Assembly: GCF_016903815.1 (NCBI RefSeq)
Contig: NZ_CP069973.1
Origin: Escherichia coli
GTDB taxonomy: Bacteria; Pseudomonadota; Gammaproteobacteria; Enterobacterales; Enterobacteriaceae
Length of the DNA stretch: 64,000 bases
Strand: one strand, 5' to 3'
In this document: positions 1 to 64,000 of the stretch, piece after piece
How positions within the stretch are numbered: position 1 is the stretch's first letter
Layout of the letters: each line of letters starts with the position of its first letter
The notes under the pieces: model-generated
The model's input: only the letters and a program-made list of their open reading frames with translations
Databases searched by the model: none
What the model was told of the DNA's origin: nothing
Program-made: the position numbers and the translations under genes

Positions 1-450
1 CGCCGGTTCGTTAAATGCAATATGACCGTCGTTACCTACACCGCCCATAAACAGATGAATTTTTCCGTAAGAACGGATTTTTTCTTCATACTGGCGGCAC
101 TCGGCGTCGATATCCGGGGCGTTGCCGTTGAGAAGGTTGATGTTTTCTGCTGGAATATCAACGTGATCGAAGAAATTACGGTGCATAAAGCTGTAGTAGC
201 TTTCCGGATGCTCTTTCGGCAGACCGACATATTCGTCCATGTTGAAGGTGACAACGTGCTTAAAGCTGACCTGGCCTGCTTTATGCATTTCGACTAACGC
301 TTTATAGGTGGTCATCGGCGTGCCGCCAGTCGGCAGGCCCAGAACAAACGGACGATCGGCAGTCGGTTTGAACGCATTGATACGATTGACGATATGGCGA
401 GCAGCCCATTTGCCGACCTGTTCAGCGGTAGTCAGGGGGATCAGTCTCAT
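1..450 (-). CDS. nagB: glucosamine-6-phosphate deaminase NagB, N-terminal part; the 3' end lies beyond the window start
   Basis: Reverse-strand translation from the ATG (plus-strand CAT at 448-450) gives [29 protein letters not shown]..., matching NagB from memory; divergent from nagE as in E. coli. Confidence 0.9.
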
Positions 451-607
451 TATTCACCTCAATAAGTAAAATGTAAGCCGTTGGCGGATTAGGCATCTTT
501 AAGCGTAACCTGGATTTGCGCAGACAGGCGTCAATCCGACCTGATTTTTTGAATGATAAAATAAGTTTTCTGGTTTAGCCAGTAAAAGGGAGTGATGATA
601 ACGATAT

Positions 608-625
608 TTGGTGACAAAACTCACA
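608..625. promoter_or_regulatory. CRP-like site (GTGA-N6-TCACA) in the nagB-nagE divergent promoter region
   Basis: Sequence ttggtgacaaaactcaca read directly; close to the TGTGA-N6-TCACA consensus; the nag divergent region is known to be CRP/NagC controlled. Confidence 0.45.
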
Positions 626-782
626 AAAGACACGCGTTTAATTTGCGATACGAATTAAATTTTCACACACTCTGTAGCAGATGATCTAACAATCTGATTA
701 CAGAACATCGGCAGTACAATTTGCAGCAAAATAAAAATACGGCTTTAAACGAGCCAAATAGGGTTCTCGTAGGGGGAATAAG

Positions 783-2729
783 ATGAATATTTTAGGTTTT
801 TTCCAGCGACTCGGTAGGGCGTTACAGCTCCCTATCGCGGTGCTGCCGGTGGCGGCGCTGTTGCTGCGATTCGGTCAGCCAGATTTACTTAACGTTGCGT
901 TTATTGCCCAGGCGGGCGGTGCGATTTTTGATAACCTCGCATTAATCTTCGCCATCGGCGTGGCATCCAGCTGGTCGAAAGACAGCGCAGGTGCGGCGGC
1001 ACTGGCGGGTGCGGTAGGTTACTTTGTGTTAACCAAAGCGATGGTGACCATCAACCCGGAAATTAACATGGGTGTACTGGCGGGTATCATTACCGGTCTG
1101 GTCGGTGGTGCAGCCTATAACCGTTGGTCCGATATTAAACTGCCGGACTTCCTGAGCTTCTTCGGCGGCAAACGCTTTGTGCCGATCGCCACCGGCTTCT
1201 TCTGTCTGGTGCTGGCGGCCATTTTTGGTTACGTCTGGCCGCCGGTACAGCACGCTATCCATGCAGGCGGCGAGTGGATCGTTTCTGCGGGCGCGCTGGG
1301 TTCCGGTATCTTTGGTTTCATCAACCGTCTGCTGATCCCAACCGGTCTGCATCAGGTGCTGAACACCATCGCCTGGTTCCAGATTGGTGAATTCACCAAC
1401 GCGGCGGGAACGGTTTTCCACGGTGATATCAACCGCTTCTATGCCGGTGACGGCACCGCGGGGATGTTCATGTCCGGCTTCTTCCCGATTATGATGTTCG
1501 GTCTGCCAGGTGCGGCGCTGGCGATGTACTTCGCAGCACCGAAAGAGCGTCGTCCGATGGTTGGCGGGATGCTGCTTTCTGTTGCTGTTACTGCGTTCCT
1601 GACCGGTGTGACTGAGCCGCTGGAATTCCTGTTCATGTTCCTTGCGCCGCTGCTGTACCTCCTGCACGCACTGCTGACCGGTATCAGCCTGTTTGTGGCA
1701 ACGCTGCTGGGTATCCACGCGGGCTTCTCCTTCTCTGCGGGGGCTATCGACTACGCGTTGATGTATAACCTGCCGGCCGCCAGCCAGAACGTCTGGATGC
1801 TGCTGGTGATGGGTGTTGTCTTCTTCGCTATCTACTTCGTGGTGTTCAGTTTGGTTATCCGCATGTTCAACCTGAAAACGCCGGGTCGTGAAGATAAAGA
1901 AGATGAGATCGTTACTGAAGAAGCCAACAGCAACACTGAAGAAGGCCTCAATCAACTGGCGACCAACTATATTGCTGCGGTTGGCGGCACTGACAACCTG
2001 AAAGCAATTGACGCCTGTATTACTCGTCTGCGCCTGACCGTGGTTGACTCGGCTCGCGTCAACGATGCGATGTGTAAACGGCTGGGTGCTTCTGGGGTAG
2101 TGAAACTGAACAAACAGACTATTCAGGTGATTGTTGGCGCGAAAGCGGAATCCATTGGCGATGCAATGAAGAAAGTTGTTGCCCGTGGTCCGGTAGCCGC
2201 TGCGTCAGCTGAAACTGCGCCTGCAACTGCCGCGCCTGTAGCAAAACCGCAGGCTATACCAAACGCGGTGTCTGTCGCGGAGCTGGTATCGCCGATTACC
2301 GGTGATGTTGTGGCACTGGATCAGGTTCCTGACGAAGCATTCGCCAGCAAAGCGGTGGGTGACGGTGTGGCGGTGAAACCGACAGATAAAATCGTCGTAT
2401 CACCAGCCGCAGGGACAATCGTGAAAATCTTCAACACCAACCACGCGTTCTGTCTGGAAACCGAAAAAGGCGCGGAGATCGTCGTCCATATGGGTATCGA
2501 CACCGTAGCGCTGGAAGGTAAAGGCTTTAAACGTCTGGTGGAAGAGGGCGCGCAAGTAAGCGCAGGGCAACCGATTCTGGAAATGGATCTGGATTACCTG
2601 AACGCTAACGCCCGTTCGATGATTAGCCCGGTGGTTTGCAGCAATATCGACGATTTCAGCGGCTTGATCATTAAAGCTCAGGGCCATGTTGTGGCGGGTC
2701 AAACACCGCTGTATGAAATCAAAAAGTAA
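783..2729 (+). CDS. nagE: PTS N-acetylglucosamine-specific EIICBA component
   Basis: 648 aa ORF; membrane EIIC N-terminal half, EIIB Cys motif (DACITRLR) and C-terminal EIIA domain; recognised as NagE. Confidence 0.95.
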   Translation: MNILGFFQRLGRALQLPIAVLPVAALLLRFGQPDLLNVAFIAQAGGAIFDNLALIFAIGVASSWSKDSAGAAALAGAVGYFVLTKAMVTINPEINMGVLAGIITGLVGGAAYNRWSDIKLPDFLSFFGGKRFVPIATGFFCLVLAAIFGYVWPPVQHAIHAGGEWIVSAGALGSGIFGFINRLLIPTGLHQVLNTIAWFQIGEFTNAAGTVFHGDINRFYAGDGTAGMFMSGFFPIMMFGLPGAALAMYFAAPKERRPMVGGMLLSVAVTAFLTGVTEPLEFLFMFLAPLLYLLHALLTGISLFVATLLGIHAGFSFSAGAIDYALMYNLPAASQNVWMLLVMGVVFFAIYFVVFSLVIRMFNLKTPGREDKEDEIVTEEANSNTEEGLNQLATNYIAAVGGTDNLKAIDACITRLRLTVVDSARVNDAMCKRLGASGVVKLNKQTIQVIVGAKAESIGDAMKKVVARGPVAAASAETAPATAAPVAKPQAIPNAVSVAELVSPITGDVVALDQVPDEAFASKAVGDGVAVKPTDKIVVSPAAGTIVKIFNTNHAFCLETEKGAEIVVHMGIDTVALEGKGFKRLVEEGAQVSAGQPILEMDLDYLNANARSMISPVVCSNIDDFSGLIIKAQGHVVAGQTPLYEIKK

Positions 2730-2743
2730 TCTGCTTTATACCT

Positions 2744-2767
2744 GATGCGACACGGCAGCGTCGCATC
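2744..2767. repeat. REP-like palindromic hairpin immediately downstream of nagE
   Basis: gatgcgacacggcagcgtcgcatc forms an inverted repeat directly after the nagE stop codon. Confidence 0.4.
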
Positions 2768-2789
2768 CAACAATGACAAGCGGTGGAGA

Positions 2790-3520
2790 TCTTCTCTGCC
2801 GCTTTTTTTGTGCACAGAAAACCCCCAGCTAGGCTGGGGGTTCCGGAAAGCTTTCAGCTTTAAGCCAGTTATTAAAACCCCTTTTGATTTGTTAAAACAC
2901 CTTGCGGTCTGGCAACTGCAAGTGTCAAACAAGAAATCAAAAGGGGGTCCCAATGGGGAACGAAAAGAGCTTAGCGCACACCCGATGGAACTGTAAATAT
3001 CACATAGTTTTTGCGCCAAAATACCGAAGACAGGTGTTCTACAGAGAGAAGCGTAGAGCAATAGGCAGTATTTTGAGAAAGCTGTGTGAGTGGAAAAGTG
3101 TACGGATTCTGGAAGCTGAATGCTGTGCAGATCATATCCATATGCTTGTGGAGATCCCGCCCAAAATGAGCGTATCCGGCTTTATGGGATATCTGAAAGG
3201 GAAAAGCAGTCTGATGCTTTACGAGCAGTTTGGTGATTTGAAATTCAAATACAGGAACAGGGAGTTCTGGTGCAGAGGGTACTACGTCGATACGGTGGGT
3301 AAGAACACGGCGAAGATACAGGATTACATAAAGCACCAGCTTGAAGAGGATAAAATGGGAGAGCAGTTATCGATTCCCTATCCGGGCAGCCCGTTTACGG
3401 GCCGTAAGTAACGAAGTTGGATGCAAATGTCAGATCGTGTGCGCCTGTTAGGGCGCGGCTGGTAAGAGAGCCTTATAGGCGCATTTGAAAAACCTCCGGC
3501 TATGCCGGAGGATATTTATT
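2790..3520 (+). mobile_element. IS200 (IS200/IS605 family) insertion sequence, boundaries approximate
   Basis: Perfect hairpin cccccagctagctggggg (about 2822-2843), a second long stem-loop ccccttttgatt...aatcaaaagggggt spanning the tnpA ribosome-binding site, a 152 aa Y1 transposase and a right-end hairpin (cctccggctatgccggagg); the nagE-glnS spacer is about 0.7 kb longer than I recall for K-12. Confidence 0.85.
2953..3411 (+). CDS. tnpA: IS200 transposase TnpA (HUH/Y1 family)
   Basis: Translation MGNEKSLAHTRWNCKYHIVFAPKYRRQVFY...HIHMLVEIPP... with the HxH (HUH) motif; near-identical to Salmonella IS200 TnpA as I recall it. The ORF-track entry starts upstream at 2902; the ATG at 2953 is the homologous start. 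Confidence 0.9.
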   Translation: MGNEKSLAHTRWNCKYHIVFAPKYRRQVFYREKRRAIGSILRKLCEWKSVRILEAECCADHIHMLVEIPPKMSVSGFMGYLKGKSSLMLYEQFGDLKFKYRNREFWCRGYYVDTVGKNTAKIQDYIKHQLEEDKMGEQLSIPYPGSPFTGRK

Positions 3521-3643
3521 TTTCATCAATCATCCCCATAATCTCAGTGAGATTTTCGATTTTCACTAACTAACAGTTGTCAGCCTGTCCCGCTTATAAG
3601 ATCATACGCCGTTATACGTTGTTTACGCTTTGAGGAATCCACG

Positions 3644-5308
3644 ATGAGTGAGGCAGAAGCCCGCCCGACTAACTTTATTCGTCAGATCATCGATGAAGAT
3701 CTGGCCAGTGGTAAGCACACCACAGTACACACCCGTTTCCCGCCGGAGCCGAATGGCTATCTGCATATTGGCCATGCGAAATCTATCTGCCTGAACTTCG
3801 GGATCGCCCAGGACTATAAAGGCCAGTGCAACCTGCGTTTCGACGACACTAACCCGGTAAAAGAAGATATCGAGTATGTTGAGTCGATCAAAAACGACGT
3901 AGAGTGGTTAGGTTTTCACTGGTCTGGTAACGTCCGTTACTCCTCCGATTATTTTGATCAGCTCCACGCCTATGCGATCGAACTGATCAATAAAGGCCTG
4001 GCGTACGTTGATGAACTGACACCGGAACAGATCCGCGAATACCGCGGCACCCTGACGCAGCCGGGTAAAAACAGCCCGTACCGCGACCGCAGCGTTGAAG
4101 AGAACCTGGCGCTGTTCGAAAAAATGCGTACCGGTGGTTTTGAAGAAGGTAAAGCCTGCCTGCGTGCGAAAATCGACATGGCGTCGCCATTTATCGTAAT
4201 GCGCGATCCGGTGCTGTACCGCATTAAATTTGCTGAACACCACCAGACTGGCAACAAGTGGTGCATCTACCCGATGTACGACTTCACCCATTGCATCAGC
4301 GATGCGCTGGAAGGTATTACGCACTCTCTGTGTACGCTTGAGTTCCAGGACAACCGTCGCCTGTACGACTGGGTGCTGGACAACATCACCATTCCTGTTC
4401 ACCCGCGCCAGTACGAATTCTCGCGCCTGAATCTGGAATACACTGTGATGTCCAAGCGTAAGCTGAACCTGCTGGTGACCGACAAGCACGTTGAAGGCTG
4501 GGATGACCCGCGTATGCCGACCATTTCCGGTCTGCGTCGTCGTGGTTACACTGCGGCTTCTATTCGTGAGTTCTGCAAACGCATCGGTGTGACCAAGCAG
4601 GACAACACCATTGAGATGGCGTCACTGGAATCCTGCATCCGTGAAGATCTCAACGAAAATGCGCCGCGCGCAATGGCGGTTATCGATCCGGTGAAACTGG
4701 TTATCGAAAACTACCATGGCGAAGGCGAAATGGTCACCATGCCGAACCATCCGAACAAACCGGAAATGGGGAGCCGTCAGGTGCCGTTTAGCGGTGAGAT
4801 TTGGATCGATCGCGCCGATTTCCGCGAAGAAGCTAACAAGCAGTACAAACGTCTGGTGCTGGGTAAAGAAGTGCGTCTGCGTAATGCTTACGTCATTAAG
4901 GCTGAACGCGTGGAGAAAGATGCCGAAGGCAATATCACCACCATCTTCTGTACTTATGACGCCGACACCTTAAGCAAAGATCCGGCAGATGGTCGTAAAG
5001 TCAAAGGTGTTATTCACTGGGTGAGCGCGGCACATGCGCTGCCGGTTGAAATCCGCCTGTACGATCGTCTGTTCAGCGTGCCGAACCCAGGTGCTGCGGA
5101 TGATTTCCTGTCGGTGATTAACCCGGAATCGCTGGTGATCAAACAGGGCTTTGCTGAACCGTCTCTGAAAGACGCGGTTGCGGGTAAAGCATTCCAGTTT
5201 GAACGTGAAGGTTATTTCTGCCTCGACAGCCGCCATTCCACTGCCGAAAAACCGGTATTTAACCGCACCGTAGGGCTGCGTGATACCTGGGCGAAAGTAG
5301 GCGAGTAG
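3644..5308 (+). CDS. glnS: glutaminyl-tRNA synthetase
   Basis: 554 aa; class I HIGH motif (LHIGHAKS) and VMSKR (KMSKS-type) motif present in the translation. Confidence 0.95.
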
Positions 5309-5324
5309 TTTTAAGTTCTACCAG

Positions 5325-5357
5325 GCCGGGTGAGGTATTCACGCCGCATCCGGCAAG
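5325..5357. repeat. REP (repetitive extragenic palindrome) element
   Basis: tcacgccgcatccggca is the reverse complement of the GCCGGATGCGGCGTGA REP core. Confidence 0.6.
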
Positions 5358-5374
5358 AAATATGCAAACAATCC

Positions 5375-5403
5375 AAAACGCCGCGTTCAGCGGCGTTTTT
5401 TCT
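5375..5403 (+). terminator. Rho-independent terminator downstream of glnS
   Basis: Hairpin aacgccgcgttcagcggcgtt followed by a T-run. Confidence 0.7.
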
Positions 5404-5755
5404 GCTTTTCTTCGCGAATTAATTCTGCTTCGCAATTTATCCATAAAATAAATTTAAAATCACAAAACATAATTAAATAAAATGTAACCGCTTTCATCTT
5501 GCTGGAAATTCACGCTTTTATTCTTCTGCAAGCCTTTCAACCGCAAACTTAAGCCTTGTAACAAAAATCATCAAAATATGTGCGGTTGCTCATGTTCTTA
5601 CATTCTGGTTACAGAAAGAGATTGATAATTCGCGTCGCGAAAAATAGTCTGTTCCTGTAGTCAGCGAGACTTTTCTCAACGCTACTTTTTTAATTTTTAT
5701 TTTTTTCGCTGTTCACCTTTGGTGCAGCAATTTATACGTCAAAGAGGATTAACCC

Positions 5756-7162
5756 ATGCGTACGTTTAGTGGCAAACGTAGTACGCTGGCGCTGGCTATC
5801 GCCGGTGTTACAGCAATGTCGGGCTTTATGGCAATGCCGGAGGCTCGCGCCGAAGGATTTATCGACGATTCAACCTTAACCGGCGGTATCTATTACTGGC
5901 AGCGTGAACGCGACCGTAAAGATGTTACCGACGGCGACAAATACAAAACCAACCTTTCTCACTCCACCTGGAACGCCAACCTCGATTTTCAGTCTGGTTA
6001 TGCTGCTGATATGTTCGGCCTTGATATTGCTGCGTTTACGGCGATTGAAATGGCGGAAAACGGTGACAGCTCTCACCCGAACGAAATCGCGTTTTCAAAA
6101 AGCAATAAAGCCTATGACGAAGACTGGTCCGGCGACAAAAGCGGTATAAGCCTGTATAAAGCAGCGGCCAAATTTAAATACGGTCCGGTGTGGGCGAGGG
6201 CAGGTTACATTCAGCCAACTGGTCAGACGCTGTTAGCGCCGCACTGGAGCTTTATGCCGGGTACTTATCAGGGGGCGGAAGCCGGGGCGAATTTTGATTA
6301 CGGCGATGCTGGTGCGTTGAGTTTCTCCTACATGTGGACCAACGAATACAAAGCACCGTGGCATCTGGAAATGGATGAGTTTTATCAGAACGATAAAACC
6401 ACCAAAGTTGATTATCTTCACTCCATCGGTGCGAAATACGACTTCAAAAATAACTTCGTACTGGAAGCGGCATTTGGTCAGGCGGAAGGGTATATCGATC
6501 AATATTTTGCCAAAGCCAGCTACAAATTTGATATCGCCGGTAGCCCGTTAACCACCAGTTACCAGTTCTATGGTACGCGCGATAAAGTTGACGATCGCAG
6601 CGTCAACGATCTTTATGACGGCACCGCCTGGCTGCAAGCGTTGACCTTTGGTTACCGGGCGGCTGACGTAGTGGATTTGCGCCTCGAAGGCACCTGGGTT
6701 AAGGCTGACGGTCAGCAGGGATACTTCCTGCAACGTATGACTCCAACCTACGCTTCCTCCAACGGCCGCCTGGATATCTGGTGGGATAACCGTTCCGACT
6801 TCAACGCTAACGGCGAAAAAGCGGTCTTCTTCGGTGCGATGTATGACCTGAAAAACTGGAATCTTCCAGGCTTCGCCATCGGCGCTTCCTACGTTTACGC
6901 ATGGGATGCTAAACCCGCTACCTGGCAGAGCAATCCGGATGCGTACTACGACAAGAACCGGACTATTGAAGAGTCTGCATATAGCCTGGATGCGGTTTAC
7001 ACCATTCAGGACGGCCGCGCCAAAGGCACGATGTTCAAACTGCACTTCACCGAATACGACAACCACTCCGACATCCCAAGCTGGGGCGGTGGTTACGGCA
7101 ACATCTTCCAGGATGAGCGTGACGTGAAATTTATGGTAATCGCACCATTCACCATCTTCTGA
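5756..7162 (+). CDS. chiP: chitoporin (OprD-family outer membrane porin) ChiP/YbfM
   Basis: 468 aa with signal peptide and C-terminal aromatic residue typical of a beta-barrel porin; SD agagga upstream; recognised as ChiP. Confidence 0.9.
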
Positions 7163-7211
7163 TGCCCGACGCGGCAGGTTTTGTGCCTGCCGCACGTTTG
7201 AGGAATTTGCT

Positions 7212-7538
7212 ATGAAAAAACTGATTCTCATCGCCATGATGGCATCGGGGCTGGTGGCTTGTGCGCAATCAACCGCGCCACAGGAAGACAGCCGTCTGAA
7301 AGAGGCATACAGCGCCTGTATCAACACCGCACAAGGTTCGCCAGAAAAAATTGAAGCCTGCCAGAGCGTGTTAAACGTGCTGAAGAAAGAGAAACAACAT
7401 CAGCAGTTTGCCGACCAGGAAAGTGTACGCGTACTGGATTATCAGCAGTGTCTGCGCGCAACGCAAACCGGAAATGATCAGGCGGTAAAAGCCGACTGTG
7501 ATAAGGTCTGGCAGGAAATTCGCAGTAATAACAAATAA
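7212..7538 (+). CDS. chiQ: lipoprotein ChiQ/YbfN
   Basis: 108 aa with lipobox (LVAC); immediately downstream of chiP as in E. coli. Confidence 0.85.
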   Translation: MKKLILIAMMASGLVACAQSTAPQEDSRLKEAYSACINTAQGSPEKIEACQSVLNVLKKEKQHQQFADQESVRVLDYQQCLRATQTGNDQAVKADCDKVWQEIRSNNK

Positions 7539-7577
7539 GTGAGAGCTGTAACTCTCGCTTTTCTTATTTCCCGTGTA

Positions 7578-7610
7578 TAAAAAAGCCAACCCGCAGGTTG
7601 GCTTTTCTCG
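7578..7610. terminator. bidirectional Rho-independent terminator between chiQ and fur
   Basis: Hairpin agccaacccgcaggttggct flanked by an A-run and a T-run. Confidence 0.7.
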
Positions 7611-7621
7611 TTCCGGCTGGC

Positions 7622-8068
7622 TTATTTGCCTTCGTGCGCGTGCTCATCTTCGCGGCAATCGCCTTCGGCACAGTGACCGTAAAGATAGAGACTGTGGTTA
7701 GTCAGGCGAATGCCATGTTTTGCGGCAATTTCACGCTGACGCGCTTCGATGGAATCATCACTAAATTCGATTACCTTGCCGCAGTCGAGGCAGATCAGGT
7801 GATCGTGGTGATGTTGCTGTGTCAGTTCAAATACGGATTTACCGCCTTCAAAATTGTGGCGGGTGACGATACCAGCGTCGTCAAACTGGTTCAGTACGCG
7901 ATATACCGTAGCCAGACCAATTTCTTCACCCATATCGATCAGACGTTTGTATAAATCTTCCGCACTGACGTGATGGTTGTCCGGCTCCTGAAGAACTTCC
8001 AGGATTTTTAAACGAGGAAGCGTTACTTTCAGGCCAGCTTTCTTTAGGGCGGTATTGTTATCAGTCAT
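7622..8068 (-). CDS. fur: ferric uptake regulator Fur
   Basis: 148 aa MTDNNTALKKAGLKVTLPRLKILEVLQEP...; metal-binding HHDH and Cys motifs; recognised as Fur. Confidence 0.95.
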   Translation of the reverse strand: MTDNNTALKKAGLKVTLPRLKILEVLQEPDNHHVSAEDLYKRLIDMGEEIGLATVYRVLNQFDDAGIVTRHNFEGGKSVFELTQQHHHDHLICLDCGKVIEFSDDSIEARQREIAAKHGIRLTNHSLYLYGHCAEGDCREDEHAHEGK

Positions 8069-8147
8069 GCGGAATCTGTCCTGTTACTAAGCGGTTCACT
8101 TCATTAGGAGAAGTGACAGAATTTGCTCTTGAGATAATGCGTATCAT
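8061..8147 (-). CDS. uof: uof, 28-codon upstream ORF translationally coupled to fur
   Basis: Direct translation of the reverse strand gives MIRIISRANSVTSPNEVNRLVTGQIPHD, with the TGA overlapping the fur ATG (ATGACTGA). Too short for the ORF track, which shows it only as the tail of a longer reading frame. Confidence 0.75.
   Translation of the reverse strand: MIRIISRANSVTSPNEVNRLVTGQIPHD
8123..8140. promoter_or_regulatory. Fur-box-like operator (fur autoregulation)
   Basis: gataatgcgtatcattat matches about 15 of 19 positions of the Fur-box consensus GATAATGATAATCATTATC; it overlaps the uof start. Confidence 0.55.
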
Positions 8148-8325
8148 TATAGAATTGCCACGCCTAAATGAAAACCACAAGTCCCTGGCAAATATTGTTA
8201 ATAAAAACGTGGCACAGCTTACATTTACAACGGCAAGGCCACTTGAACACCGGGACATTGTACAGGTACAACAGCAAAAGTTACAAATTTGTAGCAATTA
8301 TTTTGATTGGCATTATCTATTAATA

Positions 8326-8349
8326 CGGCGTAGACATGAGTCTACGCCG
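8326..8349 (-). terminator. hairpin downstream of fldA (partial terminator before uof-fur)
   Basis: cggcgtagacatgagtctacgccg, a perfect 10 bp stem. Confidence 0.45.
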
Positions 8350-8356
8350 CATCACA

Positions 8357-8887
8357 TCAGGCATTGAGAATTTCGTCGAGATGCAACTCTTCAGAAATCT
8401 GTTTAACCCATTTTTCTACACGTTCAGCGGTCAGTTCCGGCTGACGGTCTTCGTCGATAGCCAGACCGACAAAGTGGTCGTCATCTGCCAGACCTTTTGA
8501 TGCTTCGAAATGATAGCCCGCAGTTGGCCAGTGACCAACAATGGTTGCACCGCGCGGTTCAATGATGTCGCGGATGGTGCCCAATGCGTCACAGAAGTAT
8601 TCAGCGTAATCTTCCTGGTCACCACAACCAAACAGCGCAACCAGTTTGCCATTGAAATCAATCTCTTCGAGAGTCGGAAAGAAGTCATCCCAGTCACACT
8701 GCGCTTCGCCGTAATACCAGGTTGGGATGCCCAGCAGCAGAATGTCATATGCTTCCAGATCTTCTTTGCTGCTTTTTGCAATGTCATGGACATCGGCAAC
8801 GTCTTTACCAAGCTGTTTTTGAATCATTTTTGCGATATTTTCGGTATTACCGGTGTCGCTGCCGAAAAAGATGCCAGTGATAGCCAT
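8357..8887 (-). CDS. fldA: flavodoxin 1
   Basis: 176 aa [23 protein letters not shown]... with the flavodoxin FMN-binding signature. The ORF-track entry extends upstream to 9004; I place the start at the homologous ATG. Confidence 0.95.
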
Positions 8888-9026
8888 GAGTGAAATAACC
8901 TCTTGAAACTTATTGAAATGGGGGTGGAAAATTGCCCACGGATAAAGGCAATCATAGCAGAACAGGCAGTCTTGCGGAATCAGCAAACGAGCAGGACTGC
9001 ACACTGTGCTACATGAAAGTGGAAAT

Positions 9027-9320
9027 TTAAACGATGCCCTGACTACGCAGCGCCGCCAGTTGCTGCATTAACATCTCTTCGATCAGTTCGCTACGGCTCA
9101 TATTGCGCGATTCCGCCAGCTCGTTCAGCGCCTCGACAGCTTCCGCGTTCAGCTTCAGTTCGACACGCTTAAGGCCACGTACTTTATCGCGTTTTAGCTG
9201 GTTGCGTTTATTAATACGCAGCTGTTCATCGCGCGAAAGCGGATTAGTTTTCGGTCGTCCCGGTCGACGCTCGTGCGCGAACAGATCTAATGTCGTACGG
9301 TCCGTTTGTTCTTTGGCCAT
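9027..9320 (-). CDS. ybfE: LexA-regulated protein YbfE (CopB-like)
   Basis: 97 aa [38 protein letters not shown]...; the open frame continues upstream to 9389, so the start is uncertain. Confidence 0.8.
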
Positions 9321-9459
9321 GATCTTGGTGACTTCGGGGGAAACAATCAGCCAGGCCTCTGCCCGGATGGATAGCGCGCCATAATACATCAGCGCGATGA
9401 GTCACGCCAACGCCCACGCGCGGAAAGCGACGCGGACGCTGGGTTTTTAATCAGTTGCG

Positions 9460-10224
9460 TTAATCATTGAGATAGCGACGGATAGCGCGTAATACCGCAT
9501 CCGGTTTTTCAGCATGGACCCAGTGACCCGCGCCTGCAATCACATGCGCCCGTGCCTGTGGAAATTGTGCCAGTAAATCATCGCGGTACTGCTCGCTAAC
9601 ATACGGAGAATTGCCGCCAGGGATAAACAGGGCAGGGTGATCCCATGCCGGGATTTTCTCCCAACCCACAATATGCGGATACTGATCCCACAATACCGGC
9701 ACGTTAAAGCGCCACTCCCCGTCAACAAAAGATTTCAGCAGAAACTGAATCACCCCTTCTTCATTAAGATGCTGGCGCATTATTGCCGCTGCTTGCTGGC
9801 GAGTTTGTGCGTCCGATTCACTGACTGCGTTGATGGCCGCGAAAATCTCATCATGCCGGCGAACGTGATAATCGACCGGAGCAATATCAATTGCCACCAG
9901 CTTGTCAATCCGATCGGGGGCCAGTGCAGTAAGTGCCATTACCGCTTTACCGCCCATGGAGTGACCGATAAATGTTGCTTTGTCGATCTGCAGTGCATCC
10001 AGGGTATCAACAAGATCCTGGGCCATCGCCGGGTAATTCATTACCGGATCTCTCGGTGAAAGACCGTGGTTACGCATATCAACCTGGATGATATTGTGAT
10101 CGTTTACCAGATCGCGAGCCAGTACGCCAAGGTTGTCTAGGCTACCAAACAGACCATGGACAAGAACGATGGGAGAATTATTGTGCTGGTTTTGTGCAGT
10201 TTGCGCGCGGATATTCAATTTCAT
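9460..10224 (-). CDS. ybfF: esterase YbfF (alpha/beta hydrolase)
   Basis: 254 aa; GHSMGG nucleophile-elbow motif in the translation. Confidence 0.9.
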   Translation of the reverse strand: MKLNIRAQTAQNQHNNSPIVLVHGLFGSLDNLGVLARDLVNDHNIIQVDMRNHGLSPRDPVMNYPAMAQDLVDTLDALQIDKATFIGHSMGGKAVMALTALAPDRIDKLVAIDIAPVDYHVRRHDEIFAAINAVSESDAQTRQQAAAIMRQHLNEEGVIQFLLKSFVDGEWRFNVPVLWDQYPHIVGWEKIPAWDHPALFIPGGNSPYVSEQYRDDLLAQFPQARAHVIAGAGHWVHAEKPDAVLRAIRRYLND

Positions 10225-10408
10225 GGCAAAGTTCTTTTTTTCGCGTTGTCGGGTTAGGGTATTATGTTGACCATTGTGCCACAGGGCTGCAACAAATAAG
10301 GTTTATTCCGAGTTTTTCTGCAAGCCAGGCTTGACGCTATCCGCTGCCGGGATTTATTCATATACTCCTGGCGACTTGTATTCAGCTAAGACACTGCACT
10401 GGATTAAG

Positions 10409-10954
10409 ATGAAAACGATTGAAGTTGATGATGAACTCTACAGCTATATTGCCAGCCACACTAAGCATATCGGCGAGAGCGCATCCGACATTTTACGGCG
10501 TATGTTGAAATTTTCCGCCGCATCACAGCCTGCTGCTCCGGTGACGAAAGAGGTTCGCGTTGCGTCACCTGCTATCGTCGAAGCGAAGCCGGTCAAAACG
10601 ATTAAAGACAAGGTTCGCGCAATGCGTGAACTTCTGCTTTCGGATGAATACGCAGAGCAAAAGCGAGCGGTCAATCGCTTTATGCTGCTGTTGTCTACAC
10701 TATATTCTCTTGACGCCCAGGCGTTTGCCGAAGCAACGGAATCGTTGCACGGTCGTACACGCGTTTACTTTGCGGCAGATGAACAAACGCTGCTGAAAAA
10801 TGGTAATCAGACCAAGCCGAAACATGTGCCAGGCACGCCGTATTGGGTGATCACCAACACCAACACCGGCCGTAAATGCAGCATGATCGAACACATCATG
10901 CAGTCGATGCAATTCCCGGCGGAATTGATTGAGAAGGTTTGCGGAACTATCTAA
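10409..10954 (+). CDS. seqA: replication initiation negative regulator SeqA
   Basis: 181 aa [33 protein letters not shown]...; the ORF-track entry starts upstream at 10274. Confidence 0.95.
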
Positions 10955-10979
10955 AACGTTGCAGACAAAGGACAAAGCA

Positions 10980-12620
10980 ATGGCAATCCACAATCGTGCA
11001 GGCCAACCTGCACAACAGAGTGATTTGATTAACGTCGCCCAACTGACGGCGCAATATTATGTACTGAAACCAGAAGCAGGGAATGCGGAGCACGCGGTGA
11101 AATTCGGTACTTCTGGTCACCGTGGCAGTGCAGCGCGCCACAGCTTTAACGAGCCGCACATTCTGGCGATCGCTCAGGCAATTGCTGAAGAACGTGCGAA
11201 AAACGGCATCACTGGCCCTTGCTATGTGGGTAAAGATACTCACGCTCTGTCCGAGCCTGCGTTCATTTCCGTACTGGAAGTGCTGGCAGCGAACGGCGTA
11301 GATGTTATTGTGCAGGAAAACAATGGCTTCACTCCGACGCCTGCCGTTTCCAATGCCATCCTGGTTCACAATAAAAAAGGTGGCCCGCTGGCAGACGGTA
11401 TCGTGATTACACCGTCCCATAACCCGCCGGAAGATGGTGGTATCAAGTACAATCCGCCAAATGGTGGCCCGGCTGATACCAACGTCACCAAAGTGGTGGA
11501 AGACAGGGCCAACGCACTGATGGCCGATGGCCTGAAAGGCGTGAAGCGTATCTCCCTCGACGAAGCGATGGCATCCGGTCATGTGAAAGAGCAGGATCTG
11601 GTGCAGCCGTTCGTGGAAGGGCTGGCCGATATCGTTGATATGGCGGCGATTCAGAAAGCGGGCCTGACGCTGGGCGTTGATCCGTTGGGCGGTTCCGGTA
11701 TCGAATACTGGAAGCGCATTGGCGAGTATTACAACCTCAACCTGACCATCGTTAACGATCAGGTCGATCAAACCTTCCGCTTTATGCACCTCGATAAAGA
11801 CGGTGCGATCCGTATGGACTGCTCCTCCGAGTGTGCGATGGCGGGCCTGCTGGCACTGCGTGATAAGTTCGATCTGGCGTTTGCTAACGACCCGGATTAT
11901 GACCGTCACGGTATCGTCACTCCGGCAGGTTTGATGAATCCGAACCACTACCTGGCGGTGGCGATCAACTACCTGTTCCAGCATCGTCCGCAGTGGGGCA
12001 AAGATGTTGCTGTCGGTAAAACGCTGGTTTCATCTGCGATGATCGACCGTGTGGTCAATGACTTGGGCCGTAAGCTGGTAGAAGTCCCGGTAGGTTTCAA
12101 ATGGTTTGTTGATGGTCTGTTCGACGGCAGCTTCGGCTTTGGCGGCGAAGAGAGCGCAGGGGCTTCCTTCCTGCGTTTCGACGGCACGCCGTGGTCCACC
12201 GACAAAGACGGCATCATCATGTGTCTGCTGGCGGCGGAAATCACCGCTGTCACCGGTAAGAACCCGCAGGAACACTACAACGAACTGGCAAAACGCTTTG
12301 GTGCGCCGAGCTACAACCGTTTGCAGGCAGCTGCGACTTCCGCACAAAAAGCGGCGTTGTCTAAGCTGTCTCCGGAAATGGTGAGCGCCAGCACCCTGGC
12401 AGGTGACCCGATCACCGCGCGCCTGACTGCGGCACCGGGCAATGGTGCTTCTATCGGCGGTCTGAAAGTGATGACTGACAACGGCTGGTTCGCCGCGCGT
12501 CCGTCAGGCACGGAAGACGCGTACAAGATTTATTGCGAAAGCTTCCTCGGTGAAGAGCATCGCAAGCAGATCGAGAAAGAAGCGGTTGAGATTGTTAGCG
12601 AAGTTCTGAAAAACGCGTAA
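10980..12620 (+). CDS. pgm: phosphoglucomutase
   Basis: 546 aa [12 protein letters not shown]...; active-site TSGHR (TPSHNP family) motifs; seqA-pgm arrangement as in E. coli. Confidence 0.95.
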
Positions 12621-12633
12621 ACACATTAAATAA

Positions 12634-12667
12634 GAAAAAGGGCGGTCGGAAGATCGCCCTTTTTTGC
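12634..12667. terminator. bidirectional terminator between pgm and potE
   Basis: Hairpin aagggcggtcggaagatcgccctt flanked by A- and T-runs. Confidence 0.7.
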
Positions 12668-12676
12668 TTTTCTTAA

Positions 12677-13996
12677 TTAACCGTGTTTATTTTTCAGTTC
12701 AAAGCGTGGTGAGACCAGACCATACAGTGTCCAACCGAGGAAGGTCACGATGGAACCGTATAGCATGGCTTCTTCCCCGGATGAGTACAGCGCATAAAAG
12801 CTGTACATCGCGCCAACAAAAGCAACAAAGTTTGCAACTTTCGCTTTTGAGGGGGGCACATTAGCGACCTTCTGAATAATGACTAATGCCGCCATTGACA
12901 GAATATACGGAATGATATTGGTCACCACGGCCAGGTTAACCAGCACGTTGAACTGACTGTTTAGCGACGGGCTAATCGTCATCAGCGCCAACCCGCTCTG
13001 GATAATCACAATGGTCAACATTCCCTGCACCGGTGCATCCACTTTGGTTACACGGGAGAAAATTTTAGGGAAGTAGCCTTCATCAGATGAAGATTTAAAC
13101 ACCTGGGCAATGGTGAACTGCCAGCCAAGCAGCGAACCGCAGCAGGACATCACCATCAGCGCCATAATGACTTTACCCACTTCTGGCGTGAACATCTGTG
13201 CGAAGGCCAGGCCAAATGGTGCCGTTGAATTTGCCAGCTCCATATTAGGCACAATCCCTGCAATCACGTTGGTGGAGACGATATAAATCACCGCCGCACC
13301 TAACGTACCGCCGAGTACCGCGATTGGCACATTACGTTCCGGGTTTTCCACTACATCAGTATTCGCACACGCAGACTCCAGACCAAGAAAAGCCCACAGC
13401 GTCATAGCGATGGAAGAACCTACCGCACTGAAGAACGGTGCATGATGCGGATTCCAGGAATCAACGTAAAGCGTCGGGCTAAACCAGAACCAGCCGATAA
13501 CGCACAGGCCTACCACCGGAATAATGACCCCCCACACGGTAATGCTACTGATTTGCCCGGTAATGCGCGCACCACCAAAGTTAGCCACGGTACAAATCCA
13601 CAGCACCCCGATGGTCGCAAGACCAATCTGCACTGGCGACAAACTCGCGCCGAGCAGTTCGGTGCCGTAACCAACCGCCGAAATAGCAATCGCGACGTTA
13701 GCAATTAGCAGTGAGACGCCGTAGGTATAGTTCGCCATAAAGTTCCCGGATTTACCGAAAGCATACTCCGCATAACCGCCCATACCGCCTGATTTACGGC
13801 TGAACATACCGCATTTTGCGAATGCCCATGCCAGTGCCATTGAGCCTACGGCTGTCACCAGCCAGGAAATAATTGAGATTGTCCCGACTTCGGCAAGCTT
13901 TGTCGGCAGCATGATGATACCGGAGCCCATCATGTTGACCATCGTCAGTATGGTTAACTGAACGACGCCCATTTTGTTCGATTTAGCCTGACTCAT
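12677..13996 (-). CDS. potE: putrescine-ornithine antiporter
   Basis: 439 aa polytopic APC-family transporter; its start overlaps the speF stop (ATGA). Confidence 0.95.
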   Translation of the reverse strand: MSQAKSNKMGVVQLTILTMVNMMGSGIIMLPTKLAEVGTISIISWLVTAVGSMALAWAFAKCGMFSRKSGGMGGYAEYAFGKSGNFMANYTYGVSLLIANVAIAISAVGYGTELLGASLSPVQIGLATIGVLWICTVANFGGARITGQISSITVWGVIIPVVGLCVIGWFWFSPTLYVDSWNPHHAPFFSAVGSSIAMTLWAFLGLESACANTDVVENPERNVPIAVLGGTLGAAVIYIVSTNVIAGIVPNMELANSTAPFGLAFAQMFTPEVGKVIMALMVMSCCGSLLGWQFTIAQVFKSSSDEGYFPKIFSRVTKVDAPVQGMLTIVIIQSGLALMTISPSLNSQFNVLVNLAVVTNIIPYILSMAALVIIQKVANVPPSKAKVANFVAFVGAMYSFYALYSSGEEAMLYGSIVTFLGWTLYGLVSPRFELKNKHG

Positions 13997-16191
13997 AATT
14001 TTTCCCCTTTCAACAGGGTGCTTTGCGCATCACGAGGCTTGATGACATAGCACCAAACTTGCTTACGACCATCATGTTCTTCGATATAGACACCCTGCAG
14101 CTCCGGTGCAAAACCTGGCAGCAGGTTGATCCCTTCTTCCAGAGCGCTGAAGTAACGCAAAACAGCACCACCCCAGATTTCACCCGGAACAACACACAGC
14201 ACACCCGGAGGATAAGGAAGCGCACCTTCGGCAGCGATACGGCCTTCTGCATCCGGCAGACGAACCAGCTCCACTTCACCGCGTAAATAGGCGTAGTTAG
14301 CTTCTTGCGGATTCATGCTGACGCGTGGGAAGTGTTCCTTACGGAACATCTCTTTTTGCAGTTGTTTCACGTTGTGGCGGGCATACAAATCATGCATTTC
14401 CTGGCACAACTGACGAAGGGTATAACCGGCGTAGCGCTCTTCATGCTGTTTGTAGATGGAAGGTAGCACTTCCGCCAGCGGCGCATCAGATTCCAGCAGT
14501 TTTTCGAAGCGTACCAGCAGGGCAACAAGTTGCTGAAGTTTGGCCATATCCTCCGCCGGAGTCAGCAGGAAGAGGATGGAGTTAAGATCGCATTTTTCCG
14601 GCACTACGCCATTTTCGCGCAGGAAGTTAGCAAGAATCGTCGCGGGTACACCGAATGTTTCATATTCGCCGTTACGTGCATCAATACCTGGGGTTGTCAG
14701 CAACAGTTTGCAAGGATCGACAAAGTATTGATTCTCTGCATAGCCTTCAAAAGAATGCCAGTGTTCCCCTGGTACAAACTGGAAGAAGCGCAGATCAACC
14801 GCAATTTGCGCTGTTTCATACGACTGCCAGGGTTTACCATCCACCAGTTCAGGTACGAACGGACGAATATGCTGACAGTTATCGAGGATCAGTTTGCGGG
14901 CATTAATGCCATTTACCACACAATCCATCCACATATTACGACCGCTGACACCTTCATGCATTTTGGCGTTGATATCCAGTGCGGCAAACAGCGGATAGAA
15001 CGGGCTGGTGGAGGCGTGCATCATAAAGGCGTTGTTCATGCGTTTGTGCGGTACATAACGCTGTTGCCCTTTGATGTGGCTGTCTTTTTTATGGATTTGT
15101 GAAGTTTGAGAAAAACCAGCCTGCTGTTTATGTACGGATTGCGTAACCAGAATACCCGGATCGTTCTCATTAAGATCCAGCAACAGCGGCGAACAGTCAG
15201 CCATCATCGGGATAAATTGCTCATAGCCGACCCATGCGGAGTCAAACAGAATGTAGTCACACAGATGACCAATTTTATCCACCACCTGGCGGGCGTTATA
15301 AATCGTACCGTCGTAGGTGCCTAACTGAATCACAGCGAGGCGGAAAGGACGAGCCTCTTTTGCCCGCTGCGGTGCGACTTCCGCGATCAGCTCACGCAGG
15401 TAACTTTCTTCAAAACAATGCGCATCAATGCCACCGATAAAGCCATACGGGTTACGTGCCGTTTCCAGATAAACCGGTGTTGCACCAGCCTGTAGCAACG
15501 CTCCGTGGTGGTTAGATTTGTGGTTATTGCGATCAAACAGCACCAGATCACCCGGTGTTAGCAGGGCGTTTAAAACCACTTTGTTAGAAGATGAAGTGCC
15601 ATTTAGAACGAAGTATGTTTTATCGGCATTAAACACTTTTGCCGCATGTTGCTGTGCAATGCATGGCGCGCCTTCGTGAATCAGCAGATCGCCCATTGCC
15701 ACATCCGCGTTGCATAAGTCGGAACGGAACAGCGTTTCTCCGAAGTACTCCACGAACTGATTCCCTGCCGGATGACGACGGAAAAACTCACCTCCCTGAT
15801 GACCCGGGCAGTCAAAAGCGCTATTGCCCTGATTGACATAATCGACCAGTGCGCGGAAGAAGGGCGGGCGCAGTTGCGTTTCATAATGGCTAGCAGCGGT
15901 TTCTAACTGACGTCCATAAAACTCTTTCCGTGATTCGCAATGCTCGAAGACACCAGAAATACGTGGCAGATATTCTGCTGGTACACGTTCTTCATTTGCC
16001 GTTGCAATAAAAACAGGAATGCCATAGCCAGTAGCGTCTATTTCATCGAGTTTTCCACGTTCAACATCATTGACTGATAAAATAATGGCGGCAACGTCAA
16101 TATAATTACTTTCGTCAATATTCACGCATGCACGATGAGTGGAAAAACAATCCGGGCAAGAACGGCTAACGGCAATTTTTAATTCTGACAT
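13993..16191 (-). CDS. speF: inducible ornithine decarboxylase
   Basis: About 732 aa PLP-dependent decarboxylase (start MSELKIAVS...); an in-frame ATG three codons upstream (16200) is an alternative start. Confidence 0.92.
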   Translation of the reverse strand: MSELKIAVSRSCPDCFSTHRACVNIDESNYIDVAAIILSVNDVERGKLDEIDATGYGIPVFIATANEERVPAEYLPRISGVFEHCESRKEFYGRQLETAASHYETQLRPPFFRALVDYVNQGNSAFDCPGHQGGEFFRRHPAGNQFVEYFGETLFRSDLCNADVAMGDLLIHEGAPCIAQQHAAKVFNADKTYFVLNGTSSSNKVVLNALLTPGDLVLFDRNNHKSNHHGALLQAGATPVYLETARNPYGFIGGIDAHCFEESYLRELIAEVAPQRAKEARPFRLAVIQLGTYDGTIYNARQVVDKIGHLCDYILFDSAWVGYEQFIPMMADCSPLLLDLNENDPGILVTQSVHKQQAGFSQTSQIHKKDSHIKGQQRYVPHKRMNNAFMMHASTSPFYPLFAALDINAKMHEGVSGRNMWMDCVVNGINARKLILDNCQHIRPFVPELVDGKPWQSYETAQIAVDLRFFQFVPGEHWHSFEGYAENQYFVDPCKLLLTTPGIDARNGEYETFGVPATILANFLRENGVVPEKCDLNSILFLLTPAEDMAKLQQLVALLVRFEKLLESDAPLAEVLPSIYKQHEERYAGYTLRQLCQEMHDLYARHNVKQLQKEMFRKEHFPRVSMNPQEANYAYLRGEVELVRLPDAEGRIAAEGALPYPPGVLCVVPGEIWGGAVLRYFSALEEGINLLPGFAPELQGVYIEEHDGRKQVWCYVIKPRDAQSTLLKGEKL

Positions 16192-16500
16192 TTTGTTCAT
16201 CTCTTTATTTCAGGTAATAGCAGGTCCTCAATTTCTCAAAGGAGAAATTGATCACGCCGGAAAAAAGCAAAACCCCACCGCTGATAAATAAATCAGTAGT
16301 TTGCTTTTTGTAGATGCAATAACCCAGACCAGCCCGGTAACTGGCTATACTCGTCATACCTCAAGTTGCAAGTGCTGCGACTCGAATTATTTAGAGTTTA
16401 AAAGGGTTAGCAGTATATGAGCACCGAGGAATACAGGTATTAACCTGTAATGCTTAAAGTCAGGGAGACCTGTACGTTGGGGTGCCCTTTAGTCAGAAGA

Positions 16501-16605
16501 CTAGCGGGCATTAAAGAAATGAAAGTCAAAACTATTACGATGGGCAAACTTCATGATATGGGTTGTCCGCCTTATATGAGGCATTAAGCGGTTATTATTT
16601 TCCAT
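16501..16605 (-). CDS. speFL: speFL, ornithine-sensing ribosome-arrest leader peptide of the speF-potE operon
   Basis: Direct reverse-strand translation: MENNNRLMPHIRRTTHIMKFAHRNSFDFHFFNAR (34 aa), closely matching the leader peptide I recall (HIRRTTHIMKFAHRNSFDFHFFNAR core); about 300 nt upstream of speF. Absent from the ORF track because it is under 60 aa. Confidence 0.85.
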   Translation of the reverse strand: MENNNRLMPHIRRTTHIMKFAHRNSFDFHFFNAR

Positions 16606-16799
16606 TTACCTTTACCTCTTGCTGTGTCAGTTGAAGGTAGAGTTATTCTATCCATGAAATGGCTATAATCTGTGAAGAAGATCAACAAAAAACGATCATA
16701 CCCCAGATAATAAATCATTAATTATGAATATTGCCATATTAGATGCTGTTTTGTTACTTAAATGTTGTAATTTTGTGTTTTATATTTGCGTTAAGAAAT

Positions 16800-16836
16800 T
16801 AAACCTGCCAAATAATAATATTTGGAGCAGGTTTAA
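16800..16836 (-). terminator. imperfect hairpin downstream of kdpE
   Basis: aaacctgcc...ggagcaggttt inverted repeat in an AT-rich spacer. Confidence 0.35.
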
Positions 16837-16879
16837 TAATAAATTAATCACTATTAAAGCGAATTTATTGAATAACAAT

Positions 16880-17557
16880 TCAAAGCATAAACCGATACCC
16901 AATACCGGTTTCAGTAATGAAATGGCGGGGGCGAGCGGGATCCTGTTCCAGTTTTTGTCGCAGATGTCCCATATAAATACGCAAATAATGACTGTGTTCG
17001 ACCGCGTTTGGCCCCCACACCTGGTTAAGGAGCTGGCGCTGGGTGAGCACTTTTCCGGCATTGTTGAGCAGCACCGCCAGCAGGCGAAACTCAATTGGTG
17101 TGAGATGCACCTCTTCCTCACCGCGATGGATCACGCGGGCGGCTAAATCGACGGTAACATCGGAAAATTTCACCAGCGGATCGGGCGCAGCGGTGGCGGA
17201 GTGGCGACGTAAAGCGACGCGCAGACGGGCCTGCAATTCGCCAATGCCAAACGGCTTACTCAGGTAATCATCCGCTCCGGCATCCAGCGCGGCGATTTTG
17301 TCGCTCTCTTCGCTGCGTGCGGAAAGCACAATCACTGGCACTGCGCTCCACTGGCGCAGGTCGCGGATAAACTCAATCCCATCACCATCGGGCAGGCCGA
17401 GATCGAGAATAATCAAATCTGGCTTACGGGTAGCCGCTTCCAGCAAGCCGCGTTGCAGCGTTTCGGCCTCATAGACGCGCATCCCGTCGCCCTCCAGCGC
17501 CGTGCGCAGAAAGCGACGAATAGCCTGTTCATCTTCAACAATCAGAACGTTTGTCAC
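16880..17557 (-). CDS. kdpE: two-component response regulator KdpE (OmpR family)
   Basis: 225 aa; receiver domain (VEDEQ...DLGLPDGDG) plus winged-helix output domain. Confidence 0.95.
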   Translation of the reverse strand: MTNVLIVEDEQAIRRFLRTALEGDGMRVYEAETLQRGLLEAATRKPDLIILDLGLPDGDGIEFIRDLRQWSAVPVIVLSARSEESDKIAALDAGADDYLSKPFGIGELQARLRVALRRHSATAAPDPLVKFSDVTVDLAARVIHRGEEEVHLTPIEFRLLAVLLNNAGKVLTQRQLLNQVWGPNAVEHSHYLRIYMGHLRQKLEQDPARPRHFITETGIGYRFML

Positions 17558-20238
17558 ATATCCTCATGAAATTCTTCAAGTTCAGGGGCTGTTTGCTGGG
17601 GAAGTGTAACACGAAAACAGGCACCACCTTCCGGTCGGTTGAATGCGGTAATGGTGCCGCCGTGTACATCCACTATCGCCCGACAAATTGCCAACCCAAG
17701 CCCTACACCCGGTACCGCCGACTCTTTATTCCCGCGAGCAAACTTATCAAATATCGTCTGCTCCTGGCCTGGTGGAAGACCGGGGCCGTTATCCCAGACA
17801 TCCAGTTGTAGATTTTCGCCCTCAACGTGGGCATTGATACCAATTTCGGCCTGCGCCCCCGCGTATTTCACCGCGTTCTCCAGCAGATTAATCAGCACCC
17901 GTTCAAAGAGTGGCCCGTCAACGTGGATTAAGGTCAGCGGTTCTGGCAGAGAAAGATTGATGGTCGACGATAAACCCGGTTCCAGCATTTGCAGCGCGCT
18001 GCCGACCACTTCTTCCAGCGTTAACCACTCTTTCTTCAAATTAAAGCCGCCGGACTGAATTCGTGCCATATCCAGTAGATTATTCACCAGTCGGGTGGTG
18101 TTCAGCACATGCTGACGAATCTCGCTGGCCTGGCGGGCGTGGGGCGATCCTTCGCTCGCCAGATCGAGCGTTAAGATTTCTGCCTGACCGAACAGCACCG
18201 TGAGCGGAGTGCGTAAATCATGCGAAAGCGCCGCCAGCAGGGCGTTGCGGATCTGTTCACGTTCGCTTGCCATCCGCGCCTGTTCTTCGCTGGCGGTCAG
18301 TGTCAGCCGCTCAAGGGCATTGGCGACTAACAACGTAAATGTCTCCAGCAGGCGCTGCTGTTCCGGGATCATCAACTGGCGCAGATTCCCCGGTTCCACC
18401 ACCACCAGTCCGTAGGTTTTCTCGCCGCTTTTTAGCGGCAAAATCTGGTACGGTACACCGGGTAACGTGTCGGTGCCCGCGCCCGCAGGCAGACCTTTAT
18501 CAAAACTCCACTGCGCGATGGCATCGTCCCACGGGGTCATTCCTTGCGGATGTGTTAACGGCTGCAATTTACCGTTGTCATCGGGTAACAGCACCTGACT
18601 GCGGGCATGAAACGTGGAGGCAATAAACTGTTCGCTGGTGGCGGCGATGTCCTGCGGACTGCGGCCCACCGCCAGAGCTTTCGACATTTCATATAAGTGC
18701 CGTGTGCGTTGCTCGCGGTAACGGGCTACCCGCGCCTGATAACGCACGCCCGCAGTAAGGTTCCCGATCACCAGCCCGACGGTTAACATCACCGCGAAGG
18801 TCAGCAGATATTGCACATCAGAGACGGCAAGCGTGCCGCGTGGGGCGATAAAAAAGAGATCGAAACTCACCACATTAATGACGGTGGCGACCACCGAAGG
18901 CCAGCGCCCATAAAACAGTGCCACCACCACCACGCCAAGCAGATACAGCATCACCAGGTTGGCGGCATCAAACGCCATCAGCCACTGCATGGCAATTAAG
19001 GTGATAACGGCGCATAACGCGGCGGCAACCACGCATCCCTGAATCTGTACCCGCCACTTGTCTTTAAAAGAGCGGCTATCCGGCGCGTTGTTAATCGTGC
19101 GGGCGGGTGGTTCATCAAGCGCGACCAGCACCTGATCGAGATCGGGGGCGATGCGCGCCAGTCGGTCAGCAAACGTTTCCCGACGCCACCAGCGGCGCGA
19201 GGCTGGGCGACCGAGAATAATCTTGCCGAGATTATGTTCACGGGCATAACGCACTACCGCTTTCTCTTCCGCTGGATCAGAAAGTGTTGCCGTCTCTGCG
19301 CCCAGCTCCTGCGCCAGACGTAAGGCGCTGAGAATTGCCCGACGTTTTTTCTCCGGTAAGCGATGCAGGGTAGGGGTTTCAACATACACCGCGTGCCAGA
19401 CGCTACCCAGCCGTGACGCCAGCCGCGCCGCCGCGCGGACCAGTTTCTCACTACCAGTGTTATGGCCGATGCATAAAAGGATCGCGTCGCGCGTGTGCCA
19501 GACTTTCTCTTCGCCAGGATGCCCCCGCCAGGCGCGCATTTGCTCATCTACGCGATCGGCAGTACGGCGCAGTGCCAATTCGCGCAGGGCGATCAGATTA
19601 CCTTTACGAAAAAAATGTTCAATGGCGCGTTCCGCCTGCCCGGCAATATAGACTTTACCTTCTTTCAGCCGTTGACGCAGATCGTCCGGGGGCAAGTCCA
19701 CCAGCACCACGTCGTCGGCGGCATCGAAAAAAGGATCGGGCACGGTTTCTCGTACCTGAATTCCGGTGACGCCACTGACCACATCATTCAGGCTTTCCAG
19801 ATGCTGAACGTTGACGGTAGTGAAAACATCAATGCCCGCTTCCAGCAGTTCTTCGATGTCCTGCCAGCGTTTAGGATGACGAGAACCTGGCGCATTACTG
19901 TGCGCCAGTTCGTCCATTAAGATCAGCGCCGGACGGCGGGCGAGGGCGGCATCGAGATCAAACTCGCTGATATGCCGCCCACGGTACGCCTGGCGTTTGG
20001 GCGGCAGAACAGCCAGCCCTTCCAGCATTGCGGCGGTATCTTTCCGCCCGTGGGTTTCAACCACGCCAACCACAATATCCAGCCCTTGCGCCCGCAGTCG
20101 CTGGGCCTCTGCCAGCATCGCCCAGGTCTTTCCGACGCCTGCGCAGGCACCGAAGAAAACTTTCAGCTTCCCCCGATGCGGCGCGGCAGTTTGTTCCAGC
20201 AGACGATCGGGGTCGGGACGTAAAGGTTCGTTATTCAT
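17554..20238 (-). CDS. kdpD: sensor histidine kinase KdpD
   Basis: 894 aa from [16 protein letters not shown]...; N-terminal Kdp sensor/Usp domain, four transmembrane segments, HisKA (HDLRTPL) and HATPase domains; overlaps kdpE (ATGA) and kdpC. Confidence 0.95.
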
Positions 20239-20803
20239 CAAGTTTATCCAGCGCCAGATTGAGTTCGACAATGTTGACGACCGGCTGGCCGATATATTTC
20301 ACCAGCGGTTGTTGGCTGTATTTTGCGATCAGCTGCGTGAGCTGTTCAACGCTGAGATTGCGCGCTTTCGCCACGCGTGGGATCTGCCAGGCTGCCGCTT
20401 GCGGGGTGATGTTATTGTCCAGCCCGCTTGCCGATGCCGTCACCAGTTCAACCGGAACGTTCGCGCTGGCATCCGGGTTAGCGGCCCGTAATGCAGCAAC
20501 GCGTGCGGCTATTAGTTTATCCAGCTCAGGGTTACTGACCGCCAGGTTGCTCCCGCCAGAAGCCTGTGGATTATAGGGCATTTCTGCCGTTGCCGACGGG
20601 CGACCCTGAAAATAGCCGTTGCCGGTAAAATTCTGCCCGATTAATGCCGAACCGCGCACCGTATCACCTTCACGAATCAACGAACCGTTGGCCTGCCAGG
20701 GAAACCACCATTGCCCCAGCACGGTGGTTAGCAGCGGGTAAACGCCGCCAGTAATCAATAACAGAAAGAGAAATGTCGATAATGTCGGACGTAATCCACG
20801 CAT
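20231..20803 (-). CDS. kdpC: K+-transporting ATPase subunit KdpC
   Basis: 190 aa from [25 protein letters not shown]...; 8 bp overlap with the kdpD start. Confidence 0.9.
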
Positions 20804-20811
20804 GGTAAACC

Positions 20812-22860
20812 TCACACCAGACCGCAAACGGTCAGCAGTAAATCAATGACTTTGATACCGATAAACGGCACCAGCAGCCCACCCAGACCGTAAATCCATA
20901 AGTTACGGCGCAACATGGCAGAAGCGGTAAGCGGTTTATAACTCACGCCTTTTAACGCTAGGGGAATCAAAAAGACGATAATCAAGGCGTTGAAAATCAC
21001 CGCACTGAGGATTGCGGAGTCGGGCGAATGCAGGCGCATGATGTTCAGCGCATTTAACTGTGGATACGTTGCCGCGAACGCCGCCGGAATAATGGCGAAG
21101 TATTTCGCCACATCGTTGGCAATGCTGAAGGTGGTCAGCGAGCCACGGGTCATCAGCATCTGTTTGCCAATATGTACCACCTCGATCAACTTGGTCGGGT
21201 TAGAGTCGAGATCCACCATATTGCCCGCTTCTTTCGCCGCCTGAGTACCGGAGTTCATCGCCACCGCGACATCTGCCTGCGCCAGCGCCGGAGCATCGTT
21301 GGTGCCATCGCCGGTCATCGCCACTAAACGGCCTTCTGCCTGATACTGACGAATCAATGCCAGCTTGGCTTCTGGTGTCGCTTCGGCGAGGAAATCATCG
21401 ACGCCCGCTTCCGCAGCAATGGCGGCGGCAGTCAGACGGTTATCGCCGGTAATCATCACCGTTTTAATGCCCATTTTGCGCAGTTGGGCGAAGCGCTCTT
21501 TAATACCGCCTTTGACGATATCTTTTAGCGCAATAACGCCCAACACGCGGGAACCTTCCACCACGACCAGCGGTGTTGCCCCCAGGCGTGCTACTTGATC
21601 GACTTTTTGATCGACGTCGGCAGGGAAGTGACCACCATTAGCCTCAACATGGCGGCGAATGGCATCGACAGAACCTTTACGGATCATGCGGTTGTCGATG
21701 TTGATCCCGCTCATCCGGCTTTGCGCAGTAAACGGTACAAAGGTGGCATGGAGCGACTGCACATCGCGCTCGCGCAGGTTAAAACGCTGCTTGGCGAGGA
21801 TCACAATACTGCGGCCTTCCGGCGTTTCATCAGCCAGTGAAGCCAGTTGTGCGGCGTCAGCCAGCGTTTTTTCATCCACGCCCTGCGCGGGGATAAGCTC
21901 CGACGCCTGACGGTTACCGAGTGTGATGGTGCCGGTTTTATCCAGTAGCAGAACGTCAACGTCACCTGCCGCTTCAACTGCACGTCCGCTGGTGGCAATC
22001 ACATTCGCGCCCAGCATCCGACTCATCCCGGCGACGCCGATCGCTGACAACAGGCCGCCAATAGTGGTTGGGATCAGACAGACCAGCAGCGCCACCAGTA
22101 CCGTTACACTCACTGCATTACCGCCCCACGCGGAAAACGGCCACAGCGTGGCGGTTGCCAGTAAAAAGACGATAGTCAGGGCAATCAGGAGAATGGTCAG
22201 GGCAATCTCGTTCGGCGTTTTGCGTCGCTGTGCGCCTTCCACCATCGCGATCATCCTATCCAGAAATGTCTCGCCGGGGTTAACGCTGCACTCAATCACC
22301 AGCCAGTCAGAAAGAATACGCGTGCCGCCAGTGACGGAGGCAAAATCGCCGCCGGATTCACGGATCACCGGTGCCGATTCCCCGGTGATGGCGCTTTCAT
22401 CGACCGATGCGCCCCCTTCAATGACTTCACCATCGCAGGGGATAATATCGCCAGCTTCTACCAGTACGATATCGCCTTTACGCAGTTGATCGGCGGGAAC
22501 TTTGTCCGCCGCAGCGCCATATTTCGGCTCACACAGCTTGCGGGCAAAGGCAGTTTTTTTCACCCCTTTCAGGCTGTTGGCCTGCGCTTTACTGCGGCCT
22601 TCTGCCAGCGCCTCGGCGAAATTAGCGAACAGTACGGTGATCCACAGCCAGCCGCTAATGGCCGCGCTAAACAGCGCATTGCCAGGCATCGCACCGCTTG
22701 CCATCGCGATGCTAATACAGGTGGTCAGCAGACTGCCGATCCAGACGATAAACATCACCGGATTGCGCCATTGCGCCTGCGGGTTTAATTTTTTCACCGC
22801 TTCTTTCAGCGCCTGAACGACAAGTGTTGGTTCGAATAGCGCCAGTTGTTTACGACTCAT
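20812..22860 (-). CDS. kdpB: K+-transporting P-type ATPase catalytic subunit KdpB
   Basis: 682 aa; P-type ATPase motifs DKTGT and TGDN/GDGTND present. Confidence 0.95.
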
Positions 22861-22882
22861 ATTCAGTGCTCACTCAATATCA

Positions 22883-24556
22883 TCAGGAGAGATATTCCGC
22901 CACCGGACCAAGCGCCAGGGCAGGGATAAAGGTCAGTGCGCCAACCAGCAACACGGTGCCGATTAACAGGCCAACAAACAGCGGGCCGTGCGTTGGCAGC
23001 GTGCCGGAGCTGGCGGGTTGGCTCTTTTTACTCACCAACGAACCGGCAATTGCCATCACCGGGATAATCACCCCGAAGCGACCGACAAACATGCAGAACG
23101 CCAGTAAACAGTTCCAGAATGGGGAGTTGGCGCTTAATCCGGCAAAGGCGCTGCCGTTGTTGTTAGCGGCGGACGACACGGCGTACAGCACTTCGCTAAA
23201 ACCATGCGGGCCAGGGTTGAGCATGGCGCTACGTCCGGCGTCGGTCATCATTGCCAGCGCCGCGCCCATCAGCACCAGTGTTGGAGTAACCAGAATCGCC
23301 AGTGCAGTCAGTTTCATCTCGCGTACGTCGATTTTTTTACCCAGATATTCCGGTGTACGACCAATCATCAGCCCGGCAATAAACACCGCCAGCAGAACAA
23401 ACAGCATCATGCCGTAAAGACCAGAACCGACACCGCCGAATACCACTTCACCAATTTGCATCAGCCACATCGGCACCATGCCACCGAGAGCGGTAAACGA
23501 ATCATGCATCGCAATCACCGCGCCACAGGACGCCGCCGTAGTCACGACCGCAAACAGGCTACTGACCAGCACGCCGAAACGGCTCTCTTTACCTTCCATA
23601 TTGATGCTGCTGTCCGCACCCAGCGCCAGCAGATGAGGATTACCCTGAACTTCTGCCCACATCACCACGCCTACGCAGATGACAAAAATCACTGACATCG
23701 CCCACAGCAACATGCGCCCCTGGCGGCGATCGCCCGTCACTTCACCAAAGGCAAAGCACAGCGCTGTTGGGATCAAGAAGATCGCCAGCATCTGCACGAA
23801 GTTGGTCAGTGCGGTTGGGTTTTCAAACGGATGCGACGAGTTGGCATTAAAGAAGCCACCGCCGTTAGTACCGAGCATCTTGATCGCTTCCTGAGAAGCC
23901 ACCGGACCCATGGGTAACAGCTGTTGCGCTCCTTCAACGGTATTCACCGCCTGATAGGGCAGAAAGTTTTGCAGTGCACCTTGTTGAATAAAAAACAGTG
24001 CGATCAACAACGCCACAGGGACTAGCACCCATAACGTGATGCGTAGCAGATCGACCCAGGCATTCCCGAGTGTGCTCATGCTCTGGCGGGTAAATGCACG
24101 GATGAGGGCAAAAATCACCGCAATCCCGCTGGCGGCAGAAAGAAAGTTTTGCACCGTTAAGCCCGCCATCTGGCTGAAATAGCTCAACGTGGTTTCACCG
24201 CTATAAGATTGCCAGTTGGTATTGGTGACAAAGCTGACGGCGGTATTCAGCGCCAGATCCCACGACAGCCCTGGCAACTGCTGTGGATTAAGCGGCAGAT
24301 AGTGCTGACCGAGCAACATAAAAAACAGCACCGCCAGCCCCAGCATGTTCAGGCCGAGAATGGCAGAGAGATACTGCTTCCAGTTCATCTCACTGTCAGA
24401 GACGCCAGGTAAACGAAAAAGTACGCGTTCAACACCCGCTGTACCGGGAAGAGGTATGTCGTTAATCAGCCGCGCCAGCCCGCTGCCTAAAGGACGCGCC
24501 AGCACCATTAACACCAGTAAAAACGTGGCAATCAGTAAGAACCCTTGCGCAGCCAT
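22883..24556 (-). CDS. kdpA: K+-transporting ATPase channel subunit KdpA
   Basis: 557 aa from [16 protein letters not shown]...; the ORF-track entry extends upstream to 24751, which would read through kdpF. Confidence 0.95.
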
Positions 24557-24645
24557 CAGAACGCCTCCGCATTGATCAGGGCATAAACCAGATAACCCAG
24601 TAATAAAAACACCAGCAACACGCCGGCTATCACGTCTGCACTCAC
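24556..24645 (-). CDS. kdpF: K+-transporting ATPase small subunit KdpF (29 aa)
   Basis: Direct translation (V/M)[28 protein letters not shown] with a GTG start preceded by GGAGG at 6 nt spacing; stop TGA overlaps the kdpA ATG (TGATG). Confidence 0.75.
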
Positions 24646-24956
24646 AGTGCACCTCCAGTGGCCTAAAAGTGATACCGGAAGGGTAGAATTCTGGCTGCAA
24701 AGATTTCGCAAAAATCTTCGGGCGGGATGTAAAAAAAGTATAAAATGGCAAAAGCCATGATTTAACTGATGGTTAGTATTAATTTAACTTTTGTGTAACT
24801 TAATTACACGATGAATGTAAATAAACCATCAATAAGCAAAAATAAGTGGTCGGATGAGTAGTAAAATTACACAAAAGGCGGTACTATTTTCATCAGATAA
24901 ACAAATTCATTTTTCCGGTGCCATTCACCGGGTAGATACAAAAGGGGGAGAAAAGT

Positions 24957-25163
24957 ATGGAACTCTACAGAGAATATCCTGCATGGCTTATCTTTTTACG
25001 CCGTACTTATGCGGTTGCAGCGGGCGTTCTGGCGCTGCCTTTCATGCTTTTCTGGAAAGACCGCGCCCGCTTTTACAGCTACCTGCACCGCGTCTGGTCG
25101 AAAACCAGCGAGAAACCGGTGTGGATGGATCAGGCAGAAAAGGCAACTGGTGATTTTTACTGA
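24957..25163 (+). CDS. ybfA: small membrane protein YbfA (DUF2517)
   Basis: 68 aa [40 protein letters not shown]...; recognised as YbfA. Confidence 0.85.
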
Positions 25164-25190
25164 TTGCTAAATATTACGTTCAAAGAAAAG

Positions 25191-25224
25191 AAAACCGCCA
25201 GCGGAAACGCTGGCGGTTTTTTTG
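25191..25224 (+). terminator. Rho-independent terminator downstream of ybfA
   Basis: Hairpin ccgccagcggaaacgctggcgg followed by a T7 run. Confidence 0.75.
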
Positions 25225-25410
25225 TCGGGAAGACGTTCAGGTAAGTATTTATACATCGCATTACCCAACCGAAATATATATTCATGAAATATATATAAAT
25301 ATTTTCCTAATTGTTCTTATCTGACAGATATCTCACTTAAGGCTTTCTTATAAATCTGTAGGGTTTCGCCTGTCAGCAGACAAATAACCCGATAAAACAA
25401 GGATGAGCAG

Positions 25411-28400
25411 ATGAGTGGAAAACCGGCGGCGCGTCAGGGCGACATGACGCAGTATGGCGGTAGCATTGTCCAGGGTTCAGCCGGGGTGCGCATCGGTGCC
25501 CCCACCGGCGTGGCCTGTTCGGTGTGCCCCGGCGGGGTGACGTCCGGCCATCCGGTCAATCCGCTGCTCGGCGCGAAGGTCCTTCCCGGAGAAACCGACC
25601 TTGCCCTGCCCGGCCCGCTGCCGTTCATCCTCTCCCGCACCTACAGCAGTTACCGGACAAAAACGCCCGCGCCGGTGGGGAGCCTCGGCCCCGGCTGGAA
25701 AATGCCTGCGGATATCCGCTTACAGCTGCGCGATAACACACTGATACTCAGTGATAACGGCGGCAGAAGCCTGTATTTTGAGCACCTGTTTCCCGGTGAG
25801 GACGGTTACAGCCGCAGCGAGTCACTCTGGCTGGTGCGCGGCGGTGTCCTGAAACTGGATGAAGGTCACCGGCTGGCCGCACTCTGGCAGGCGCTGCCGG
25901 AAGAACTCCGCTTAAGTCCGCATCGTTATCTGGCGACGAACAGTCCGCAGGGGCCGTGGTGGGTACTCGGCTGGTGTGAGCGGGTGCCGGAGGCGGATGA
26001 GGTGCTGCCTGCGCCGCTGCCGCCGTACCGGGTACTGACCGGGCTGGTGGACCGCTTCGGGCGCACACAGACGTTCCACCGTGAGGCTGGCGGCGAAATC
26101 ACCGGCGTGACGGATGGTGCCGGGCGTCACTTCCGGCTGGTACTGACCACGCAGGCGCAGCGGGCAGAAGAAGCCCGGCAGCAGGCCTCTTCCGGCGGGA
26201 CGGAACCGTCCGCTTTTCCTGATACCCTGCCGGGTTACACCGAATATGGCCGGGACAACGGCATCCGTCTGTCTGCCGTGTGGCTGACGCACGACCCGGA
26301 ATACCCGGAGAATTTACCTGCCGCGCCGCTGGTGCGCTATGGCTGGACGCCACGCGGCGAACTGGCGGCGGTGTATGACCGCAGCAATACACAGGTGCGC
26401 AGCTTTACTTACGATGATAAATACCGGGGCCGGATGGTGGCGCACCGTCACACGGGCCGGCCGGAAATCCGTTACCGTTACGACAGCGACGGGCGGGTGA
26501 CAGAACAGCTAAACCCGGCAGGCTTAAGCTACACGTATCAGTATGAGAAAGACCGCATCACCATCACCGACAGTATGGACCGCCGTGAAGTGCTGCACAC
26601 GCAGGGCGAAGGCGGGCTGAAGCGGGTGGTGAAAAAGGAACACGCGGACGGCAGCGTCACGCAGAGTCAGTTTGATGCGGTGGGCAGGCTTAAGGCACAG
26701 ACGGATGCCGCAGGCCGGACGACTGAGTACAGCCCGGATGTGGTGACGGGACTCATCACGCGCATCACCACACCGGATGGCAGGGCATCGGCATTTTACT
26801 ATAACCACCACAACCAGTTAACGTCAGCCACCGGGCCTGACGGGCTGGAAATACGCCGGGAATATGATGAATCCGGCCGTCTGATTCAGGAAACCGCACA
26901 CAACGGCGATATCACCCGCTACCGTTATGATAATCCACACAGTGACTTACCCTGCGCAACGGAAGATGCCACCGGCAGCCGGAAAACCATGACATGGAGC
27001 CGTTACGGTCAGTTGCTGACCGTCACTGACTGTTCCGGTTATGTAACCCGTTATGACCATGACCGTTTTGGTCAGGTGACGGCGGTGCACCGCGAGGAAG
27101 GGCTGAGTCAGTACCGCGCATACGACAGCCGTGGACAGTTAATTGCGGTGAAAGACACGCAGGGCCATGAAACGCGGTATGAATACAACGCCGCCGGTGA
27201 CCTGACCGCCGTCATTGCCCCGGACGGCAGCAGAAACGGGACACAGTACGATGCGTGGGGAAAGGCCATCCGTACCACACAGGGCGGTCTGACGCGCAGT
27301 ATGGAATACGATGCTGCCGGACGGGTCATCCGCCTGACCAGTGAAAACGGCAGCCACACCACCTTCCGTTACGATGTACTCGACCGGCTGATACAGGAAA
27401 CCGGCTTTGACGGCCGCACACAGCGTTATCACCACGACCTGACCGGCAAACTTATCCGCAGCGAGGATGAGGGGCTGGTCACCCACTGGCACTATGACGA
27501 AGCAGACCGCATCACACAGCGAACGGTGAATGGTGAAACCGCAGAACAGTGGCGGTACGACGAACGCGGCTGGCTGACACAAATCAGCCATCTCAGCGAA
27601 GGCCACCGGGTGACGGTGCATTACGGGTATGATGAGAAAGGCCGCCTGACCGGTGAGCGCCAGACGGTGCATCACCCGCAGACGGAAGCACTGCTCTGGC
27701 AGCATGAAACCAGACACGCTTACAACGCGCAGGGACTGGCGAACCGCTGTATACCGGACAGCCTGCCCGCCGTGGAATGGCTGACTTACGGCAGCGGCTG
27801 GCTGGCAGGCATGAAACTCGGCGACACACCGCTGGTGGATTTCACCCGCGACCGCCTGCACCGGGAAACGCTGCGCAGCTTCGGCCGTTATGAACTCACC
27901 ACCGCTTATACCTCTGCCGGGCAGTTACAGAGCCAGCACCTGAACAGCCTGCAGTATGACCGCGATTACACCTGGAACGACAACGGCGAACTCATCCGCA
28001 TCAGCAGCCCGCGCCAGACCCGGAGTTACAGCTACAGCGACACCGGCAGGCTGACCGGCGTCCACACCACGGCAGCGAACCTTGATATCCGCATCCCGTA
28101 TGCCACGGACCCGGCGGGCAACCGCCTGCCCGACCCGGAGCTGCACCCGGACAGCCCCCTCAGCGCATGGCCGGATAACCGTATCGCCCGTGACGCGCAC
28201 TATCTTTACCGGTATGACCGTCACGGCAGGCTGACGGAGAAAACCGACCTCATCCCGGAAGGGGTTATCCGCACGGATGATGAGCGGACTCACCGGTACC
28301 ATTACGACAGCCGGCACCGGCTGGTGCACTACACGCGGACACAATATGCAGAGCCGCTGGTCGAAAGTCGCTATCTTTACGACCTGCTGGGCCGCAGGGT

Positions 28401-29550
28401 GGCAAAACGGGTATGGCGGCGTGAACGGGACCTGACGGGCTGGATGTCGCTGTCATGGAAACCGGAAGTGCCCTGGTACGGCTGGGACGGCGACCGGCTG
28501 ACCACAATACAGAACGACAGAACCCGCATCCAGACGGTTTATCAGCCGGGGAGCTTCACGCCACTCATCAGAGTTGAAACTGCCACCGGTGAGCTGGCGA
28601 AAACGCAGCGCCGCAGCCTGGCGGATGCGCTTCAGCAGTCCGGCGGTGAAGACGGTGGCAGTGTGGTGTTCCCGCCGGTGCTGGTGCAGATGCTCGACCG
28701 GCTGGAAAGTGAAATCCTGGCTGACCGGGTGAGTGAGGAAAGCCGCCGCTGGCTGGCATCGTGCGGCCTGACGGTGGAGCAGATACAAAACCAGATGGAC
28801 CCGGTGTACACGCCGGCGCGAAAAATCCACCTGTACCACTGCGACCATCGCGGCCTGCCGCTGGCGCTTGTCAGCACGGAAGGGGCAACAGAATGGTGCG
28901 CAGAATACGATGAATGGGGCAACCTGCTGAATGAAGAGAACCCGCATCAGCTGCAGCAGCTCATCCGCCTGCCGGGTCAGCAGTATGATGAGGAGTCCGG
29001 CCTGTATTACAACCGCCACCGCTATTATGACCCGCTGAAGGGGCGGTATATCACTCAGGATCCGATTGGACTGAAGGGGGGATGGAATTTTTATCAGTAT
29101 CCGTTAAATCCGATCTCAGAGATAGACCCACAAGGGTTAAATCCGTTAATTCTTAGTGTTGTAGCACTGATGAGTTGCGGTTTGTTTTCATCAGGTGGTG
29201 TTATCCAAAGTGGGCAACAACGCAGAGATCAATATGGCCGTAAAGTTAATCCAGAAGCCGACAAATTAACAGATGAACATAAGTCAGGTGTAAATCCTGG
29301 TGGTAACTGTAGTCCCCAGAACCTGAGTGACTTACAAAATGAAAAAAACAGATTATGTAACCAGTCTAGAGCTTGCGCTCCTCAGATGCTGAGAAAAGAA
29401 ATATTGAGACGGTACGAGATAAATTTGGCGTGCGCTTCGGTCAGAAAGCAGATTAATAATCAGTGCTTTGGTGGTGGAGATAAGGCCCATATGGAAGAAG
29501 AGAATAAAGCATATAAAACAGCAGCTGATTGCAGTGGCTTAATAAAATGA
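25411..29550 (+). CDS. rhsC: Rhs-family polymorphic toxin: YD-repeat shell, PxxxxDPxGL core boundary, variable C-terminal tip
   Basis: 1379 aa; GC-rich YD/RHS repeat core with an N-terminal region close to K-12 RhsC as I recall it; core ends at ...[14 protein letters not shown] (about 29139), followed by a roughly 136 aa AT-rich tip. Confidence 0.9.
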
Positions 29551-30050
29551 AAAAAATAATTTTCTCTAACGAGAGTGCAGTCTATGATGAACTTATGATT
29601 CATTTCCCATGCCAGCCATTACCTCATATTTCAAATGATATTACAGGGCTGGAGGAACTGGATATTGTATATAATTTTTTCCAAAAGAAACAATGGAATG
29701 AAATAGCCAACAATTTTAAAATAAAGGATGACTCTTATGCTTTAGAGTTAGGAATTACATTCCTCCCTGAGAAAGTATTCTGCTATTACATCCCTCTGTA
29801 TATTTATGCCTCGTTGTTTAATAAGAATGATTTTTGGGTTTTTGAATCCGATTTTATTCAACAATATTTATGTCCTGAGTATCGGGATCACGATGATTTT
29901 TTGAATTTTGTTTTTAATTTTTCAGATATACAACTATCTATTATTGCACAGTTTATGTCTTATGAATCAGACGCTGGATTCTTTTATGCAAGTAAAGCTT
30001 GTATGGATTTTTGGGAAGATTATTCACCTCTATTACATAAGAAAATTTAA
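29547..30050 (+). CDS. putative cognate Rhs immunity protein
   Basis: 167 aa ORF ([20 protein letters not shown]...) whose ATG overlaps the rhsC stop (ATGA); AT-rich like the toxin tip; the position and coupling are typical of rhsI genes. An in-frame ATG at 29529 is an alternative start. Confidence 0.6.
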
Positions 30051-30102
30051 TCGTAAAAGGTATAAATGGTTTAATAAAAAACTTGTCTACTCGTTGGAGT
30101 AG

Positions 30103-30720
30103 ATGAAAAATAAGATGACGTTGGCATATAGATCACTGCGAATAATCCACCTCTACCACTGCGACTATCGCGGCCTGCCGCTGACGCTTATCAGCCCTGA
30201 CGGGGCAACAGAATGGTGCGCAGAATATGATGAATGGGGCAACCTGCTGACTGAAGAGAACCCGCAGCACCTGCAGCAGCTTATCCGTCTGCCGGGGCAG
30301 CAGTATGATGAGGAGTCCGGCCTGTATTACAACCGCCACCGCTATTATGACCCGCTGCAGGGGCGGTGTATCACTCAGGATCCGATTGGGCTGGAAGGCG
30401 GGTGGAATCAGTATGTATATGCTTCCATACATCCAACCTATTCTATTGATCCGCTGGGCTTAATTGATAAACCTGCTCCAGTATTCAATCGAGAACTAAA
30501 TTCAGATGCGTATTATCTTGCCGTAAATAATTGCTATTCATATGCTCTAAATAGGTATGGAAATCCTGGGAGTAGGATTTTTGGCGGCGGAGGATTACAA
30601 CCTGGAGAATTATCTGGAAAAGAGTTTTCTAAACTCACTTGTAGTAGTATTTTTGAAGCGTCAAAAAATGATGGTGCCAAGGACAGGGAAAGATCATCAG
30701 AAGTACACTTTTTGTACTAA
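30103..30720 (+). other. orphan Rhs C-terminal tip fragment (core-end homology plus an alternative toxin domain); lacks the Rhs core and a credible start of its own
   Basis: Translation ...[35 protein letters not shown]...[17 protein letters not shown]...IDPLGL then an unrelated 85 aa tail; nucleotides 30141-30408 are about 92% identical to rhsC 28821-29088 by eye. Confidence 0.8.
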
Positions 30721-30759
30721 ATAATTCGCATTTTATGTTTAAAAATTGAGATATTCCTC

Positions 30760-31700
30760 ATTACCTGAAGCTGTTTTTTATTGCTTATACATGATCAAAT
30801 ACTCCTTACATAATTAAGGAGAACAAAATGGAACTTAAAAAATTGATGGAACATATTTCTATTATCCCCGATTACAGACAAGCCTGGAAAGTGGAACATA
30901 AATTGTCGGATATTCTACTGTTGACTATTTGTGCCGTTATTTCTGGTGCAGAAGGCTGGGAAGATATAGAGGATTTTGGGGAAACACATCTCGATTTTTT
31001 GAAGCAATATGGTGATTTTGAAAATGGTATTCCTGTTCACGATACCATTGCCAGAGTTGTATCCTGTATCAGTCCTGCAAAATTTCACGAGTGCTTTATT
31101 AACTGGATGCGTGACTGCCATTCTTCAGATGATAAAGGCGTCATTGCAATTGATGGAAAAACGCTCCGGCACTCTTATGACTAGAGTCGCCGCAGGGGAG
31201 CGATTCATGTCATTAGTTCGTTCTCAACAATGCACAGTCTGGTCATCGGACAGATCAGGACGGATGAGAAATCCAATGAAATTACAGCTATCCCTGAACT
31301 TCTTAACATGTTGGATATTAAAGGAAAAATTATCACAACTGATGCGATGGGTTGCCAGAAAGATATCGCAGAGAAGATACAAAAACAGGGCGGTGATTAT
31401 TTATTCGCTGTAAAAGGAAACCAGGGGCGGCTAAATAAAGCCTTTGAGGAAAAGTTTCCGCTGAAAGAATTAAATAATCCAGAGCATGGCAGTTACGCAA
31501 TGAGTGAAAAGAGTCACGGCAGAGAAGAAATCCGTCTTCACATTGTTTGCGATGTCCCTGATGAACTTATTGATTTCACGTTTGAATGGAAAGGGCAGCC
31601 ATGGACAGAAACTACCTGACGTCAGTCCTTGCGGGGAGCGGGCTTTCGTAATCTTGCCCTGCTACAACAGGATTAACTTCACAAATATCATTTCCCAACG
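30760..31700 (+). mobile_element. H-repeat (ISAs1-family) element remnant, boundaries approximate
   Basis: Encodes an H-repeat-associated transposase-like protein ([57 protein letters not shown]...), as found beside Rhs elements in E. coli. Confidence 0.75.
30828..31619 (+). pseudogene. H-repeat-associated (ISAs1 family) transposase, disrupted
   Basis: Two same-frame ORFs (30828-31184 and 31230-31619) separated by an in-frame TAG at 31182-31184; the 3' part is shortened relative to full-length H-rpt proteins as I recall them, with the conserved C-terminal MDRNYL...SVLAGSGLS segment in a different frame after 31610. Confidence 0.75.
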
Positions 31701-31736
31701 TCTACACTTACTCCTGTAAACCGTTCAGGAGCAGTA

Positions 31737-32246
31737 ATGAATCAGCAACGATTTGATGACAGCACCCTAATCCGTATCTTCGCCCTTCATGAGTTACATC
31801 GACTGAAAGAACATGGCTTAACGCGCGGGGCACTCAACGATTATCACAGCCGCTATAAACTCGTCTTTCTGGCCCATTCCCAGCCCGAGTACCGCAAACT
31901 TGGCCCGTTTGTGGCTGATATTCACCAGTGGCAAAATCTGGATGACTATTACAACCAGTACCGCCAACGCGTAATTGTTTTGCTTTCTCACCCTGCCAAC
32001 CGGCGTGATCATACTAACGTTTTGATGCACGTTCAGGGATATTTTCGCCCACATATTGATTCCACAGAACGCCAGCAGCTGGCGGCGCTTATCGACAGTT
32101 ATCGCCGTGGCGAGCAACCGCTTCTTGCGCCGCTGATGCGTATCAAACACTATATGGCGTTTTATCCTGACGCCTGGCTTTCAGAGCAGCGTTATTTCGA
32201 ACTTTGGCCGCGTGTGATTAACTTGCGCCATGCAGGAGTTTTATGA
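31737..32246 (+). CDS. ybgA: DUF1722 protein YbgA
   Basis: 169 aa; overlaps the phr start (ATGA); recognised as YbgA. Confidence 0.9.
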   Translation: MNQQRFDDSTLIRIFALHELHRLKEHGLTRGALNDYHSRYKLVFLAHSQPEYRKLGPFVADIHQWQNLDDYYNQYRQRVIVLLSHPANRRDHTNVLMHVQGYFRPHIDSTERQQLAALIDSYRRGEQPLLAPLMRIKHYMAFYPDAWLSEQRYFELWPRVINLRHAGVL

Positions 32247-33661
32247 CTACCCATCTGGTCTGGTTTCGCCAGGATTTACGTCTGCACGATAATTTCGCAC
32301 TGGCTGCCGCTTGCCGCTATTCGTCTGCACGCGTGCTGGCGTTGTATATCGCTACACCACGCCAGTGGGCGGCGCATAATATGTCGCCGCGTCAGGCTGA
32401 ATTTATCAATGCACAACTGAACGGGCTACAAATCGCGCTGGCGGAAAAAGGCATTCCTTTGCTGTTTCATGAAGTGGATGACTTTGCCGCCAGCGTCGAA
32501 ATAGTTGAACAGGTGTGCGCGGAAAATCGTGTTACCCATCTGTTTTATAACTATCAGTATGAGGTGAATGAGCGGGCGCGGGATGTGCAGGTTGAGAGAA
32601 CGCTGCGTAACGTGGTGTGTGAAGGATTTGATGACAGCGTGATCCTGCCGCCTGGCGCGGTGATGACTGGCAATCATGAGATGTACAAAGTCTTTACGCC
32701 TTTTCAAAATGCCTGGCTGAAACGGCTGCGAGAAGGGATGCCGGAGTGCGTCGCTGCGCCAAAAGTACGTAGTAGCGGAATGATAGAACCCGCGCCATCC
32801 ATTACGCTGAATTATCCTCGTCAGCCTTTCGATACTGCGCATTTCCCGGTGGAAGAAAAAGCGGCGATTGCGCAATTACGCCAGTTTTGCCAGAACGGTG
32901 CCGGAGAGTATGAGCAACAAAGAGATTTTCCGGCTGTTGAAGGTACCAGCCGTTTGTCCGCCAGCCTGGCAACGGGCGGGTTATCGCCTCGCCAGTGTCT
33001 GCATCGCCTGTTGGCGGAACAGCCGCAGGCGCTGGACGGTGGGGCCGGTAGTGTCTGGCTTAGTGAGCTGATCTGGCGCGAGTTCTACCGTCATCTGATG
33101 ACGTATTACCCCTCGTTGTGTAAACATTGTCCGTTTATTGCCTGGACGGATCGTGTGCAGTGGCAGAGCAATCCCGCACATTTACAGGCCTGGCAGGAAG
33201 GCAAAACGGGATACCCGATTGTCGATGCTGCCATGCGTCAGCTTAACAGCACTGGCTGGATGCATAACAGGCTACGGATGATTACAGCCAGTTTTCTGGT
33301 GAAAGATTTGTTGATCGACTGGCGCGAAGGCGAGCGATATTTCATGTCGCAGCTGATTGATGGTGATTTGGCAGCTAATAACGGTGGCTGGCAGTGGGCC
33401 GCTTCAACCGGAACCGATGCAGCGCCGTATTTTCGTATTTTTAACCCGACAACCCAGGGCGAGAAATTTGACCGCGAAGGCGAGTTTATCCGCCAGTGGC
33501 TACCGGAACTGCGCGATGTGCCAGGGAAAGTGGTGCATGAGCCGTGGAAGTGGGCGCAGAAAGCAGGTGTGACGCTGGATTATCCGCAACCGATAGTTGA
33601 TCACAAAGAGGCAAGGCTGCGAACGCTGGCAGCGTACGAAGAAGCGAGGAAAGGAGCCTGA
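32243..33661 (+). CDS. phr: deoxyribodipyrimidine photolyase
   Basis: 472 aa MTTHLVWFRQDLRLHDN...; photolyase FAD-binding domain motifs (WREFY, GWMHNRLRM). Confidence 0.95.
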   Translation: MTTHLVWFRQDLRLHDNFALAAACRYSSARVLALYIATPRQWAAHNMSPRQAEFINAQLNGLQIALAEKGIPLLFHEVDDFAASVEIVEQVCAENRVTHLFYNYQYEVNERARDVQVERTLRNVVCEGFDDSVILPPGAVMTGNHEMYKVFTPFQNAWLKRLREGMPECVAAPKVRSSGMIEPAPSITLNYPRQPFDTAHFPVEEKAAIAQLRQFCQNGAGEYEQQRDFPAVEGTSRLSASLATGGLSPRQCLHRLLAEQPQALDGGAGSVWLSELIWREFYRHLMTYYPSLCKHCPFIAWTDRVQWQSNPAHLQAWQEGKTGYPIVDAAMRQLNSTGWMHNRLRMITASFLVKDLLIDWREGERYFMSQLIDGDLAANNGGWQWAASTGTDAAPYFRIFNPTTQGEKFDREGEFIRQWLPELRDVPGKVVHEPWKWAQKAGVTLDYPQPIVDHKEARLRTLAAYEEARKGA

Positions 33662-33686
33662 TAAAACGCAGCGAGCGTTTTATCAG
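33662..33686. terminator. bidirectional terminator between phr and dtpD
   Basis: Hairpin aaaacgcagcgagcgtttt between convergent genes. Confidence 0.5.
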
Positions 33687-33703
33687 GCATCGGTGCTGGC
33701 CTG

Positions 33704-35368
<1,665 letters not shown>

Positions 35369-35455
35369 TTAATATGTCAAAAGATTGGCTATCGACGAAC
35401 AGGCGAGGTAACGCTATGTTAACGGTGTAGCTATCAGAATACGGAAGGCGCGAAG

Positions 35456-36199
35456 ATGAAAAACACCGAACTGGAACAACTGATTAACGAAAAACTGAAC
35501 AGCGCGGCGATTAGTGATTACGCGCCGAATGGTTTGCAGGTGGAAGGCAAAGAGACGGTGCAAAAAATTGTTACCGGTGTCACTGCCAGCCAGGCTTTGC
35601 TCGATGAGGCAGTGCGTCTGGGCGCGGATGCGGTCATTGTGCATCATGGCTACTTCTGGAAAGGCGAATCTCCGGTCATTCGCGGAATGAAGCGTAACCG
35701 TTTAAAAACGTTGCTGGCAAATGATATCAACCTGTATGGCTGGCATTTGCCGCTTGACGCACATCCTGAGCTGGGCAATAACGCACAGCTGGCGGCGTTA
35801 CTGGGGATCACGGTCATGGGCGAAATTGAGCCGTTGGTGCCGTGGGGCGAACTGACCATGCCTGTGCCGGGACTGGAGCTGGCTTCCTGGATTGAAGCGC
35901 GTCTGGGACGTAAGCCGTTATGGTGTGGCGATACCGGACCTGAGGTGGTCCAGCGCGTTGCCTGGTGCACGGGCGGCGGGCAGAGTTTTATCGATAGCGC
36001 CGCGCGTTTTGGCGTGGATGCTTTTATTACTGGCGAAGTTTCTGAACAGACCATTCATTCAGCCCGCGAGCAGGGATTGCATTTTTATGCTGCGGGTCAC
36101 CATGCCACTGAACGCGGTGGTATTCGCGCATTGAGCGAGTGGCTGAATGAAAATACCGATCTTGATGTGACCTTTATTGATATTCCTAATCCTGCATAA
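35456..36199 (+). CDS. ybgI: Nif3-family metal-binding protein YbgI (GTP cyclohydrolase 1 type 2 homologue)
   Basis: 247 aa MKNTELEQLINEKLNSAAISDYAPNGLQVEG...; recognised as YbgI. Confidence 0.9.
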   Translation: MKNTELEQLINEKLNSAAISDYAPNGLQVEGKETVQKIVTGVTASQALLDEAVRLGADAVIVHHGYFWKGESPVIRGMKRNRLKTLLANDINLYGWHLPLDAHPELGNNAQLAALLGITVMGEIEPLVPWGELTMPVPGLELASWIEARLGRKPLWCGDTGPEVVQRVAWCTGGGQSFIDSAARFGVDAFITGEVSEQTIHSAREQGLHFYAAGHHATERGGIRALSEWLNENTDLDVTFIDIPNPA

Positions 36200-36221
36200 C
36201 GAATAATCAGAGGGATCGAAA

Positions 36222-36878
36222 GTGCAACGAGCGCGTTGTTATCTGATAGGTGAAACGGCGGTAGTGCTGGAGCTGGAACCGCCGGTGACGCTGGCTAGCC
36301 AGAAACGGATCTGGCGACTGGCACAGCGTCTGGTGGATATGCCGAATGTGGTTGAAGCCATTCCCGGCATGAACAATATCACGGTGATTTTGCGTAATCC
36401 TGAGTCGCTGGCGCTGGATGCCATAGAGCGTTTGCAACGCTGGTGGGAGGAGAGTGAGGCGCTGGAGCCGGAGTCTCGCTTTATTGAAATTCCGGTGGTT
36501 TACGGTGGCGCAGCCGGACCGGATTTGGCGGTGGTCGCGGCGCATTGTGGATTGAGCGAAAAACAGGTTGTTGAATTGCACTCCTCCGTGGAATACGTGG
36601 TCTGGTTTTTAGGTTTTCAACCGGGCTTCCCGTATCTCGGGAGTTTGCCGGAACAACTACATACGCCACGGCGCGCTGAACCGCGCTTGCTCGTTCCGGC
36701 AGGTTCTGTCGGGATCGGCGGGCCGCAGACTGGTATTTATCCGCTGGCAACGCCGGGTGGCTGGCAGTTGATTGGTCATACCTCACTCAGCCTGTTTGAT
36801 CCGGCGCGTGACGAACCCATCTTATTACGACCGGGAGACAGCGTGCGCTTTGTACCGCAGAAGGAGGGAGTATGCTGA
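36222..36878 (+). CDS. pxpB: 5-oxoprolinase subunit B (allophanate hydrolase subunit 1 family)
   Basis: 218 aa; GTG start with SD gaggg upstream; overlaps pxpC. Confidence 0.85.
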
Positions 36879-37804
36879 AGATTATTCGTGCGGGCATGTA
36901 CACCACTGTGCAGGATGGCGGTCGTCACGGTTTTCGCCAGTCGGGTATCAGCCACTGCGGCGCACTGGATATGCCCGCGTTACGCATTGCTAACCTACTG
37001 GTGGGTAATGACGCCAATGCCCCCGCGCTGGAGATCACGCTCGGTCAGTTAACGGTTGAGTTCGAAACTGATGGGTGGTTTGCTCTGACGGGGGCCGGTT
37101 GCGAAGCGCGGCTGGATGATAACGCCGTCTGGACCGGCTGGCGATTGCCGATGAAAGCAGGCCAGCGTTTAACGCTTAAACGCCCGCAGCACGGGATGCG
37201 CAGTTATCTGGCGGTCGCGGGTGGTATTGATGTTCCGCCGGTAATGGGGTCATGCAGTACCGATCTCAAAGTGGGGATTGGTGGGCTGGAAGGCCGTTTA
37301 CTGAAGGATGGTGACCGACTCCCGATGGGTAAATCGAAGCGTGATTTTATGGAAGCGCAGGGCGTTAAACAGTTGCTGTGGGGCAACCGCATTCGCGCCT
37401 TGCCGGGGCCGGAATATCATGAGTTCGATCGCGCCTCGCAGGATGCATTCTGGCGTTCGCCCTGGCAGCTTAGTCCGCAAAGTAACCGTATGGGCTATCG
37501 CTTACAGGGGCAAATTTTAAAACGCACCACCGATCGCGAACTGTTATCTCACGGTTTGTTGCCGGGTGTGGTGCAAGTGCCGCATAACGGCCAGCCGATT
37601 GTATTGATGAACGACGCACAGACCACCGGTGGTTATCCGCGTATTGCCTGTATCATTGAGGCTGATATGTACCATCTGGCGCAAATTCCGCTCGGTCAGC
37701 CGATTCATTTTGTCCAGTGTTCACTGGAAGAGGCACTGAAAGCACGGCAAGATCAGCAACGTTATTTCGAACAATTAGCGTGGCGGCTGCACAATGAAAA
37801 TTGA
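36872..37804 (+). CDS. pxpC: 5-oxoprolinase subunit C (allophanate hydrolase subunit 2 family)
   Basis: 310 aa; overlaps both neighbours (translationally coupled). Confidence 0.9.
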
Positions 37805-38528
37805 CCTGAACGCCGATCTGGGCGAAGGCTGCGCCAGCGACGCAGAGCTATTAACGCTGGTTTCCTCTGCCAATATTGCTTGTGGATTTCATGCAGGCAA
37901 TGCGCAAACCATGCAGGCTTGCGTGCGTGAAGCAATAAAAAATGGTGTCGCGATTGGCGCTCACCCGAGTTTTCCCGACAGGGAAAATTTTGGTCGCAGC
38001 GCCATGCAGCTGCCGCCAGAAACCGTTTACGCCCAGACGCTGTATCAAATTGGCGCGCTGGCAGCGATTACCCGTGCGCAAGGCGGCGTAATGTGTCATG
38101 TCAAACCGCACGGCATGTTATACAACCAGGCGGCGAAAGAGGCACAACTGGCAGACGCCATCGCCAGAGCGGTATACGCTTGCGATCCGGCATTGATTCT
38201 CGTCGGGCTGGCAGGAAGCGAGCTGATTCGTGCAGGCAAGCAATATGGCCTGACAACGCGCGAGGAAGTGTTTGCCGATCGCGGTTATCAGGCAGACGGT
38301 TCGCTGGTGCCGCGAAGCCAGCCAGGCGCGTTGATTGAAAACGAAGAACAGGCGCTGGAGCAAACGTTGGAGATGGTGCAACACGGCAGAGTCAAAAGCA
38401 TCACCGGCGAATGGGCAACGGTCACGGCGCAAACGGTCTGCCTGCATGGAGATGGCGAGCACGCACTGGCGTTCGCCCGCCGACTACGCTCTACATTTGC
38501 CGAAAAGGGGATTGTTGTCGCAGCATAA
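37794..38528 (+). CDS. pxpA: 5-oxoprolinase subunit A (LamB/YcsF family)
   Basis: 244 aa [35 protein letters not shown]... Confidence 0.9.
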
Positions 38529-38563
38529 CCCCGCTTAATAAAGAATGAAAAAAGGATATCACC

Positions 38564-39355
38564 ATGCCTGAAGGCCCGGAGATCCGCCGTGCAGCGGATA
38601 ACCTGGAGGCGGCGATCAAAGGCAAACCACTAACTGATGTCTGGTTTGCCTTCCCGCAGTTAAAATCTTATCAATCACGACTTATCGGTCAACACGTTAC
38701 CCATGTGGAAACGCGTGGTAAGGCGTTGTTAACTCATTTTTCCAACGACTTAACGCTCTACAGCCATAATCAGCTTTACGGCGTCTGGCGCGTGGTTGAA
38801 ACCGGCGAAGAGCCGCAGACCACGCGAGTATTGCGGGTAAAACTGCAAACGGCTGACAAAACCATTCTGCTTTATAGCGCCTCGGATATTGAGATGTTGA
38901 CCCCGGAACAACTGACCACGCATCCGTTTTTACAACGCGTTGGTCCAGATGTGCTGGATCCGAATCTGACGCCAGAGGTGGTAAAGGAACGATTATTGTC
39001 GCCGCGCTTTCGTAACCGTCAGTTTGCTGGATTACTGCTCGATCAGGCGTTTCTGGCAGGACTTGGCAATTATTTGCGGGTGGAGATCCTCTGGCAGGTG
39101 GGGTTAACCGGCAATCATAAAGCGAAAGATCTCAGTGCGGCGCAACTGGATGCACTCGCAGACGCGTTACTGGATATTCCTCGACTTTCTTACGCTACGC
39201 GGGGGCAGGTGGATGAGAATAAACATCATGGGGCGTTGTTTCGCTTTAAGGTTTTTCATCGTGATGGCGAACCGTGTGAACGCTGTGGCAGCATCATTGA
39301 GAAAACCACGCTGTCATCTCGCCCGTTTTACTGGTGTCCGGGCTGCCAGCACTAG
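38564..39355 (+). CDS. nei: endonuclease VIII (Fpg/Nei family DNA glycosylase)
   Basis: 263 aa starting MPEGPEIRR (N-terminal Pro nucleophile) with a C-terminal zinc finger CERCG...CPGCQ. Confidence 0.95.
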
Positions 39356-40398
39356 GCCGACCGTTTCGGCGCATAGGTTGAAATAAACCGCGCAATGGCT
39401 GGCCCCGTCAGCAAAATACTGAACAGGCGCAGGGTTTGCATCGCCATAATGAGCGCCATATCGGCATTGCTCCCTGCGGCGATGACCGCCACGGTATCAA
39501 GCCCGCCGGGGCTGGTGGCGAGGTAGGCAGTCATAAAATCAATGTGCATAAATCGGGTCAGTCCCCACGCCATACCCGCACAAATAGCCAGCAGAGCAAA
39601 AATCGACAGCAGGATTTGCGGTAGCGGGCGCAATGCCCGCAGTAAGATTTGTTTATCGAAACCAAGACCAATCCGCCAGCCAATTGCCATATACGCCATC
39701 GCCAGCAGCCATTCCGGTAGTTCGATGGTGATGAGCTGACCAGACTGGAGCACTGCGCCCGCCAGCATCGGGATGAGCATCGTGCCGGAAGGAAGACGTA
39801 GCAAGCATCCCGCCGTACCGGCAACGACTGCGAGCAAAATCGTAAGCAGGAGATTAATGCTCACTGGCGGGAACCAGACGATCTGCTGGTTAACCGCTTC
39901 AGCGTTATCATCCAGCATCATGCGGGTGACCAGAACAGCGGCCCCCGCGACGAACAGCACTCGCAGATATTGCATAAACGCCACCAGGCGAATATCTGCG
40001 CCGTAATCTTGCGCCATAGCGACCATTGCCGCCGCGCCGCCAGGAGAAGAACCCCAGGCACCAGTATTTCCAGGCAATGAGCTATAGCGCACCAATAACC
40101 AACCCACGATGGCGCTGGAAAGCAGCGTTACCAGTAAAATTGCAAGCACGATCGGCCAGTTGACGGCCAGGGTGGTGAGAATCGAACCAGTGAGGTTTTG
40201 CGCAATCATGCAGCCAAGAATGGCCTGGGCGGCGAGAAAAGCGGAGCGGGGGAGTTGTAAAGTAATTCCGCGCATACTAAAGATGATCCCGGCGATCATC
40301 GGTCCAAGTAATAGCGCCGCCGGGAGATGTAATCCGAGGAAGCCAATAGAAAGGAGAAGTGAGAGCACACATAACATTCCCCACTGCAAAACTGGCAT
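39352..40398 (-). CDS. abrB: AbrB-family membrane protein (putative regulator/transporter) YbgN
   Basis: About 348 aa polytopic membrane protein from [16 protein letters not shown]...; the ORF-track entry extends upstream to 40476. Confidence 0.85.
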
Positions 40399-40550
40399 CC
40401 TTCGCTCCCTCATTATTTTTTCTTTGGTGTATCGATACAGCATAAAGAAAGCCGGGCCAGGAAAAAATAACAGCAATCAAGGAAAAGGGGAAAATCAGCA
40501 ATTTTCTGAAAGAGAGGCCCTTTACTGACTGCAAAGGGCATCATGATAAA

Positions 40551-41612
40551 TTAGTTATAGTTAATCTTAAAAAGCACCACTGTATCGAAGGGACCCGCTT
40601 CGATGGGGGTGCCGGGAATGGACGAAAGTTCAGCCGTATAGGTTTTTTCGTAGATCAGCATATCGCTGGTGAAATCAGCATATTCGCTGTATTTGTTGAA
40701 AGTATAGGGTGAAGAATTTTCATCCAGCAAACGTAGCTTCAGTCCATTACCAATCAGCAGTGCTTTATCCTCTTCAATCAATGTTTCTTCGGTATAAAAC
40801 GAAGAGCTGACCTTAAATCCGTCGGTGCACTGGTCATTTTGTGATTTTGTCGTCTTAATACTGAATGTTTTCGACATTGTGTGGCGGCGAATATCCAGCA
40901 GGTTAAATTTACCAAAATCAATCACCTGTGTTTCTGGTGAAATAGAAAAATTGACGCTGCAATCCAGTACACGAATGTTTTCCAGACCAGTAATATGGTA
41001 TTTCAGGTTTTGGGCGGTAGGGTCTTCGTTAACGCTACCGGCACCATCAAATTGCACGACGATGTAGTCGCTAAGCGTACTTTGATAATCATGCGGCGGT
41101 ATTTCGCGAATCTTAACGTATAACCGCATACGAGCAAGAAAGGTTCGCGACATGTGAATATTAGCGGGGTCACCCGAGCATATTTTGTTCTGCCAGCCCA
41201 TCGCGATAATCTGCTCAGGGGTATAAATGTTAATGTTCTTACTGTCGATACACTGGTTGGTGTCGATGCGGCTTTTCCCCAGACTGGCATCGTAATCGAC
41301 ACCATTGTATGTCACGCCGAGTTGATAATAACGATCCTGTACCCCCGGGTAGGGGTTTACCCATGCGTAGACATGTTCGCTTTCAAAGTTGCCGTTGGTA
41401 TTGTTGTCACAATAGACGGGAATTTTAATATCGTCAGATTCCCAGATCTTATCGCCGGGTTTGGCATTACCTGGCACAGCAAAGGGTTGAATCGCTTCCG
41501 ATTTTTCTACCGTTCCGCCGGAAGTACCAAAATAGCAGTTCAGCGCTAGCGCAGACTTCAATGGCAGAAATAACAGACAGATGACGAGCAACAATCCTTT
41601 GCCAGTACTCAT
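40551..41612 (-). CDS. ybgO: putative fimbrial adhesin/tip subunit YbgO
   Basis: Signal peptide [23 protein letters not shown]; last gene of the chaperone-usher cluster; start overlaps the ybgP stop (ATGA). Confidence 0.8.
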
Positions 41613-42340
41613 TTCTTCGCCTCCACTGCTTGTAAACGGCAATGTCCGTTGCAATTGAGCGTCGTCATGCGTAACGCGCCGTAATCATCCATATAACCGA
41701 GATAAAACTGACTGCCGCTATAACTTCCGGTGTTTGTAATTACTGTACTAAAAGGCGCAACCATCACGGTTTTGAAGCCCGGGAGAACACCTTGCTCATT
41801 TCGTCCCAGGTAGGCGATTGTCAGGTAATAGCCGGTCGGGTTTTTTAAGTTAAGTTGATTGCCCTGCTGGCTGACCTGTAACTGCAGTTCGACCTTTTCT
41901 CCTGCTTTCTTGCGTAATGCAGCCGGTCGCCAGAATACCTTGATACGACTCTGAATGGCGACTTGCAGAACGGCATGGTCGCTATTTTTTTCCGGGGCGG
42001 GAGGAATTTCACGCATATTGTAGAAAAATAGCGTTTCGCGATCGCCCGGTAATTTTGTGGTCGAGGCTTGCTTTACTATCCGTACCTGCGTTGTTGCTTT
42101 CGGTTCCAGACGTTGTATCGGTGGCAGGGCAACCAGAAGATCATCGTTTTTCTCCCCTTTTTCATTTTCGAGCCAGGAATAAGCGAGGTAGGGGAGTTTA
42201 TCGCTACGATTATCCACGCGCAGACTGGTAGCTTTATCATTAGCGTTAAACACAATACGAGTGCGATCGGGTTGTAGTGCAGCGTGGCTGCACAGACTGG
42301 CAACCAACAACAAAAGGGGTAGTCCTTTCATAAATGTCAT
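41609..42340 (-). CDS. ybgP: fimbrial periplasmic chaperone (PapD-like)
   Basis: 243 aa with signal peptide; chaperone position within the cluster. Confidence 0.85.
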
Positions 42341-42355
42341 TTTTCATTTCCTTAA

Positions 42356-44815
42356 TTAATGACAAGGTAAAATCAGGCGATTTGCGGTGTCTTCCATATG
42401 TTCAGGAAGATGGATCGAGCAACGCTGGCTATCACCCCAGATCACGGTAAATTGTTGATTTTCAGCGACTCCACTTAACCAGGCGTGTCCTTCCTCGCCA
42501 ACCATTCCCACGCTAATGCCGCTATCCTCCTGGCGGATATCCGCACCGAGGGGGGGGAGCTGACCGCTGGCGTTGCGAATGATGACGTTAACGTCTTTAC
42601 CGGAACGGGAAGCCAGCGATTTGTAACCTATCGCGCCTTCAATCCACGTTTCTTTGATAACGTTATCTGCCACTGTTACGCCGTCGGGTAAATCATTCAT
42701 GTTCACCGCCACGGTGGAAGGCTGGTAACTGGAAATCAACGGCACCACCGCAATGCCAAAATGGTTGGTGTAGTCGAGATTGCCCTGAACCGGAATATCT
42801 GCCACGCCATCGGTGCTGACCATCAGGCGTGGTTCATTGGTGGAGCTGCGACGATGGAACGCCGCACCATATTGGGTTGCTGTGAAAGAACCGCTCCAGC
42901 TGCTGCTGACGGAACTGTAATCATTGGCGGCATAGGTACCAGAAATATCCCACTCACCCGCTGAACTCAGGTGCTGATAGTTACCGCTCACCTGGGCTCC
43001 ATTATCCGGACGGTCGGATTGCAGTCCGGTAGACATGCCCCAGCTATTACGTTCATCTAACGTATCATTCCACGACATGCGGTGCGTGGTGCTGTGACTA
43101 CTGTTTTGCATGTCATAACCGACCCGCCCCCCATTACCGAAGGGGAGCGAAATCGACAGGTAAATCTGATTGTCGCGATCTTTATCTTCGTAATGGGTTG
43201 TATTGAATGATGTCGAGATCGAGATATCTCTCCAGTTACCAATATCAACATTAAAACCCGCCGTGATGTTGGCGGTCGTGGAGGCGTCTGCATTCCACCA
43301 GGTTTGATGCAGCAGGTTGGCGTAAAGATTGAGGTTTAGTGGGGTAATCGGTTGGCCCACGGATAAGCTGATCGTCTGTTTTTCGTCCTGCGCATCGTTG
43401 TCGTTGTATTTGTGATCCAGATAGTTGGCGTAGCTGTGAAAATGACGATCTGAGAAGCGATAAGCGGCGAGCGAAATCGTGCTGTTAGTGGCATCCACTT
43501 GTTTGCTGTAATTAAAGCGGTAACTTAAGCCCCGCTCGTCCTGCTGAGTATCAAACTGACTACTGGCCCAGGTGACATCAAACGACAATGCACCAAGCCA
43601 GAGCATATTTTGCCCGATACCCATTGCGGCTGAATGGTAGTCGTCACCCGAAATCAGCAGGCCGCCGTACAGTGAGGTATTTGACAGCATCCCCCAGGAA
43701 ACTTCATTGCTAAAAAAGGTTTCATTTTCAGTTTGATGAGACATGGAGGGCCGTGGCTGACCCGCGGCCAATTTATAGCGAACCTGTCCCTGGCGAGTCA
43801 GGAAGGGAGTCGATGCTGCCGAAACCTGGAAATTGTTCACCCGACCATCTTCTTCCGTCACTTTGACATCCAACGTACCCTGGACGGACTGATTAAGGTC
43901 ATCAATGATAAACGGACCTGGTGGGACTTTTTTCTGGTAAATAACTCGCCCTGAGTGACTCACGGTGACGGTGGCGTTGGTTTGTGCAATGCCGCTGATT
44001 TGTGGGGCGTAGCCGCGTAGCTCCCACGGTAACATCCGATCGTCACTTGCCAGTGCCGCGCCGGTATAAGAAAAGCCGTCGAAAATATTGGAACTGAAAT
44101 CCGTTTCACCAAGGGTTAATTTTGAACCTAATTGCGGTAATGGACGAAAAAGATAGGTGCGTGATATTTCGCCTGACTGTTCATGGTTATCATCGCTATC
44201 GGTCTGATTCAATTGGTAATCACTGCGTAAACGCCATGCTCCCGCGTTAATTCCGGCTGTTCCATAGGCGTTCAGGTTAGTGCTGTTGCTACCATCCTGT
44301 GGGCGGTAGCTGCTGGCAAACAGGTTGTAGTCCATCAGGACGCCGGCGACACCTTCTTTCCATGTTGAGGGGGGAGTCCAGTTATCTGAGTGCCACGCCA
44401 GCCAGGCTTGTGGAATAGTGATATTCAGTTGCTGGCTAGCCTGATCAAAAATGAAGAGAATTTCAGGCCGGGAGCTAAAATCGACGCACTGGTTTAACCG
44501 TGGTAACGACTGACGAACTTCAGGTTTTAAACCAAATTTATCTACCAGTAAATCATTAATACACGGAATGGTTTGGTCACCGTTCTTTTTCCAGTCAATT
44601 TTTTGTCCATTACTGATTTGGTTGTTATTTACTGCAACGCTAACAAAATATTCACCGGGAGCAATGCCCCCTTTTTCCTTTAATAATGAAATATCAATGC
44701 GATCTCGCATCGATTTATCGAGGACATTCAGGTTGAATTCGACCGCCAATGCGGAAGGTATCGCCATGACCAGGCAGGATATAAAAGAGAGTCGATAAAT
44801 ATTCACGGTGTCCAT
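42356..44815 (-). CDS. ybgQ: fimbrial outer-membrane usher
   Basis: About 819 aa usher-sized protein with an N-terminal signal peptide (MDTVNIYRLSFISCLVMAIPSALA); start chosen at the ATG at 44815, though the open frame extends to 44857. Confidence 0.85.
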   Translation of the reverse strand: MDTVNIYRLSFISCLVMAIPSALAVEFNLNVLDKSMRDRIDISLLKEKGGIAPGEYFVSVAVNNNQISNGQKIDWKKNGDQTIPCINDLLVDKFGLKPEVRQSLPRLNQCVDFSSRPEILFIFDQASQQLNITIPQAWLAWHSDNWTPPSTWKEGVAGVLMDYNLFASSYRPQDGSNSTNLNAYGTAGINAGAWRLRSDYQLNQTDSDDNHEQSGEISRTYLFRPLPQLGSKLTLGETDFSSNIFDGFSYTGAALASDDRMLPWELRGYAPQISGIAQTNATVTVSHSGRVIYQKKVPPGPFIIDDLNQSVQGTLDVKVTEEDGRVNNFQVSAASTPFLTRQGQVRYKLAAGQPRPSMSHQTENETFFSNEVSWGMLSNTSLYGGLLISGDDYHSAAMGIGQNMLWLGALSFDVTWASSQFDTQQDERGLSYRFNYSKQVDATNSTISLAAYRFSDRHFHSYANYLDHKYNDNDAQDEKQTISLSVGQPITPLNLNLYANLLHQTWWNADASTTANITAGFNVDIGNWRDISISTSFNTTHYEDKDRDNQIYLSISLPFGNGGRVGYDMQNSSHSTTHRMSWNDTLDERNSWGMSTGLQSDRPDNGAQVSGNYQHLSSAGEWDISGTYAANDYSSVSSSWSGSFTATQYGAAFHRRSSTNEPRLMVSTDGVADIPVQGNLDYTNHFGIAVVPLISSYQPSTVAVNMNDLPDGVTVADNVIKETWIEGAIGYKSLASRSGKDVNVIIRNASGQLPPLGADIRQEDSGISVGMVGEEGHAWLSGVAENQQFTVIWGDSQRCSIHLPEHMEDTANRLILPCH

Positions 44816-44865
44816 ACCTGATAAATATTTGAAGAAAGGCGGCGATGACGCCGCCAAAGTGATAC

Positions 44866-45432
44866 TTATTTATAATCCAGTACGTAGGTCGCATTCGCCG
44901 TAACTGCGCCTGGTGTTACGGGCGTAGCCTGATCAATTTGTTCCATCCACGCAAAGAAATTTAACGTTTGTTCGCTGGAGGTTGGTGCCAGGTCGATATC
45001 TGGAGTAGCGGTGCCTAAAACGATATTGCTTTGATCTTTATTCATTAAACGCACGCCGACACCGGTCGCTTCACCCGTGCTGGTGTTGTTGAGAATCGGA
45101 TCTGCGCCGGTGGTTTTCGCTGAGCTGTCAAAGGTGACTGCAACTTTAGAAATCTTGCCGCCGGAACCGTTGTTGGAGTTTTCCAGATCGCAGTTGACTA
45201 AGCGCAGGTCGACAGCAACGGCATCGCTGTGATGCGACTGATTAATGTGGCTGGTGGTCACCTGACCGAGTTCAACCTCTTTATCAATATCATCCTGATG
45301 TATTTCACACGGTGCTTCAATAACTTCACCTTTAAAGTGAATTTCACCGGATCCTTCATCAGCCGCATAAACAGGTGCAGTGAACAGCAGAGATACGGCC
45401 AGTGCGGCCAATGTTTTTTGTCCTTTAAACAT
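44866..45432 (-). CDS. ybgD: fimbrial major subunit
   Basis: 188 aa from MFKGQKTLAALAVSLLFTAPVYA... (signal peptide), with SD aagga 8 nt upstream; first gene of the ybgDQPO cluster. Confidence 0.85.
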   Translation of the reverse strand: MFKGQKTLAALAVSLLFTAPVYAADEGSGEIHFKGEVIEAPCEIHQDDIDKEVELGQVTTSHINQSHHSDAVAVDLRLVNCDLENSNNGSGGKISKVAVTFDSSAKTTGADPILNNTSTGEATGVGVRLMNKDQSNIVLGTATPDIDLAPTSSEQTLNFFAWMEQIDQATPVTPGAVTANATYVLDYK

Positions 45433-45762
45433 AGCTGAGTCCTTTAAATAATGAGATAGAGTGTTGCGAGGCAAGAATATATTAACTGACAGTTGAATGT
45501 ATTTGGTTTTATTTAACAATATTAAAAAGCTTGTTATAGAAAGAATGGAATAATTGAGTGCATAAATTTATTGTTTAATGAGATGAAAGATGGGGTGGGA
45601 TGGATATGCATAATTTTCATTGGGTTAACAATGCTACCGGCAGGAAAGTATAAAAATAAACTTATCATTCTGCTCAGTATGTGACTTGTCACATTTTTTC
45701 ATCTTATTAATGGGTATTTGCATCTGGTTTAATTTTTACAATTTATTATGTTCAGCCATATA

Positions 45763-45800
45763 AAAAAGAACCCGCTCTATTAAAGGCGGGTCCGGAAAGT
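45763..45800 (-). terminator. gltA terminator
   Basis: Hairpin gaacccgc...gcgggtcc followed on the minus strand by a T-run. Confidence 0.6.
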
Positions 45801-45821
45801 AAACGGCTTAGCAATCAACCA

Positions 45822-47105
45822 TTAACGCTTAATGTCGCTTTTAAAGTCGCGTTTTTCATATCCTGTATACAGTTGACGCGGACGGGCAATCTTCATACCG
45901 TCACTGTGCATTTCGCTCCAGTGGGCGATCCAGCCAACGGTACGTGCCATAGCGAAGATCACGGTGAACATAGAAGACGGAATACCCATCGCTTTCAGGA
46001 TGATACCAGAGTAGAAATCGACGTTCGGGTAGAGTTTCTTCTCGATAAAGTACGGGTCGTTCAGCGCGATGTTTTCCAGCTCCATAGCCACTTCCAGCAG
46101 GTCATCTTTGGTACCCAGCTCTTTCAGCACTTCATGGCAGGTTTCACGCATTACGGTGGCGCGCGGGTCGTAATTTTTGTACACGCGGTGCCCGAAGCCC
46201 ATCAGGCGGAAAGAGTCATTTTTGTCTTTCGCACGACGAACAAATTCCGGAATGTGTTTAACGGAGCTGATTTCTTCCAGCATTTTCAGCGCCGCTTCGT
46301 TAGCACCACCGTGCGCAGGTCCCCACAGTGAAGCAATACCTGCTGCGATACAGGCAAACGGGTTCGCCCCCGAAGAGCCAGCGGTACGCACGGTGGAGGT
46401 GGAGGCGTTCTGTTCATGGTCAGCGTGCAGGATCAAAATACGGTCCATAGCACGTTCCAGAATCGGATTAACTTCATACGGTTCGCACGGCGTGGAGAAC
46501 ATCATATTCAGGAAGTTACCAGCATAGGAGAGATCGTTGCGCGGGTAAACAAATGGCTGACCAATGGAATACTTGTAACACATCGCGGCCATGGTCGGCA
46601 TTTTCGACAGCAGGCGGAACGCGGCAATTTCACGATGACGAGGATTGTTAACATCCAGCGAGTCGTGATAGAACGCCGCCAGCGCGCCGGTAATACCACA
46701 CATGACTGCCATTGGATGCGAGTCGCGACGGAAAGCATGGAACAGACGGGTAATCTGCTCGTGGATCATGGTATGACGGGTCACCGTAGTTTTAAATTCG
46801 TCATACTGTTCCTGCGTCGGTTTTTCACCATTCAGCAGGATGTAACAAACTTCCAGGTAGTTAGAATCGGTCGCCAGCTGATCGATCGGGAAACCGCGGT
46901 GCAGCAAAATACCTTCATCACCATCAATAAAAGTAATTTTAGATTCGCAGGATGCGGTTGAAGTGAAGCCTGGGTCAAAGGTGAACACACCTTTTGAACC
47001 GAGAGTACGGATATCAATAACATCTTGACCCAGCGTGCCTTTCAGCACATCCAGTTCAACAGCTGTGTCCCCGTTGAGGGTGAGTTTTGCTTTTGTATCA
47101 GCCAT
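45822..47105 (-). CDS. gltA: citrate synthase
   Basis: 427 aa [35 protein letters not shown]...; recognised as GltA. Confidence 0.95.
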
Positions 47106-47813
47106 TTAAGGTCTCCTTAGCGCCTTATTGCGTAAGACTGCCGGAACTTAAATTTGCCTTCGCACATCAACCTGGCTTTACCCGTTTGTTATTTGGCTCG
47201 CCGCTCTGTGAAAGAGGGGAAAACCTGGGTACAGAGCTCTGGGCGCTTGCAGGTAAAGGATCCATTGATGACGAATAAATGGCGAATCAAGTACTTAGCA
47301 ATCCGAATTATTAAACTTGTCTACCACTAATAACTGTCCCGAATGAATTGGTCAATACTTCCACACTGTTACATAAGTTAATCTTAGGTGAAATACCGAC
47401 TTCATAACTTTTACGCATTATATGCTTTTCCTGGTAATGTTTGTAACAACTTTGTTGAATGATTGTCAAATTAGATGATTAAAAATTAAATAAATGTTGT
47501 TATCGTGACCTGGATCACTGTTCAGGATAAAACCCGACAAACTATATGTAGGTTAATTGTAATGATTTTGTGAACGGCCTATACTGCCGCCAGGTCTCCG
47601 GAACACCCTGCAATCCCGAGCCACCCAGCGTTGTAACGTGTCGTTTTCGCATCTGGAAGCAGTGTTTTGCATGACGCGCAGTTATAGAAAGGACGCTGTC
47701 TGACCCGCAAGCAGACCGGAGGAAGGAAATCCCGACGTCTCCAGGTAACAGAAAGTTAACCTCTGTGCCCGTAGTCCCCAGGGAATAATAAGAACAGCAT
47801 GTGGGCGTTATTC
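47106..47813. promoter_or_regulatory. gltA-sdhC divergent control region including the long sdhC 5' leader
   Basis: 708 bp AT-rich spacer between divergent TCA-cycle genes; in E. coli this region carries the gltA and sdhC promoters with ArcA/CRP/Fnr sites and the small-RNA-targeted sdhC leader. Confidence 0.6.
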
Positions 47814-48203
47814 ATGATAAGAAATGTGAAAAAACAAAGACCTGTTAATCTGGACCTACAGACCATCCGGTTCCCCATCACGGCGATAGCGTCCATTCTC
47901 CATCGCGTTTCCGGTGTGATCACCTTTGTTGCAGTGGGCATCCTGCTGTGGCTTCTGGGTACCAGCCTCTCTTCCCCTGAAGGTTTCGAGCAAGCTTCCG
48001 CGATTATGGGCAGCTTCTTCGTCAAATTTATCATGTGGGGCATCCTTACCGCTCTGGCGTATCACGTCGTCGTAGGTATTCGCCACATGATGATGGATTT
48101 TGGCTATCTGGAAGAAACATTCGAAGCGGGTAAACGCTCCGCCAAAATCTCCTTTGTTATTACTGTCGTGCTTTCACTTCTCGCAGGAGTCCTCGTATGG
48201 TAA
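47814..48203 (+). CDS. sdhC: succinate dehydrogenase cytochrome b556 subunit
   Basis: 129 aa from [15 protein letters not shown]... Confidence 0.95.
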
Positions 48204-48544
48204 GCAACGCCTCCGCATTAGGACGCAATGGCGTACATGATTTCATCCTCGTTCGCGCTACCGCTATCGTCCTGACGCTCTACATCATTTATATGGTCGG
48301 TTTTTTCGCTATCAGTGGCGAGCTGACATATGAAGTCTGGATCGGTTTCTTCGCCTCTGCGTTCACCAAAGTGTTCACCCTGCTGGCGCTGTTTTCTATC
48401 TTGATCCATGCCTGGATCGGCATGTGGCAGGTGTTGACCGACTACGTTAAACCGCTGGCCTTGCGCCTGATGCTGCAACTGGTGATTGTCGTTGCTCTGG
48501 TGGTTTACGTGATTTATGGATTCGTTGTGGTGTGGGGTGTGTGA
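48197..48544 (+). CDS. sdhD: succinate dehydrogenase membrane anchor subunit
   Basis: 115 aa; overlaps sdhC and sdhA. Confidence 0.95.
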
Positions 48545-50310
48545 TGAAATTGCCAGTCAGAGAATTTGATGCAGTTGTGATTGGTGCCGGTGGCGCAGGT
48601 ATGCGCGCGGCGCTGCAAATTTCCCAGAGCGGTCAGACCTGTGCGCTGCTCTCTAAAGTCTTCCCGACCCGTTCCCATACCGTTTCTGCGCAAGGCGGCA
48701 TTACCGTTGCGCTGGGTAATACCCATGAAGATAACTGGGAATGGCATATGTACGACACCGTAAAAGGTTCGGACTATATCGGTGACCAGGACGCGATTGA
48801 ATATATGTGTAAAACTGGGCCGGAAGCGATTCTGGAACTGGAACATATGGGCCTGCCGTTCTCGCGTCTTGATGATGGTCGTATCTATCAACGTCCGTTT
48901 GGCGGTCAGTCGAAAAACTTCGGCGGCGAGCAGGCGGCACGCACTGCGGCGGCTGCTGACCGTACCGGTCACGCACTGTTGCACACGCTTTATCAGCAGA
49001 ACCTGAAAAACCACACCACTATTTTCTCCGAGTGGTATGCGCTGGATCTGGTGAAAAACCAGGATGGCGCGGTGGTGGGTTGTACTGCACTGTGCATCGA
49101 AACTGGTGAAGTGGTTTATTTCAAAGCCCGCGCTACCGTGCTGGCGACTGGCGGGGCAGGGCGTATTTATCAGTCCACCACTAACGCCCACATTAACACT
49201 GGCGACGGTGTCGGCATGGCTATCCGTGCAGGCGTACCGGTGCAGGATATGGAAATGTGGCAGTTCCACCCGACCGGTATTGCAGGTGCGGGCGTCCTGG
49301 TCACCGAAGGTTGCCGTGGTGAAGGCGGTTATCTGCTGAACAAACATGGCGAACGCTTTATGGAGCGTTATGCGCCGAACGCCAAAGACCTGGCGGGCCG
49401 TGACGTGGTGGCGCGTTCCATCATGATCGAAATCCGTGAAGGTCGCGGCTGTGATGGTCCGTGGGGGCCACACGCAAAACTGAAACTTGACCATCTGGGT
49501 AAAGAAGTTCTTGAATCCCGTCTGCCGGGTATCCTGGAACTCTCCCGCACCTTCGCTCACGTTGATCCGGTGAAAGAGCCGATTCCGGTTATCCCAACCT
49601 GTCACTACATGATGGGCGGAATTCCGACTAAAGTGACCGGTCAGGCGCTGACGGTGAACGAGAAAGGCGAAGATGTGGTGGTTCCGGGGCTGTTCGCGGT
49701 AGGTGAAATTGCCTGCGTATCGGTACACGGCGCTAACCGTCTTGGCGGTAACTCGCTGCTGGACCTGGTGGTCTTTGGTCGCGCAGCGGGTCTGCATCTG
49801 CAAGAGTCTATTGCCGAGCAGGGCGCACTGCGCGATGCCAGCGAGTCTGATGTAGAAGCGTCTCTGGATCGCCTGAATCGCTGGAACAACAACCGTAACG
49901 GTGAAGATCCGGTGGCGATCCGTAAAGCACTGCAAGAATGTATGCAGCATAACTTCTCGGTCTTCCGTGAAGGTGATGCGATGGCGAAAGGGCTTGAGCA
50001 GTTGAAAGTTATCCGCGAGCGTCTGAAAAATGCCCGTCTGGATGACACTTCCAGCGAGTTCAACACCCAGCGTGTTGAGTGCCTGGAACTGGATAACCTG
50101 ATGGAAACGGCGTATGCAACAGCTGTTTCTGCCAACTTCCGTACCGAAAGCCGTGGCGCGCATAGCCGCTTCGATTTCCCGGATCGTGATGATGAAAACT
50201 GGCTGTGCCACTCCCTGTATCTGCCAGAGTCGGAATCCATGACGCGCCGAAGCGTCAACATGGAACCGAAACTGCGCCCGGCATTCCCGCCGAAGATTCG
50301 TACTTACTAA
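48544..50310 (+). CDS. sdhA: succinate dehydrogenase flavoprotein subunit
   Basis: 588 aa from [24 protein letters not shown] (FAD-binding GxGxxG); ATG overlaps the sdhD stop (TGATG). Confidence 0.95.
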
Positions 50311-50325
50311 TGCGGAGACAGGAAA

Positions 50326-51042
50326 ATGAGACTCGAGTTTTCAATTTATCGCTATAACCCGGATGTTGATGATGCTCCGCGTATGCAGGATTACACCCTG
50401 GAAGCGGATGAAGGTCGCGACATGATGCTGCTGGATGCGCTTATCCAGCTGAAAGAGAAAGATCCCAGCCTGTCGTTCCGCCGTTCCTGCCGTGAAGGTG
50501 TGTGCGGTTCCGACGGTCTGAACATGAACGGCAAGAATGGTCTGGCCTGTATTACCCCGATTTCGGCACTCAACCAGCCGGGCAAGAAGATTGTGATTCG
50601 CCCGCTGCCAGGTTTACCGGTGATCCGCGATTTGGTGGTAGACATGGGACAATTCTATGCGCAATATGAGAAAATTAAGCCTTACCTGTTGAATAATGGA
50701 CAAAATCCGCCAGCTCGCGAGCATTTACAGATGCCAGAGCAGCGCGAAAAACTCGACGGGCTGTATGAATGTATTCTCTGCGCATGTTGTTCAACCTCTT
50801 GTCCGTCTTTCTGGTGGAATCCCGATAAGTTTATCGGCCCGGCAGGTTTGTTAGCGGCATATCGTTTCCTGATTGATAGCCGTGATACCGAGACTGACAG
50901 TCGCCTTGACGGTTTGAGTGATGCATTCAGCGTATTCCGCTGTCACAGCATCATGAACTGCGTCAGTGTATGTCCGAAGGGGCTGAACCCGACGCGCGCC
51001 ATCGGGCATATCAAGTCGATGTTGTTGCAGCGTAATGCGTAA
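50326..51042 (+). CDS. sdhB: succinate dehydrogenase iron-sulfur subunit
   Basis: 238 aa with Cys clusters for the 2Fe-2S, 4Fe-4S and 3Fe-4S centres. Confidence 0.95.
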   Translation: MRLEFSIYRYNPDVDDAPRMQDYTLEADEGRDMMLLDALIQLKEKDPSLSFRRSCREGVCGSDGLNMNGKNGLACITPISALNQPGKKIVIRPLPGLPVIRDLVVDMGQFYAQYEKIKPYLLNNGQNPPAREHLQMPEQREKLDGLYECILCACCSTSCPSFWWNPDKFIGPAGLLAAYRFLIDSRDTETDSRLDGLSDAFSVFRCHSIMNCVSVCPKGLNPTRAIGHIKSMLLQRNA

Positions 51043-51241
51043 TTAAATGTTGATGCCGGGGAAATCCCCGGCTATTCAGGAAATCTTTAAAAACTGCCCC
51101 TGACACTAAGACAGTTTTTAAAGGTTCCTTCGCGAGCCACTACGTAGACAAGAGCTCGCAAGTGAACCCCGGCACGCACATCACTGTGCGTGGTAGTATC
51201 CACGGCGAAGTAAGCATAAAAAAGATGCTTAAGGGATCACG

Positions 51242-54043
51242 ATGCAGAACAGCGCTTTGAAAGCCTGGTTGGACTCTTCTTACCTCTCTGGCGCAAACCA
51301 GAGCTGGATAGAACAGCTCTATGAAGACTTCTTAACCGATCCTGACTCGGTTGACGCTAACTGGCGTTCGACGTTCCAGCAGTTACCTGGTACGGGAGTC
51401 AAACCGGATCAATTCCACTCTCAAACGCGTGAATATTTCCGCCGCCTGGCGAAAGACGCTTCACGTTACTCTTCAACGATCTCCGACCCTGACACCAATG
51501 TGAAGCAGGTTAAAGTCCTGCAGCTCATTAACGCATACCGCTTCCGTGGTCACCAGCATGCGAATCTCGATCCGCTGGGACTGTGGCAGCAAGATAAAGT
51601 GGCCGATCTAGATCCGTCTTTCCACGATCTGACCGAAGCAGACTTCCAGGAGACCTTCAACGTCGGTTCATTTGCCAGCGGCAAAGAAACCATGAAACTC
51701 GGCGAGCTGCTGGAAGCCCTCAAGCAAACCTACTGCGGCCCGATTGGTGCCGAGTATATGCACATTACCAGCACCGAAGAAAAACGCTGGATCCAACAGC
51801 GTATCGAGTCTGGTCGCGCGACTTTCAATAGCGAAGAGAAAAAACGCTTCTTAAGCGAACTGACCGCCGCTGAAGGCCTTGAACGTTACCTCGGTGCAAA
51901 ATTCCCTGGCGCAAAACGCTTCTCGCTGGAAGGCGGTGACGCGTTAATCCCGATGCTTAAAGAGATGATCCGCCACGCTGGCAACAGCGGCACCCGTGAA
52001 GTGGTTCTCGGGATGGCGCACCGTGGTCGTCTGAACGTGCTGGTGAACGTGCTGGGTAAAAAACCGCAAGACTTGTTCGACGAGTTTGCCGGTAAACATA
52101 AAGAACACCTCGGCACGGGTGACGTGAAATACCACATGGGCTTCTCGTCTGACTTCCAGACCGATGGCGGCCTGGTGCATCTGGCGCTGGCGTTTAACCC
52201 GTCTCACCTTGAGATTGTCAGCCCGGTAGTTATCGGTTCTGTTCGTGCCCGTCTGGACAGACTCGATGAGCCGAGCAGCAACAAAGTGCTGCCAATCACC
52301 ATCCACGGTGACGCCGCAGTGACCGGGCAGGGCGTAGTTCAGGAAACCCTGAACATGTCGAAAGCGCGTGGTTATGAAGTTGGCGGTACGGTACGTATCG
52401 TTATCAACAACCAGGTTGGCTTCACCACCTCTAATCCGCTGGATGCTCGTTCTACACCGTACTGTACTGATATCGGTAAGATGGTTCAGGCACCGATTTT
52501 CCACGTAAACGCGGATGATCCGGAAGCCGTTGCTTTTGTGACCCGTCTGGCGCTCGATTTCCGTAACACCTTTAAACGTGATGTCTTTATCGACCTGGTA
52601 TGCTACCGCCGTCACGGCCACAACGAAGCCGACGAGCCGAGCGCAACCCAGCCGCTGATGTATCAGAAAATCAAAAAACATCCGACGCCGCGCAAAATCT
52701 ACGCTGACAAGCTGGAGCAGGAAAAAGTCGCGACGCTGGAAGATGCCACCGAGATGGTTAACCTGTACCGCGATGCGCTGGATGCTGGCGATTGCGTAGT
52801 GGCAGAGTGGCGTCCGATGAACATGCACTCTTTCACCTGGTCGCCGTACCTCAACCACGAATGGGACGAAGAGTACCCGAACAAAGTTGAGATGAAGCGC
52901 CTGCAGGAACTGGCTAAACGCATCAGCACGGTGCCGGAAGCAGTTGAAATGCAGTCTCGCGTTGCCAAGATTTATGGCGATCGCCAGGCGATGGCAGCCG
53001 GTGAGAAACTGTTCGACTGGGGCGGCGCGGAAAACCTTGCTTACGCCACGCTGGTTGACGAAGGCATTCCGGTTCGCCTGTCGGGTGAAGACTCCGGTCG
53101 CGGTACCTTCTTCCACCGCCACGCGGTGATCCACAACCAGTCTAACGGTTCCACTTACACGCCGCTGCAACACATCCATAACGGCCAGGGCGCGTTCCGT
53201 GTCTGGGACTCCGTACTGTCTGAAGAAGCAGTGCTGGCGTTTGAATACGGTTATGCCACCGCAGAACCACGCACTCTGACTATCTGGGAAGCACAGTTCG
53301 GTGACTTCGCTAACGGTGCTCAGGTGGTTATCGACCAGTTCATCTCCTCTGGCGAGCAGAAATGGGGCCGGATGTGTGGCCTGGTGATGTTGCTGCCGCA
53401 CGGTTACGAAGGGCAGGGACCGGAGCACTCCTCCGCGCGTCTGGAACGTTATCTGCAACTTTGCGCTGAGCAAAACATGCAGGTGTGCGTACCGTCTACC
53501 CCGGCACAGGTTTACCACATGCTGCGTCGTCAGGCGTTGCGCGGGATGCGTCGTCCACTGGTCGTGATGTCGCCGAAATCCCTGCTGCGTCATCCGCTGG
53601 CGGTATCCAGCCTCGAAGAACTGGCGAACGGCACCTTCCTGCCAGCCATCGGTGAAATCGACGAGCTTGATCCGAAGGGCGTGAAGCGCGTAGTGATGTG
53701 TTCTGGTAAGGTTTATTACGACCTGCTGGAACAACGTCGTAAGAACAATCAACACGATGTCGCCATTGTGCGTATCGAGCAACTCTACCCGTTCCCGCAT
53801 AAAGCGATGCAGGAAGTGTTGCTGCAGTTTGCTCACGTCAAGGATTTTGTCTGGTGCCAGGAAGAGCCGCTCAACCAGGGCGCATGGTACTGCAGCCAGC
53901 ATCATTTCCGTGAAGTGATTCCGTTTGGGGCTTCTCTGCGTTATGCAGGCCGCCCGGCCTCCGCCTCTCCGGCGGTAGGGTATATGTCCGTTCACCAGAA
54001 ACAGCAACAAGATCTGGTTAATGACGCGCTGAACGTCGAATAA
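51242..54043 (+). CDS. sucA: 2-oxoglutarate dehydrogenase E1 component
   Basis: 933 aa; recognised as SucA. Confidence 0.95.
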
Positions 54044-54057
54044 ATAAAGGATACACA

Positions 54058-55275
54058 ATGAGTAGCGTAGATATTCTGGTCCCTGACCTGCCTGAATCCG
54101 TAGCCGATGCCACCGTCGCAACCTGGCATAAAAAACCCGGCGACGCAGTCGTACGTGATGAAGTGCTGGTAGAAATCGAAACTGACAAAGTGGTACTGGA
54201 AGTACCGGCATCAGCAGACGGCATTCTGGATGCGGTTCTGGAAGATGAAGGTACAACGGTAACGTCTCGTCAGATCCTTGGTCGCCTGCGTGAAGGCAAC
54301 AGCGCCGGTAAAGAAACCAGCGCCAAATCTGAAGAGAAAGCGTCCACTCCGGCGCAACGCCAGCAGGCGTCTCTGGAAGAGCAAAACAACGATGCGTTAA
54401 GCCCGGCGATCCGTCGCCTGCTGGCTGAACACAACCTCGACGCCAGCGCCATTAAAGGCACCGGTGTGGGTGGTCGTCTGACTCGTGAAGATGTGGAAAA
54501 ACATCTGGCGAAAGCCCCGGCGAAAGAGTCTGCTCCGGCAGCGGCTGCTCCGGCGGCGCAACCGGCTCTGGCTGCACGTAGCGAAAAACGTGTGCCGATG
54601 ACTCGCCTGCGTAAGCGTGTGGCAGAGCGTCTGCTGGAAGCGAAAAACTCCACCGCTATGCTGACCACGTTCAACGAAGTCAACATGAAGCCGATTATGG
54701 ATCTGCGTAAGCAGTACGGTGAAGCGTTTGAAAAACGTCACGGTATTCGTCTGGGCTTTATGTCCTTCTACGTGAAAGCGGTGGTTGAAGCCCTGAAACG
54801 TTACCCGGAAGTGAACGCGTCTATCGACGGCGATGATGTGGTTTACCACAACTATTTCGACGTCAGCATGGCGGTTTCTACGCCGCGCGGCCTGGTGACG
54901 CCGGTACTGCGTGATGTCGATACCCTAGGCATGGCAGACATCGAGAAGAAAATCAAAGAGCTGGCAGTTAAAGGCCGTGACGGCAAGCTGACCGTTGAAG
55001 ATCTGACCGGTGGTAACTTCACCATCACCAACGGTGGTGTGTTCGGTTCCCTGATGTCTACGCCGATCATCAACCCGCCGCAGAGCGCAATTCTGGGTAT
55101 GCACGCTATCAAAGATCGTCCGATGGCGGTGAATGGTCAGGTTGAGATCCTGCCGATGATGTACCTGGCGCTGTCCTACGATCACCGTCTGATCGATGGT
55201 CGCGAATCCGTGGGCTTCCTGGTAACGATCAAAGAGTTGCTGGAAGATCCGACGCGTCTGCTGCTGGACGTGTAG
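54058..55275 (+). CDS. sucB: dihydrolipoyllysine-residue succinyltransferase (E2)
   Basis: 405 aa; lipoyl domain (ETDKVVLEV), Ala/Pro linker and catalytic domain (DHRLIDG). Confidence 0.95.
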
Positions 55276-55368
55276 TAGTTTAAGCTTCACCTGCACTGTA
55301 GACCGACGTGGATAGGGTGTCGGTCTACGGTTTAAAAGATAACGATTACTGAAGGATGGACAGAACAC

Positions 55369-56535
55369 ATGAACTTACATGAATATCAGGCAAAACAACT
55401 TTTTGCCCGCTATGGCTTACCAGCACCGGTGGGTTATGCCTGTACTACTCCGCGCGAAGCAGAAGAAGCCGCTTCAAAAATCGGTGCCGGTCCGTGGGTA
55501 GTGAAATGTCAGGTTCACGCTGGTGGCCGCGGTAAAGCGGGCGGTGTGAAAGTTGTAAACAGCAAAGAAGACATCCGTGCTTTTGCAGAAAACTGGCTGG
55601 GCAAGCGTCTGGTAACGTATCAAACAGATGCCAATGGCCAACCGGTTAACCAGATTCTGGTTGAAGCAGCGACCGATATCGCTAAAGAGCTGTATCTCGG
55701 TGCCGTTGTTGACCGTAGTTCCCGTCGTGTGGTCTTTATGGCCTCCACCGAAGGCGGCGTGGAAATCGAAAAAGTGGCGGAAGAAACTCCGCACCTGATC
55801 CATAAAGTTGCGCTTGATCCGCTGACTGGCCCGATGCCGTATCAGGGACGCGAGCTGGCGTTCAAACTGGGTCTGGAAGGTAAACTGGTTCAGCAGTTCA
55901 CCAAAATCTTCATGGGCCTGGCGACCATTTTCCTGGAGCGCGACCTGGCGCTGATCGAAATCAACCCACTGGTCATCACCAAACAGGGCGATCTGATTTG
56001 CCTCGACGGCAAACTGGGCGCTGATGGCAACGCACTGTTCCGCCAGCCTGATCTGCGCGAAATGCGTGACCAGTCGCAGGAAGATCCGCGTGAAGCACAG
56101 GCTGCACAGTGGGAACTGAACTACGTTGCGCTGGACGGTAACATCGGTTGTATGGTTAACGGCGCAGGTCTGGCGATGGGTACGATGGACATCGTTAAAC
56201 TGCACGGCGGCGAACCAGCTAACTTCCTGGACGTTGGCGGCGGCGCAACCAAAGAACGTGTAACCGAAGCGTTCAAAATCATCCTCTCTGACGACAAAGT
56301 GAAAGCCGTTCTGGTTAACATCTTCGGCGGTATCGTTCGTTGCGACCTGATCGCTGACGGTATCATCGGCGCGGTAGCGGAAGTGGGTGTTAACGTACCG
56401 GTCGTGGTACGTCTGGAAGGTAACAACGCCGAACTCGGCGCGAAGAAACTGGCTGACAGCGGCCTGAATATTATTGCAGCAAAAGGTCTGACGGATGCAG
56501 CTCAGCAGGTTGTTGCCGCAGTGGAGGGGAAATAA
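55369..56535 (+). CDS. sucC: succinyl-CoA synthetase beta subunit
   Basis: 388 aa [18 protein letters not shown]... Confidence 0.95.
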
Positions 56536-57404
56536 TGTCCATTTTAATTGATAAAAACACCAAGGTTATCTGCCAGGGCTTTACCGGTAGCCAGGGGACT
56601 TTCCACTCAGAACAGGCCATTGCATACGGCACTAAAATGGTTGGCGGCGTAACCCCAGGTAAAGGCGGCACCACCCACCTCGGCCTGCCGGTGTTCAACA
56701 CCGTGCGTGAAGCTGTTGCTGCTACTGGCGCTACCGCTTCTGTTATCTACGTACCAGCACCGTTCTGCAAAGACTCCATTCTGGAAGCCATCGATGCAGG
56801 CATCAAACTGATTATCACCATCACTGAAGGCATCCCGACGCTGGATATGCTGACTGTGAAAGTGAAACTGGACGAAGCTGGCGTTCGTATGATCGGCCCG
56901 AACTGCCCAGGCGTTATCACTCCGGGTGAATGCAAAATCGGTATCCAGCCTGGTCACATTCACAAACCGGGTAAAGTGGGTATCGTTTCCCGTTCCGGTA
57001 CACTGACCTATGAAGCGGTTAAACAGACCACGGATTACGGTTTCGGTCAGTCGACCTGTGTTGGTATCGGCGGCGATCCGATCCCTGGCTCTAACTTTAT
57101 CGACATTCTCGAAATGTTCGAAAAAGATCCGCAGACCGAAGCGATCGTGATGATCGGTGAGATCGGCGGTAGCGCTGAAGAAGAAGCGGCTGCGTACATC
57201 AAAGAGCACGTTACCAAGCCAGTTGTAGGTTACATCGCTGGTGTGACTGCGCCGAAAGGCAAACGTATGGGCCACGCAGGTGCCATCATTGCCGGTGGTA
57301 AAGGGACTGCGGATGAGAAATTCGCTGCTCTGGAAGCCGCAGGCGTGAAAACCGTTCGCAGCCTGGCGGATATCGGTGAAGCACTGAAAACTGTTCTGAA
57401 ATAA
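56535..57404 (+). CDS. sucD: succinyl-CoA synthetase alpha subunit
   Basis: 289 aa; ATG overlaps the sucC stop (TAATG). Confidence 0.95.
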
Positions 57405-57504
57405 ATATCTGTAATAAGAAATAGCCCTCGCCGCTTCCCTCTACAGGAATGGCGAAGGGCTGTCGGTTTCGACATGGTTGGCCATCGTATGATGGCCTTT
57501 TTTA
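57405..57504 (+). ncRNA. sdhX: SdhX (RybD) small RNA derived from the sucD 3' UTR
   Basis: About 100 nt from the sucD stop to an intrinsic terminator (ggccatcgtatgatggcc plus T-run); position matches the known 3'-UTR sRNA of the sdh-suc operon. Exact ends not determinable from sequence. Confidence 0.6.
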
Positions 57505-57507
57505 TGC

Positions 57508-58230
57508 TTATCGCGATGATTTTCGCTGCGCTATCAGGGTAAATTTATAGTCATCAGTATTAAAAGCGTTGCGGCTATATTCAAACACCCGGCCATCAAC
57601 TAAATATCCACGCGATACTTTTTCAAGAATCGGCTTAGACTGGCTGATATTAAGCAGACGGCTCATCTCTTCGGTTGGCATCAGAGGAATGATTTCCTGT
57701 TCGCTACGATCGATAACCATTTTCTTCACTTCTTCAATAAAGTGATATTTCGAATTTTCCATAACCTGCCAGGTGAGATCCGGGAACAACGCAAGCGGCA
57801 TCCAGGTTTCTTCCAGCGCCATTGGCTTTTGCTTGCGATAGCGCACGCGCTTCACATGCCACACACGATCCTGCGCGATGATTTGTAGCTGTTGCTGAAG
57901 AAAATCGTCAGCCGGAATCACTTCAAATATCAGAACTTCACTGTGTGTATCGACGTGACGGTCCGACAGTTTTTCATCAAAACTGGTTAACTGAAAAATA
58001 TCGTAATTGACCCGCTCTTCTTTGACGTAAGTCCCGCTGCCCTGAATGCTTTCGAGGATCTGTTGCTCGACTAGCTGGCGCAAAGCCTGACGCACCGTAA
58101 CCCGGCTGACGCCAAACTTTGTTTGCAATGCCGATTCGGTAGGTAACGCATCGCCAGGTTTTAGCTCGCCACGCGCAATTTGCTCACGAATGCGATCGGC
58201 AATCTGTCGATATAAGGGTTTCCGTCCCAT
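57508..58230 (-). CDS. mngR: GntR/HutC-family transcriptional repressor MngR (FarR)
   Basis: 240 aa; N-terminal winged helix-turn-helix (VSRVTVRQAL) and UTRA effector domain. Confidence 0.9.
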   Translation of the reverse strand: MGRKPLYRQIADRIREQIARGELKPGDALPTESALQTKFGVSRVTVRQALRQLVEQQILESIQGSGTYVKEERVNYDIFQLTSFDEKLSDRHVDTHSEVLIFEVIPADDFLQQQLQIIAQDRVWHVKRVRYRKQKPMALEETWMPLALFPDLTWQVMENSKYHFIEEVKKMVIDRSEQEIIPLMPTEEMSRLLNISQSKPILEKVSRGYLVDGRVFEYSRNAFNTDDYKFTLIAQRKSSR

Positions 58231-58345
58231 TATTTAGCATCTCATTAATACGAATTTAGCCATTATGCACGATAAATTCATCCTGTAAATAATACAAATA
58301 CAATACAAATAATTTCAATCAAGTGAAATTGATCACATAATAGTA

Positions 58346-60316
58346 TTGTTTTATCGGGCACACTGGCGCGACTATAAAAACGATCAAGTGAGGATCATGA
58401 TGAACCTGACGACTCTGACCCACCGCGATGCGTTGTGTCTGAATGCGCGCTTTACCAGCCGTGAAGAGGCCATCCACGCGTTGACTCAACGTCTTGCTGC
58501 TCTGGGGAAAATTTCCAGTACTGAGCAATTTCTGGAAGAAGTGTATCGCCGTGAAAGCCTTGGCCCGACCGCCTTAGGTGAAGGGTTGGCTGTGCCGCAT
58601 GGTAAAACTGCTGCGGTAAAAGAAGCAGCGTTTGCCGTTGCGACACTGAGTGAGCCGCTTCAGTGGGAAGGCGTGGATGGCCCGGAAGCGGTTGATTTAG
58701 TGGTGTTGCTGGCGATTCCCCCCAATGAAGCGGGTACTACGCACATGCAACTGCTGACAGCGCTGACCACGCGCCTGGCGGATGATGAGATACGGGCGCG
58801 TATACAGTCGGCGACGACGCCTGATGAATTGCTTTCGGCGCTGGATGACAAGGGAGGCACGCAACCCTCAGCTTCTTTTTCCAACGCGCCAACTATCGTC
58901 TGCGTAACGGCCTGCCCGGCGGGTATTGCTCACACCTATATGGCTGCGGAATATCTGGAAAAAGCCGGACGCAAACTCGGCGTGAATGTCTACGTTGAAA
59001 AACAAGGCGCTAACGGTATTGAAGGGCGTTTAACGGCAGAGCAACTCAATAGTGCAACCGCCTGTATTTTTGCGGCTGAAGTCGCCATCAAGGAGAGTGA
59101 GCGTTTTAACGGCATTCCCGCGCTTTCAGTGCCTGTTGCCGAGCCGATTCGCCATGCTGAAGCGTTGATCCAACAAGCACTGACCCTCGAGCGTAGCGGT
59201 GAGACGCGTACCGTACAGCAAGATACGCAACCGGCGAAAAGCGTCAAAACGGAGCTGAAACAGGCGCTGTTAAGCGGGATCTCTTTCGCCGTGCCGTTGA
59301 TTGTCGCGGGGGGTACGGTGCTGGCGGTTGCGGTATTACTGTCGCAAATCTTCGGGCTACAAGATCTATTTAATGAAGAAAACTCCTGGTTGTGGATGTA
59401 CCGCAAACTGGGCGGCGGGATGCTCGGGATTTTGATGGTGCCGGTGCTGGCAGCCTATACCGCCTATTCGCTGGCAGATAAACCGGCGTTAGCGCCGGGC
59501 TTTGCGGCTGGACTTGCCGCCAACATGATCGGTTCCGGGTTTCTCGGCGCGGTCGTTGGCGGATTGATAGCCGGTTATCTGATGCGCTGGGTGAAAAATC
59601 ACTTACGTCTTAGCAGTAAATTCAATGGATTCCTGACTTTTTATCTCTACCCGGTGCTCGGTACGTTGGGAGCGGGCAGTCTGATGCTGTTTGTGGTGGG
59701 GGAACCTGTCGCCTGGATCAATAACTCGCTTACCGCCTGGCTGAACGGTCTGTCAGGAAGTAACGCGCTGTTGCTGGGTGCCATTCTCGGTTTTATGTGT
59801 TCCTTTGACCTTGGAGGGCCAGTGAACAAAGCCGCTTATGCATTCTGCCTGGGCGCAATGGCGAACGGCGTTTACGGCCCGTATGCCATTTTCGCCTCCG
59901 TCAAAATGGTTTCGGCATTTACCGTAACCGCTTCCACGATGCTCGCACCGCGCCTGTTTAAAGAGTTTGAAATTGAGACCGGGAAATCCACCTGGCTGTT
60001 AGGGCTGGCAGGTATTACCGAAGGGGCGATCCCGATGGCGATTGAAGATCCGCTGCGGGTTATTGGTTCGTTTGTGCTGGGCTCTATGGTAACGGGCGCT
60101 ATTGTCGGCGCGATGAATATCGGCCTTTCGACACCCGGTGCCGGCATTTTCTCGCTCTTTTTACTTCATGATAATGGCGCGGGCGGTGTTATGGCGGCAA
60201 TTGGCTGGTTTGGTGCGGCATTGGTGGGGGCTGCAATCTCGACTGCAATTCTCCTGATCTGGCGGCGTCACGCGGTTAAGCATGGCAACTATCTGACTGA
60301 TGGCGTAATGCCATAA
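58346..60316 (+). CDS. mngA: PTS 2-O-alpha-mannosyl-D-glycerate-specific EIIABC component
   Basis: About 650 aa with EIIA, EIIB ([15 protein letters not shown]) and EIIC domains; alternative in-frame ATGs at 58397 and 58400 follow a GAGGA motif, so the start is uncertain. Confidence 0.85.
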
Positions 60317-60333
60317 ACAAAAAGGAAACGACG

Positions 60334-62967
60334 ATGAAAGCGGTATCTCGCGTTCACATCACCCCGCATATGCACTGGGATCGGGAGTGGTATTTCACCA
60401 CCGAAGAGTCACGCATTCTGCTGGTCAATAATATGGAAGAGATCCTGCGCCGACTGGAACAGGACAACGAATACAAATATTACGTACTCGACGGGCAAAC
60501 GGCGATCCTCGAAGATTATTTCGCGGTGAAACCGGAAAACAAAGAGCGCGTGAAGAAACTGGTAGAAGCCGGTAAGTTGATTATCGGCCCCTGGTATACC
60601 CAGACCGATACCACGATTGTTTCTGCGGAATCCATCGTCCGTAATCTGATGTACGGAATGCGTGACTGCCTCGCGTTTGGCGAGCCGATGAAAATAGGTT
60701 ATTTACCAGATTCCTTTGGCATGTCCGGGCAACTGCCGCATATTTACAATGGATTTGGCATTACCCGCACCATGTTCTGGCGCGGATGTTCTGAGCGCCA
60801 CGGTACTGATAAAACCGAGTTTTTGTGGCAAAGCAGTGATGGTAGCGAAGTGACGGCGCAGGTGCTGCCGCTGGGCTACGCCATCGGTAAGTACTTACCT
60901 GCCGACGAAGACGGATTACGCAAACGTCTCGACAGTTATTTTGACGTGCTGGAAAAAGCGTCAGTAACCAAAGAAATTTTATTGCCGAATGGTCATGATC
61001 AGATGCCATTGCAGCAAAATATCTTCGAAGTGATGGAGAAACTTCGCGAAATTTATCCTCAACGAAAGTTTGTGATGAGCCGCTTTGAAGAGGTATTCGA
61101 GCAGATTGAAGCGCAGCGAGATAATCTGGCGACCCTCAAAGGTGAATTTATCGATGGCAAATATATGCGCGTGCATCGCACCATCGGTTCCACGCGCATG
61201 GATATCAAAATTGCCCACGCGCGTATTGAAAATAAGATTGTTAATCTGCTGGAACCGCTGGCAACACTGGCCTGGACTTTAGGTTTTGAATACCACCACG
61301 GCTTGCTGGAGAAAATGTGGAAAGAGATCTTAAAAAATCATGCCCACGACAGTATCGGTTGTTGTTGCAGTGACAAAGTTCATCGCGAAATCGTCGCCCG
61401 CTTCGAACTGGCTGAAGACATGGCGGATAATCTGATTCGTTTCTACATGCGCAAAATTGCCGATAACATGCCACAGAGTGATGCCGACAAACTTGTGCTG
61501 TTTAACCTGATGCCCTGGCCGCGGGAAGAAGTGATCAACACCACTGTGCGGCTGCGCGCTAGCCAGTTTAATTTGCGGGACGATCGCGGTCAGCCTGTAC
61601 CGTATTTTATTCGCCATGCCCGTGAGATCGATCCTGGCCTAATCGATCGGCAAATCGTTCATTACGGTAATTACGATCCCTTTATGGAGTTTGATATTCA
61701 GATCAACCAGATTGTCCCTTCTATGGGCTATCGCACGCTTTATATCGAAACGAATCAGCCTGGCAACGTGATTGCGGCAAAAAGTGACGCTGAAGGGATA
61801 CTGGAAAATGCTTTCTGGCAAATTGCGCTCAATGAGGATGGAACGCTACAACTGGTAGATAAAGACAGCGGTGTGCGCTATGACCGGGTATTGCAAATTG
61901 AAGAAAGCTCTGATGATGGTGATGAATATGACTATTCACCTGCAAAAGAAGAGTGGGTAATTACTTCGGCGAATGCGAAACCGCAATGCGAGATTATTCA
62001 TGAGGCCTGGCAGAGCAGGGCTGTTATCCGCTATGACATGGCGGTGCCGCGTAATCTACAAGAACGCAGCGCACGGCAATGCACGGGTAGAGTAGGGGTG
62101 GAGTTGGTTGTCACTCTGAGTGATAACAGCAGGCGCATTGATGTGGTTATCAACCTTGATAACCAGGCTGACGATCATCGCCTTCGCGTCCTGGTCCCTA
62201 CACCTTTCAACACCGACAATGTTCTGGCCGATACCCAGTTTGGTTCGCTAACGCGCCCGGTGAGCGACAGTGCGATGGATGTCTGGCAACAAGAAGGCTG
62301 GAAAGAAGCGCCTGTTCCGGTGTGGAATATGCTCAACTATGCTGCCTTACAGGAAGGGCGTAACGGTCTGGCTGTCTTTAGCGAAGGGCTACGTGAATTC
62401 GAAGTCATCGGTGAAGAGAAGAAAACCTTTGCCATTACGTTGCTGCGTGGCGTGGGCTTACTGGGGAAAGAAGATCTGCTTTTAAGGCCTGGACGTCCTT
62501 CGGGTATAAAAATGCCGGTGCCCGATTCACAATTACGTGGCTCCTTTAGCTGCCGTCTGAGCTTATTTAGTTATACAGGTACGCCTTCGACCGCCGGTGT
62601 AGCCCAGCAGGCGCGTGCATGGCTGACGCCAGTACAGTGTTACAACAAAATCCCGTGGGATGCGATGAAGTTAAATAAAGCCGGATTCAATGTGCCGGAA
62701 AGCTATAGCTTGCTGAAAATGCCCCCTGTGGGATGCCTGATTAGCGCTCTTAAAAAAGCGGAAGACCGGCAAGAAGTGGTATTGCGACTGTTTAATCCGG
62801 CAGAATCGACAACCTGTGAGGCAACTGTCGCGTTCAGTCGTGAGGTGATTTCATGTACGCAAACGATGATGGATGAAAGCATCAGCACAGCGGAAAGAGA
62901 TAATTTAAAGGAACTGGGGGCATTTTTACCGGGGCAGTCACGGACATTTAGCTACCGCCTTGGCTGA
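60334..62967 (+). CDS. mngB: alpha-mannosidase (mannosylglycerate hydrolase, GH38)
   Basis: 877 aa; recognised as MngB. Confidence 0.95.
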
Positions 62968-63007
62968 TTATTGCGCTAAAAGTGTATCTAAGGGGGGCAA
63001 TAATTTC

Positions 63008-63033
63008 AGGCCATCTTCGGATGGCCTGAGATT
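63008..63033. terminator. terminator hairpin between mngB and the convergent rtcB-like gene
   Basis: caggccatcttcggatggcctg, a perfect 9 bp stem with tetraloop. Confidence 0.5.
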
Positions 63034-63111
63034 GTTGATAAACAAGTTTGTTAGCTTACGCAGATACCAGATTTGACCTGCGTGAGAACCGCAGGCCATT
63101 TATCATTTCAG

Positions 63112-64000
63112 TTACCCCTTAAACGTTAACCACGGTCGAAATCTGACCGCTGGCTGAATTAATCCGGCTTCTTGTTGGGCTTCGATAACCGGACCAATAT
63201 CTTTATAAGCCGCTGGCGCTTCTTCAAGACGTCGTTCTTCACGCAATGTGACGCATTGCCACGGCAGCGTTGACTCTTCAGTCGCGCTTGAGCGCATGGC
63301 CTGTCGACGCTGGCTGCGTCCTGCTCCGTGACTGCATGACCACAGCCACTCCGGGTTGCCGCAACCGACTGCAAGCCACGAATAATCGCCCATTGAACCG
63401 GGGATTAATGCCAGATCGCCCACTCGTGCCGGTGTTGCACCTTTGCGATGAATATTCATTTCATGCTCGCGAAGGATGATGTTATGTGGTACATCCACCA
63501 CCAGATGCGAATTGTCCTGATGAAAGAGATTGGCGAGACATACGCGCACCATTTCGGCAATTGTGACGCGATTTAACCACGCGTAACGCGCCGCCATTCC
63601 TATCGCTTGTAGATATTCCTCCGCCAGTCCGCCTGCCAGACCATATAACCCGCTTTGTGGATGTTTATGTCCGGTGGGCCATTCAGCACGGGCGCGATCC
63701 ATCCAGCGTCTTCCGACGTAAAAGCCAACATCTCGCGATCCACTGTGGATCATCACCACAATATCGCCTGTTTTCAGCCCTTGTTGCCAGGCTACATGGC
63801 GATCAACCACGCTATCAACGACCTGAAGTTCAATAAAATGATTACCTGAACCCGGCGTACCCAGACAAGGATCGCGGAGTAATGCGCGGTCCGTTGCCAG
63901 CAGGGCGGGTGGGGCATAACGCGAATGACTGTTATGCTCGTTAAGCCCAATGCAGCGGTCAATCTCTTGTACCATTCGGGGGATATTCGTGCGTGTCCAG
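63112..64000 (-). CDS. RtcB-family RNA ligase paralogue, C-terminal part; the N-terminus lies beyond the window end
   Basis: Translation contains RtcB signatures GSGNHF, HSGSR, IPGSMG and CSHGAGR and ends ...RPWLTFKG, parallel to canonical E. coli RtcB as I recall it; the minus-strand frame is open to the window edge. Confidence 0.75.
   Translation of the reverse strand, partial: WTRTNIPRMVQEIDRCIGLNEHNSHSRYAPPALLATDRALLRDPCLGTPGSGNHFIELQVVDSVVDRHVAWQQGLKTGDIVVMIHSGSRDVGFYVGRRWMDRARAEWPTGHKHPQSGLYGLAGGLAEEYLQAIGMAARYAWLNRVTIAEMVRVCLANLFHQDNSHLVVDVPHNIILREHEMNIHRKGATPARVGDLALIPGSMGDYSWLAVGCGNPEWLWSCSHGAGRSQRRQAMRSSATEESTLPWQCVTLREERRLEEAPAAYKDIGPVIEAQQEAGLIQPAVRFRPWLTFKG

What the first reader, a model, noticed from the sequence alone, without database searches (positions are those of the whole stretch)
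25411..29550. rhsC carries an AT-rich, Cys-rich C-terminal tip that I cannot assign to any toxin family
The GC-rich YD-repeat core ends at the DPxGL boundary (...IDPQGL, about 29139). The following roughly 136 aa (29140-29547) switch abruptly to AT-rich sequence and encode [136 protein letters not shown]. This differs from the K-12 RhsC tip as I recall it. The composition break marks it as a horizontally exchanged effector module of unknown activity, which makes it the strongest candidate for an undescribed function in the window.
Basis: partly seen in the sequence, partly recalled or inferred. Interest (0 to 1): 0.7.

Follow-up and report, generated by a model that had tools for sequence, protein, structure and literature searches.

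The report
RhsC toxin tip is Ntox16
The odd C-terminal end of this E. coli RhsC protein is a swapped-in toxin module of the already catalogued but never tested "Novel toxin 16" family, and the gene next to it is very probably its antidote, so it is an ordinary toxin cassette whose killing chemistry is still unknown.

Summary
ORF 25411-29550 encodes a 1379-aa Rhs protein. Residues 1-1243 are 95% identical to K-12 RhsC, and similarity ends at the second DPxGL motif. GC falls from 0.62 (core) to 0.41 (tip) and 0.30 (next gene).

The claim that the tip fits no toxin family is wrong. Tip residues 54-133 match Pfam Ntox16 (PF15523, E=1.6e-12, nearly the whole model). They carry the published R/[DNE]xxH signature, and UniProt already labels identical fragments "Novel toxin 16".

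No experiment on Ntox16 was found. The only paper naming it predicts a metal-independent RNase.

New here:
- The family has six invariant cysteines plus R102 and G-G-[DN]-x-x-H117.
- AlphaFold2 gives a confident helical bundle with no informative structural relative.
- The overlapping downstream ORF (29547-30050) is a DUF6714 protein. A DUF6714 gene follows Ntox16 in 8 of 9 other loci checked, on Rhs, eCIS and Sec-signal carriers.
- DUF6714 proteins are acidic and lack signal peptides, which points to action in the target cytoplasm.

Verdict: an ordinary Rhs toxin/immunity cassette, present in 243 of 5426 complete E. coli genomes, from a named but uncharacterised family.

The parts
25411..29550 (+). 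Full rhs gene at the rhsC locus (kdpFABC and ybfA upstream; ybgA and phr downstream), 1379 aa. RefSeq WP_048219329.1, 'RHS element core protein'.
25411..29139 (+). Conserved Rhs core, aa 1-1243. Contains DUF6531 (aa 46-123), YD repeats and the RHS-associated core. It is 95% identical to K-12 RhsC. GC 0.616.
29059..29139 (+). Autoprotease signature DPIGL-(17 aa)-DPQGL, aa 1217-1243. This is the predicted C-terminal self-cleavage site that releases the tip. DNA similarity to K-12 rhsC ends at 29130.
   Evidence: The motif definition is from Jurenas et al. 2021, PMC8636562. Cleavage itself is inferred.
29140..29205 (+). Hydrophobic, Gly/Ala/Ser-rich segment [22 protein letters not shown] (tip aa 1-22). 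It looks like a transmembrane segment (19-mer Kyte-Doolittle 1.98) and has low confidence in the AlphaFold2 model.
   Evidence: A similar segment lies 10-70 aa before the first Cys in 40 of 129 family representatives.
29221..29298 (+). N-terminal extension of the toxin domain (tip aa 28-53) with helix H1 (aa 38-49). It is modelled with pLDDT about 97 and is conserved in many homologs (DxxGxxVxPxA), but lies outside the Pfam model.
29299..29538 (+). Ntox16 (PF15523) domain, tip aa 54-133. It has three long helices. Invariant residues are C57, C73, C79, C98, R102, C109, G112, G113, D114, H117 and C131. R102 is at nt 29443-29445 and H117 at nt 29488-29490.
29547..30050 (+). Putative immunity gene, 167 aa, DUF6714 (PF20461). 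Its ATG overlaps the rhs TGA (ATGA). The protein is acidic (pI 4.5, charge -13), has no signal peptide, is all-alpha and has GC 0.304. RefSeq WP_000720081.1, 'hypothetical protein'.
   Evidence: and the synteny.
30103..30720 (+). Displaced orphan rhs module: a core fragment (30138-30408) plus a second, unrelated tip (30409-30683). The ISAs1/H-repeat element cuts it from 30684. It is not part of the Ntox16 cassette but documents the tip displacement.

Best explanation
The gene is an Rhs polymorphic toxin. Its conserved RhsC-type shell (aa 1-1243) is joined at the double DPxGL autoprotease motif to a foreign 136-aa tip. A co-acquired immunity gene follows.

The tip has two parts: a 22-aa hydrophobic leader and a helical toxin domain of about 110 aa that belongs to Pfam Ntox16.

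Proposed mechanism:
1. The shell encloses the tip. This is inferred from solved Rhs structures.
2. After delivery to a neighbouring cell, self-cleavage after DPQGL frees the tip (inferred). Delivery is probably by a type VI secretion system, which was not tested.
3. The toxin domain acts in the target cytoplasm. This is inferred from the partner protein, which is always free of a signal peptide, and from eCIS-borne family members.
4. In sibling cells the acidic DUF6714 protein blocks it, probably by direct binding (inferred).

The functional site is most likely the polar cluster around invariant R102 and H117 at the helix 3/helix 4 turn. The six invariant cysteines hold the small bundle together, through bound metal or disulfides.

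The most likely target class is nucleic acid, as in the RNase prediction of Zhang et al. 2012. I put that step at only about 0.3.

The confidence figure given applies to the package: Ntox16 member, DUF6714 as cognate immunity, and cytoplasmic action.
For: - Family membership: Pfam Ntox16 E=1.6e-12, model positions 2-84 of 85.
- The published R and [DNE]xxH signature (PMC3482391) is present as R102 and D114-K-A-H117, and these positions are invariant or nearly so in 133 homolog domains.
- The domain sits at the extreme C-terminus in nearly all of about 160 homologs.
- The AlphaFold2 model is helical and confident: pLDDT 90, and above 94 for residues 30-136.
- Cassette nature: breakpoints at 29130, the GC drop, and presence in only 243 of 5426 genomes at >=99% identity.
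- Immunity: ATGA start/stop overlap.
- Immunity: the downstream ORF hits DUF6714.
- Immunity: a DUF6714 gene lies directly downstream of Ntox16 in 8 of 9 divergent loci. The carriers are Rhs, an orphan module, Sec-signal proteins and eCIS_core proteins. The ninth locus has a weakly DUF6714-like ORF.
- Cytoplasmic action: none of 30 DUF6714 N-termini looks like a signal peptide (maximum 12-mer hydropathy 1.38). The immunity protein of the neighbouring displaced tip scores 2.18 and has an obvious Sec signal.
- Nucleic-acid lean: toxin domains are basic (median pI 8.5; 72% above 8) and immunity proteins are strongly acidic (median pI 4.4).
- Self-cleavage: DPIGL-17 aa-DPQGL matches the motif shown by mutation to be required for C-terminal cleavage in Photorhabdus Rhs1 (PMC8636562).
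Against: - No activity has been measured for any Ntox16 protein.
- R102 and H117 lie on the inter-helix core stripes, so they could be structural rather than catalytic. D/N114 looks like a helix N-cap.
- Six invariant cysteines are unusual for a toxin that acts in the reducing cytoplasm.
- Several family members carry Sec signal peptides, which would suit folding outside the cytoplasm.
- An AlphaFold2 toxin-linker-immunity fusion did not dock confidently (pTM 0.58).
- The N-terminus has only a partial PAAR match (E=0.18), and no vgrG or eagR gene is adjacent. Type VI delivery is therefore an assumption.
Confidence: 0.6

Rival explanations
1. Envelope-acting toxin. The six cysteines form three disulfides in the target periplasm. 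The hydrophobic leader anchors the domain to the inner membrane, and the toxin damages the membrane or a periplasmic or lipid-linked target.
For: - Six invariant Cys in about 75 residues.
- Sec-signal and lipoprotein-signal family members.
- A transmembrane-like segment lies upstream in 40 of 129 representatives.
Against: - All 30 DUF6714 partners lack signal peptides or membrane anchors. Periplasm-acting effectors normally have exported immunity proteins, as the displaced neighbouring tip does.
- eCIS-borne members would be injected straight into the cytoplasm.
- A third of the family has a seventh, unpaired Cys.
- No fold match to lipases, pore-formers or saposin-like proteins.
Confidence: 0.15
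2. Non-enzymatic toxin. The invariant residues are all structural (Cys cross-links or metal, the Gly-Gly turn, a helix cap, a buried Arg and His). The rigid mini-bundle poisons an essential cytoplasmic protein or complex by tight binding.
For: - R102 and H117 lie on the same helix faces as the core cysteines, and D/N114 sits at the N-cap of helix 4.
- The domain is very small, about 80-110 aa.
- It shows no similarity to any enzyme fold.
Against: - An invariant Arg and His across 133 diverse sequences is more typical of catalysis.
- The surface positions are poorly conserved, which argues against a single conserved protein-binding interface.
- The basic-toxin and acidic-immunity pattern fits nucleic-acid enzymes.
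Confidence: 0.15
3. Inactive relic. The tip and its partner are decaying passengers with no present function.
For: - The rhsC locus has no adjacent secretion genes.
- The neighbouring orphan tip is clearly dead.
- Some enterobacterial homologs are degenerate, for example C109R and frameshifted copies.
Against: - The 1379-codon ORF is intact and every family-invariant residue is retained.
- The start/stop overlap with the partner gene is intact.
- The cassette is >=99% identical in 243 genomes.
Confidence: 0.04

Closest known systems
Ntox16 / 'Novel toxin 16' (Pfam PF15523; Zhang, de Souza, Anantharaman, Iyer & Aravind 2012, Biol Direct 7:18)
   Same: The tip is a member. It gives a near full-length HMM match, has the R and [DNE]xxH signature, is alpha-helical, and is the C-terminal module of an RHS protein. 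The same carriers (RHS, PVC/eCIS, Sec-exported) were seen here.
   Different: The 2012 table lists no immunity family and does not mention the six invariant cysteines. Here DUF6714 emerges as the regular partner. The conserved domain also extends about 25 residues N-terminal of the Pfam model. The family's RNase label is a prediction only.
E. coli K-12 RhsC (b0700) with YbfB
   Same: Same chromosomal locus (kdp-ybfA ... ybgA-phr). The shell is 95% identical up to DPxGL. The layout is the same: tip, small downstream gene, orphan rhs fragments and H-repeat/ISAs1 elements.
   Different: The tip and downstream gene are unrelated. K-12 has a 153-aa tip followed by ybfB. This window has Ntox16 followed by DUF6714.
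Photorhabdus laumondii Rhs1-Tre23 (Jurenas et al. 2021) and other structurally solved T6SS Rhs effectors
   Same: The overall logic is the same: a YD-repeat shell, a C-terminal aspartyl-protease plug with two DPxGL motifs 17 residues apart, an exchangeable toxin tip and a cognate immunity gene.
   Different: Rhs1 has a full prePAAR/PAAR region with transmembrane helices and an EagR chaperone, and sits in a T6SS island. The window protein has only a partial PAAR match, no adjacent eagR or vgrG, and an unrelated toxin domain.
Ntox15 / Tde1 DNase (HxxD motif, mostly alpha-helical T6SS toxin)
   Same: A small, mostly helical polymorphic-toxin domain defined by a short His/Asp motif and neutralised by a cytoplasmic immunity protein.
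   Different: The motif order is reversed (DxxH rather than HxxD). No sequence or fold match was found. Ntox15 has no Cys framework. The resemblance comes from memory and the 2012 table only.
HEPN-type RNase toxins
   Same: An all-alpha bundle with an Arg and a His as the only invariant polar residues. The His sits at the start of the last helix.

Membership tests
Rhs / YD-repeat polymorphic toxin | Full-length match to the RHS core model above its curated cut-off, with YD repeats | tested here: met
   NF041261 RHS_core equivalog: 2606 bits against a cut-off of 2000, covering aa 1-1243. TIGR01643 YD repeats and TIGR03696 also match.
Rhs / YD-repeat polymorphic toxin | C-terminal autoprotease signature: two DPxGL motifs 17 residues apart, directly before the variable tip | tested here: met
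   DPIGL at aa 1217 and DPQGL at aa 1239. The motif is as described in PMC8636562. Cleavage itself is not testable here.
Rhs / YD-repeat polymorphic toxin | N-terminal PAAR domain and dependence on a type VI secretion system | tested here: inconclusive
   The Pfam PAAR_motif match is only partial (E=0.18, aa 2-20). DUF6531 matches at aa 46-123. No vgrG, eagR or T6SS gene lies next to the locus. Secretion cannot be tested with these tools.
Ntox16 (PF15523) | Significant, near full-length match to the family HMM | tested here: met
   E=1.6e-12, 47.9 bits, model positions 2-84 of 85. Close homologs carry PF15523 in precomputed annotation. Identical fragments are named 'Novel toxin 16 domain-containing protein'.
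Ntox16 (PF15523) | Conserved R and [DNE]xxH motif (Zhang et al. 2012, Table 2) | tested here: met
   R102 is present in 133 of 133 homolog domains, D/N114 in 132 of 133 and H117 in 132 of 133. The window sequence has R102 and D114-K-A-H117.
Ntox16 (PF15523) | Alpha-helical domain at the C-terminus of polymorphic-toxin carriers (RHS, PVC/eCIS, Sec-exported) | tested here: met
   The AlphaFold2 model has four helices and pLDDT 90. The domain is C-terminal in nearly all homologs. Carriers seen were RHS, eCIS_core and DUF6531 and Sec signals.
Ntox16 (PF15523) | Toxic activity (predicted metal-independent RNase) | not testable with these tools
   No experimental report was found. No structural relative indicates the chemistry.
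DUF6714 (PF20461) as cognate immunity | HMM match of the downstream ORF | tested here: met
   E=3.9e-5, model positions 65-159 of 161, so the match is partial. Close homologs are annotated PF20461 or 'DUF6714 family protein'.
DUF6714 (PF20461) as cognate immunity | Conserved position directly downstream of the toxin across divergent carriers | tested here: met
   8 of 9 loci looked up, plus the window. The ninth is weakly similar (hhalign E=0.011).
DUF6714 (PF20461) as cognate immunity | Direct binding to the toxin and neutralisation of it | tested here: inconclusive
   In an AlphaFold2 fusion of toxin, 30-aa linker and immunity, both halves folded confidently but pTM was only 0.58, so no confident interface was found. 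This needs an experiment.
HEPN RNase superfamily (considered) | Rx4-6H motif at the start of the last core helix, and a HEPN fold match | tested here: not met
Secreted phospholipase A2 / saposin-like Cys-rich helical proteins (considered) | His-Asp dyad with a Ca-binding loop (PLA2), or the saposin six-Cys spacing, together with a fold match | tested here: not met
   The Cys spacing is C-x15-C-x5-C-x18-C-x10-C-x21-C and there is no HD dyad. No PLA2 or saposin structure appears among the PDB hits.

The most novel reading that the evidence does not exclude
Ntox16 could be a new kind of toxin rather than the RNase it was guessed to be. It would be a mini helical bundle of about 80 residues locked by six invariant cysteines (two metal sites or three disulfides). 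Its fold has no solved relative and its chemistry or target would be new. DUF6714 would then be a new all-alpha immunity fold dedicated to it. The hydrophobic leader found in about 30% of family members would be a built-in device that carries the released tip across, or into, the target inner membrane.
Probability: 0.3. Interest if true: 0.6.

Novelty: new member of a known kind. Interest (0 to 1): 0.35.

Why it matters
For genome annotation it matters little. This is a standard Rhs tip and immunity replacement, and the tip already has a Pfam name.

Its value is as a tractable entry point to an untested toxin family:
- The family is widespread, with 274 sequence clusters at 50% identity across Proteobacteria, Cyanobacteria and Verrucomicrobia, including Akkermansia.
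- It is carried by three different delivery systems.
- It has a confident predicted fold with no solved relative.

The analysis also gives DUF6714 a likely role as Ntox16 immunity, which the 2012 catalogue did not list. It supplies specific residues to mutate (R1345, H1360 and the six cysteines). An E. coli allele makes the toxicity and rescue experiments easy to run.

Tried and rejected
- NCBIfam and PADLOC scans of the tip and the immunity ORF found nothing.
- PDB sequence searches with single sequences and with profiles of the toxin (A1) and immunity (A3) found nothing. The only hits were a chance IpaB coiled-coil at E about 0.4.
- PLA2-like, saposin-like and HEPN readings were rejected on motif spacing and the absence of fold matches.
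- Disulfide or metal: I looked for paired gain and loss of cysteines. The only variable Cys (position 85, in 42 of 133 sequences) has no partner column, so 41 sequences have an odd count of 7. That leans against a purely disulfide framework but does not settle it.
- An AlphaFold2 fusion of toxin, GS linker and immunity, with 9 paired rows, gave pTM 0.58. No confident docking resulted.
- A profile search for more distant DUF6714 relatives added essentially nothing.
- P0156, apparently a protein with seven tandem Ntox16 copies, turned out to be a low-complexity artefact.
- Ma et al. 2017, a catalogue of E. coli Rhs-CT classes, is not held in the library. I could not check whether this tip is one of their CT1-CT10 classes.
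Full report
**1. Observation**

Upstream are kdpFABC and ybfA. Downstream are ybgA, phr and dtpD. This is the rhsC locus of E. coli, and the window is 100% identical across the tested 1011-bp tip/immunity segment to strain 7/2 and many other complete genomes.

The NCBIfam RHS_core equivalog covers residues 1-1243 (2606 bits against a cut-off of 2000). BLASTP against K-12 RhsC gives 95% identity over residues 1-1250 and nothing afterwards. DNA similarity to K-12 stops at window 29130, inside the DPQGL codons.

GC is 0.616 in the core, 0.407 in the tip, 0.304 in the next ORF and 0.517 over the window. The tip has 7 Cys in 136 residues, against 9 in the 1243-residue core.

The one caveat is that the K-12 tip is also Cys-rich.

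**2. What the tip is**

A Pfam scan of the last 180 residues gives Ntox16 (PF15523) at E=1.6e-12, covering model positions 2-84 of 85. That corresponds to tip residues 54-133.

Ntox16 was defined in silico by Zhang et al. 2012. [quoted passage not shown] It is the only paper in the library that contains 'Ntox16'. AFDB entries 100% identical to the query are already titled 'Novel toxin 16 domain-containing protein'. The statement that its activity is unknown stands.

**3. Family anatomy**

An exhaustive HMMER scan of 1.84 billion representative proteins found 274 clusters at E<=1e-3. The domain lies at the extreme C-terminus in nearly all of them.

In a MAFFT alignment of 133 domains, the following positions are invariant or nearly so (tip numbering; add 1243 for Rhs numbering): G55, C57, L65, C73, C79, C98, R102, C109, G112, G113, D/N114, H117 and C131. 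That amounts to six invariant cysteines, one Arg, and a Gly-Gly-[DN]-x-x-His turn.

A conserved stretch about 25 residues upstream (DxxGxxVxPxA) extends the domain beyond the Pfam model.

Among 58 long homologs the carriers include RHS (9-15), eCIS_core/DUF4157 (3) and DUF6531 (3). Many complete 300-450-aa proteins begin with Sec or lipoprotein signal peptides.

**4. Structure**

AlphaFold2 with an 84-sequence alignment gives mean pLDDT 90.1 and pTM 0.77. Residues 30-136 score above 94. The helices span residues 38-49, 59-73, 85-109 and 115-135. The first 22 residues are of low confidence.

Helical-periodicity analysis gives some geometry. N95, C98, R102, I105 and C109 fall on one face of helix 3. 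H117, A121, A124, A128 and C131 fall on one face of helix 4. R102 and H117 therefore sit in the inter-helix layer near the Gly-Gly turn, and D/N114 is positioned as the N-cap of helix 4.

A third of the family has a seventh Cys, at the start of helix 3, with no partner column. That argues mildly for metal ligation over a pure three-disulfide framework.

**5. The partner gene**

The rhs stop codon overlaps the ATG at 29547 (ATGA). The 167-aa product matches DUF6714 (PF20461, E=3.9e-5). RefSeq calls it a hypothetical protein.

I looked up nine divergent Ntox16 genes in public assemblies. A DUF6714 gene lies directly downstream in eight of them:
- a Rahnella orphan module;
- three Rhs proteins from metagenomes or MAGs;
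- two Sec-signal proteins;
- two eCIS_core proteins.

The ninth has a 152-aa ORF that shares the FFxGK...FLPxxxFxYYLPxY motif only weakly (hhalign E=0.011).

This regular pairing across three delivery systems is the classic signature of a cognate immunity protein. The 2012 catalogue does not record it.

None of the 30 DUF6714 N-termini examined has a signal-peptide-like hydrophobic core (maximum 12-mer hydropathy 1.38). The immunity protein of the neighbouring displaced tip scores 2.18 and has an obvious Sec signal.

DUF6714 proteins are strongly acidic (median pI 4.4, charge about -13), while Ntox16 domains are basic (median pI 8.5). AlphaFold2 folds DUF6714 as a confident all-alpha domain. 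A toxin-linker-immunity fusion reached only pTM 0.58, so the interface is not predicted.

**6. Mechanism**

Shown by the analysis:
- membership of the Rhs and Ntox16 families;
- the cassette boundaries;
- the conserved Ntox16-DUF6714 synteny;
- the absence of export signals on the partner.

Inferred:
- The tip is enclosed in the YD shell and released by the DPIGL-17 aa-DPQGL aspartyl protease. This motif is required for C-terminal cleavage in Photorhabdus Rhs1 (PMC8636562).
- Delivery is by a type VI system. This is weakly supported: there is only a partial PAAR match and no neighbouring vgrG or eagR. The gene belongs to the 'neighbourless' Rhs class described for E. coli (PMC6730261).
- The toxin acts in the cytoplasm, because its immunity is cytoplasmic and some relatives are eCIS cargo.
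- DUF6714 neutralises it by binding.

The chemistry is open. I lean to a nucleic-acid target at about 0.3, based on the invariant Arg and His, the basic-toxin/acidic-immunity pattern and the 2012 prediction. The envelope-acting disulfide model and a non-enzymatic binder remain credible, at about 0.15 each.

The 22-residue hydrophobic leader recurs in 40 of 129 representatives, 10-70 residues before the first Cys. It may help the released tip engage the inner membrane. How Rhs tips cross that membrane is an open question (bioRxiv 10.1101/2025.10.28.685041).

**7. Population context**

The tip plus immunity cassette is found in 243 of 5426 complete E. coli genomes. It is always chromosomal, nearly always single-copy (245 places in 243 genomes) and >=99% identical. 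Sensitive blastn finds no diverged alleles. Close homologs (60-90% identity) occur in Shigella, Citrobacter, Enterobacter, Lelliottia, Salmonella and Rahnella.

Just downstream lies an orphan rhs fragment carrying a second tip. In strain 7CC that second tip is the main rhsC tip. This fits the C-terminal displacement model: the Ntox16 cassette was inserted upstream of an older tip. An ISAs1/H-repeat insertion then truncated the older tip.

**8. Verdict**

This is a real but ordinary feature: an Rhs toxin/immunity cassette whose toxin belongs to a named, uncharacterised family. The weaker claim of unknown activity, and of a good candidate for experiment, holds.

The modest new content is:
- the Ntox16-DUF6714 pairing;
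- the six-cysteine framework;
- the argument for cytoplasmic action;
- a confident predicted fold with no solved relative.

Noticed in passing
window 30103-30720 (core fragment 30138-30408; tip 30409-30683): An orphan rhs module carries a second, unrelated tip (GC 0.38, no Pfam hit). In E. coli 7CC the same tip is the main rhsC tip. There it is about 74 aa longer, contains NNCYSYA...DYHWY (a Cys/His pattern that looks like a papain/NlpC-type amidase, not tested), and is followed by a 124-aa immunity protein with a Sec signal. In the window the tip is cut after ...GAKD, so the His region and the immunity gene are lost. 283 of 5426 E. coli genomes carry this tip.
   Followed up: partly
window 30684-31663 (RefSeq pseudogene about 30828-31595): An ISAs1-family / H-repeat (ybfD/ybfL-like) transposase pseudogene with an internal stop. 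Its insertion point truncates the orphan tip. K-12 has three H-repeat-related genes at this locus (ybfQ, ybfL, ybfD).
   Followed up: partly
L002 (K-12 MG1655) 7300-7777, compared with window 29140-29547: The K-12 RhsC tip is also Cys-rich (11 Cys in 153 aa) and unrelated to Ntox16. Its family was not examined.
   Followed up: no
L006 1243-1806 (P0154) and P0079: Some Sec-signal Ntox16 proteins have an extra, partial upstream copy of the domain. That copy has CF[ED]G[RK]HPEYS in place of GGDxxH, so it may be a degenerate duplicated module.
   Followed up: no
AFDB hit A0A1X3J1T7 (E. coli TA447 'RhsD'): A second, divergent Ntox16 tip (37% identity) is attached to a different E. coli Rhs paralogue. 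The species therefore carries at least two Ntox16 lineages. DNA searches do not detect it.
   Followed up: no
L005 1-2954: In one metagenomic contig the Ntox16 Rhs gene follows another Rhs gene with an AHH nuclease tip and a 358-aa partner. ParDE and MazE modules lie nearby, so this looks like a toxin island.
   Followed up: no

Follow-up and report, generated by a model that had tools for sequence, protein, structure and literature searches.

The window analyzed here, a stretch of 64,000 nucleotides of Escherichia coli DNA, contains an rhs element that in RefSeq (strain 7/2) stands in the gene order kdpA-kdpF-ybfA-rhs-ORF-orphan rhs fragment-ISAs1 (ybfD) pseudogene-ybgA-phrB-dtpD. The locus corresponds to K-12 rhsC, where the order is kdpA-ybfA-rhsC...ybfD-ybgA-phr. 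The Rhs protein, named "RHS element core protein" in RefSeq, is matched by the Pfam models DUF6531 and RHS_repeat, with only a weak PAAR signal at the N terminus. It shares 95% identity with K-12 RhsC along 1250 aa, through the DPxGL motif; beyond this motif the two proteins are unrelated. The remaining residues (1244 to 1379, encoded by 29140-29547) constitute the tip, and an ORF on the same strand follows it directly (Table 1).

An exchanged tip and ORF at the rhsC locus

In blastn comparisons with K-12, the differing stretch is exactly the tip and the ORF with its spacer, and it is bracketed on both sides by sequence common to K-12 Rhs core ends. An entire tip-plus-ORF cassette thus takes the place of the K-12 tip and ybfB. 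The Rhs core has a GC content of 0.616, the tip 0.407, and the ORF 0.304, so that the ORF exceeds the tip in AT richness. Like K-12 YbfB, the ORF lies at this locus and in this position and starts at the end of rhsC; unlike YbfB, it has 167 aa rather than 108 and an unrelated sequence (BLASTP E = 32), and the RhsC tips of the two strains are likewise unrelated. Further downstream, the orphan rhs fragment, tagged in RefSeq as a pseudogene "missing N-terminus," consists of a core-end repeat (30138-30408) followed by another, differing AT-rich tip. It belongs to the same Rhs element and lies outside the tip/ORF pair.

Table 1. Features of the rhsC locus in the window, followed by loci elsewhere that carry relatives of the downstream ORF
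Feature	Position	Strand	Remarks
rhs ORF (RhsC)	25411-29550	+	1379 aa; TGA stop at 29548-29550
RhsC core: N-terminal DUF6531/weak PAAR-like region, YD-repeat shell, RHS core end	25411..29139	+	
DPQGL (the DPxGL motif), end of conserved Rhs core	29125..29139	+	Sequence reading; K-12 RhsC similarity ends here
Cassette without K-12 counterpart: tip, ORF, and 87-nt spacer	29131..30137	+	blastn of window against K-12 locus; GC drop
RhsC C-terminal tip (predicted toxin)	29140..29550	+	136 aa plus stop; basic, pI 8.9; 7 Cys
Hydrophobic TM-like leader of tip, 22 residues	29140..29205	+	Kyte-Doolittle 19-residue maximum, 1.98
Ntox16 (PF15523) domain	29299..29538	+	Pfam E 1.5e-12
ATGA stop/start overlap, putative translational coupling site	29547..29550	+	ATG 29547-29549, rhs TGA 29548-29550; 4-base overlap
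167-aa DUF6714-family ORF, predicted cytoplasmic immunity protein (RhsI)	29547..30050	+	TAA stop 30048-30050
Orphan rhs fragment	30103..30720	+	NCBIfam RHS_core, Rhs_assc_core; Pfam RHS
Citrobacter L002-L005			Ntox16-like domain ends at start of ORF relative; two different chromosomal sites
Salmonella L007-L009			Ntox16-like domain and ORF relative; orphan-type Rhs fragments beside an IS4 element
Enterobacter mori L010, L011			Ntox16-like domain and ORF relative; between rpsF and the ula operon
Rahnella sikkimica L012			Ntox16-like domain and ORF relative; orphan following a complete Rhs near glgP
L014, L015			ORF relative after frameshifted Ntox16
Methylovulum L017, L018			Ntox16 HMM E 3e-6 and 4e-7 ahead of ORF relative
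Amantichitinum L019			Ntox16 HMM E 3e-4; motif His replaced by Arg

The junction of the two reading frames reads ...ggcttaataaaATGAaaaaa..., with positions 29540-29555 being taataaaATGAaaaaa. The program-made ORF list begins the ORF at a TTG at 29529 (the longest form, 173 aa); the ATG at 29547 is backed by RefSeq, where the protein is WP_000720081.1 ("hypothetical protein"), and by the N termini of all homologs (MK.I.F). A promoter scan of 29000-29547 detected no sigma-70-like promoter, which is weak negative evidence, and no Shine-Dalgarno sequence is recognizable 5' of the ORF ATG (ggcttaataaa). Taken together with the conserved ATGA, these two results favor co-transcription with rhsC and, probably, coupling by termination and reinitiation.

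The encoded protein has a pI of 4.49, 25 acidic (D+E) versus 12 basic (K+R) residues, and an F/W/Y content of 20.4%. Its highest 19-residue Kyte-Doolittle mean is 1.16 and its N terminus is non-hydrophobic, and we therefore predict neither a TM segment nor a signal peptide. The dN/dS ratio against the Citrobacter and Enterobacter orthologs is 0.10-0.18, with synonymous sites near saturation, indicating purifying selection. Given these values, the homologs of 157-176 aa found in many genera, and a confident AlphaFold2 model (see below), the ORF is a real gene and not a chance reading frame. The earlier note, made from the letters of the window, thus stands in its description of the locus: a 167-aa ORF whose ATG overlaps the rhsC TGA, which is AT-rich like the tip, acidic, rich in aromatic residues, and devoid of a signal peptide or TM segment, and which occupies the position of ybfB as a different protein in what looked like a swapped toxin-immunity pair.

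The Ntox16 tip and the DUF6714 family

The PF15523 domain of the tip is present on all tip homologs retrieved, and the tip retains the arginine and the [DNE]xxH motif of the family as R102 and D114-K-A-H117 (tip numbering). Across 12 diverse tips, eight residues (C57, K69, C79, R102, G112, D114, E120, and C131) do not vary, and two more (C109 and H117) are almost invariant. The dN/dS ratio of the tip core, calculated against the Citrobacter and Enterobacter orthologs with synonymous sites near saturation, is 0.02-0.05. Most of the paired tips that were compared have a hydrophobic stretch comparable to the leader ahead of their Ntox16 domain. Scans of the tip against NCBIfam, PADLOC, and PHROGs returned nothing useful, and a PDB sequence search with a tip profile recovered no relatives, yielding only chance matches to ribosomal protein S29 (E ~1). 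Ntox16 was described by Zhang et al. in 2012 as an alpha-helical predicted toxin with a conserved R and [DNE]xxH, which occurs with RHS repeats and T6SS or PVC delivery and is predicted to target nucleic acids; its entry in their table is given without an immunity protein (PMC3482391). Upstream of the tip, DPQGL is, by analogy, the predicted autoproteolytic site of tip release, as reports on solved Rhs effector structures describe tip cleavage and release at DPxGL and enclosure in the YD shell (PMC8636562, PMC8765631).

The sole Pfam match of the ORF is to DUF6714 (PF20461; E 3.9e-5, 24.1 bits), a modest match of residues 67-158 that spans model positions 65-159 of 161. A profile built from the ORF relatives retrieves about 30 more PF20461-annotated proteins, and the same annotation is found on the Salmonella and Rahnella orthologs and on most of the distant profile matches. 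A core motif, F.YY.P.Y, is common to the ORF and DUF6714. Within DUF6714 the enterobacterial clade is divergent, with many close homologs having no precomputed PF20461 match. The ORF family is small: of 1.84 billion representatives of clusters at 50% identity, 17 match (E <=1e-3). Pfam matches to the known Imm, SUKH, or SuFu families or to the T6SS chaperones DUF1795, DUF4123, and DUF2169 were absent from the ORF, as were any matches in NCBIfam, PADLOC, and PHROGs. A literature search found no published mention of DUF6714, and searches on Ntox16, DUF6714, PF15523, PF20461, and WP_000720081 recovered nothing relevant beyond Zhang et al. 2012.

An AlphaFold2 model of the ORF, generated from a 19-sequence alignment, has a pLDDT of 91.8, a pTM of 0.89, and about 11 helices, and on this model the fold is confidently predicted to be a compact all-alpha ARM/HEAT-like repeat, the nearest known folds being the ARM, HEAT, TOG, and VHS alpha-helical repeat domains. 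Alpha-helical repeats commonly serve as protein-binding scaffolds; the modeled fold agrees with an inhibitor role without being proof of one. Foldseek searches of AFDB50 with the model matched uncharacterized bacterial proteins only, and a PDB search with the ORF-family profile recovered no sequence-related solved structure, the hits again being chance matches to S29 at E ~1. A fused tip-linker-ORF AlphaFold2 model, in which the tip shows four helices, is of lower quality (pLDDT 66, pTM 0.62, no PAE), and its Foldseek comparison with the PDB gave noise only.

Linkage and co-divergence of the tip and the ORF

The earlier note had suggested checking the co-occurrence of the tip and the ORF across Rhs loci. 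We searched the frames 5' of the ORF relatives with an Ntox16 HMM built from six tips and recovered an Ntox16-like domain directly 5' of the ORF relatives in at least seven genera, at differing chromosomal sites (Citrobacter, Salmonella, Enterobacter, Rahnella, Lelliottia, Methylovulum, and Amantichitinum; Table 1). In Lelliottia wanjuensis and E. quasimori, the tip and ORF relatives lie on one contig. The ATGA junction recurs in seven further loci (L002, L003, L007, L010, L012, L014, and L019). Citrobacter L003 has a second, orphan pair (7285-8178), with a tip 41% identical to the E. coli tip (E 5e-19) and a 174-aa ORF showing weak yet specific similarity to the E. coli ORF (E 2e-4). E. cloacae L022 has an orphan tip whose end overlaps by 4 bases a 158-aa ORF (2871-3347) with 34% identity to the E. 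coli ORF (E 2e-23; hhalign probability, 99.8%). The ORF thus accompanies the toxin domain rather than the Rhs core or a given chromosomal location. Many of these loci are not fully independent because they come from closely related Enterobacterales. One further Rhs protein (L020) has a C terminus that is Ntox16-like by eye only, the HMM giving no detection. P0026, a candidate 43%-identical "distant homolog," was rejected because it is the same E. coli locus in an assembly full of frameshifts.

The reverse search, which used a degenerate DNA pattern encoding the toxin peptide [ND]-x-L-C-N-Q-S-R-A-C-[AS]-P, recovered six metagenome contigs, several of them probably from E. coli or Citrobacter and hence not independent, and the ORF overlaps the toxin end in 6/6. 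Among 5,426 complete E. coli genomes, the tip plus ORF and the ORF alone match the same 243 genomes, with all matches chromosomal and at >=99% identity; no diverged copy of the ORF was found elsewhere in these 5,426 genomes. The 243 genomes are mostly from human isolates. In one of them an IS21-family element splits the tip and the ORF is intact. A tblastn search of plasmids and phages with the ORF gave no match. In a collection of species-representative genomes, a peptide pattern for the ORF family gave 62 pattern matches, of which 0 were confirmed, and the degenerate toxin DNA pattern retrieved nothing, the module being either absent from that collection or missed by the scan.

The ORF was not found widely without the toxin in the close family, and toxin-less occurrences were seen in two cases only. 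One (L013), laid out as polyimmunity arrays typically are, comprises three tandem DUF6714 paralogs without Ntox16 that lie 3' of genes for a small glycine-rich and a small membrane protein. In the other (L023), a distantly related DUF6714 domain is fused to ankyrin repeats amid metabolic genes, with no toxin nearby. The latter, and the lack of an assigned function for DUF6714, would suit an alternative in which the ORF is a passenger gene, unrelated in function, that travels with the AT-rich tip DNA. Such a gene would be expected to get lost or shuffled, whereas the linkage and the stop/start overlap persist down to about 20-25% identity and across classes of Proteobacteria, and the family was found neither on plasmids or phages nor away from Rhs elements in E. 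coli. We therefore regard this explanation as very improbable.

Strict linkage with Ntox16 tips would also be shown by a dedicated accessory factor of the toxin (a chaperone, stabilizer, or export adaptor), which could, for example, shield the hydrophobic leader of the tip. The TM-like leader on most tips compared might need shielding, and helical-repeat proteins are generic binders. However, the known T6SS chaperones and adaptors do not match the ORF in the Pfam scan; those of the Eag/DUF1795, DUF4123, and DUF2169 types are encoded upstream of effectors, and their products bind N-terminal regions. Moreover, orphan tips that have no delivery domain still retain the ORF, and both the toxin-less tandem paralog arrays and the ORF left intact after IS disruption of the toxin fit immunity and not a chaperone. 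These observations render an accessory role highly unlikely.

Across nine toxin/ORF pairs (36 comparisons), the tip-core and ORF identities are correlated with a Spearman rho of 0.93, which alone is weak evidence because any linked genes would co-vary. In these pairs the ORF diverges more than the tip core, by a mean of 12.5 percentage points; immunity proteins typically evolve faster than their toxins. Three tips, from E. cloacae, C. rodentium, and a metagenome relative, share 80-85% identity with the E. coli tip in residues 30-116, but their last 20 residues (HMSEESEAYGVSAVCSRYASTK in the type-B tip) match it at only 9/20 positions (45%); the ORF paired with the E. cloacae tip is just 34% identical to the E. 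coli ORF. The Salmonella tip is 75% identical over residues 30-116 and matches at 18/20 positions at the end, and its partner ORF is 59% identical. Since the tip end and the ORF subtype differ together, the C-terminal helix of the toxin, located right after the D-x-x-H motif, is likely to be part of the immunity interface, a reading drawn from a single verified type-B pair (E. cloacae). Immunity specificity thus probably involves this helix (the last ~20 residues).

A predicted immunity function in relation to known Rhs systems

From the genomic evidence, namely the Ntox16 tip, the linkage, and the exchange of the cassette, we consider it very likely that the product of the ORF is the RhsI, or cognate immunity protein, of the RhsC Ntox16 tip, which supports the reading proposed in the earlier note to the extent that sequence analysis allows. 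We envisage the system as follows. The last 136 residues of RhsC would constitute an Ntox16-type toxin that, by analogy with other Rhs effectors, would be encapsulated in the YD shell, freed at DPxGL, and delivered into neighboring cells, a type VI secretion system being the probable route. The ORF would be co-transcribed with rhsC, with ribosomes stopping at the rhsC TGA and restarting at the overlapping ATG, so that under this proposal synthesis of the immunity protein always accompanies that of the toxin. The acidic all-alpha repeat protein would remain in the cytoplasm, form a 1:1 complex with the basic toxin domain that blocks it, and thereby shield the producing cell and its siblings. 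That the immunity protein is predicted to be cytoplasmic speaks for a target of the toxin in the cytoplasm, and the TM-like leader of the tip may aid entry into the target cell.

The pair could instead act chiefly within the producing cell as a toxin-antitoxin-like module, with internal translation of the tip controlling its growth, and less in competition between cells, as reported for Salmonella Rhs orphans. One report describes Rhs elements as able to act as type II toxin-antitoxin modules (PMC7043789), and orphan Ntox16-plus-ORF modules without a delivery domain do exist. The tip in the window, however, is in frame with a full-length RhsC that bears a DUF6531/PAAR-like N terminus, and we hold this alternative to be extremely improbable. 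Even then the ORF would remain the neutralizing partner; the context would change but the role would not.

Beyond the individual pair, we judge it reasonably likely that DUF6714, a family without earlier assignment, is the dedicated immunity family for Ntox16, an uncharacterized class of toxin (alpha-helical, with four cysteines and K/R/D/H/E as conserved residues, and with a TM-like leader), and that the last helix of the toxin sets the specificity. If so, the E. coli type and the E. cloacae/C. rodentium type would form a two-subtype system for dissecting the activity and the specificity code. The analysis provides a testable function for a protein annotated as "hypothetical" in 243 complete E. 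coli genomes, links DUF6714 to a predicted toxin family that was partnerless in the 2012 catalogue, and offers the toxin C-terminal helix as a candidate specificity determinant. The general understanding of Rhs systems is unchanged, the tip-ORF arrangement being standard for Rhs elements; immunity genes located downstream and the displacement of C-terminal cassettes are textbook knowledge for these systems.

RhsIA and RhsIB of Dickeya dadantii are Rhs immunity proteins, reportedly described by Koskiniemi et al. in 2013. Another protein of the RhsI type is RhsFI of E. coli, which is presented as an immunity protein in a further report (PMC7618764). As in these RhsI systems, the ORF is small, AT-rich, and on the same strand directly 3' of a variable Rhs tip, is exchanged together with the tip, and is found also in orphan modules. 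Unlike the characterized RhsI proteins, it has no sequence relationship to any of them, its cognate toxin Ntox16 is uncharacterized, and its immunity function is predicted. It differs from the immunity families of Zhang et al. (Imm1-73, Imm-SUKH, and Imm-SuFu, among others; PMC3482391) in having no Pfam Imm match, and the pairing of Ntox16 with DUF6714 appears to be unrecorded there. In common with those families, it lies downstream of the toxin and has relatives in polyimmunity arrays and in occasional ankyrin fusions. The new element, judged from genomic context, thus appears to be DUF6714 as the immunity family of Ntox16.

Conserved features of the Ntox16 tip

Within the Ntox16 domain of the RhsC toxin tip (PF15523; window positions 29299 to 29538), four cysteines (residues 57, 79, 109, and 131, counted from the first residue after the DPQGL motif) are invariant or nearly invariant, and K69, R102, G112, D114, H117, and E120 are conserved beside them in Ntox16 tips. 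Because the cysteines are kept to this degree in a comparison that reaches down to ~22% identity between tips, their conservation suggests a metal site or disulfides. The only Ntox16 residues given by Zhang et al. 2012 (PMC3482391) are R and [DNE]xxH. The tip opens with a hydrophobic leader (see the table); among the paired Ntox16 tips that were compared (from Citrobacter, Salmonella, Enterobacter, Rahnella, Lelliottia, and Methylovulum), the majority have an equivalent. The leader is poorly conserved in sequence among these tips and might play a role in membrane entry.

Coordinates and contexts of the features discussed
Feature	Location	Context
TM-like hydrophobic stretch, 22 residues	window 29140-29205	directly after DPQGL, start of tip
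Hairpin, 7-bp stem (tctactc gttg gagtaga)	window 30086-30103	spacer between ORF and orphan rhs fragment
Orphan rhs fragment	window 30103-30720	core-end repeat 30138-30408; unique tip 30409-30683
Second subtype of tip + ORF module	L022 2488-3347 (Enterobacter cloacae)	compared with window 29140-30050
Three consecutive DUF6714 paralogs, 164, 159, and 167 aa	L013 87-3111	Logan SRR18507719 contig
Toprim domains fused to RHS core end, with frameshifted Ntox16 tip	L014 2214-4014; L015 1334-3209	5' of DUF6714 relative
Ankyrin repeats fused to DUF6714 domain, 287 aa	L023 4001-4864	metabolic genes around

Subtypes and distribution of the probable toxin-immunity module

Comparison with a second subtype of the module, from E. 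cloacae, showed that its tip is 85% identical to the window tip over residues 30 to 116 but matches it at only 9 of the last 20 residues, and the partner ORF shares only 34% identity with the window ORF (a DUF6714 protein; PF20461). By this pattern of sequence divergence, the C-terminal helix of the toxin looks like the site of a switch in immunity specificity. A peptide pattern for the ORF and a DNA pattern for the toxin each yielded 0 matches in ~100,000 species-representative genomes; NCBI assemblies of Rahnella sikkimica, Lelliottia wanjuensis, and others do contain matching sequences. Either these assemblies are not among the representatives or they were missed by the scan.

A separate case is E. 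coli WP4-W18-ESBL-09 (NZ_AP022069.1; positions 1594 to 3901 of the retrieved locus L021), where an IS21-family element, ISSso4 (istA/istB), lies near the 3' end of the tip. The insertion is ~60 bases 5' of the ORF, which is intact; here the toxin is inactivated and the predicted immunity gene retained.

DUF6714 proteins in other contexts

Upstream of the tandem DUF6714 paralogs of L013 are a small, glycine-rich protein and a membrane protein of 78 aa, and downstream of them are several more small ORFs, some of them apparent membrane proteins or lipoproteins, a layout resembling a heterogeneous polyimmunity island. No toxin was found near the ankyrin-DUF6714 fusion, which represents either another use of the fold or an immunity-type protein in orphan form. 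The N-terminal Toprim architecture of L014 and L015 is unusual among Rhs-type toxins.

The rhsC element downstream of the ORF

The spacer hairpin scored as terminator-like on the minus strand only, and no T-run follows it on the plus strand. In the orphan rhs fragment, the RHS core end is the sole Pfam/NCBIfam match; its AT-rich tip differs from that of RhsC and has no match, and the fragment is not followed by an immunity-like ORF. Since ISAs1/H-repeat sequence common to the window and K-12 starts at 30684, it may have truncated the orphan module. In the K-12 rhsC locus (L016, 6721 to 10462), rhsC is followed by a longer array (ybfO, ybfC, ybfQ, ybfL, and ybfD), whereas at window positions 30103 to 31700 there is nothing more than the short orphan fragment, present once, and one ISAs1 copy, which is degraded. 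Thus, the two strains differ in this 3' portion of the rhsC element as well.

Follow-up and report, generated by a model that had tools for sequence, protein, structure and literature searches.

The window, a stretch of 64,000 nucleotides, covered the nagB-sdhA region of the E. coli chromosome. Alignment to the K-12 element H-rptB showed that positions 30684..31661 (+ strand) correspond to the remnant of an H-rpt/ISEc1-like element of the ISAs1 family, which carries the gene ybfD. The same locus was present with 100% identity in strain 7/2, which differed from the window by 58 SNPs across the first 50 kb; there it bears the RefSeq label 'ybfD: ISAs1 family transposase' and is recorded as a pseudogene with the flags 'internal stop; incomplete; missing C-terminus'. 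Its neighbours in strain 7/2 were an Rhs core protein and its downstream genes on one side and ybgA-phrB-dtpD on the other. The window locus was orthologous to K-12 ybfD, since it lay at the right end of RhsC, directly upstream of ybgA-phr, and agreed with the K-12 gene in its right flank and its deletion junction. When 5426 complete E. coli genomes were searched by megablast with positions 30721-31736 (1016 bp) as the query, the locus was detected in essentially all of them, with 100% identity over the 1016 bp in at least 30. The feature is already known: the locus, the IS family and the pseudogene annotation are all on record. Zhao et al. in 1993 and Hill et al. in 1994 reportedly described the H-repeats of RhsC as defective forms of an IS-like element of 1291 bp. 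Elsewhere, the near-identical strain 7/2 has an annotated IS200C (IS200/IS605 family) transposase gene between nagE and glnS, at coordinates that correspond to window 2953-3411.

The features of the locus, in order of position, were as follows.

30103..30720, + strand: orphan Rhs C-terminal tip, comprising the core end and toxin CT (PF03527, NF041261 positions 1143-1261, TIGR03696)
30684..31661, + strand: H-rpt/ISEc1-like remnant with the gene ybfD; homology to H-rptB begins and ends exactly here, and the flanks vary among copies
30684..30699, + strand: left inverted repeat (IRL), CAGGGAAAGATCATCA, read from the sequence; the same end is found in the H-rptB, EDL933 and 0H18 copies, which have other flanks
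30828..31181, + strand: ybfD codons 1-118, with the DDE_Tnp_1_assoc domain and the first catalytic Asp (AIDGK, D109), from PF13808, NF033564 and the family alignment
31182..31184, + strand: amber codon TAG in place of AAG (Lys119), from the alignment and an exact 61-mer in 96 records
31185..31596, + strand: ybfD codons 120-256, which encode the central part of the DDE domain, including the second catalytic Asp (TTDAMG, D172); PF01609 positions 31-139/200, D172 invariant
31589..31604, + strand: deletion junction, between 31596 and 31597; 313 bp missing, 2-bp GC microhomology (GAAAGGGC / GAAAAGC)
31597..31619, + strand: frame-shifted read-out (Q)PWTETT*, from translation past the junction, with TGA at 31617-31619
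31601..31651, + strand: native C-terminal 16 codons and stop, out of frame, matching YhhI residues 363-378 (MDRNYLASVLAGSGLS)
31646..31661, + strand: right inverted repeat (IRR), TCGTAATCTTGCCCTG; the flanks of different copies diverge directly past ...CCCTG
31662..31698, + strand: 37 bp from IRR to where the RhsC element ends on the right; from 31699 onwards RhsC-less genomes are homologous again
31737..32246, + strand: ybgA (DUF1722), first gene of ybgA-phr, directly downstream of the element

The window copy was 978 bp in length, compared to 1291 bp for the intact K-12 H-rptB, which spans CAGGGAAAGATC to AATCTTGCCCTG in the alignment. The ends of the element were set by comparing copies with different flanks, in which the common sequence ran exactly to these ends and no further. 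IRL agreed with the reverse-complemented right end at 12/16 positions, including 10/11 at the start, so that the window copy has short imperfect inverted repeats at both ends. IRR was identical to that of H-rptB, and the left end departed from H-rptB only past the first 16 bases of IRL. A repeat search with a 6-base seed did not report these terminal repeats; they were missed because they are too short and imperfect for such a seed, the longest exact run being 5 bases.

Domain searches supported the description of the gene in an earlier note, made from the sequence alone, as an H-rpt transposase gene. The N-terminal ORF, the ATG of which is preceded at a distance of 7 nt by a Shine-Dalgarno sequence (AAGGAG), matched PF13808 (E=7.9e-35, residues 8-94) and positions 1-90/314 of NF033564, and the second ORF matched positions 31-139/200 of PF01609 (E=2.9e-13). 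The conceptual read-through product matched NF033564 with E=1e-86, which places it among the ISAs1-family transposases. Instead of the single ORF of an element of ~1.2-1.3 kb, the 978-bp window copy had a TAG at 31182 and a frame shift at 31596/31597.

Lesions in the transposase gene

The two ORFs of the remnant, at 30828-31184 (118 codons plus the TAG) and 31230-31619, were in one reading frame, and straight translation of 30828-31619 gave the TAG at 31182-31184 as the sole stop; this agreed with the earlier note, which had described two H-rpt ORFs in the same frame split only by that codon. The amber codon was located ten codons past the first conserved aspartate. At the matching position, K-12 ybfD, the intact K-12 yhhI gene and six further alleles had AAG (Lys119).

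Alignment to the 1291-bp H-rptB mapped a second lesion, a 313-bp deletion after window base 31596, which in yhhI extends from the second base of codon 257 to that of codon 361. A length of 313 bp is not divisible by 3, so the reading frame shifts at the junction; this yields a CAG codon followed by PWTETT* and displaces the last 17 native codons from the reading frame. The C-terminal peptide was encoded from 31601 (2 mod 3), compared to 0 mod 3 for the ORFs. The proposal that the C-terminal segment was retained in another frame as the result of an internal deletion was therefore borne out, although the frame change, which had been placed after about 31610, was put some ten bases too late, the junction being at 31596/31597. 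The alignment to an intact H-rpt that had been suggested as a check showed that the gene is not intact, with 313 bp missing and AAG changed to TAG.

The consequences of the deletion were examined by comparison with the intact YhhI protein (378 aa), which matched positions 3-200/200 of PF01609 and 1-314/314 of NF033564 (transpos_ISAs1). The conceptual amber-suppressed product (263 aa) covered only 3-139/200 and 1-229/314 of these models, respectively. It matched YhhI over residues 1-256 only and was without residues 257-361, so that 122/378 native residues were missing. The family alignment comprised eight full-length ISAs1-family transposases, namely YhhI and seven diverse members from plasmids (ISAs1, ISKpn31, ISAsp2, ISKpn9, ISRm21, a Tistrella element and a Rhodococcus element), which were 30-47% identical to YhhI. 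D109 (AxDGK) and D172 (DA) were invariant in this alignment, and the motif H-W-x-[IV]-E-N-x-x-H, which includes E306 of YhhI, was present in 8/8 proteins. The HWxxENxLHWxLD block that includes E306 fell within the deleted 313 bp and was absent from the window product; of the three conserved acidic residues, D109 and D172 were present and E306 was gone. The HWxxEN glutamate is the third catalytic residue of the DDE transposases in this superfamily, and from its place in the alignment E306 is probably that residue. A PDB sequence search carried out with YhhI for a solved relative gave only chance CheY matches (E about 1).

From these comparisons we infer that amber suppression cannot yield an active transposase. 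The earlier note had suggested that most of the protein could be recovered by suppression, and that the element is on this account decaying rather than fully dead; for transposase function this view was not supported, because the suppressed product is without the catalytic segment. The most likely function of ybfD is none, and at most a 118-aa N-terminal fragment is made. The reading that we prefer, to which we assign a probability of roughly 0.9, is that ybfD is the RhsC-linked H-repeat, a non-functional ISEc1-like (ISAs1 family) remnant at the right end of RhsC, upstream of ybgA-phr.

Distribution and age of the deletion and the amber codon

The deletion junction was base-for-base identical in seven alleles, those of K-12 ybfD and of strains Br_167, H15, 95NR1, CH423, MSHS133 and ETEC1720. 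To count carriers of the deletion, a 351-bp query covering the junction, the right end and the start of ybgA was compared to 60 evenly spaced records of complete E. coli genomes; 34/60 (about 57%) matched the junction and the ybgA flank as one uninterrupted piece. This query superseded a 60-base junction query, which was unreliable because SNPs break the 28-base megablast word and because intact copies are joined as two pieces.

The amber codon was found, as an exact 61-mer, in 96 records in the search of the 5426 genomes. Its carriers included WCHEC96200, which belongs to ST405 and phylogroup D (PMC5762679), and WCHEC4533, which was part of an ST405 genome comparison (PMC9037040). The closest sampled non-carrier allele was that of Br_167, which had the same arrangement and 98.6% identity over the 351-bp query; its codon 119 was AAG, and its codon 65 was a separate TAA stop (E65*).

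Other alleles of the deleted gene carried further lesions. A Q18* change was present in 95NR1 and CH423, two 1-bp insertions were found in MSHS133, a frameshift at codon ~20 was among the N-terminal lesions of other lineages, and in ETEC1720 an IS1 had inserted into the deleted ybfD. Three codons before the junction, a TGG to TAG change (W254*) was shared by K-12, H15, 95NR1, CH423, MSHS133 and ETEC1720, and because of this change K-12 YbfD is annotated as a protein of 253 aa. The window lineage and Br_167 retained TGG at codon 254 (window 31587-31589). The occurrence of many different secondary knock-outs on one common deletion allele points to neutral decay after the founding lesion. Values of dN/dS between copies (0.14-0.35) were dropped as uninformative, because most differences predate inactivation.

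As judged from the alleles compared, the deletion is probably old and the amber codon a recent second lesion in a gene that was already dead. Such a history would begin with an old 313-bp internal deletion at a 2-bp microhomology, which would have taken residues 257-361, including the HWxxEN motif with E306, and shifted the last 17 codons. The deleted allele would then have spread through, or been inherited by, a large part of E. coli, including K-12, after which the dead gene may have gathered lineage-specific neutral lesions. In the window lineage, a clinical one, this lesion would be the AAG to TAG change at codon 119 (K119*), the named carriers of which include ST405 strains (phylogroup D).

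The many independent second lesions on one common deletion provide a clean, small example of neutral pseudogene decay, and both the allele K119* and the arrangement with one H-rpt copy between an orphan Rhs tip and ybgA are usable as lineage markers. The locus should carry a pseudogene label, as it does in RefSeq, and its amber codon is not to be interpreted as a switch, whether regulatory or suppressible. Beyond such annotation hygiene the significance of the locus is small.

Flanking DNA and possible residual roles

On the right side, UTI89 and other B2 genomes matched only from query position 250, which corresponds to window position 31699. In the RhsC-less B2 strains UTI89 and 536 there was no Rhs or H-rpt DNA next to ybgA, and RhsC-less genomes had in common with the window only 38 bp before the ybgA ATG, with the ybfA terminator further upstream. 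Since only these 38 bp are common, transcription of ybgA-phr in RhsC+ strains must start in, or read through from, Rhs/H-rpt-derived DNA, and this observation favours the idea that ybgA-phr has taken over the remnant as its upstream or promoter region. However, no promoter-like match was found on the + strand of 31400-31736, and EDL933 and the uninterrupted arrangements described below (L022/L023) have different DNA upstream of ybgA, which indicates that no particular H-rpt sequence is required. Co-option, which would in any case be compatible with a dead coding sequence, is considered unlikely.

On the left side, IRL cut the orphan Rhs tip at 30683/30684, and the last 12 codons and stop of the tip lay within H-rpt DNA. 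In the O158:H23 strain CFIAFB20140388 and in AST20, the same tip formed the end of a full RhsC protein, extended 223 bp further, and was followed by a gene for a 124-aa immunity-like protein and then by ybgA; no H-rpt was present there. When compared to this uninterrupted arrangement (L022 2230-3357), the window was without ~806 bp, namely the remainder of the toxin together with the immunity gene, and had 18 unmatched bases after IRR. There was no target-site duplication, as the flanking sequences, ...GGTGCCAAGGA on the left and CTACAACAGG... on the right, were not repeats. The missing DNA, the unmatched bases and the lack of a duplication argue for an IS-end-associated deletion or recombination, not a simple insertion, and the IRL junction could be a trace of IS-end activity.

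The left junction has a bearing on whether the remnant is a non-autonomous element that can be mobilised in trans by an intact ISEc1 transposase. Both IRL and IRR are present, whereas K-12 ybfD is without its first 24 bp, and the precise IRL junction with the loss of ~806 bp of neighbouring DNA resembles an adjacent deletion mediated by an IS end. A chimeric query also revealed, in genomes of the window lineage, two further places with the 313-bp segment, that is, two non-deleted H-rpt copies. Against mobilisation, the 275-bp orphan CT that abuts IRL at the ybgA-side locus was single-copy in 283/283 genomes that have it, which gives no sign of movement of the element. Many DDE transposases, moreover, act preferentially in cis. 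H-rpt is included in ISfinder, though no transposition of it has been observed (PMC3032704); a second paper (PMC10711316) was rejected as a source on ISEc1 activity, as it deals with ISEc12. Mobilisation in trans therefore appears quite improbable.

The Rhs genes to the left showed several features of their own. In the rhs core gene at 25411-29550, 39/40 of the listed SNPs between the window and strain 7/2 (58 SNPs over 50 kb) fell within 26793-28167, and this patch, at 26793-~28200, looks like gene conversion between rhs paralogues, not point mutation. A 272-bp direct repeat, 90-92% identical, was formed by 28818-29088 in the main rhs gene and 30138-30408 in the orphan tip, and corresponds to the conserved Rhs core end. 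A duplicated Rhs core end is the usual substrate for recombinational tip switching. The gene that follows the main Rhs toxin (29529/29547-30050, 167-173 aa), which is presumed to encode an immunity protein, matched DUF6714 at 23.8 bits compared to a cut-off of 27, and there was no NCBIfam match. The orphan toxin cut from its immunity gene and the conversion patch in the rhs core are of interest for Rhs tip switching, but do not represent new kinds of biology.

A further residual role would be that of the 118-aa N-terminal fragment, which, if produced, might regulate or inhibit the non-deleted ISEc1 copies in trans. Truncated transposases that act as inhibitors, such as Tn5 Inh and IS1 InsA, provide a model for such a putative fragment. 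The ATG is intact, the AAGGAG sequence is appropriately close upstream, the TAG comes only after the complete PF13808 domain, and the two places with the 313-bp segment in the lineage mean that potential target copies exist. However, promoter-like matches were at chance level in a promoter and terminator scan, as were the terminator matches, and a DNA-binding role of PF13808 is assumed. The N-terminal region has also been knocked out elsewhere (Q18*, E65*, the frameshift at codon ~20 and the IS1 insertion); its destruction in other lineages indicates that it is not conserved as a gene. An Rfam scan of 29000-33000 matched no RNA family. A regulatory fragment is thus very unlikely, and there is little chance that ybfD is other than inert, whether because its N-terminal domain damps the two non-deleted ISEc1 copies or because the 978-bp element is mobilised in trans.

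It was also considered whether the gene is only conditionally off, so that with a suppressor tRNA or read-through of UAG the protein would be largely restored, along with some transposase function. The TAG is the sole stop between 30828 and 31616, the two halves are in the same frame, and 256/378 residues would be native. The product would nevertheless be incomplete, ending at 263 aa without the invariant HWxxEN glutamate and the remainder of residues 257-361, and the deletion is tolerated alongside many other knock-outs in other lineages. The search for amber-suppressor tRNAs suggested in the earlier note covered the tRNAs of the window, glnV/glnX in strain 7/2 and tRNA-Tyr (CUA). Within that scope the result was negative. 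ARAGORN found no tRNA within the window, the glnX-glnV cluster being located ~6 kb before the window begins; both tRNA-Gln(CUG) genes (glnV/glnX) of strain 7/2 had the wild-type anticodon CTG, which means that there is no supE there; and the supF allele (tRNA-Tyr, anticodon CTA) was matched exactly by none of the 5426 genomes, each of which agreed with the supF query at 84/85 positions and so validated its sequence. Restoration of the gene by suppression or read-through is highly improbable. Finally, a sequencing or assembly error at the TAG, a finding by which the earlier note would have been refuted, was ruled out by the recurrence of the identical 61-mer in 96 independently assembled complete genomes and by the complete identity of the whole 1016-bp locus in at least 30.

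Comparison with named relatives

In EDL933 (O157:H7), an H-rpt that is also a pseudogene adjoins ybgA, but this copy is full length (1137-nt ORF, W20*) and has other left and right flanks. Full-length yet inactivated H-rpt copies (W20*, frameshift) were observed beside ybgA in both 0H18 (L005 1857-3525) and EDL933 (L004 2235-3525). They were considered as the undeleted ancestor at the same site and rejected, because their flanks differ and they represent separate arrangements. The presence of such copies with different flanks suggests that the right end of RhsC has been rebuilt several times.

The ISAs1 family, as represented by ISAs1, ISKpn31, ISKpn9, ISAsp2 and ISRm21, shares with the window copy the DDE_Tnp_1_assoc and DDE_Tnp_1 architecture. 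Its members keep the AxDGK, DA and HWxxEN motifs, whereas the window copy keeps only the first two and has neither a target-site duplication nor signs of mobility.

H-rptB/ISEc1, which encodes K-12 YhhI (378 aa), has the same ends as the window copy and differs from it by 19 nucleotides and 7 amino acids over the first 256 codons. In contrast to the 978-bp window copy, with its stop at codon 119 and its loss of residues 257-361, H-rptB is 1291 bp in length and has one uninterrupted ORF.

Another of the closest known counterparts was K-12 ybfD (b0706, annotated as 'H repeat-associated putative transposase'), a truncated ISAs1-family gene that adjoins ybgA at the same locus and shares the right flank and the junction of the 313-bp deletion. 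Mean column identity to the window was 97% over ~1 kb including short flanks, with 36 nucleotide differences in the 768-bp coding part. K-12 ybfD differs in having AAG at codon 119 and TAG in place of TGG at codon 254, so that its annotated CDS is 253 aa, and in the absence of the first 24 bp including IRL. It follows two further defective H-rpt copies (ybfQ, ybfL) and ybfC; unlike K-12, the window has a single copy, the intact IRL of which abuts an orphan Rhs toxin tip.

Follow-up and report, generated by a model that had tools for sequence, protein, structure and literature searches.

The interval between abrB and gltA in the window, as we call the whole 64-kb stretch of Escherichia coli DNA analyzed here, is occupied by an intact cluster orthologous to ybgDQPO (Ybg) of E. 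coli K-12, with which it agrees in its four genes, their order, and the chromosomal site (Table 1). The DNA itself does not come from K-12. The four open reading frames (ybgO, ybgP, ybgQ, and ybgD) are all on the minus strand, run without interruption, and have full-length Pfam matches, and the position of the locus is fixed by its conserved upstream neighbor, gltA. The Usher domain of YbgQ scored 625 bits and YbgD matched the Fimbrial domain (PF00419) with 105 bits; the C-terminal Fimbrial domain of YbgO (residues 218 to 353) reached 24 bits, just below the Pfam cutoff of 25.6, and the N-terminal 217 residues of this protein had no Pfam match. Protein identity to K-12 was 97% for YbgO, 94% for YbgQ, and 79% for YbgD, although residues 1 to 45 of YbgD, including a hydrophobic, signal-like N terminus (MFKGQKTLAALAVSLLFTAPVYA), are identical in both. 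Along the ybgD gene, nucleotide identity to K-12 ranged from 65 to 85%. The identical locus of strain 7/2 is labeled in RefSeq as ybgO, ybgP, ybgQ, and a fimbrial protein without a gene name. In this arrangement, YbgD would act as the major subunit, YbgQ as the usher, YbgP as the chaperone, and YbgO as a large terminal subunit. The uninterrupted frames, the Pfam domains, and the identity to K-12 YbgO, YbgQ, and YbgD bear out the original prediction of an intact ybgDQPO chaperone-usher cluster, which here adjoins gltA.

Table 1. Coordinates of the genes and sequence elements at the ybg locus of the window
Feature	Coordinates	Strand	Description
ybgO	40551..41612	-	353 aa, putative tip adhesin or minor subunit; uninterrupted ORF
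ybgP	41609..42340	-	243 aa, predicted periplasmic PapD-like chaperone; PapD_N and PapD_C domains
ybgQ	42356..44815	-	819 aa, predicted outer-membrane usher; PapC_N, Usher, and PapC_C domains
GC-rich hairpin	44838..44855	-	GGCGGCG-N4-CGCCGCC followed by UUUCUU; in the ybgD-ybgQ gap
ybgD	44866..45432	-	188 aa, predicted major fimbrial subunit, divergent allele; Fimbrial domain; start codon 45430-45432
ybgD-gltA spacer	45433..45821	.	AT-rich promoter region; three haplotypes, window is "W-type"
14-nt inverted repeat	45575..45710	.	Arms 45575-45588 and 45697-45710; 13/14 complementary; encloses 108 nt including the reported palindrome
Sigma-70-like match	45664..45692	-	GTGACA-17-AATGAT; reads toward ybgD; -35 hexamer inside the inverted repeat
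Reported "palindrome"	45679..45694	.	Imperfect 7+2+7 inverted repeat, ATGTGAC-TT-GTCACAT
Degenerate counterpart of the K-12 promoter	45727..45754	-	TGAACA-16-TTAAAC, aligned to K-12 TAAACA-16-TAAAAT
gltA intrinsic terminator	45762..45793	-	GC-rich hairpin followed by a U-run; -15.6 kcal/mol, z = -2.7
gltA	45822..47105	-	Citrate synthase; conserved upstream neighbor, fixes the locus

Nothing in the operon itself is new: the gene cluster for the Ybg fimbria, silent under normal conditions, was known before, and its cryptic, H-NS-silenced status and frequent decay have been published. The chaperone-usher operon encoding the Ybg fimbriae has been classed as "core-associated" and cryptic (Korea et al. 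2010, as cited in PMC3559732; Wurpel et al. 2013), and PMC3559732 describes it as H-NS repressed and often disrupted. We also found the locus to be often decayed among genomes, which fits weak constraint. The junctions within the cluster had been proposed to be translationally coupled, and this holds for ybgP/ybgO, where the ybgP stop codon lies over the ybgO start in a 4-bp overlap (ATGA). It does not extend to the other two junctions, neither of which overlaps: ybgQ and ybgP are separated by 15 nt, and ybgD and ybgQ by 50 nt that hold a strong GC hairpin (see below).

The element that had drawn attention to this region is the 16-mer ATGTGACTTGTCACAT. It lies 247 to 262 nt upstream of the ybgD start codon, in DNA with a GC content of 29% (positions 45450 to 45749) versus ca. 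50% in the flanks, in agreement with the original description of a site some 250 bp upstream of ybgD within an AT-rich spacer. The same description called it a perfect 16-bp palindrome, which it is not. Its reverse complement, ATGTGACAAGTCACAT, matches it at 14 of 16 positions and differs at the two central bases, and it is therefore an inverted repeat with 7-bp arms around a nonsymmetric TT.

An inverted repeat of this kind is statistically ordinary in its context. When the 389-bp spacer was shuffled with its dinucleotide composition preserved, one or more repeats with arms of 7 bp or longer and a gap of 0 to 4 turned up in 23% of the shuffled sequences, and an exact 7-2-7 repeat in 5.7%. Across the window, we observed seven 7-2-7 inverted repeats against ca. 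3.9 expected, and 42 when gaps of 0 to 4 were allowed. No second copy with up to two mismatches was found anywhere in the 64 kb. Folded as a hairpin, the repeat is weak on the two strands (-4.4 and -4.9 kcal/mol, with z = -0.8 and -1.3), and the terminator scan called none here, so that an intrinsic terminator or stable hairpin at this position was rejected. A search of positions 45300 to 45950 against Rfam returned nothing beyond noise at an E value of 0.3. The endpoint of the deletion seen in B2/UTI89 falls within the final 2 bp of the repeat; a hairpin-promoted deletion was considered and set aside, as the deletion seems to have arisen only once, with 1 nt of microhomology, and may be a coincidence.

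The spacer between ybgD and gltA exists in E. coli in three haplotypes with a mutual identity of 56 to 68%, embedded in flanking DNA that is 95 to 100% identical. The version in the window, designated W-type, is 100% identical to that of strain 7/2, ca. 65% identical to the K-12 spacer, and 56 to 68% identical to the third type. The difference from K-12 involves the ybgD coding sequence together with the whole spacer, which in the window belong to another haplotype with ca. 65% nucleotide identity. About a quarter of the complete E. coli genomes carry the W-type, ca. 940 the K-12-type, and ca. 1,480 the third type. In all three haplotypes, the spacer is colinear and of nearly the same length (388 to 390 bp), which rules out the insertion of a mobile element.

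The repeat follows this division strictly. Of the 5,426 complete genomes, 769 carry it intact, all with the W-type haplotype, and in 549 further genomes, also W-type, one arm is broken (GTCtCAT) by an A-to-T change at position 45691. The homologous position reads ATTTGAGCTGTTCTAT in K-12 and ATTTATACCGATATAT in the third type, and the repeat is absent from the spacers of both types as well as from the E69-type, E. whittamii, and E1V33 alleles. By this comparison of alleles, the repeat is not conserved at the orthologous promoter. Since it is confined to one of three versions of the promoter, it is most likely ordinary sequence and not the docking site of a regulator.

Recombination has separated the histories of the gene and of its promoter region. 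A breakpoint can be placed at the start of ybgD, where the gene of 98E11 is 100% identical to that of NT1F25 and their spacers are only 57 to 68% identical. Identical ybgD coding sequences thus occur with different spacers, and this incongruence, together with the contrast between divergent spacers and nearly identical flanks, is what characterizes a switched intergenic region. Regions of this type are on record for E. coli, also under the name of horizontal regulatory transfer (Oren et al. 2014, as described in PMC5890482), and the ybg spacers resemble them in being highly divergent between the same conserved genes; at ybg, however, the gene for the major subunit is also hypervariable. The spacer has probably been swapped by recombination across E. 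coli, giving rise to at least three very different haplotypes.

The haplotypes also differ in their promoter-like sequences. The K-12 ybgD promoter, TAAACA-16-TAAAAT, is included in the list of RpoD constitutive promoters (Shimada et al. 2014, PMC3946193). Our promoter scan called this K-12-type promoter both in K-12 itself and in the third haplotype. It did not call it in the window, where the published hexamers are degenerate and where, in turn, the inverted repeat missing from K-12 is found. Within positions 45300 to 45900, the only match reading toward ybgD was GTGACA-17-AATGAT, which agrees with the consensus at 9 of 12 positions and takes its -35 hexamer (a 5/6 match) from one arm of the repeat on the ybgD-sense strand; the number of promoter-like matches was no higher than in shuffled sequences. 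Because the K-12 promoter has decayed to TGAACA-16-TTAAAC in the W-type, GTGACA may serve there as a promoter element. This placement, 17 bp before AATGAT, would be the sole plausible contribution of the repeat, and an incidental one.

In K-12, the ybgD/gltA spacer is a "promoter island" bound by H-NS (Panyukov and Ozoline 2013, PMC3661553). The window resembles it in intergenic position and in AT richness (29% GC), although the H-NS occupancy and promoter data concern the K-12 sequence. The operon would be read from this AT-rich spacer, bound and silenced by H-NS in K-12, and the W-type haplotype may be silenced in the same way. A search for the high-affinity H-NS motif was uninformative, as matches were everywhere. 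The spacer contains no GATC (Dam) sites, and phase variation through Dam was discarded on this basis. At the far end of the spacer lies the intrinsic terminator of gltA; in K-12 and 98E11, the scan likewise called a terminator at the equivalent hairpin.

We consider it likely that the cluster is simply the orthologue of K-12 ybgDQPO and that the repeat is an incidental sequence, without a dedicated binding protein, in a promoter region that is AT-rich, H-NS silenced, and swapped by recombination. The main competing explanation is the one put forward originally, that the repeat is an operator for a dimeric regulator, be it CRP, a LacI/GalR-type protein, or another helix-turn-helix protein, controlling ybgD in W-type strains. 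It has several points in its favor. The two 7-bp arms contain TGTGA and TCACA cores, which are classic recognition pentamers, and the repeat overlaps the only promoter-like match toward ybgD, a typical position for a repressor. Its TGTGA-N4-TCACA spacing is, moreover, that of the symmetric lac operator (TGTGAGCGCTCACA), in which the same half-sites flank GCGC. However, the operators of the LacI/GalR family are palindromes of 14 to 16 bp with CG typically at the center, and the center of the repeat is CT|TG, with the nonsymmetric TT.

The geometry is also wrong for CRP, which requires TGTGA-N6-TCACA and recognizes the same pentamers at a spacing 2 bp longer than that of the repeat. In the N6 register, the repeat has two mismatches in the core, and sites of such quality number 23 in the window versus 26 expected, so that a CRP site was rejected. 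To this must be added that repeats as good or better appear in 23% of the spacer shuffles, that neither the other two haplotypes nor other Escherichia carry the element, that one of its arms is mutated in 549 genomes, and that the 64 kb hold a single copy. The annotation of the identical locus in strain 7/2 shows no regulator gene within the cluster or beside it, and our literature search found no paper tying ybgD to a specific regulator site. Since regulatory regions can be rewired, the lack of conservation would still be compatible with a site specific to one haplotype. Overall, the proposed operator fails in conservation, in enrichment, and in geometry, and we regard it as unlikely.

A more elaborate version, in which the K-12-type promoter was lost from the W-type and a new one arose with its -35 hexamer inside the TGTGA-N4-TCACA repeat, open to occupation by a dimeric regulator (LacI-like or other) and thus to strain-specific control, seems to us very unlikely. 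If it were true, the Ybg fimbriae would be under strain-specific, signal-responsive control, and the A-to-T arm variant would represent a natural regulatory allele.

The repeat is enclosed by a larger structure, since 14-nt arms on both sides of it form an inverted repeat of which a comparable example was found in only 2.7% of the shuffles. On the ybgD-sense strand, the segment 45565 to 45720, with boundaries picked after the repeat had been seen, folds at -27.3 kcal/mol (z = -3.8), and one of 200 shuffles folds as well; the palindrome forms one of its branches. Substitutions at positions 45698 and 45702 of the outer stem in other W-type strains would keep the pairing as G-U on the ybgD-sense RNA. 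One could see in the repeat an RNA hairpin that belongs to a structured 5' leader on the W-type ybgD mRNA, with the 14-nt arms closing the structure, and that affects stability or translation. Against this, the opposite strand folds about as well (z = -2.8), as expected from the symmetry of DNA, and the palindrome hairpin alone is weak (-4.9 kcal/mol, z = -1.3), is broken in 549 genomes, and has no Rfam match. The counterpart regions of K-12 and of the third type showed no notable fold (z = -0.8 and -1.2), which also disposes of a structured leader common to all haplotypes. Furthermore, a transcript started at the GTGACA promoter would lack the 5' half of this structure. Such a leader is, in our view, quite unlikely.

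Less probable still is that the hairpin, followed on the plus strand by a run of six T (ATGTGACTTGTCACATTTTTT), works as an intrinsic terminator, if a weak one, of a transcript that runs antisense to the ybgD leader. A promoter-like match on the plus strand (TTTAAA-17-AATAAT, positions 45424 to 45452) could provide the start of such a transcript, but these matches are not above the level of the shuffles, T-runs are expected at 29% GC, and the stem has six usable pairs, two of them G-C (-4.4 kcal/mol, z = -0.8), at a place where the terminator scan calls nothing. Finally, the 136-bp unit bounded by the 14-nt repeats, with 13 of 14 positions paired around 108 nt and a promoter-like site facing ybgD, recalls a fimS-like invertible promoter switch, but its constructed inverted form appeared in none of the 5,426 complete genomes (the forward form is in ca. 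1,300) and the annotation of the 14 kb around the identical locus in strain 7/2 lists no recombinase gene, so that this idea is effectively refuted at the assembly level.

With the repeat most probably incidental, the value of the locus is modest and lies in the Ybg promoter and the major-subunit gene, which come in three haplotypes that recombine and are deeply divergent. What is found on ybg regulation in K-12 is therefore not transferable to most E. coli, and differences in ybg expression between strains may trace to the promoter haplotype and not to a shared operator.

The hairpin located directly 3' of ybgD folds at -17.3 kcal/mol (z = -6.5), a value that none of 200 shuffles attained. 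Fimbrial operons such as pap and fim have intercistronic stem-loops after the major-subunit gene, and the ybg hairpin, GC-rich and with a U-rich tail, resembles them. The E. whittamii sequence gave no alignment across this stretch; in most of the alleles compared the hairpin is conserved, with the GGCGGC/GCCGCC stem kept in the window, 98E11, D2, E69, and E1V33 and six of the seven stem pairs in K-12. The hairpin probably serves as an attenuator between the two cistrons or as an mRNA stabilizer.

The cluster and the features around it are listed in the table below. RefSeq uses the names ybgO, ybgP, and ybgQ in the locus of E. coli strain 7/2, which matches the window at 100% identity across the ybgD-gltA spacer, and protein identity to K-12 is 97% for YbgO, 94% for YbgQ, and 79% for YbgD, with divergence between YbgD alleles beginning only past residue 45. 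These comparisons make the cluster an intact Ybg orthologue in a window that is not itself K-12. At the gene level the original prediction of an intact four-gene ybgDQPO cluster was correct and already known, and its description as normally cryptic matches the account in the text on Ybg of PMC3559732, where it is core associated, cryptic, H-NS repressed, and often disrupted. The junctions, said to be translationally coupled, mostly are not, since only ybgP/ybgO overlaps (4 bp, ATGA), with gaps of 15 nt at ybgQ/ybgP and 50 nt at ybgD/ybgQ, the latter containing a strong GC hairpin with a U-rich tail (-17.3 kcal/mol, z = -6.5). E69, E1V33, and the remaining E. coli alleles in the comparison preserve its stem, K-12 with 6/7 pairs, while E. 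whittamii gave no alignment over it. This hairpin is probably an attenuator or stabiliser governing how much subunit is made relative to the assembly machinery.

Features of the ybg locus (window coordinates unless another sequence is named)
Feature	Coordinates	Strand	Details
ybgO	40551-41612	-	uninterrupted; weak C-terminal pilin domain (Pfam)
ybgP	41609-42340	-	uninterrupted; PapD-type chaperone (Pfam)
ybgQ	42356-44815	-	uninterrupted; complete usher (Pfam PapC_N, Usher, PapC_C)
ybgD-ybgQ gap	44816-44865		50 nt
GC hairpin	44838-44855	-	GGCGGCG-N4-CGCCGCC then UUUCUU; in the gap, directly 3' of ybgD
ybgD	44866-45432	-	uninterrupted; Pfam Fimbrial major subunit
10-nt direct repeat	45420-45429 and 45439-45448		exact; GTCCTTTAAA
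14-nt inverted repeat	45575-45588 and 45697-45710		13/14 complementary; encloses 108 nt including the 16-mer
Promoter-like match	45692-45664		GTGACA-17-AATGAT; facing ybgD; only such match in W-type
16-mer inverted repeat	45679-45694		ATGTGACTTGTCACAT
W-type equivalent of K-12 promoter	45754-45727		TGAACA-16-TTAAAC
gltA	45822-47105		upstream of the 16-mer
IS1 in ybgQ	4570-5267 of L005 (NT1F25)
IS1 in ybgO	1670-2367 of L008 (strain 102651)
IS1 replacing ybgD-ybgP	5788-6485 of L011 (RM10740)		IS1-associated deletion

The 16-mer ATGTGACTTGTCACAT (reverse complement ATGTGACAAGTCACAT) had been taken for a perfect palindrome, but it matches itself at only 14 of 16 positions and is therefore an inverted repeat with 7-bp arms and a nonsymmetric TT centre. 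Its predicted setting held, 247 to 262 nt upstream of the ybgD ATG in an AT-rich spacer (29% GC around the repeat). It is no more than chance would give. The 64-kb window has 42 inverted repeats with gaps of 0 to 4 and seven of the 7-2-7 form, versus ca. 3.9 expected. When the 389-bp spacer was shuffled with its dinucleotides preserved, 23% of the shuffles had one or more repeats with arms of ≥7 and a gap of 0 to 4, and 5.7% had an exact 7-2-7. No second copy with ≤2 mismatches was found in the 64 kb. As RNA or DNA, the repeat forms a weak hairpin (-4.4 and -4.9 kcal/mol; z = -0.8 and -1.3), called neither by the terminator scan nor by Rfam. CRP recognizes TGTGA-N6-TCACA, whereas the pentamers here are N4 apart; read in the N6 register, the repeat has two core mismatches, and 23 sites this good occur in the window versus 26 expected. 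The symmetric lac operator shares the N4 spacing but has a CG centre instead of TT.

The decisive evidence on the repeat is its conservation. Window and K-12 are 97 to 100% identical in abrB, nei, gltA, and sdh but only ca. 65% from mid-ybgD to the gltA stop codon. By aligning eight E. coli spacers we defined the W-type, K-12-type, and third-type haplotypes, with 56 to 68% spacer identity between them versus 95 to 100% in the flanks; the most divergent part is the middle (56 to 66%), where the repeat lies. Among the W-type spacers, the repeat is intact in the window, NT1F25, and 102651, and one arm is broken (GTCtCAT) in D2 and PK5074; at the homologous position K-12-type has ATTTGAGCTGTTCTAT and the third type (98E11 and ECCRA-119) ATTTATACCGATATAT. 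Of 5,426 complete genomes, 1,326 carry the full-length W-type spacer; an intact W-type repeat, scored by an exact 30-mer that ends with it, occurs in 769 and the broken-arm W-type variant in 549, while about 940 have the K-12-type and about 1,480 the third type. The repeat was also absent at the aligned position in the ybgD relatives from the species-representative collection (E69-type E. coli, E. whittamii, and Escherichia sp. E1V33). What had been proposed as an operator for a dimeric regulator is an inverted repeat that is imperfect, at chance level, and limited to one haplotype.

Over ybgD and the spacer together (44866-45821), comparison with K-12 and sequences L005 to L010 gave at least three hyperdivergent E. 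coli haplotypes. The ybgD coding sequences of 98E11 and NT1F25 are 100% identical, and their spacers only 57 to 68%. Because identical coding sequence pairs with different spacers, the alignments place a recombination breakpoint at the ybgD start, the same pattern as that of the switched intergenic regions of E. coli in PMC5890482.

In K-12 this spacer is an H-NS-bound “promoter island” (PMC3661553) and contains TAAACA-16-TAAAAT, published as a constitutive RpoD promoter flagged for H-NS (PMC3946193). Our promoter scan found this site in K-12 and the third type; in the W-type equivalent the call is lost. The -35 hexamer of the single W-type match (GTGACA) is the inner portion of one repeat arm, and a natural variant at 45691 turns it into GAGACA. 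Promoter-like consensus matches do not exceed shuffles, so GTGACA-17-AATGAT is a putative W-type promoter, proposed from its consensus match. The most plausible significance of the repeat is that one arm would incidentally provide a -35-like hexamer within a recombination-swapped, H-NS-type promoter region. Further downstream, the copies of the direct repeat (UUUAAAGGAC on the mRNA strand) are the Shine-Dalgarno region and the 10 nt directly after the ybgD AUG; the AAGGA element of the upstream copy is present in all aligned alleles.

The outer 14-nt inverted repeat is confined to the W-type haplotype, and 2.7% of shuffles had a comparable one. The unit within it folds on both strands (z = -3.8 for the ybgD-sense strand, -2.8 for the opposite one). 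A conserved leader structure was ruled out because the K-12 and third-type counterparts do not fold. The inverted form occurred in 0 of 5,426 genomes, which excludes a fimS-like switch at the level of assemblies; no recombinase gene was found near the unit.

The locus is also decaying. B2 strains such as UTI89 have a deletion of 40945-45692 (junction 40944/45693, at ca. 8001 of L002) that fuses what is left of ybgO to the final two bases of the 16-mer repeat at 1 nt of microhomology, and it appears common to several hundred genomes. This endpoint could be a coincidence or a hairpin-associated breakpoint. WB61 (L003) lacks 40602-45749 (junction 40601/45750). UTI89 and WB61 lost the cluster by two independent illegitimate deletions, and IS1 inactivated it independently in NT1F25, 102651, and RM10740. 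Such decay is in line with published accounts and with a locus under weak selective constraint. E. coli ybgD DNA also appeared in two unrelated assemblies, a MAG labelled Collinsella sp. (L015), near-identical to K-12 upstream of ybgD, and a 309-bp contig of Alkalicoccobacillus porphyridii (L017), most likely by contamination of the public records.

Follow-up and report, generated by a model that had tools for sequence, protein, structure and literature searches.

The 199-nt spacer between sdhB and sucA, studied here in a 64-kb stretch of Escherichia coli DNA (the window, i.e., the whole stretch analysed), is the already-studied sdhB-sucA control region of K-12 in a natural allele free of REP elements. 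It is known biology: its function is established for K-12, and therefore no new kind of element is added here. We consider it very probable that the spacer is an intercistronic control region of the sdhCDAB-sucABCD transcript and that it acts as sense-strand RNA; the functional data behind this reading come from K-12 or Salmonella, not from REP-free strains.

Organization and folding of the spacer

The spacer occupies positions 51043 to 51241 on the sense strand of the operon (Table 1). A preliminary sequence-only reading had described it as 199 bp long, with at least four inverted repeats and no strong T-run. Its length was borne out by the gene boundaries, all four repeats were found in the spacer sequence (4/4), and a terminator scan of positions 50500-51700 returned 0 sites. 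Absent from that reading are a fifth inverted repeat, which abuts the Shine-Dalgarno sequence, a long-range helix predicted over the sucA ribosome-binding site, the GlnZ/Hfq target (see below) and the earlier characterisation of the region.

Table 1 Coordinates of the spacer features and flanking genes in the window
Feature	Position	Strand	Sequence or remark
sdhB	50326-51042	+	
sdhB stop codon	51040-51042	+	TAA; spacer begins at 51043
Inverted repeat 1	51055-51062 / 51065-51072		GCCGGGGA / TCCCCGGC
Hairpin 1	51055-51072	+	GCCGGGG-AAAU-CCCCGGC; 7 bp, 6 of them G-C; -14.9 kcal/mol
Hairpin 2	51078-51129	+	AGGAA-UCUUUAAAAACUG...CAGUUUUUAAAGG-UUCCU; A/U-rich stem of 5 + 13 + 2 bp
Inverted repeat 2	51082-51096 / 51112-51126		AATCTTTAAAAACTG / CAGTTTTTAAAGGTT
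Inverted repeat 3	within arms 51123-51137 / 51154-51168		GCGAGC / GCTCGC
Hairpin 3	51132-51159	+	GCGAGCC...GCUCGC
Predicted long-range helix, 5' strand (anti-Shine-Dalgarno)	51162-51169	+	GUGAACCC
Inverted repeat 4	51173-51180 / 51185-51192		CACGCACA / TGTGCGTG
Hairpin 4	51173-51192	+	CACGCACA-UCAC-UGUGCGUG
GlnZ sRNA target site	51198-51209	+	AUCCACGGCGAA; complementary to GlnZ seed UUGCCGUGGAAA
Inverted repeat 5	51211-51217 / 51225-51231		TAAGCAT / ATGCTTA
Hairpin 5	51211-51231	+	UAAGCAU-AAAAAAG-AUGCUUA; ends at Shine-Dalgarno
Shine-Dalgarno region	51231-51240	+	AAGGGAUCAC; includes GGG-UCAC, 3' strand of predicted long-range helix
sucA	51242-54043	+	ATG at 51242-51244

RNA structure prediction, proposed as a check in the sequence-only reading, showed the spacer to be far more stable than its shuffles: the minimum free energy was -70.8 kcal/mol versus -47.3 +/- 4.5 for 200 dinucleotide shuffles (z = -5.2), and 0 of the 200 were as stable. 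By z-score the spacer ranked fifth among 427 segments of 199 nt across the 64 kb (top ~1%), and the segment ranked second, starting at 51001, overlaps it. Rfam covariance models gave 0 matches between positions 50000 and 52500, even at E <= 10.

Other parts of the window were also strongly structured. Across the 64 kb a single Rfam match reached gathering score, that to the Hfq-binding sRNA STnc490 (positions 2820-2943, 146 bits), which coincides with the most structured segment, 2701. The segments 19801-19999 and 63001-63199 folded unusually well too (z = -6.1 and -5.7, respectively), the latter opening with a perfect hairpin, CAGGCCATC...GATGGCCTG.

Conservation and covariation in the Enterobacterales

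A genome scan with the SucA N-terminus yielded 80 Enterobacterales loci, with spacers of 68-660 nt, many of them near 200 nt. RNAalifold on 15 genera returned the same five hairpins and the long-range helix, and a covariance model built on that alignment (R1) recognized the element in 72 loci, always ending at the sucA ATG. In the 72-locus alignment, which was fitted to the model's own structure and so inflates pairing, 94.2% of the cells were paired versus 31-45% with slid partners. Pairs with double-sided changes numbered 24 versus 8-13 after sliding, and the covariation score was 0.268 versus at most 0.068, with 0 of 500 shuffles reaching 0.268.

All five local hairpins were conserved with compensatory changes across the Enterobacterales, the covariance model covering hairpins 2-5 and hairpin 1 being compared separately (see below). 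Double-sided changes occurred in 10 of 17 pairs of hairpin 2 (helix 1; 96% of cells paired), 3 of 5 pairs of hairpin 3 (helix 2; 98%), 7 of 7 of hairpin 4 (helix 5) and 2 of 4 of hairpin 5 (helix 6). The long-range helix (helix 3) was paired in 92% of cells with a double change in one pair only; since it is nearly invariant, covariation cannot support it. Its 5' strand, GUGAACCC, was invariant among 15 Enterobacteriaceae sequences (alignment A2), and the helix was not predicted in Yersinia, Pantoea or Serratia.

Insertions around the hairpins or in their loops left the stems unbroken. An ERIC-like element of ~127 nt occupied the apical loop of hairpin 2, with the stem intact, in several genera, among them Klebsiella oxytoca, Enterobacter, Franconibacter, Phytobacter, Siccibacter and Citrobacter amalonaticus; in the spacers carrying it (L083, L022, L030, L028, L021, L062 and L008) the stem was lengthened and unbroken. 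By its likeness to the ERIC consensus this repeat is probably ERIC; in E. coli it was detectable at a median of 7 places per genome. Two Citrobacter loci (L008 and L014) carried an insertion of ~130 nt with inverted ends between the GlnZ site and hairpin 5, which matches the published position of the GlnZ site (-166) in S. Typhimurium. The window allele, with neither the ERIC-like nor the Citrobacter-type insertion, is the bare form of the element. In Acerihabitans arboris (L078, 1433-1500) the spacer was only 68 nt long and the covariance model gave no match; to judge from this sequence, the structured element is lost from, or was never present in, that lineage.

About 268 of the 2686 paired cells (~10%) were G-U or U-G. 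Read on the opposite strand, or as a DNA palindrome, these cells would not pair, and the structure is therefore that of a sense-strand RNA. This bears on the reading of the inverted repeats as DNA elements, i.e., IHF, Nac or ArcA operators or bending sites, or the core of an internal suc promoter, a reading that we consider very unlikely. In its favour, the literature places in this region a suc promoter that IHF represses and to which Nac binds, the palindrome of hairpin 2 is rich in A/T, and by eye TGgTAGTAT at 51191-51199 resembles an extended -10. The structure is, however, specific to the sense strand, and the compensatory changes preserve pairing rather than sequence; on the wobble pairs and these changes, a DNA palindrome or operator was rejected as the main explanation. 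A consensus promoter scan of the spacer found no sigma-70-like site, although the RNA element and a promoter may still coincide in part. The internal suc promoter expected from the sequence-only reading has a counterpart in the K-12 literature, where an 'internal terminator and secondary promoter' were described in the operon (Conway et al. 2014, PMC4161252) and balance the expression of its two halves (PMC4161252; PMC6393394), but it was not recovered as a consensus promoter in the scan.

The conserved multi-stem architecture, the invariant unpaired stretches and the helix over the Shine-Dalgarno sequence would also suit a metabolite riboswitch, whose ligand might, e.g., come from the TCA cycle or be related to CoA, and which would resemble the candidate sucA motif of Burkholderiales, where stems overlap the Shine-Dalgarno sequence too (PMC1950547). 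We hold this to be extremely unlikely: no Rfam model matched at E <= 10, there was no sign of a ligand, and the GlnZ/Hfq site, the Shine-Dalgarno sequence and the RNase III stem (see below) already account for the invariant stretches. The sucA (Burkholderiales), sucA-II (Pseudomonadales, RF01758) and sucC (gamma-Proteobacteria, RF01759) motifs share with the spacer a place upstream of suc genes and a conserved structure whose stems overlap the Shine-Dalgarno sequence, but they differ in lineage and architecture; membership in any of the three was rejected on the 0 cmscan matches in 50000-52500.

Hairpin 1 and the alleles of the sdhB-proximal segment

Of 5426 complete E. coli genomes, 5425 carried the region, and strain 7/2 matched the window with 100% identity. 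Over its last 165 nt, from 51077 to 51241, the spacer aligned with K-12 positions 758541-758705 at 165/165 identical nucleotides; the first 34 nt (51043-51076), proximal to sdhB, differ from K-12. Directly after the sdhB stop codon K-12 carries three REP sequences, and other strains up to six, where the window allele has a 34-nt non-REP segment with hairpin 1, GCCGGGGAAATCCCCGGC. No REP-like motif was found in the spacer, and the only one in the whole 64 kb lies at 5342. The comparison with known REP or processing sites that the sequence-only reading suggested was thus answered in two ways: REP elements are present in K-12 and missing from this allele, while the K-12 processing region is retained in the identical 165 nt.

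The REP-free allele was found in 1760 of 5426 genomes, about one third of sequenced E. coli, with 13KWH46 among its carriers besides 7/2. The exact variant of the window accounted for 104 genomes, and the commoner REP-free variant had one extra C in the 3' arm of hairpin 1. REP copy number accounts for the E. coli spacer lengths of 199 nt (strain 7/2, the same as the window), 300 nt (K-12), 349 nt (PCP06238), 361 nt (A1.S1.18), 456 nt (ECONIH2) and 550 nt (CFT073) (loci L001, L003, L004, L005, L007 and L090). The length in CFT073 ruled out the REP-free allele as a B2/UPEC marker. The segment directly after the sdhB stop codon (51043-51076 in the window) is a REP/BIME hot spot, and in E. coli SK0832 (L006, 1-1308) the transposase gene of IS1397, of the IS3 family, lies inside the sdhB-sucA spacer; IS1397 targets BIMEs.

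The conserved part of the spacer also exists in a second E. coli haplotype (L004 and L005; window region 51132-51192), with GCGGAC/GUCCGC instead of GCGAGC/GCUCGC in hairpin 3, so that the stem is preserved by compensatory changes, and with a hairpin 4 loop 8 nt longer. This haplotype resembles E. albertii (L007) and S. arizonae, a likeness in sequence that suggests an old polymorphism or recombination.

Hairpin 1 aligned with GCCGGGGAAG(N)GATTCCCCGG of Salmonella arizonae and Citrobacter; being orthologous there, it is ancestral, and K-12 acquired its REP clusters in its place. It was unique in the window and had a median of one place per E. coli genome. A GC-rich hairpin followed the sdhB stop codon in nearly every genus, its sequence differing between genera. 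Within 75 nt of the stop codon, a hairpin at least as stable as that of the window occurred in 95% of 79 Enterobacterales spacers versus 16% of shuffles; a control with coding sequence was less clean than the shuffles, with 53% of homologous sucA windows reaching -14.9 kcal/mol, probably because these windows are one homologous site.

The spacer is a hot spot for small mobile repeats in other strains and genera, and the hairpins might on that ground be taken for decayed REP, ERIC or similar repeats without a function of their own. This seems to us hardly credible, as hairpin 1 is single-copy and orthologous across Escherichia, Salmonella and Citrobacter, the 64 kb hold just the one REP-like motif, hairpins 2-5 covary across the order and the insertions spare the stems. 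For hairpin 1 in particular, an origin as a REP remnant was ruled out by its single copy, its orthology across genera and its lack of a REP motif.

We propose that hairpin 1 serves the sdhCDAB part of the transcript as a barrier to 3' exonucleases, as a leaky terminator or as both, because in K-12 a Term-seq 3' end within the spacer, at 758531, sits 5 nt past the last REP hairpin, with hairpin 2 following ~11 nt on (PMC7815308). Uniform read-through with no internal ends, the outcome that would speak against the sequence-only reading, is accordingly not what K-12 presents. It is possible, though we doubt it, that hairpin 1 is mainly a leaky intrinsic terminator, and that termination after sdhB, rather than RNase III cleavage and an exonuclease block, sets the sdh:suc ratio. 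Consistent with such termination are the GC-rich 7-bp stem just past the stop codon, the internal terminator that Conway et al. describe in K-12 (PMC4161252) and the 4-6 U that follow the positional counterparts of hairpin 1 in L075, L076, L079, L047, L049, L055, L070 and L086; Pantoea also has a U-tract. From their sequences, these counterparts look like true terminators in those genera. The tail of hairpin 1 in the window, UAUUCAGG, has no U-tract, however, and no terminator was called by the scan, so the hairpin has the GC-rich stem-loop of a canonical intrinsic terminator but not its U-tract. Most genera likewise lack the tract, 4-6 U being found in a minority, and the matching 3' end of K-12 follows a REP hairpin and not a canonical terminator (PMC7815308). 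The terminator and exonuclease-block roles are, besides, compatible with each other.

REP/BIME elements act as stabilisers of mRNA 3' ends in polycistronic operons, e.g., malE-malF. Hairpin 1 is like them in being a stable extragenic, intercistronic stem-loop whose position is taken in K-12 by the last REP, with a mapped 3' end; it differs in being single-copy, without the REP consensus and vertically inherited from the ancestor of Escherichia, Salmonella and Citrobacter.

Processing of the transcript and the sucA leader

The K-12 region (Cunningham & Guest 1998; Conway 2014; Miyakoshi 2022; Walling 2022) is the same locus and shares hairpins 2-5, the GlnZ site, the purine-rich element and the Shine-Dalgarno sequence with the window allele. 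It differs in having three REPs in a 300-nt spacer in place of one non-REP GC hairpin in 199 nt, and the K-12 features inside the REP part are absent from the window allele. In K-12 a read-through sdhCDAB-sucABCD transcript of ~10 kb is cut by RNase III in the spacer. Three RNase III sites in the region, all upstream of the GlnZ site, are attributed to Cunningham & Guest (1998) as cited in PMC9731577, and RNA-seq of rnc mutants gave a strong RNase III-dependent signal at 758515 (PMC5371410). This peak falls inside the third REP, and at least one of the three sites could lie in REP duplexes missing from this allele. The processing or partial-termination region setting the sdh to suc ratio, as proposed from the sequence, is thus supported by the K-12 literature on RNase III, the terminator and the 3' ends.

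In the window allele hairpin 2 is most likely the RNase III substrate, because it is the only stem ~20 bp long; the placement of the cleavage follows the K-12 literature. The yardstick for such substrates is dsRNA that is largely regular over some two turns, roughly 20 bp, which may be compared with the 5 + 13 + 2 bp of hairpin 2, interrupted by a 1-nt bulge and a small internal loop. The 3' base of this hairpin, AAAGGUUCC, was identical in 72 of 72 aligned loci.

Downstream lies the target of GlnZ, an sRNA derived from the glnA 3' UTR and induced by nitrogen limitation, whose seed pairs with the sucA leader, so that SucA is lowered and SucB is not (PMC9731577). GlnZ acts on the leader with Hfq under nitrogen limitation, and its repression needs RNase III; in rnc14, too, SucA is lower and SucB is not. 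A 15-nt purine-rich sequence by the sucA start is needed for both translation and GlnZ repression (PMC9731577). In the window allele the complement of the GlnZ seed was intact (duplex energy -18.3 kcal/mol) and predicted to be largely unpaired, and the 8-nt core of the site occurred once on the + strand of the 64 kb. The purine-rich loop of hairpin 5 probably corresponds to the 15-nt element.

The long-range helix, in which GUGA-CCC (51162-51169) pairs with GGG-UCAC (51233-51240), was predicted with a pairing probability of ~0.9. A second Term-seq 3' end of K-12, at 758707, is the T of the sucA ATG (PMC7815308). It corresponds to position 51243 of the window, directly after the long-range helix, and may be the end of a stable RNA fragment that stems from the leader.

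The events on the REP-free transcript may be pictured as follows. Read-through transcription from the sdh promoter would cross the spacer, and RNase III would cut hairpin 2 (~20 bp), separating the sdh and suc halves of the transcript. Hairpin 1, directly upstream, would then protect the new sdhCDAB 3' end by blocking 3' exonucleases, a function that in K-12 apparently falls to the last REP; we infer that it may also terminate transcription weakly, the stability of the sdhCDAB mRNA thereby being set. After processing, the sucA mRNA would have a structured 5' leader made of hairpins 3-5, in which the GlnZ site, left unpaired, and the purine-rich element for Hfq and translation would lie exposed by the ribosome-binding site, while the predicted long-range helix GUGA-CCC/GGG-UCAC could mask the ribosome-binding site.

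A further idea, which we rate as unlikely, is that the 165-nt leader is an Enterobacteriaceae-wide cis-regulatory RNA outside Rfam that works as a processing-triggered switch. With hairpin 2 whole, its invariant 3' base GGUUCC (51122-51127) would be occupied, and the invariant GUGAACCC would mask the sucA Shine-Dalgarno sequence GGGAUCAC; an RNase III cut in hairpin 2 would free GGUUCC, which would capture GUGAACC and so unmask the ribosome-binding site. In folding predictions on the window sequence, the probability of the masking helix fell from ~0.9 to <0.1 for 5' ends at 51085-51121, and the Shine-Dalgarno sequence became more open. Some Enterobacteriaceae loci, but not all, showed the same effect, and no locus outside the family did; the switch is therefore kept as a low-probability idea. 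If true, it would explain both the drop of SucA but not SucB in rnc mutants and the need of GlnZ repression for RNase III.

RNase III cleavage of 5' leaders alters translation in adhE, pnp and phage lambda N, and aceE is also a target of GlnZ and RNase III. The sucA leader is like these in its long stem cut by RNase III, in the lowering of SucA and not SucB in rnc14 and in the RNase III dependence of GlnZ repression; it differs in that its proposed unmasking switch is predicted from folding.

The hairpin architecture of the spacer covaries across the Enterobacterales, without an Rfam family of its own. Its REP-free allele, present in one third of E. coli, is a natural test of what the REP elements contribute, and the switch gives a hypothesis, open to experiment, of how sucA translation could rise after cleavage by RNase III. 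As established for K-12, the spacer balances succinate dehydrogenase against 2-oxoglutarate dehydrogenase and, through GlnZ, ties the TCA cycle to nitrogen status.

Follow-up and report, generated by a model that had tools for sequence, protein, structure and literature searches.

A hairpin between sucB and sucC of Escherichia coli as the apparent collapsed state of an old REP/BIME slot and a putative barrier protecting sucAB mRNA

What is a perfect palindrome doing in the short spacer between sucB and sucC, and which of the two messages, if either, does it serve? A preliminary description of the window (the whole 64,000-nt stretch of E. coli DNA that was analysed) had reported a perfect 10-bp stem with an 11-nt loop in this 93-nt spacer (sucB stop 55273-55275; sucC ATG 55369), with no T-run after it, and had suggested that it may be an RNase target or a stabiliser modulating expression of the downstream sucCD genes. 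The sequence at 55298-55328 bears out the geometry: it reads GTAGACCGAC-GTGGATAGGGT-GTCGGTCTAC, i.e., two perfectly complementary 10-nt arms with an 11-nt loop between them. The features involved are as follows.

54058-55275, + strand: sucB (odhB) coding sequence (open reading frame list; RefSeq annotation of identical DNA in E. coli genomes)
55298-55307, + strand: left arm of the perfect 10-bp inverted repeat, GTAGACCGAC, starting with the REP hallmark GTAG (55298-55301; hallmark per PMC3333891)
55319-55328, + strand: matching right arm, GTCGGTCTAC, with the iREP hallmark CTAC at its end (55325-55328; PMC3333891)
55295-55331, + strand: full RNA stem-loop predicted by RNA folding, -20.9 kcal/mol, a 15-bp helix (55295-55309 with 55317-55331) with a 7-nt loop
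55369-56535, + strand: sucC coding sequence (open reading frame list; RefSeq annotation of identical DNA)

The 15-bp RNA helix includes several G-U pairs, and the stem was predicted to form with a probability of about 1. The energy of the stem-loop at 55295-55331 corresponds to z = -5.3 against shuffled sequences, and the entire 93-nt spacer folded at -27.1 kcal/mol (z = -3.3). The window as a whole has 17 perfect inverted repeats with arms of 10 bp or longer and loops of 3-30 nt, where 1.64 would be expected from dinucleotide shuffles, so that the repeat alone is not rare and is unremarkable; the chance expectation of such a repeat is about 0.002 per 93-nt spacer. The meaning of the hairpin comes from its position and conservation, rather than from the repeat alone. 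Its exact arms have no second copy anywhere in the window. The longest inverted repeat of the window lies at 33639-33705, with 31-nt arms that are 74% complementary, and holds GCCTGATAAAACGC / GCGTTTTATCAGGC, resembling a z-type REP. Another perfect 10-bp inverted repeat (2820-2842) stands at the start of a strong match to Rfam RF01405, the STnc490 Hfq-binding sRNA (2820-2943, + strand; 146 bits against a gathering score of 56).

An 801-bp query around the locus, 100% identical to strain 7/2, found matches in 5425 of 5426 complete genomes, some of them split into two pieces, which pointed to a length polymorphism at the spacer. The hairpin allele is present in 3399 of the 5426 complete E. coli genomes, at a median of one place per genome, and at least 80% of the K-12 REP spacer in 2022; together the two alleles account for 5421 genomes (63% and 37%). 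In K-12 the spacer is 274 nt long, and its REP cluster is flanked directly by CACTGTAGACCG and TCGGTCTACGG, which correspond to the outer halves of the hairpin's arms. A 365-nt spacer with one y-z2 pair more than K-12 is found in ECCWS199, BL21 and MLI023K1, and a 275-nt form in GF4-3. When the window was aligned with K-12, ECCWS199 and SaT040, the REP-cluster alleles carried 5 or 7 REP elements in place of the hairpin core, and the clusters of K-12, ECCWS199, BL21 and E. albertii proved to be inserted precisely between ACTGTAGACCG and CGGTCTACGGT. The boundaries and the interior of the slot are as follows.

55288-55293, + strand: CACCTG motif ahead of the hairpin/REP slot, present in most of the Enterobacteriaceae spacers extracted
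55295-55305, + strand: left half of the outer clamp, ACTGTAGACCG, a base-for-base match to the BIME alleles of K-12, BL21 and E. albertii
55306-55319, + strand: allele-specific 14-nt core, ACGTGGATAGGGTG, replaced in the BIME alleles by REPs totalling about 195 or 286 nt
55321-55331, + strand: right half of the outer clamp, CGGTCTACGGT, common to the BIME alleles (alignments; K-12 fold)

Among the hairpin alleles, three loop haplotypes (the reference in 2559 genomes, T55318G in 560 and G55308A in 201) make up 3320 of 3399, and the stem is unchanged in all three. The variants sampled (55308, 55317 and 55318) all fall within the loop or core, with none in the stem or in about 100 flanking nucleotides; among sampled hairpin-allele genomes and metagenome contigs, the loop held all of the polymorphism in about 135 nt around the hairpin. 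It would be either a mutational hot spot or the sole unconstrained stretch. All 17 metagenome contigs with the arm pattern were sucB-sucC spacers, and this, with the single copy per genome, makes the hairpin locus-specific rather than dispersed. A dispersed repeat family was rejected, the arms occurring once in the window, once per genome and, in metagenomes, only at sucB-sucC.

Is the hairpin then itself a REP? In E. coli a REP is defined by a 5' GTAG and an imperfect palindrome, with a stem mismatch needed for binding by TnpA-REP; a perfected palindrome is not bound, and REPs are organised into BIMEs, whose copy number differs between strains (Ton-Hoang et al., PMC3333891). The K-12 sucB-sucC cluster (BIME-2-like, with y and z2 units) occupies the same slot as the hairpin, with the same 11-nt flanks, GTAG at its left edge and CTAC at its right; both are extragenic yet transcribed, and both show the same closing helix in predicted RNA folds. 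The REP/iREP arrays of K-12, BL21, ECCWS199, E. albertii, Salmonella and FGI57 likewise lie between the same flanks, and in position the hairpin is orthologous to these bona fide BIMEs. The hairpin has the GTAG and CTAC tetranucleotides, but in place of an imperfect palindrome of about 35 nt 3' of GTAG it has a perfect one, in which GTAG itself is paired and the mismatch that RAYT needs is missing. It measures 31 nt, against about 35 nt for each of five to seven REPs in the clusters, and has no REP body: past 8-9 nt, similarity to the y consensus is limited to GGATAGGG against GGATAAGG. A BIME has a complete REP, a complete iREP and a linker, whereas here only the outer 10 nt of each surround the 11-nt loop. 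Unlike the REPs of E. coli, a dispersed family with many copies in a genome, it was found in one place per genome in 3399 genomes, never outside sucB-sucC, and in no other copy in the window. We therefore rejected a canonical REP, given the perfect palindrome, the absent body and the single copy.

The 14-nt core at 55306-55319 has no BIME counterpart: any word that it shares with a BIME allele is shorter than 6 nt. For this reason the allele classes must differ by replacement, not by a single deletion or excision, and neither a simple deletion of the K-12 BIME nor a RAYT excision product was retained as the origin of the hairpin. From these alignments, the hairpin appears to be the collapsed (minimal) state of an old REP/BIME slot, and not a REP. 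It would be made up of about 10 nt from the outer edge of a REP (GTAG...) and as much from that of an inverted REP (...CTAC), with a short allele-specific loop in between. The preliminary description was right about the hairpin and the missing T-run, and had overlooked the REP/BIME slot of which the hairpin is the short allele; a spacer of 274 or 365 nt stands there in 37% of E. coli, K-12 among them.

Spacers of other species were taken from genome contigs and from contigs encoding SucC or SucB relatives. In the recovered Enterobacteriaceae lineages that have the slot, it always follows CACCTGC and is bounded by GTAG...CTAC, Enterobacter sp. BIGb0383 being the exception. Its interior ranges from loops of 9-11 nt (E. 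roggenkampii, Lelliottia, Citrobacter) to full BIMEs (Salmonella, E. albertii, K-12).

E. albertii and an E. albertii-like locus: 5-REP cluster, with the same outer arms as K-12
Salmonella: y REP and z iREP
Strain FGI57: y REP and z2 iREP
E. roggenkampii: GTAGACCGGC-9 nt-GCCGGTCTAC
Lelliottia: GTAGACCGGGCA...TGCCGGTCTAC
Citrobacter (three): short hairpins
Enterobacter sp. BIGb0383: TCAG...CTGA replacing GTAG...CTAC, a double compensatory change

One further contig (GCA_051550695.1, 1-2627) encodes a SucB that the source assigns to Klebsiella, although its sucB DNA shows 94.4% identity to that of E. coli, and it is closer to E. coli than Salmonella is (90%, sucC comparison); its slot is a 66-nt REP-like hairpin, and the Klebsiella label was not relied on, given the 94% identity to E. 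coli. Outside the slot, ACCTG is repeated before the sucC Shine-Dalgarno sequence in other genera (TTACCTGAAGG), where E. coli has TTAC-TGAAGG.

The pairing of the slot's flanks was scored in a gap-free alignment of 16 nt on either side, anchored on GTAG/CTAC and comprising 12 distinct related sequences. In this alignment 81.8% of cells pair, compared with 20-41% when the partners were slid by 1-3 columns; 8 of the 16 pairs change on both sides, and none of 500 shuffles reached the covariation score. Pairing extends 3 bp outside GTAG/CTAC (U-A, C-G and U-G types), which is not explicable by REP/iREP symmetry. Part of the covariation could nevertheless come from replacement of whole REP subtypes, or from template-switch 'correction' of quasi-palindromes in DNA, and not from selection on RNA. 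Both the minimum free energy and the centroid folds of the 274-nt K-12 spacer place the same 15-bp outer clamp around the REP cluster, and the short hairpins of five genera all fall at -20 to -28 kcal/mol. A strong hairpin is present in 32 of 32 Enterobacterales spacers, 27 of which have a minimum free energy with z < -2, and a T-rich tail follows the best hairpin in 1 of the 32; the more distant Enterobacterales have unrelated hairpins, mostly G+C-rich. Conservation across Enterobacteriaceae, which the preliminary description had named as a check, is thus borne out by the stem, invariant in 3320 of 3399 hairpin-allele genomes, and by orthologous hairpins with compensatory changes in other genera.

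Both forms have a history beyond E. coli. The BIME form is shared with E. albertii, whose version is about 10% diverged from that of E. coli (by eye) and which marks the BIME form as old; the hairpin form recurs in E. roggenkampii (Enterobacter) and Lelliottia. The loci recovered included none from E. fergusonii, E. marmotae or E. ruysiae. Within E. coli, sucB and sucC of 10 genomes were compared as flanking haplotypes. Per gene, only 2-5 substitutions separate two hairpin strains, O103 RM8385 and E189, from the BIME strains K-12 and BL21, against 19-28 that separate them from another hairpin strain, APEC O2:K1; some strains with the hairpin allele are more than 20 differences apart. Since the alleles do not track the flanking haplotypes, short-patch recombination would have moved both old alleles between backgrounds, and the sequences suggest that the spacer alleles spread among E. 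coli in this way.

While the identity and evolutionary context of the hairpin can be read from these alignments, its function we infer from analogy. On balance, we favour the reading that the collapsed REP/BIME slot acts, as an RNA stem-loop, as a barrier to 3'-to-5' exonucleases for sucAB mRNA. Newbury et al. reportedly observed in 1987 that a REP stabilises upstream mRNA (malE-malF). Turnover of REP-containing transcripts in E. coli depends on RNase E and the degradosome, and such transcripts are stabilised when degradosome function is impaired (PMC10100675). Like the REP-type stabilisers (malE-malF; decay intermediates needing the degradosome and RhlB), the hairpin is a stem-loop with no U-tract, placed after an upstream cistron within an operon and followed by AU-rich unstructured RNA. 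It has the structural prerequisite of this class in its -20.9 kcal/mol stem-loop, although, unlike those stabilisers, its sequence is not a consensus REP, and a stabilising role would hold by analogy. Two further features downstream of the stem enter the argument.

55332-55350, + strand: AU-rich stretch of 19 nt, TTAAAAGATAACGATTACT, predicted to be mostly unpaired and conserved across genera
55336-55379, + strand: sucC translation-initiation region, with a purine-rich Shine-Dalgarno sequence at about 55351-55360 and the ATG at 55369, and with predicted complementarity to Spot 42 sRNA

In the proposed mechanism, a very stable stem-loop would form within the sdhCDAB-sucABCD transcript. As no U-tract follows the stem, transcription would not be terminated there. 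An endonuclease would cleave in the unstructured AU-rich stretch just downstream (55332-55350), a candidate endonuclease or Hfq entry site; the stem-loop would then block 3'-to-5' exonucleases, so that the upstream sucAB part of the message may outlive the sucCD part. The hairpin would also set the sucB stop codon apart from the sRNA-regulated sucC initiation region. The earlier guess of a 'stabiliser' is plausible in this form, i.e., for the upstream sucAB message and by analogy with REPs. Full-text literature searches for sucB with Term-seq found no RNA-end results for a strain with the hairpin allele.

The suggested modulation of downstream sucCD, by contrast, found no support: the predicted accessibility of the sucC Shine-Dalgarno sequence and start codon was equal in the hairpin, 5-REP and 7-REP alleles and in an in silico deletion of the hairpin, and by the REP analogy the stem-loop would protect the upstream sucAB message. 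An effect of the hairpin on sucC translation via local structure was accordingly rejected, the predicted accessibility being the same across alleles. Pairing of Spot 42 with sucC has been reported (PMC6393394). When sub-regions of the sRNA and the spacer were compared with shuffles, the predicted duplex of Spot 42 with the sucC initiation region had an energy of -25.9 kcal/mol, and 8 of 300 shuffles were as good. The prediction pairs two single-stranded regions of Spot 42 with the leader and start of sucC, CGAUUAC facing GUAAUCG and CUGAAGGAUGGACA facing UGUUCUAUCUUUCAG; the predicted site, 55336-55379, begins 5 nt past the hairpin.

The alternative that survives best, which we regard as possible if rather unlikely, is that selfish or repetitive DNA produced the hairpin as a neutral by-product, a palindrome left by, or seeding, REP/BIME expansion and collapse, with no adaptive RNA function. 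Processes at the DNA level (RAYT activity, replication slippage or template-switch correction) would then be what keeps the palindrome perfect, an idea to which we attach the same limited credence. Such a history would fit the free turnover of the interior, from genus to genus and among E. coli strains (spacers of 93, 274 and 365 nt), the known variation of BIME copy number at one locus (PMC3333891) and a predicted accessibility of sucC initiation that is independent of allele. The near-identical flanking haplotypes that carry both alleles are likewise compatible with neutrality, and the exact form of the slot is not critical, as 37% of E. coli fare well although their interior is very different. 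Against this, neutrality does not readily account for a stable hairpin in all 32 Enterobacterales spacers, with a T-rich tail in just one, in a set that includes genera with unrelated, non-REP hairpins; nor for helix energies that stay within about -20 to -28 kcal/mol across five genera, nor for compensatory pairing that reaches 3 bp past GTAG/CTAC. Present-day upkeep of the hairpin by RAYT is in any case unlikely, as RAYT does not bind a perfect palindrome that lacks the stem mismatch (PMC3333891).

A reading at the opposite pole, which we consider improbable, is that the clamp helix (CCY-GTAG...CTAC-RGG) is an RNA cassette under selection across Enterobacteriaceae, whose interior can be exchanged between a bare loop, one REP and a BIME of several REPs, and that the coexistence of hairpin and BIME alleles in E. 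coli is a long-lived regulatory polymorphism of sucAB:sucCD mRNA stability. If true, it would mean heritable natural variation in the stoichiometry of TCA-cycle enzymes.

Slightly less credible still is that the hairpin is itself an endonuclease processing site, cut by RNase III in the stem or by structure-guided RNase E, that separates the sucAB and sucCD messages, a reading close to the RNase target of the preliminary description. The 15-bp helix is very stable, and the GG|UUU at its 3' foot resembles the RNase E preference that Chao et al. are said to have described in 2017. The helix is, however, 15 bp at most, with several G-U pairs, which is less than the two or so helical turns typical of RNase III substrates (near-continuous double-stranded RNA of about 20 bp or more). 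The operon does have a known RNase III site, 5' of sucA (PMC5371410), and the hairpin there (Cunningham and Guest 1998; PMC5371410) is likewise intercistronic within the sdhCDAB-sucABCD transcript and could likewise uncouple mRNA segments, but the helix between sucB and sucC is much shorter. An RNA-seq survey of RNase III sites names the sucA site and no sucB-sucC site, in a K-12 strain, which has the BIME allele (PMC5371410). In the sdhB-sucA spacer of the window, a 15-nt inverted repeat, AATCTTTAAAAACTG / CAGTTTTTAAAGGTT (93% complementary), lies at 51082-51126, about 120-160 nt upstream of the sucA ATG (51242) and in the general region of the reported RNase III processing.

We think it highly improbable that the hairpin reduces transcription of sucCD relative to sucAB as a leaky terminator or pause site. 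It is a stable, GC-containing stem-loop between cistrons and, like Rho-independent terminators, lies past a stop codon; internal partial terminators are documented in the operon, but between sdhB and sucA (PMC4161252). The U-tract that belongs with the G+C-rich stem-loop of an intrinsic terminator is missing: the tail reads GGTTTAAAAGA, with only 3 T after the stem, so that the absence of a T-run in the preliminary description stands, and a T-rich tail is found in only 1 of 32 orthologous spacers. A scan of the spacer for terminators and promoters called no site on either strand, and both identities were rejected; without a promoter-like site in the spacer, sucC would be read through from upstream promoters. 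A known RNA family was rejected as well, Rfam 15 covariance models giving nothing at the gathering threshold at the hairpin and only chance-level matches (E > 7) within 55000-55600.

The sucB stop codon (TAG, 55273-55275) is followed by a second in-frame TAG (55276-55278), a TAG TAG ending that is also found in K-12, E. albertii and Lelliottia, and is absent from Salmonella, Citrobacter and Enterobacter roggenkampii. Liang, Rudd and Deutscher reportedly found in 2015 that a hairpin near a stop codon, within a limit of about 15 nt, stalls ribosomes and leads to tmRNA tagging. We give almost no credence to a REP-type translational regulator of sucB that would stall terminating ribosomes in this way, in spite of the stable structure downstream of its stop, since the helix starts beyond that range (22 nt past the stop for the perfect 10-bp stem, 19 nt for the extended 15-bp stem) and a second in-frame TAG follows the first.

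REP-slot polymorphism and intercistronic hairpins of the stabiliser type are both known kinds, and the sucB-sucC hairpin is a further case. By the REP analogy, its most probable role is that of an ordinary RNA stem-loop protecting the upstream message, and not that of a new regulator of the downstream genes. The allele pair explains why the K-12 reference has a 274-nt, REP-filled spacer at an operon of central metabolism where most E. coli have 93 nt, and it reveals a REP slot whose boundaries are fixed across genera while its interior expands and collapses. It also offers a clean natural pair for asking what REP clusters add over a simple stem-loop. If the alleles do not differ in sucAB/sucCD mRNA stability, the hairpin would be an ordinary structural remnant; if they do, it would be part of a small, tractable regulatory polymorphism of the TCA cycle.
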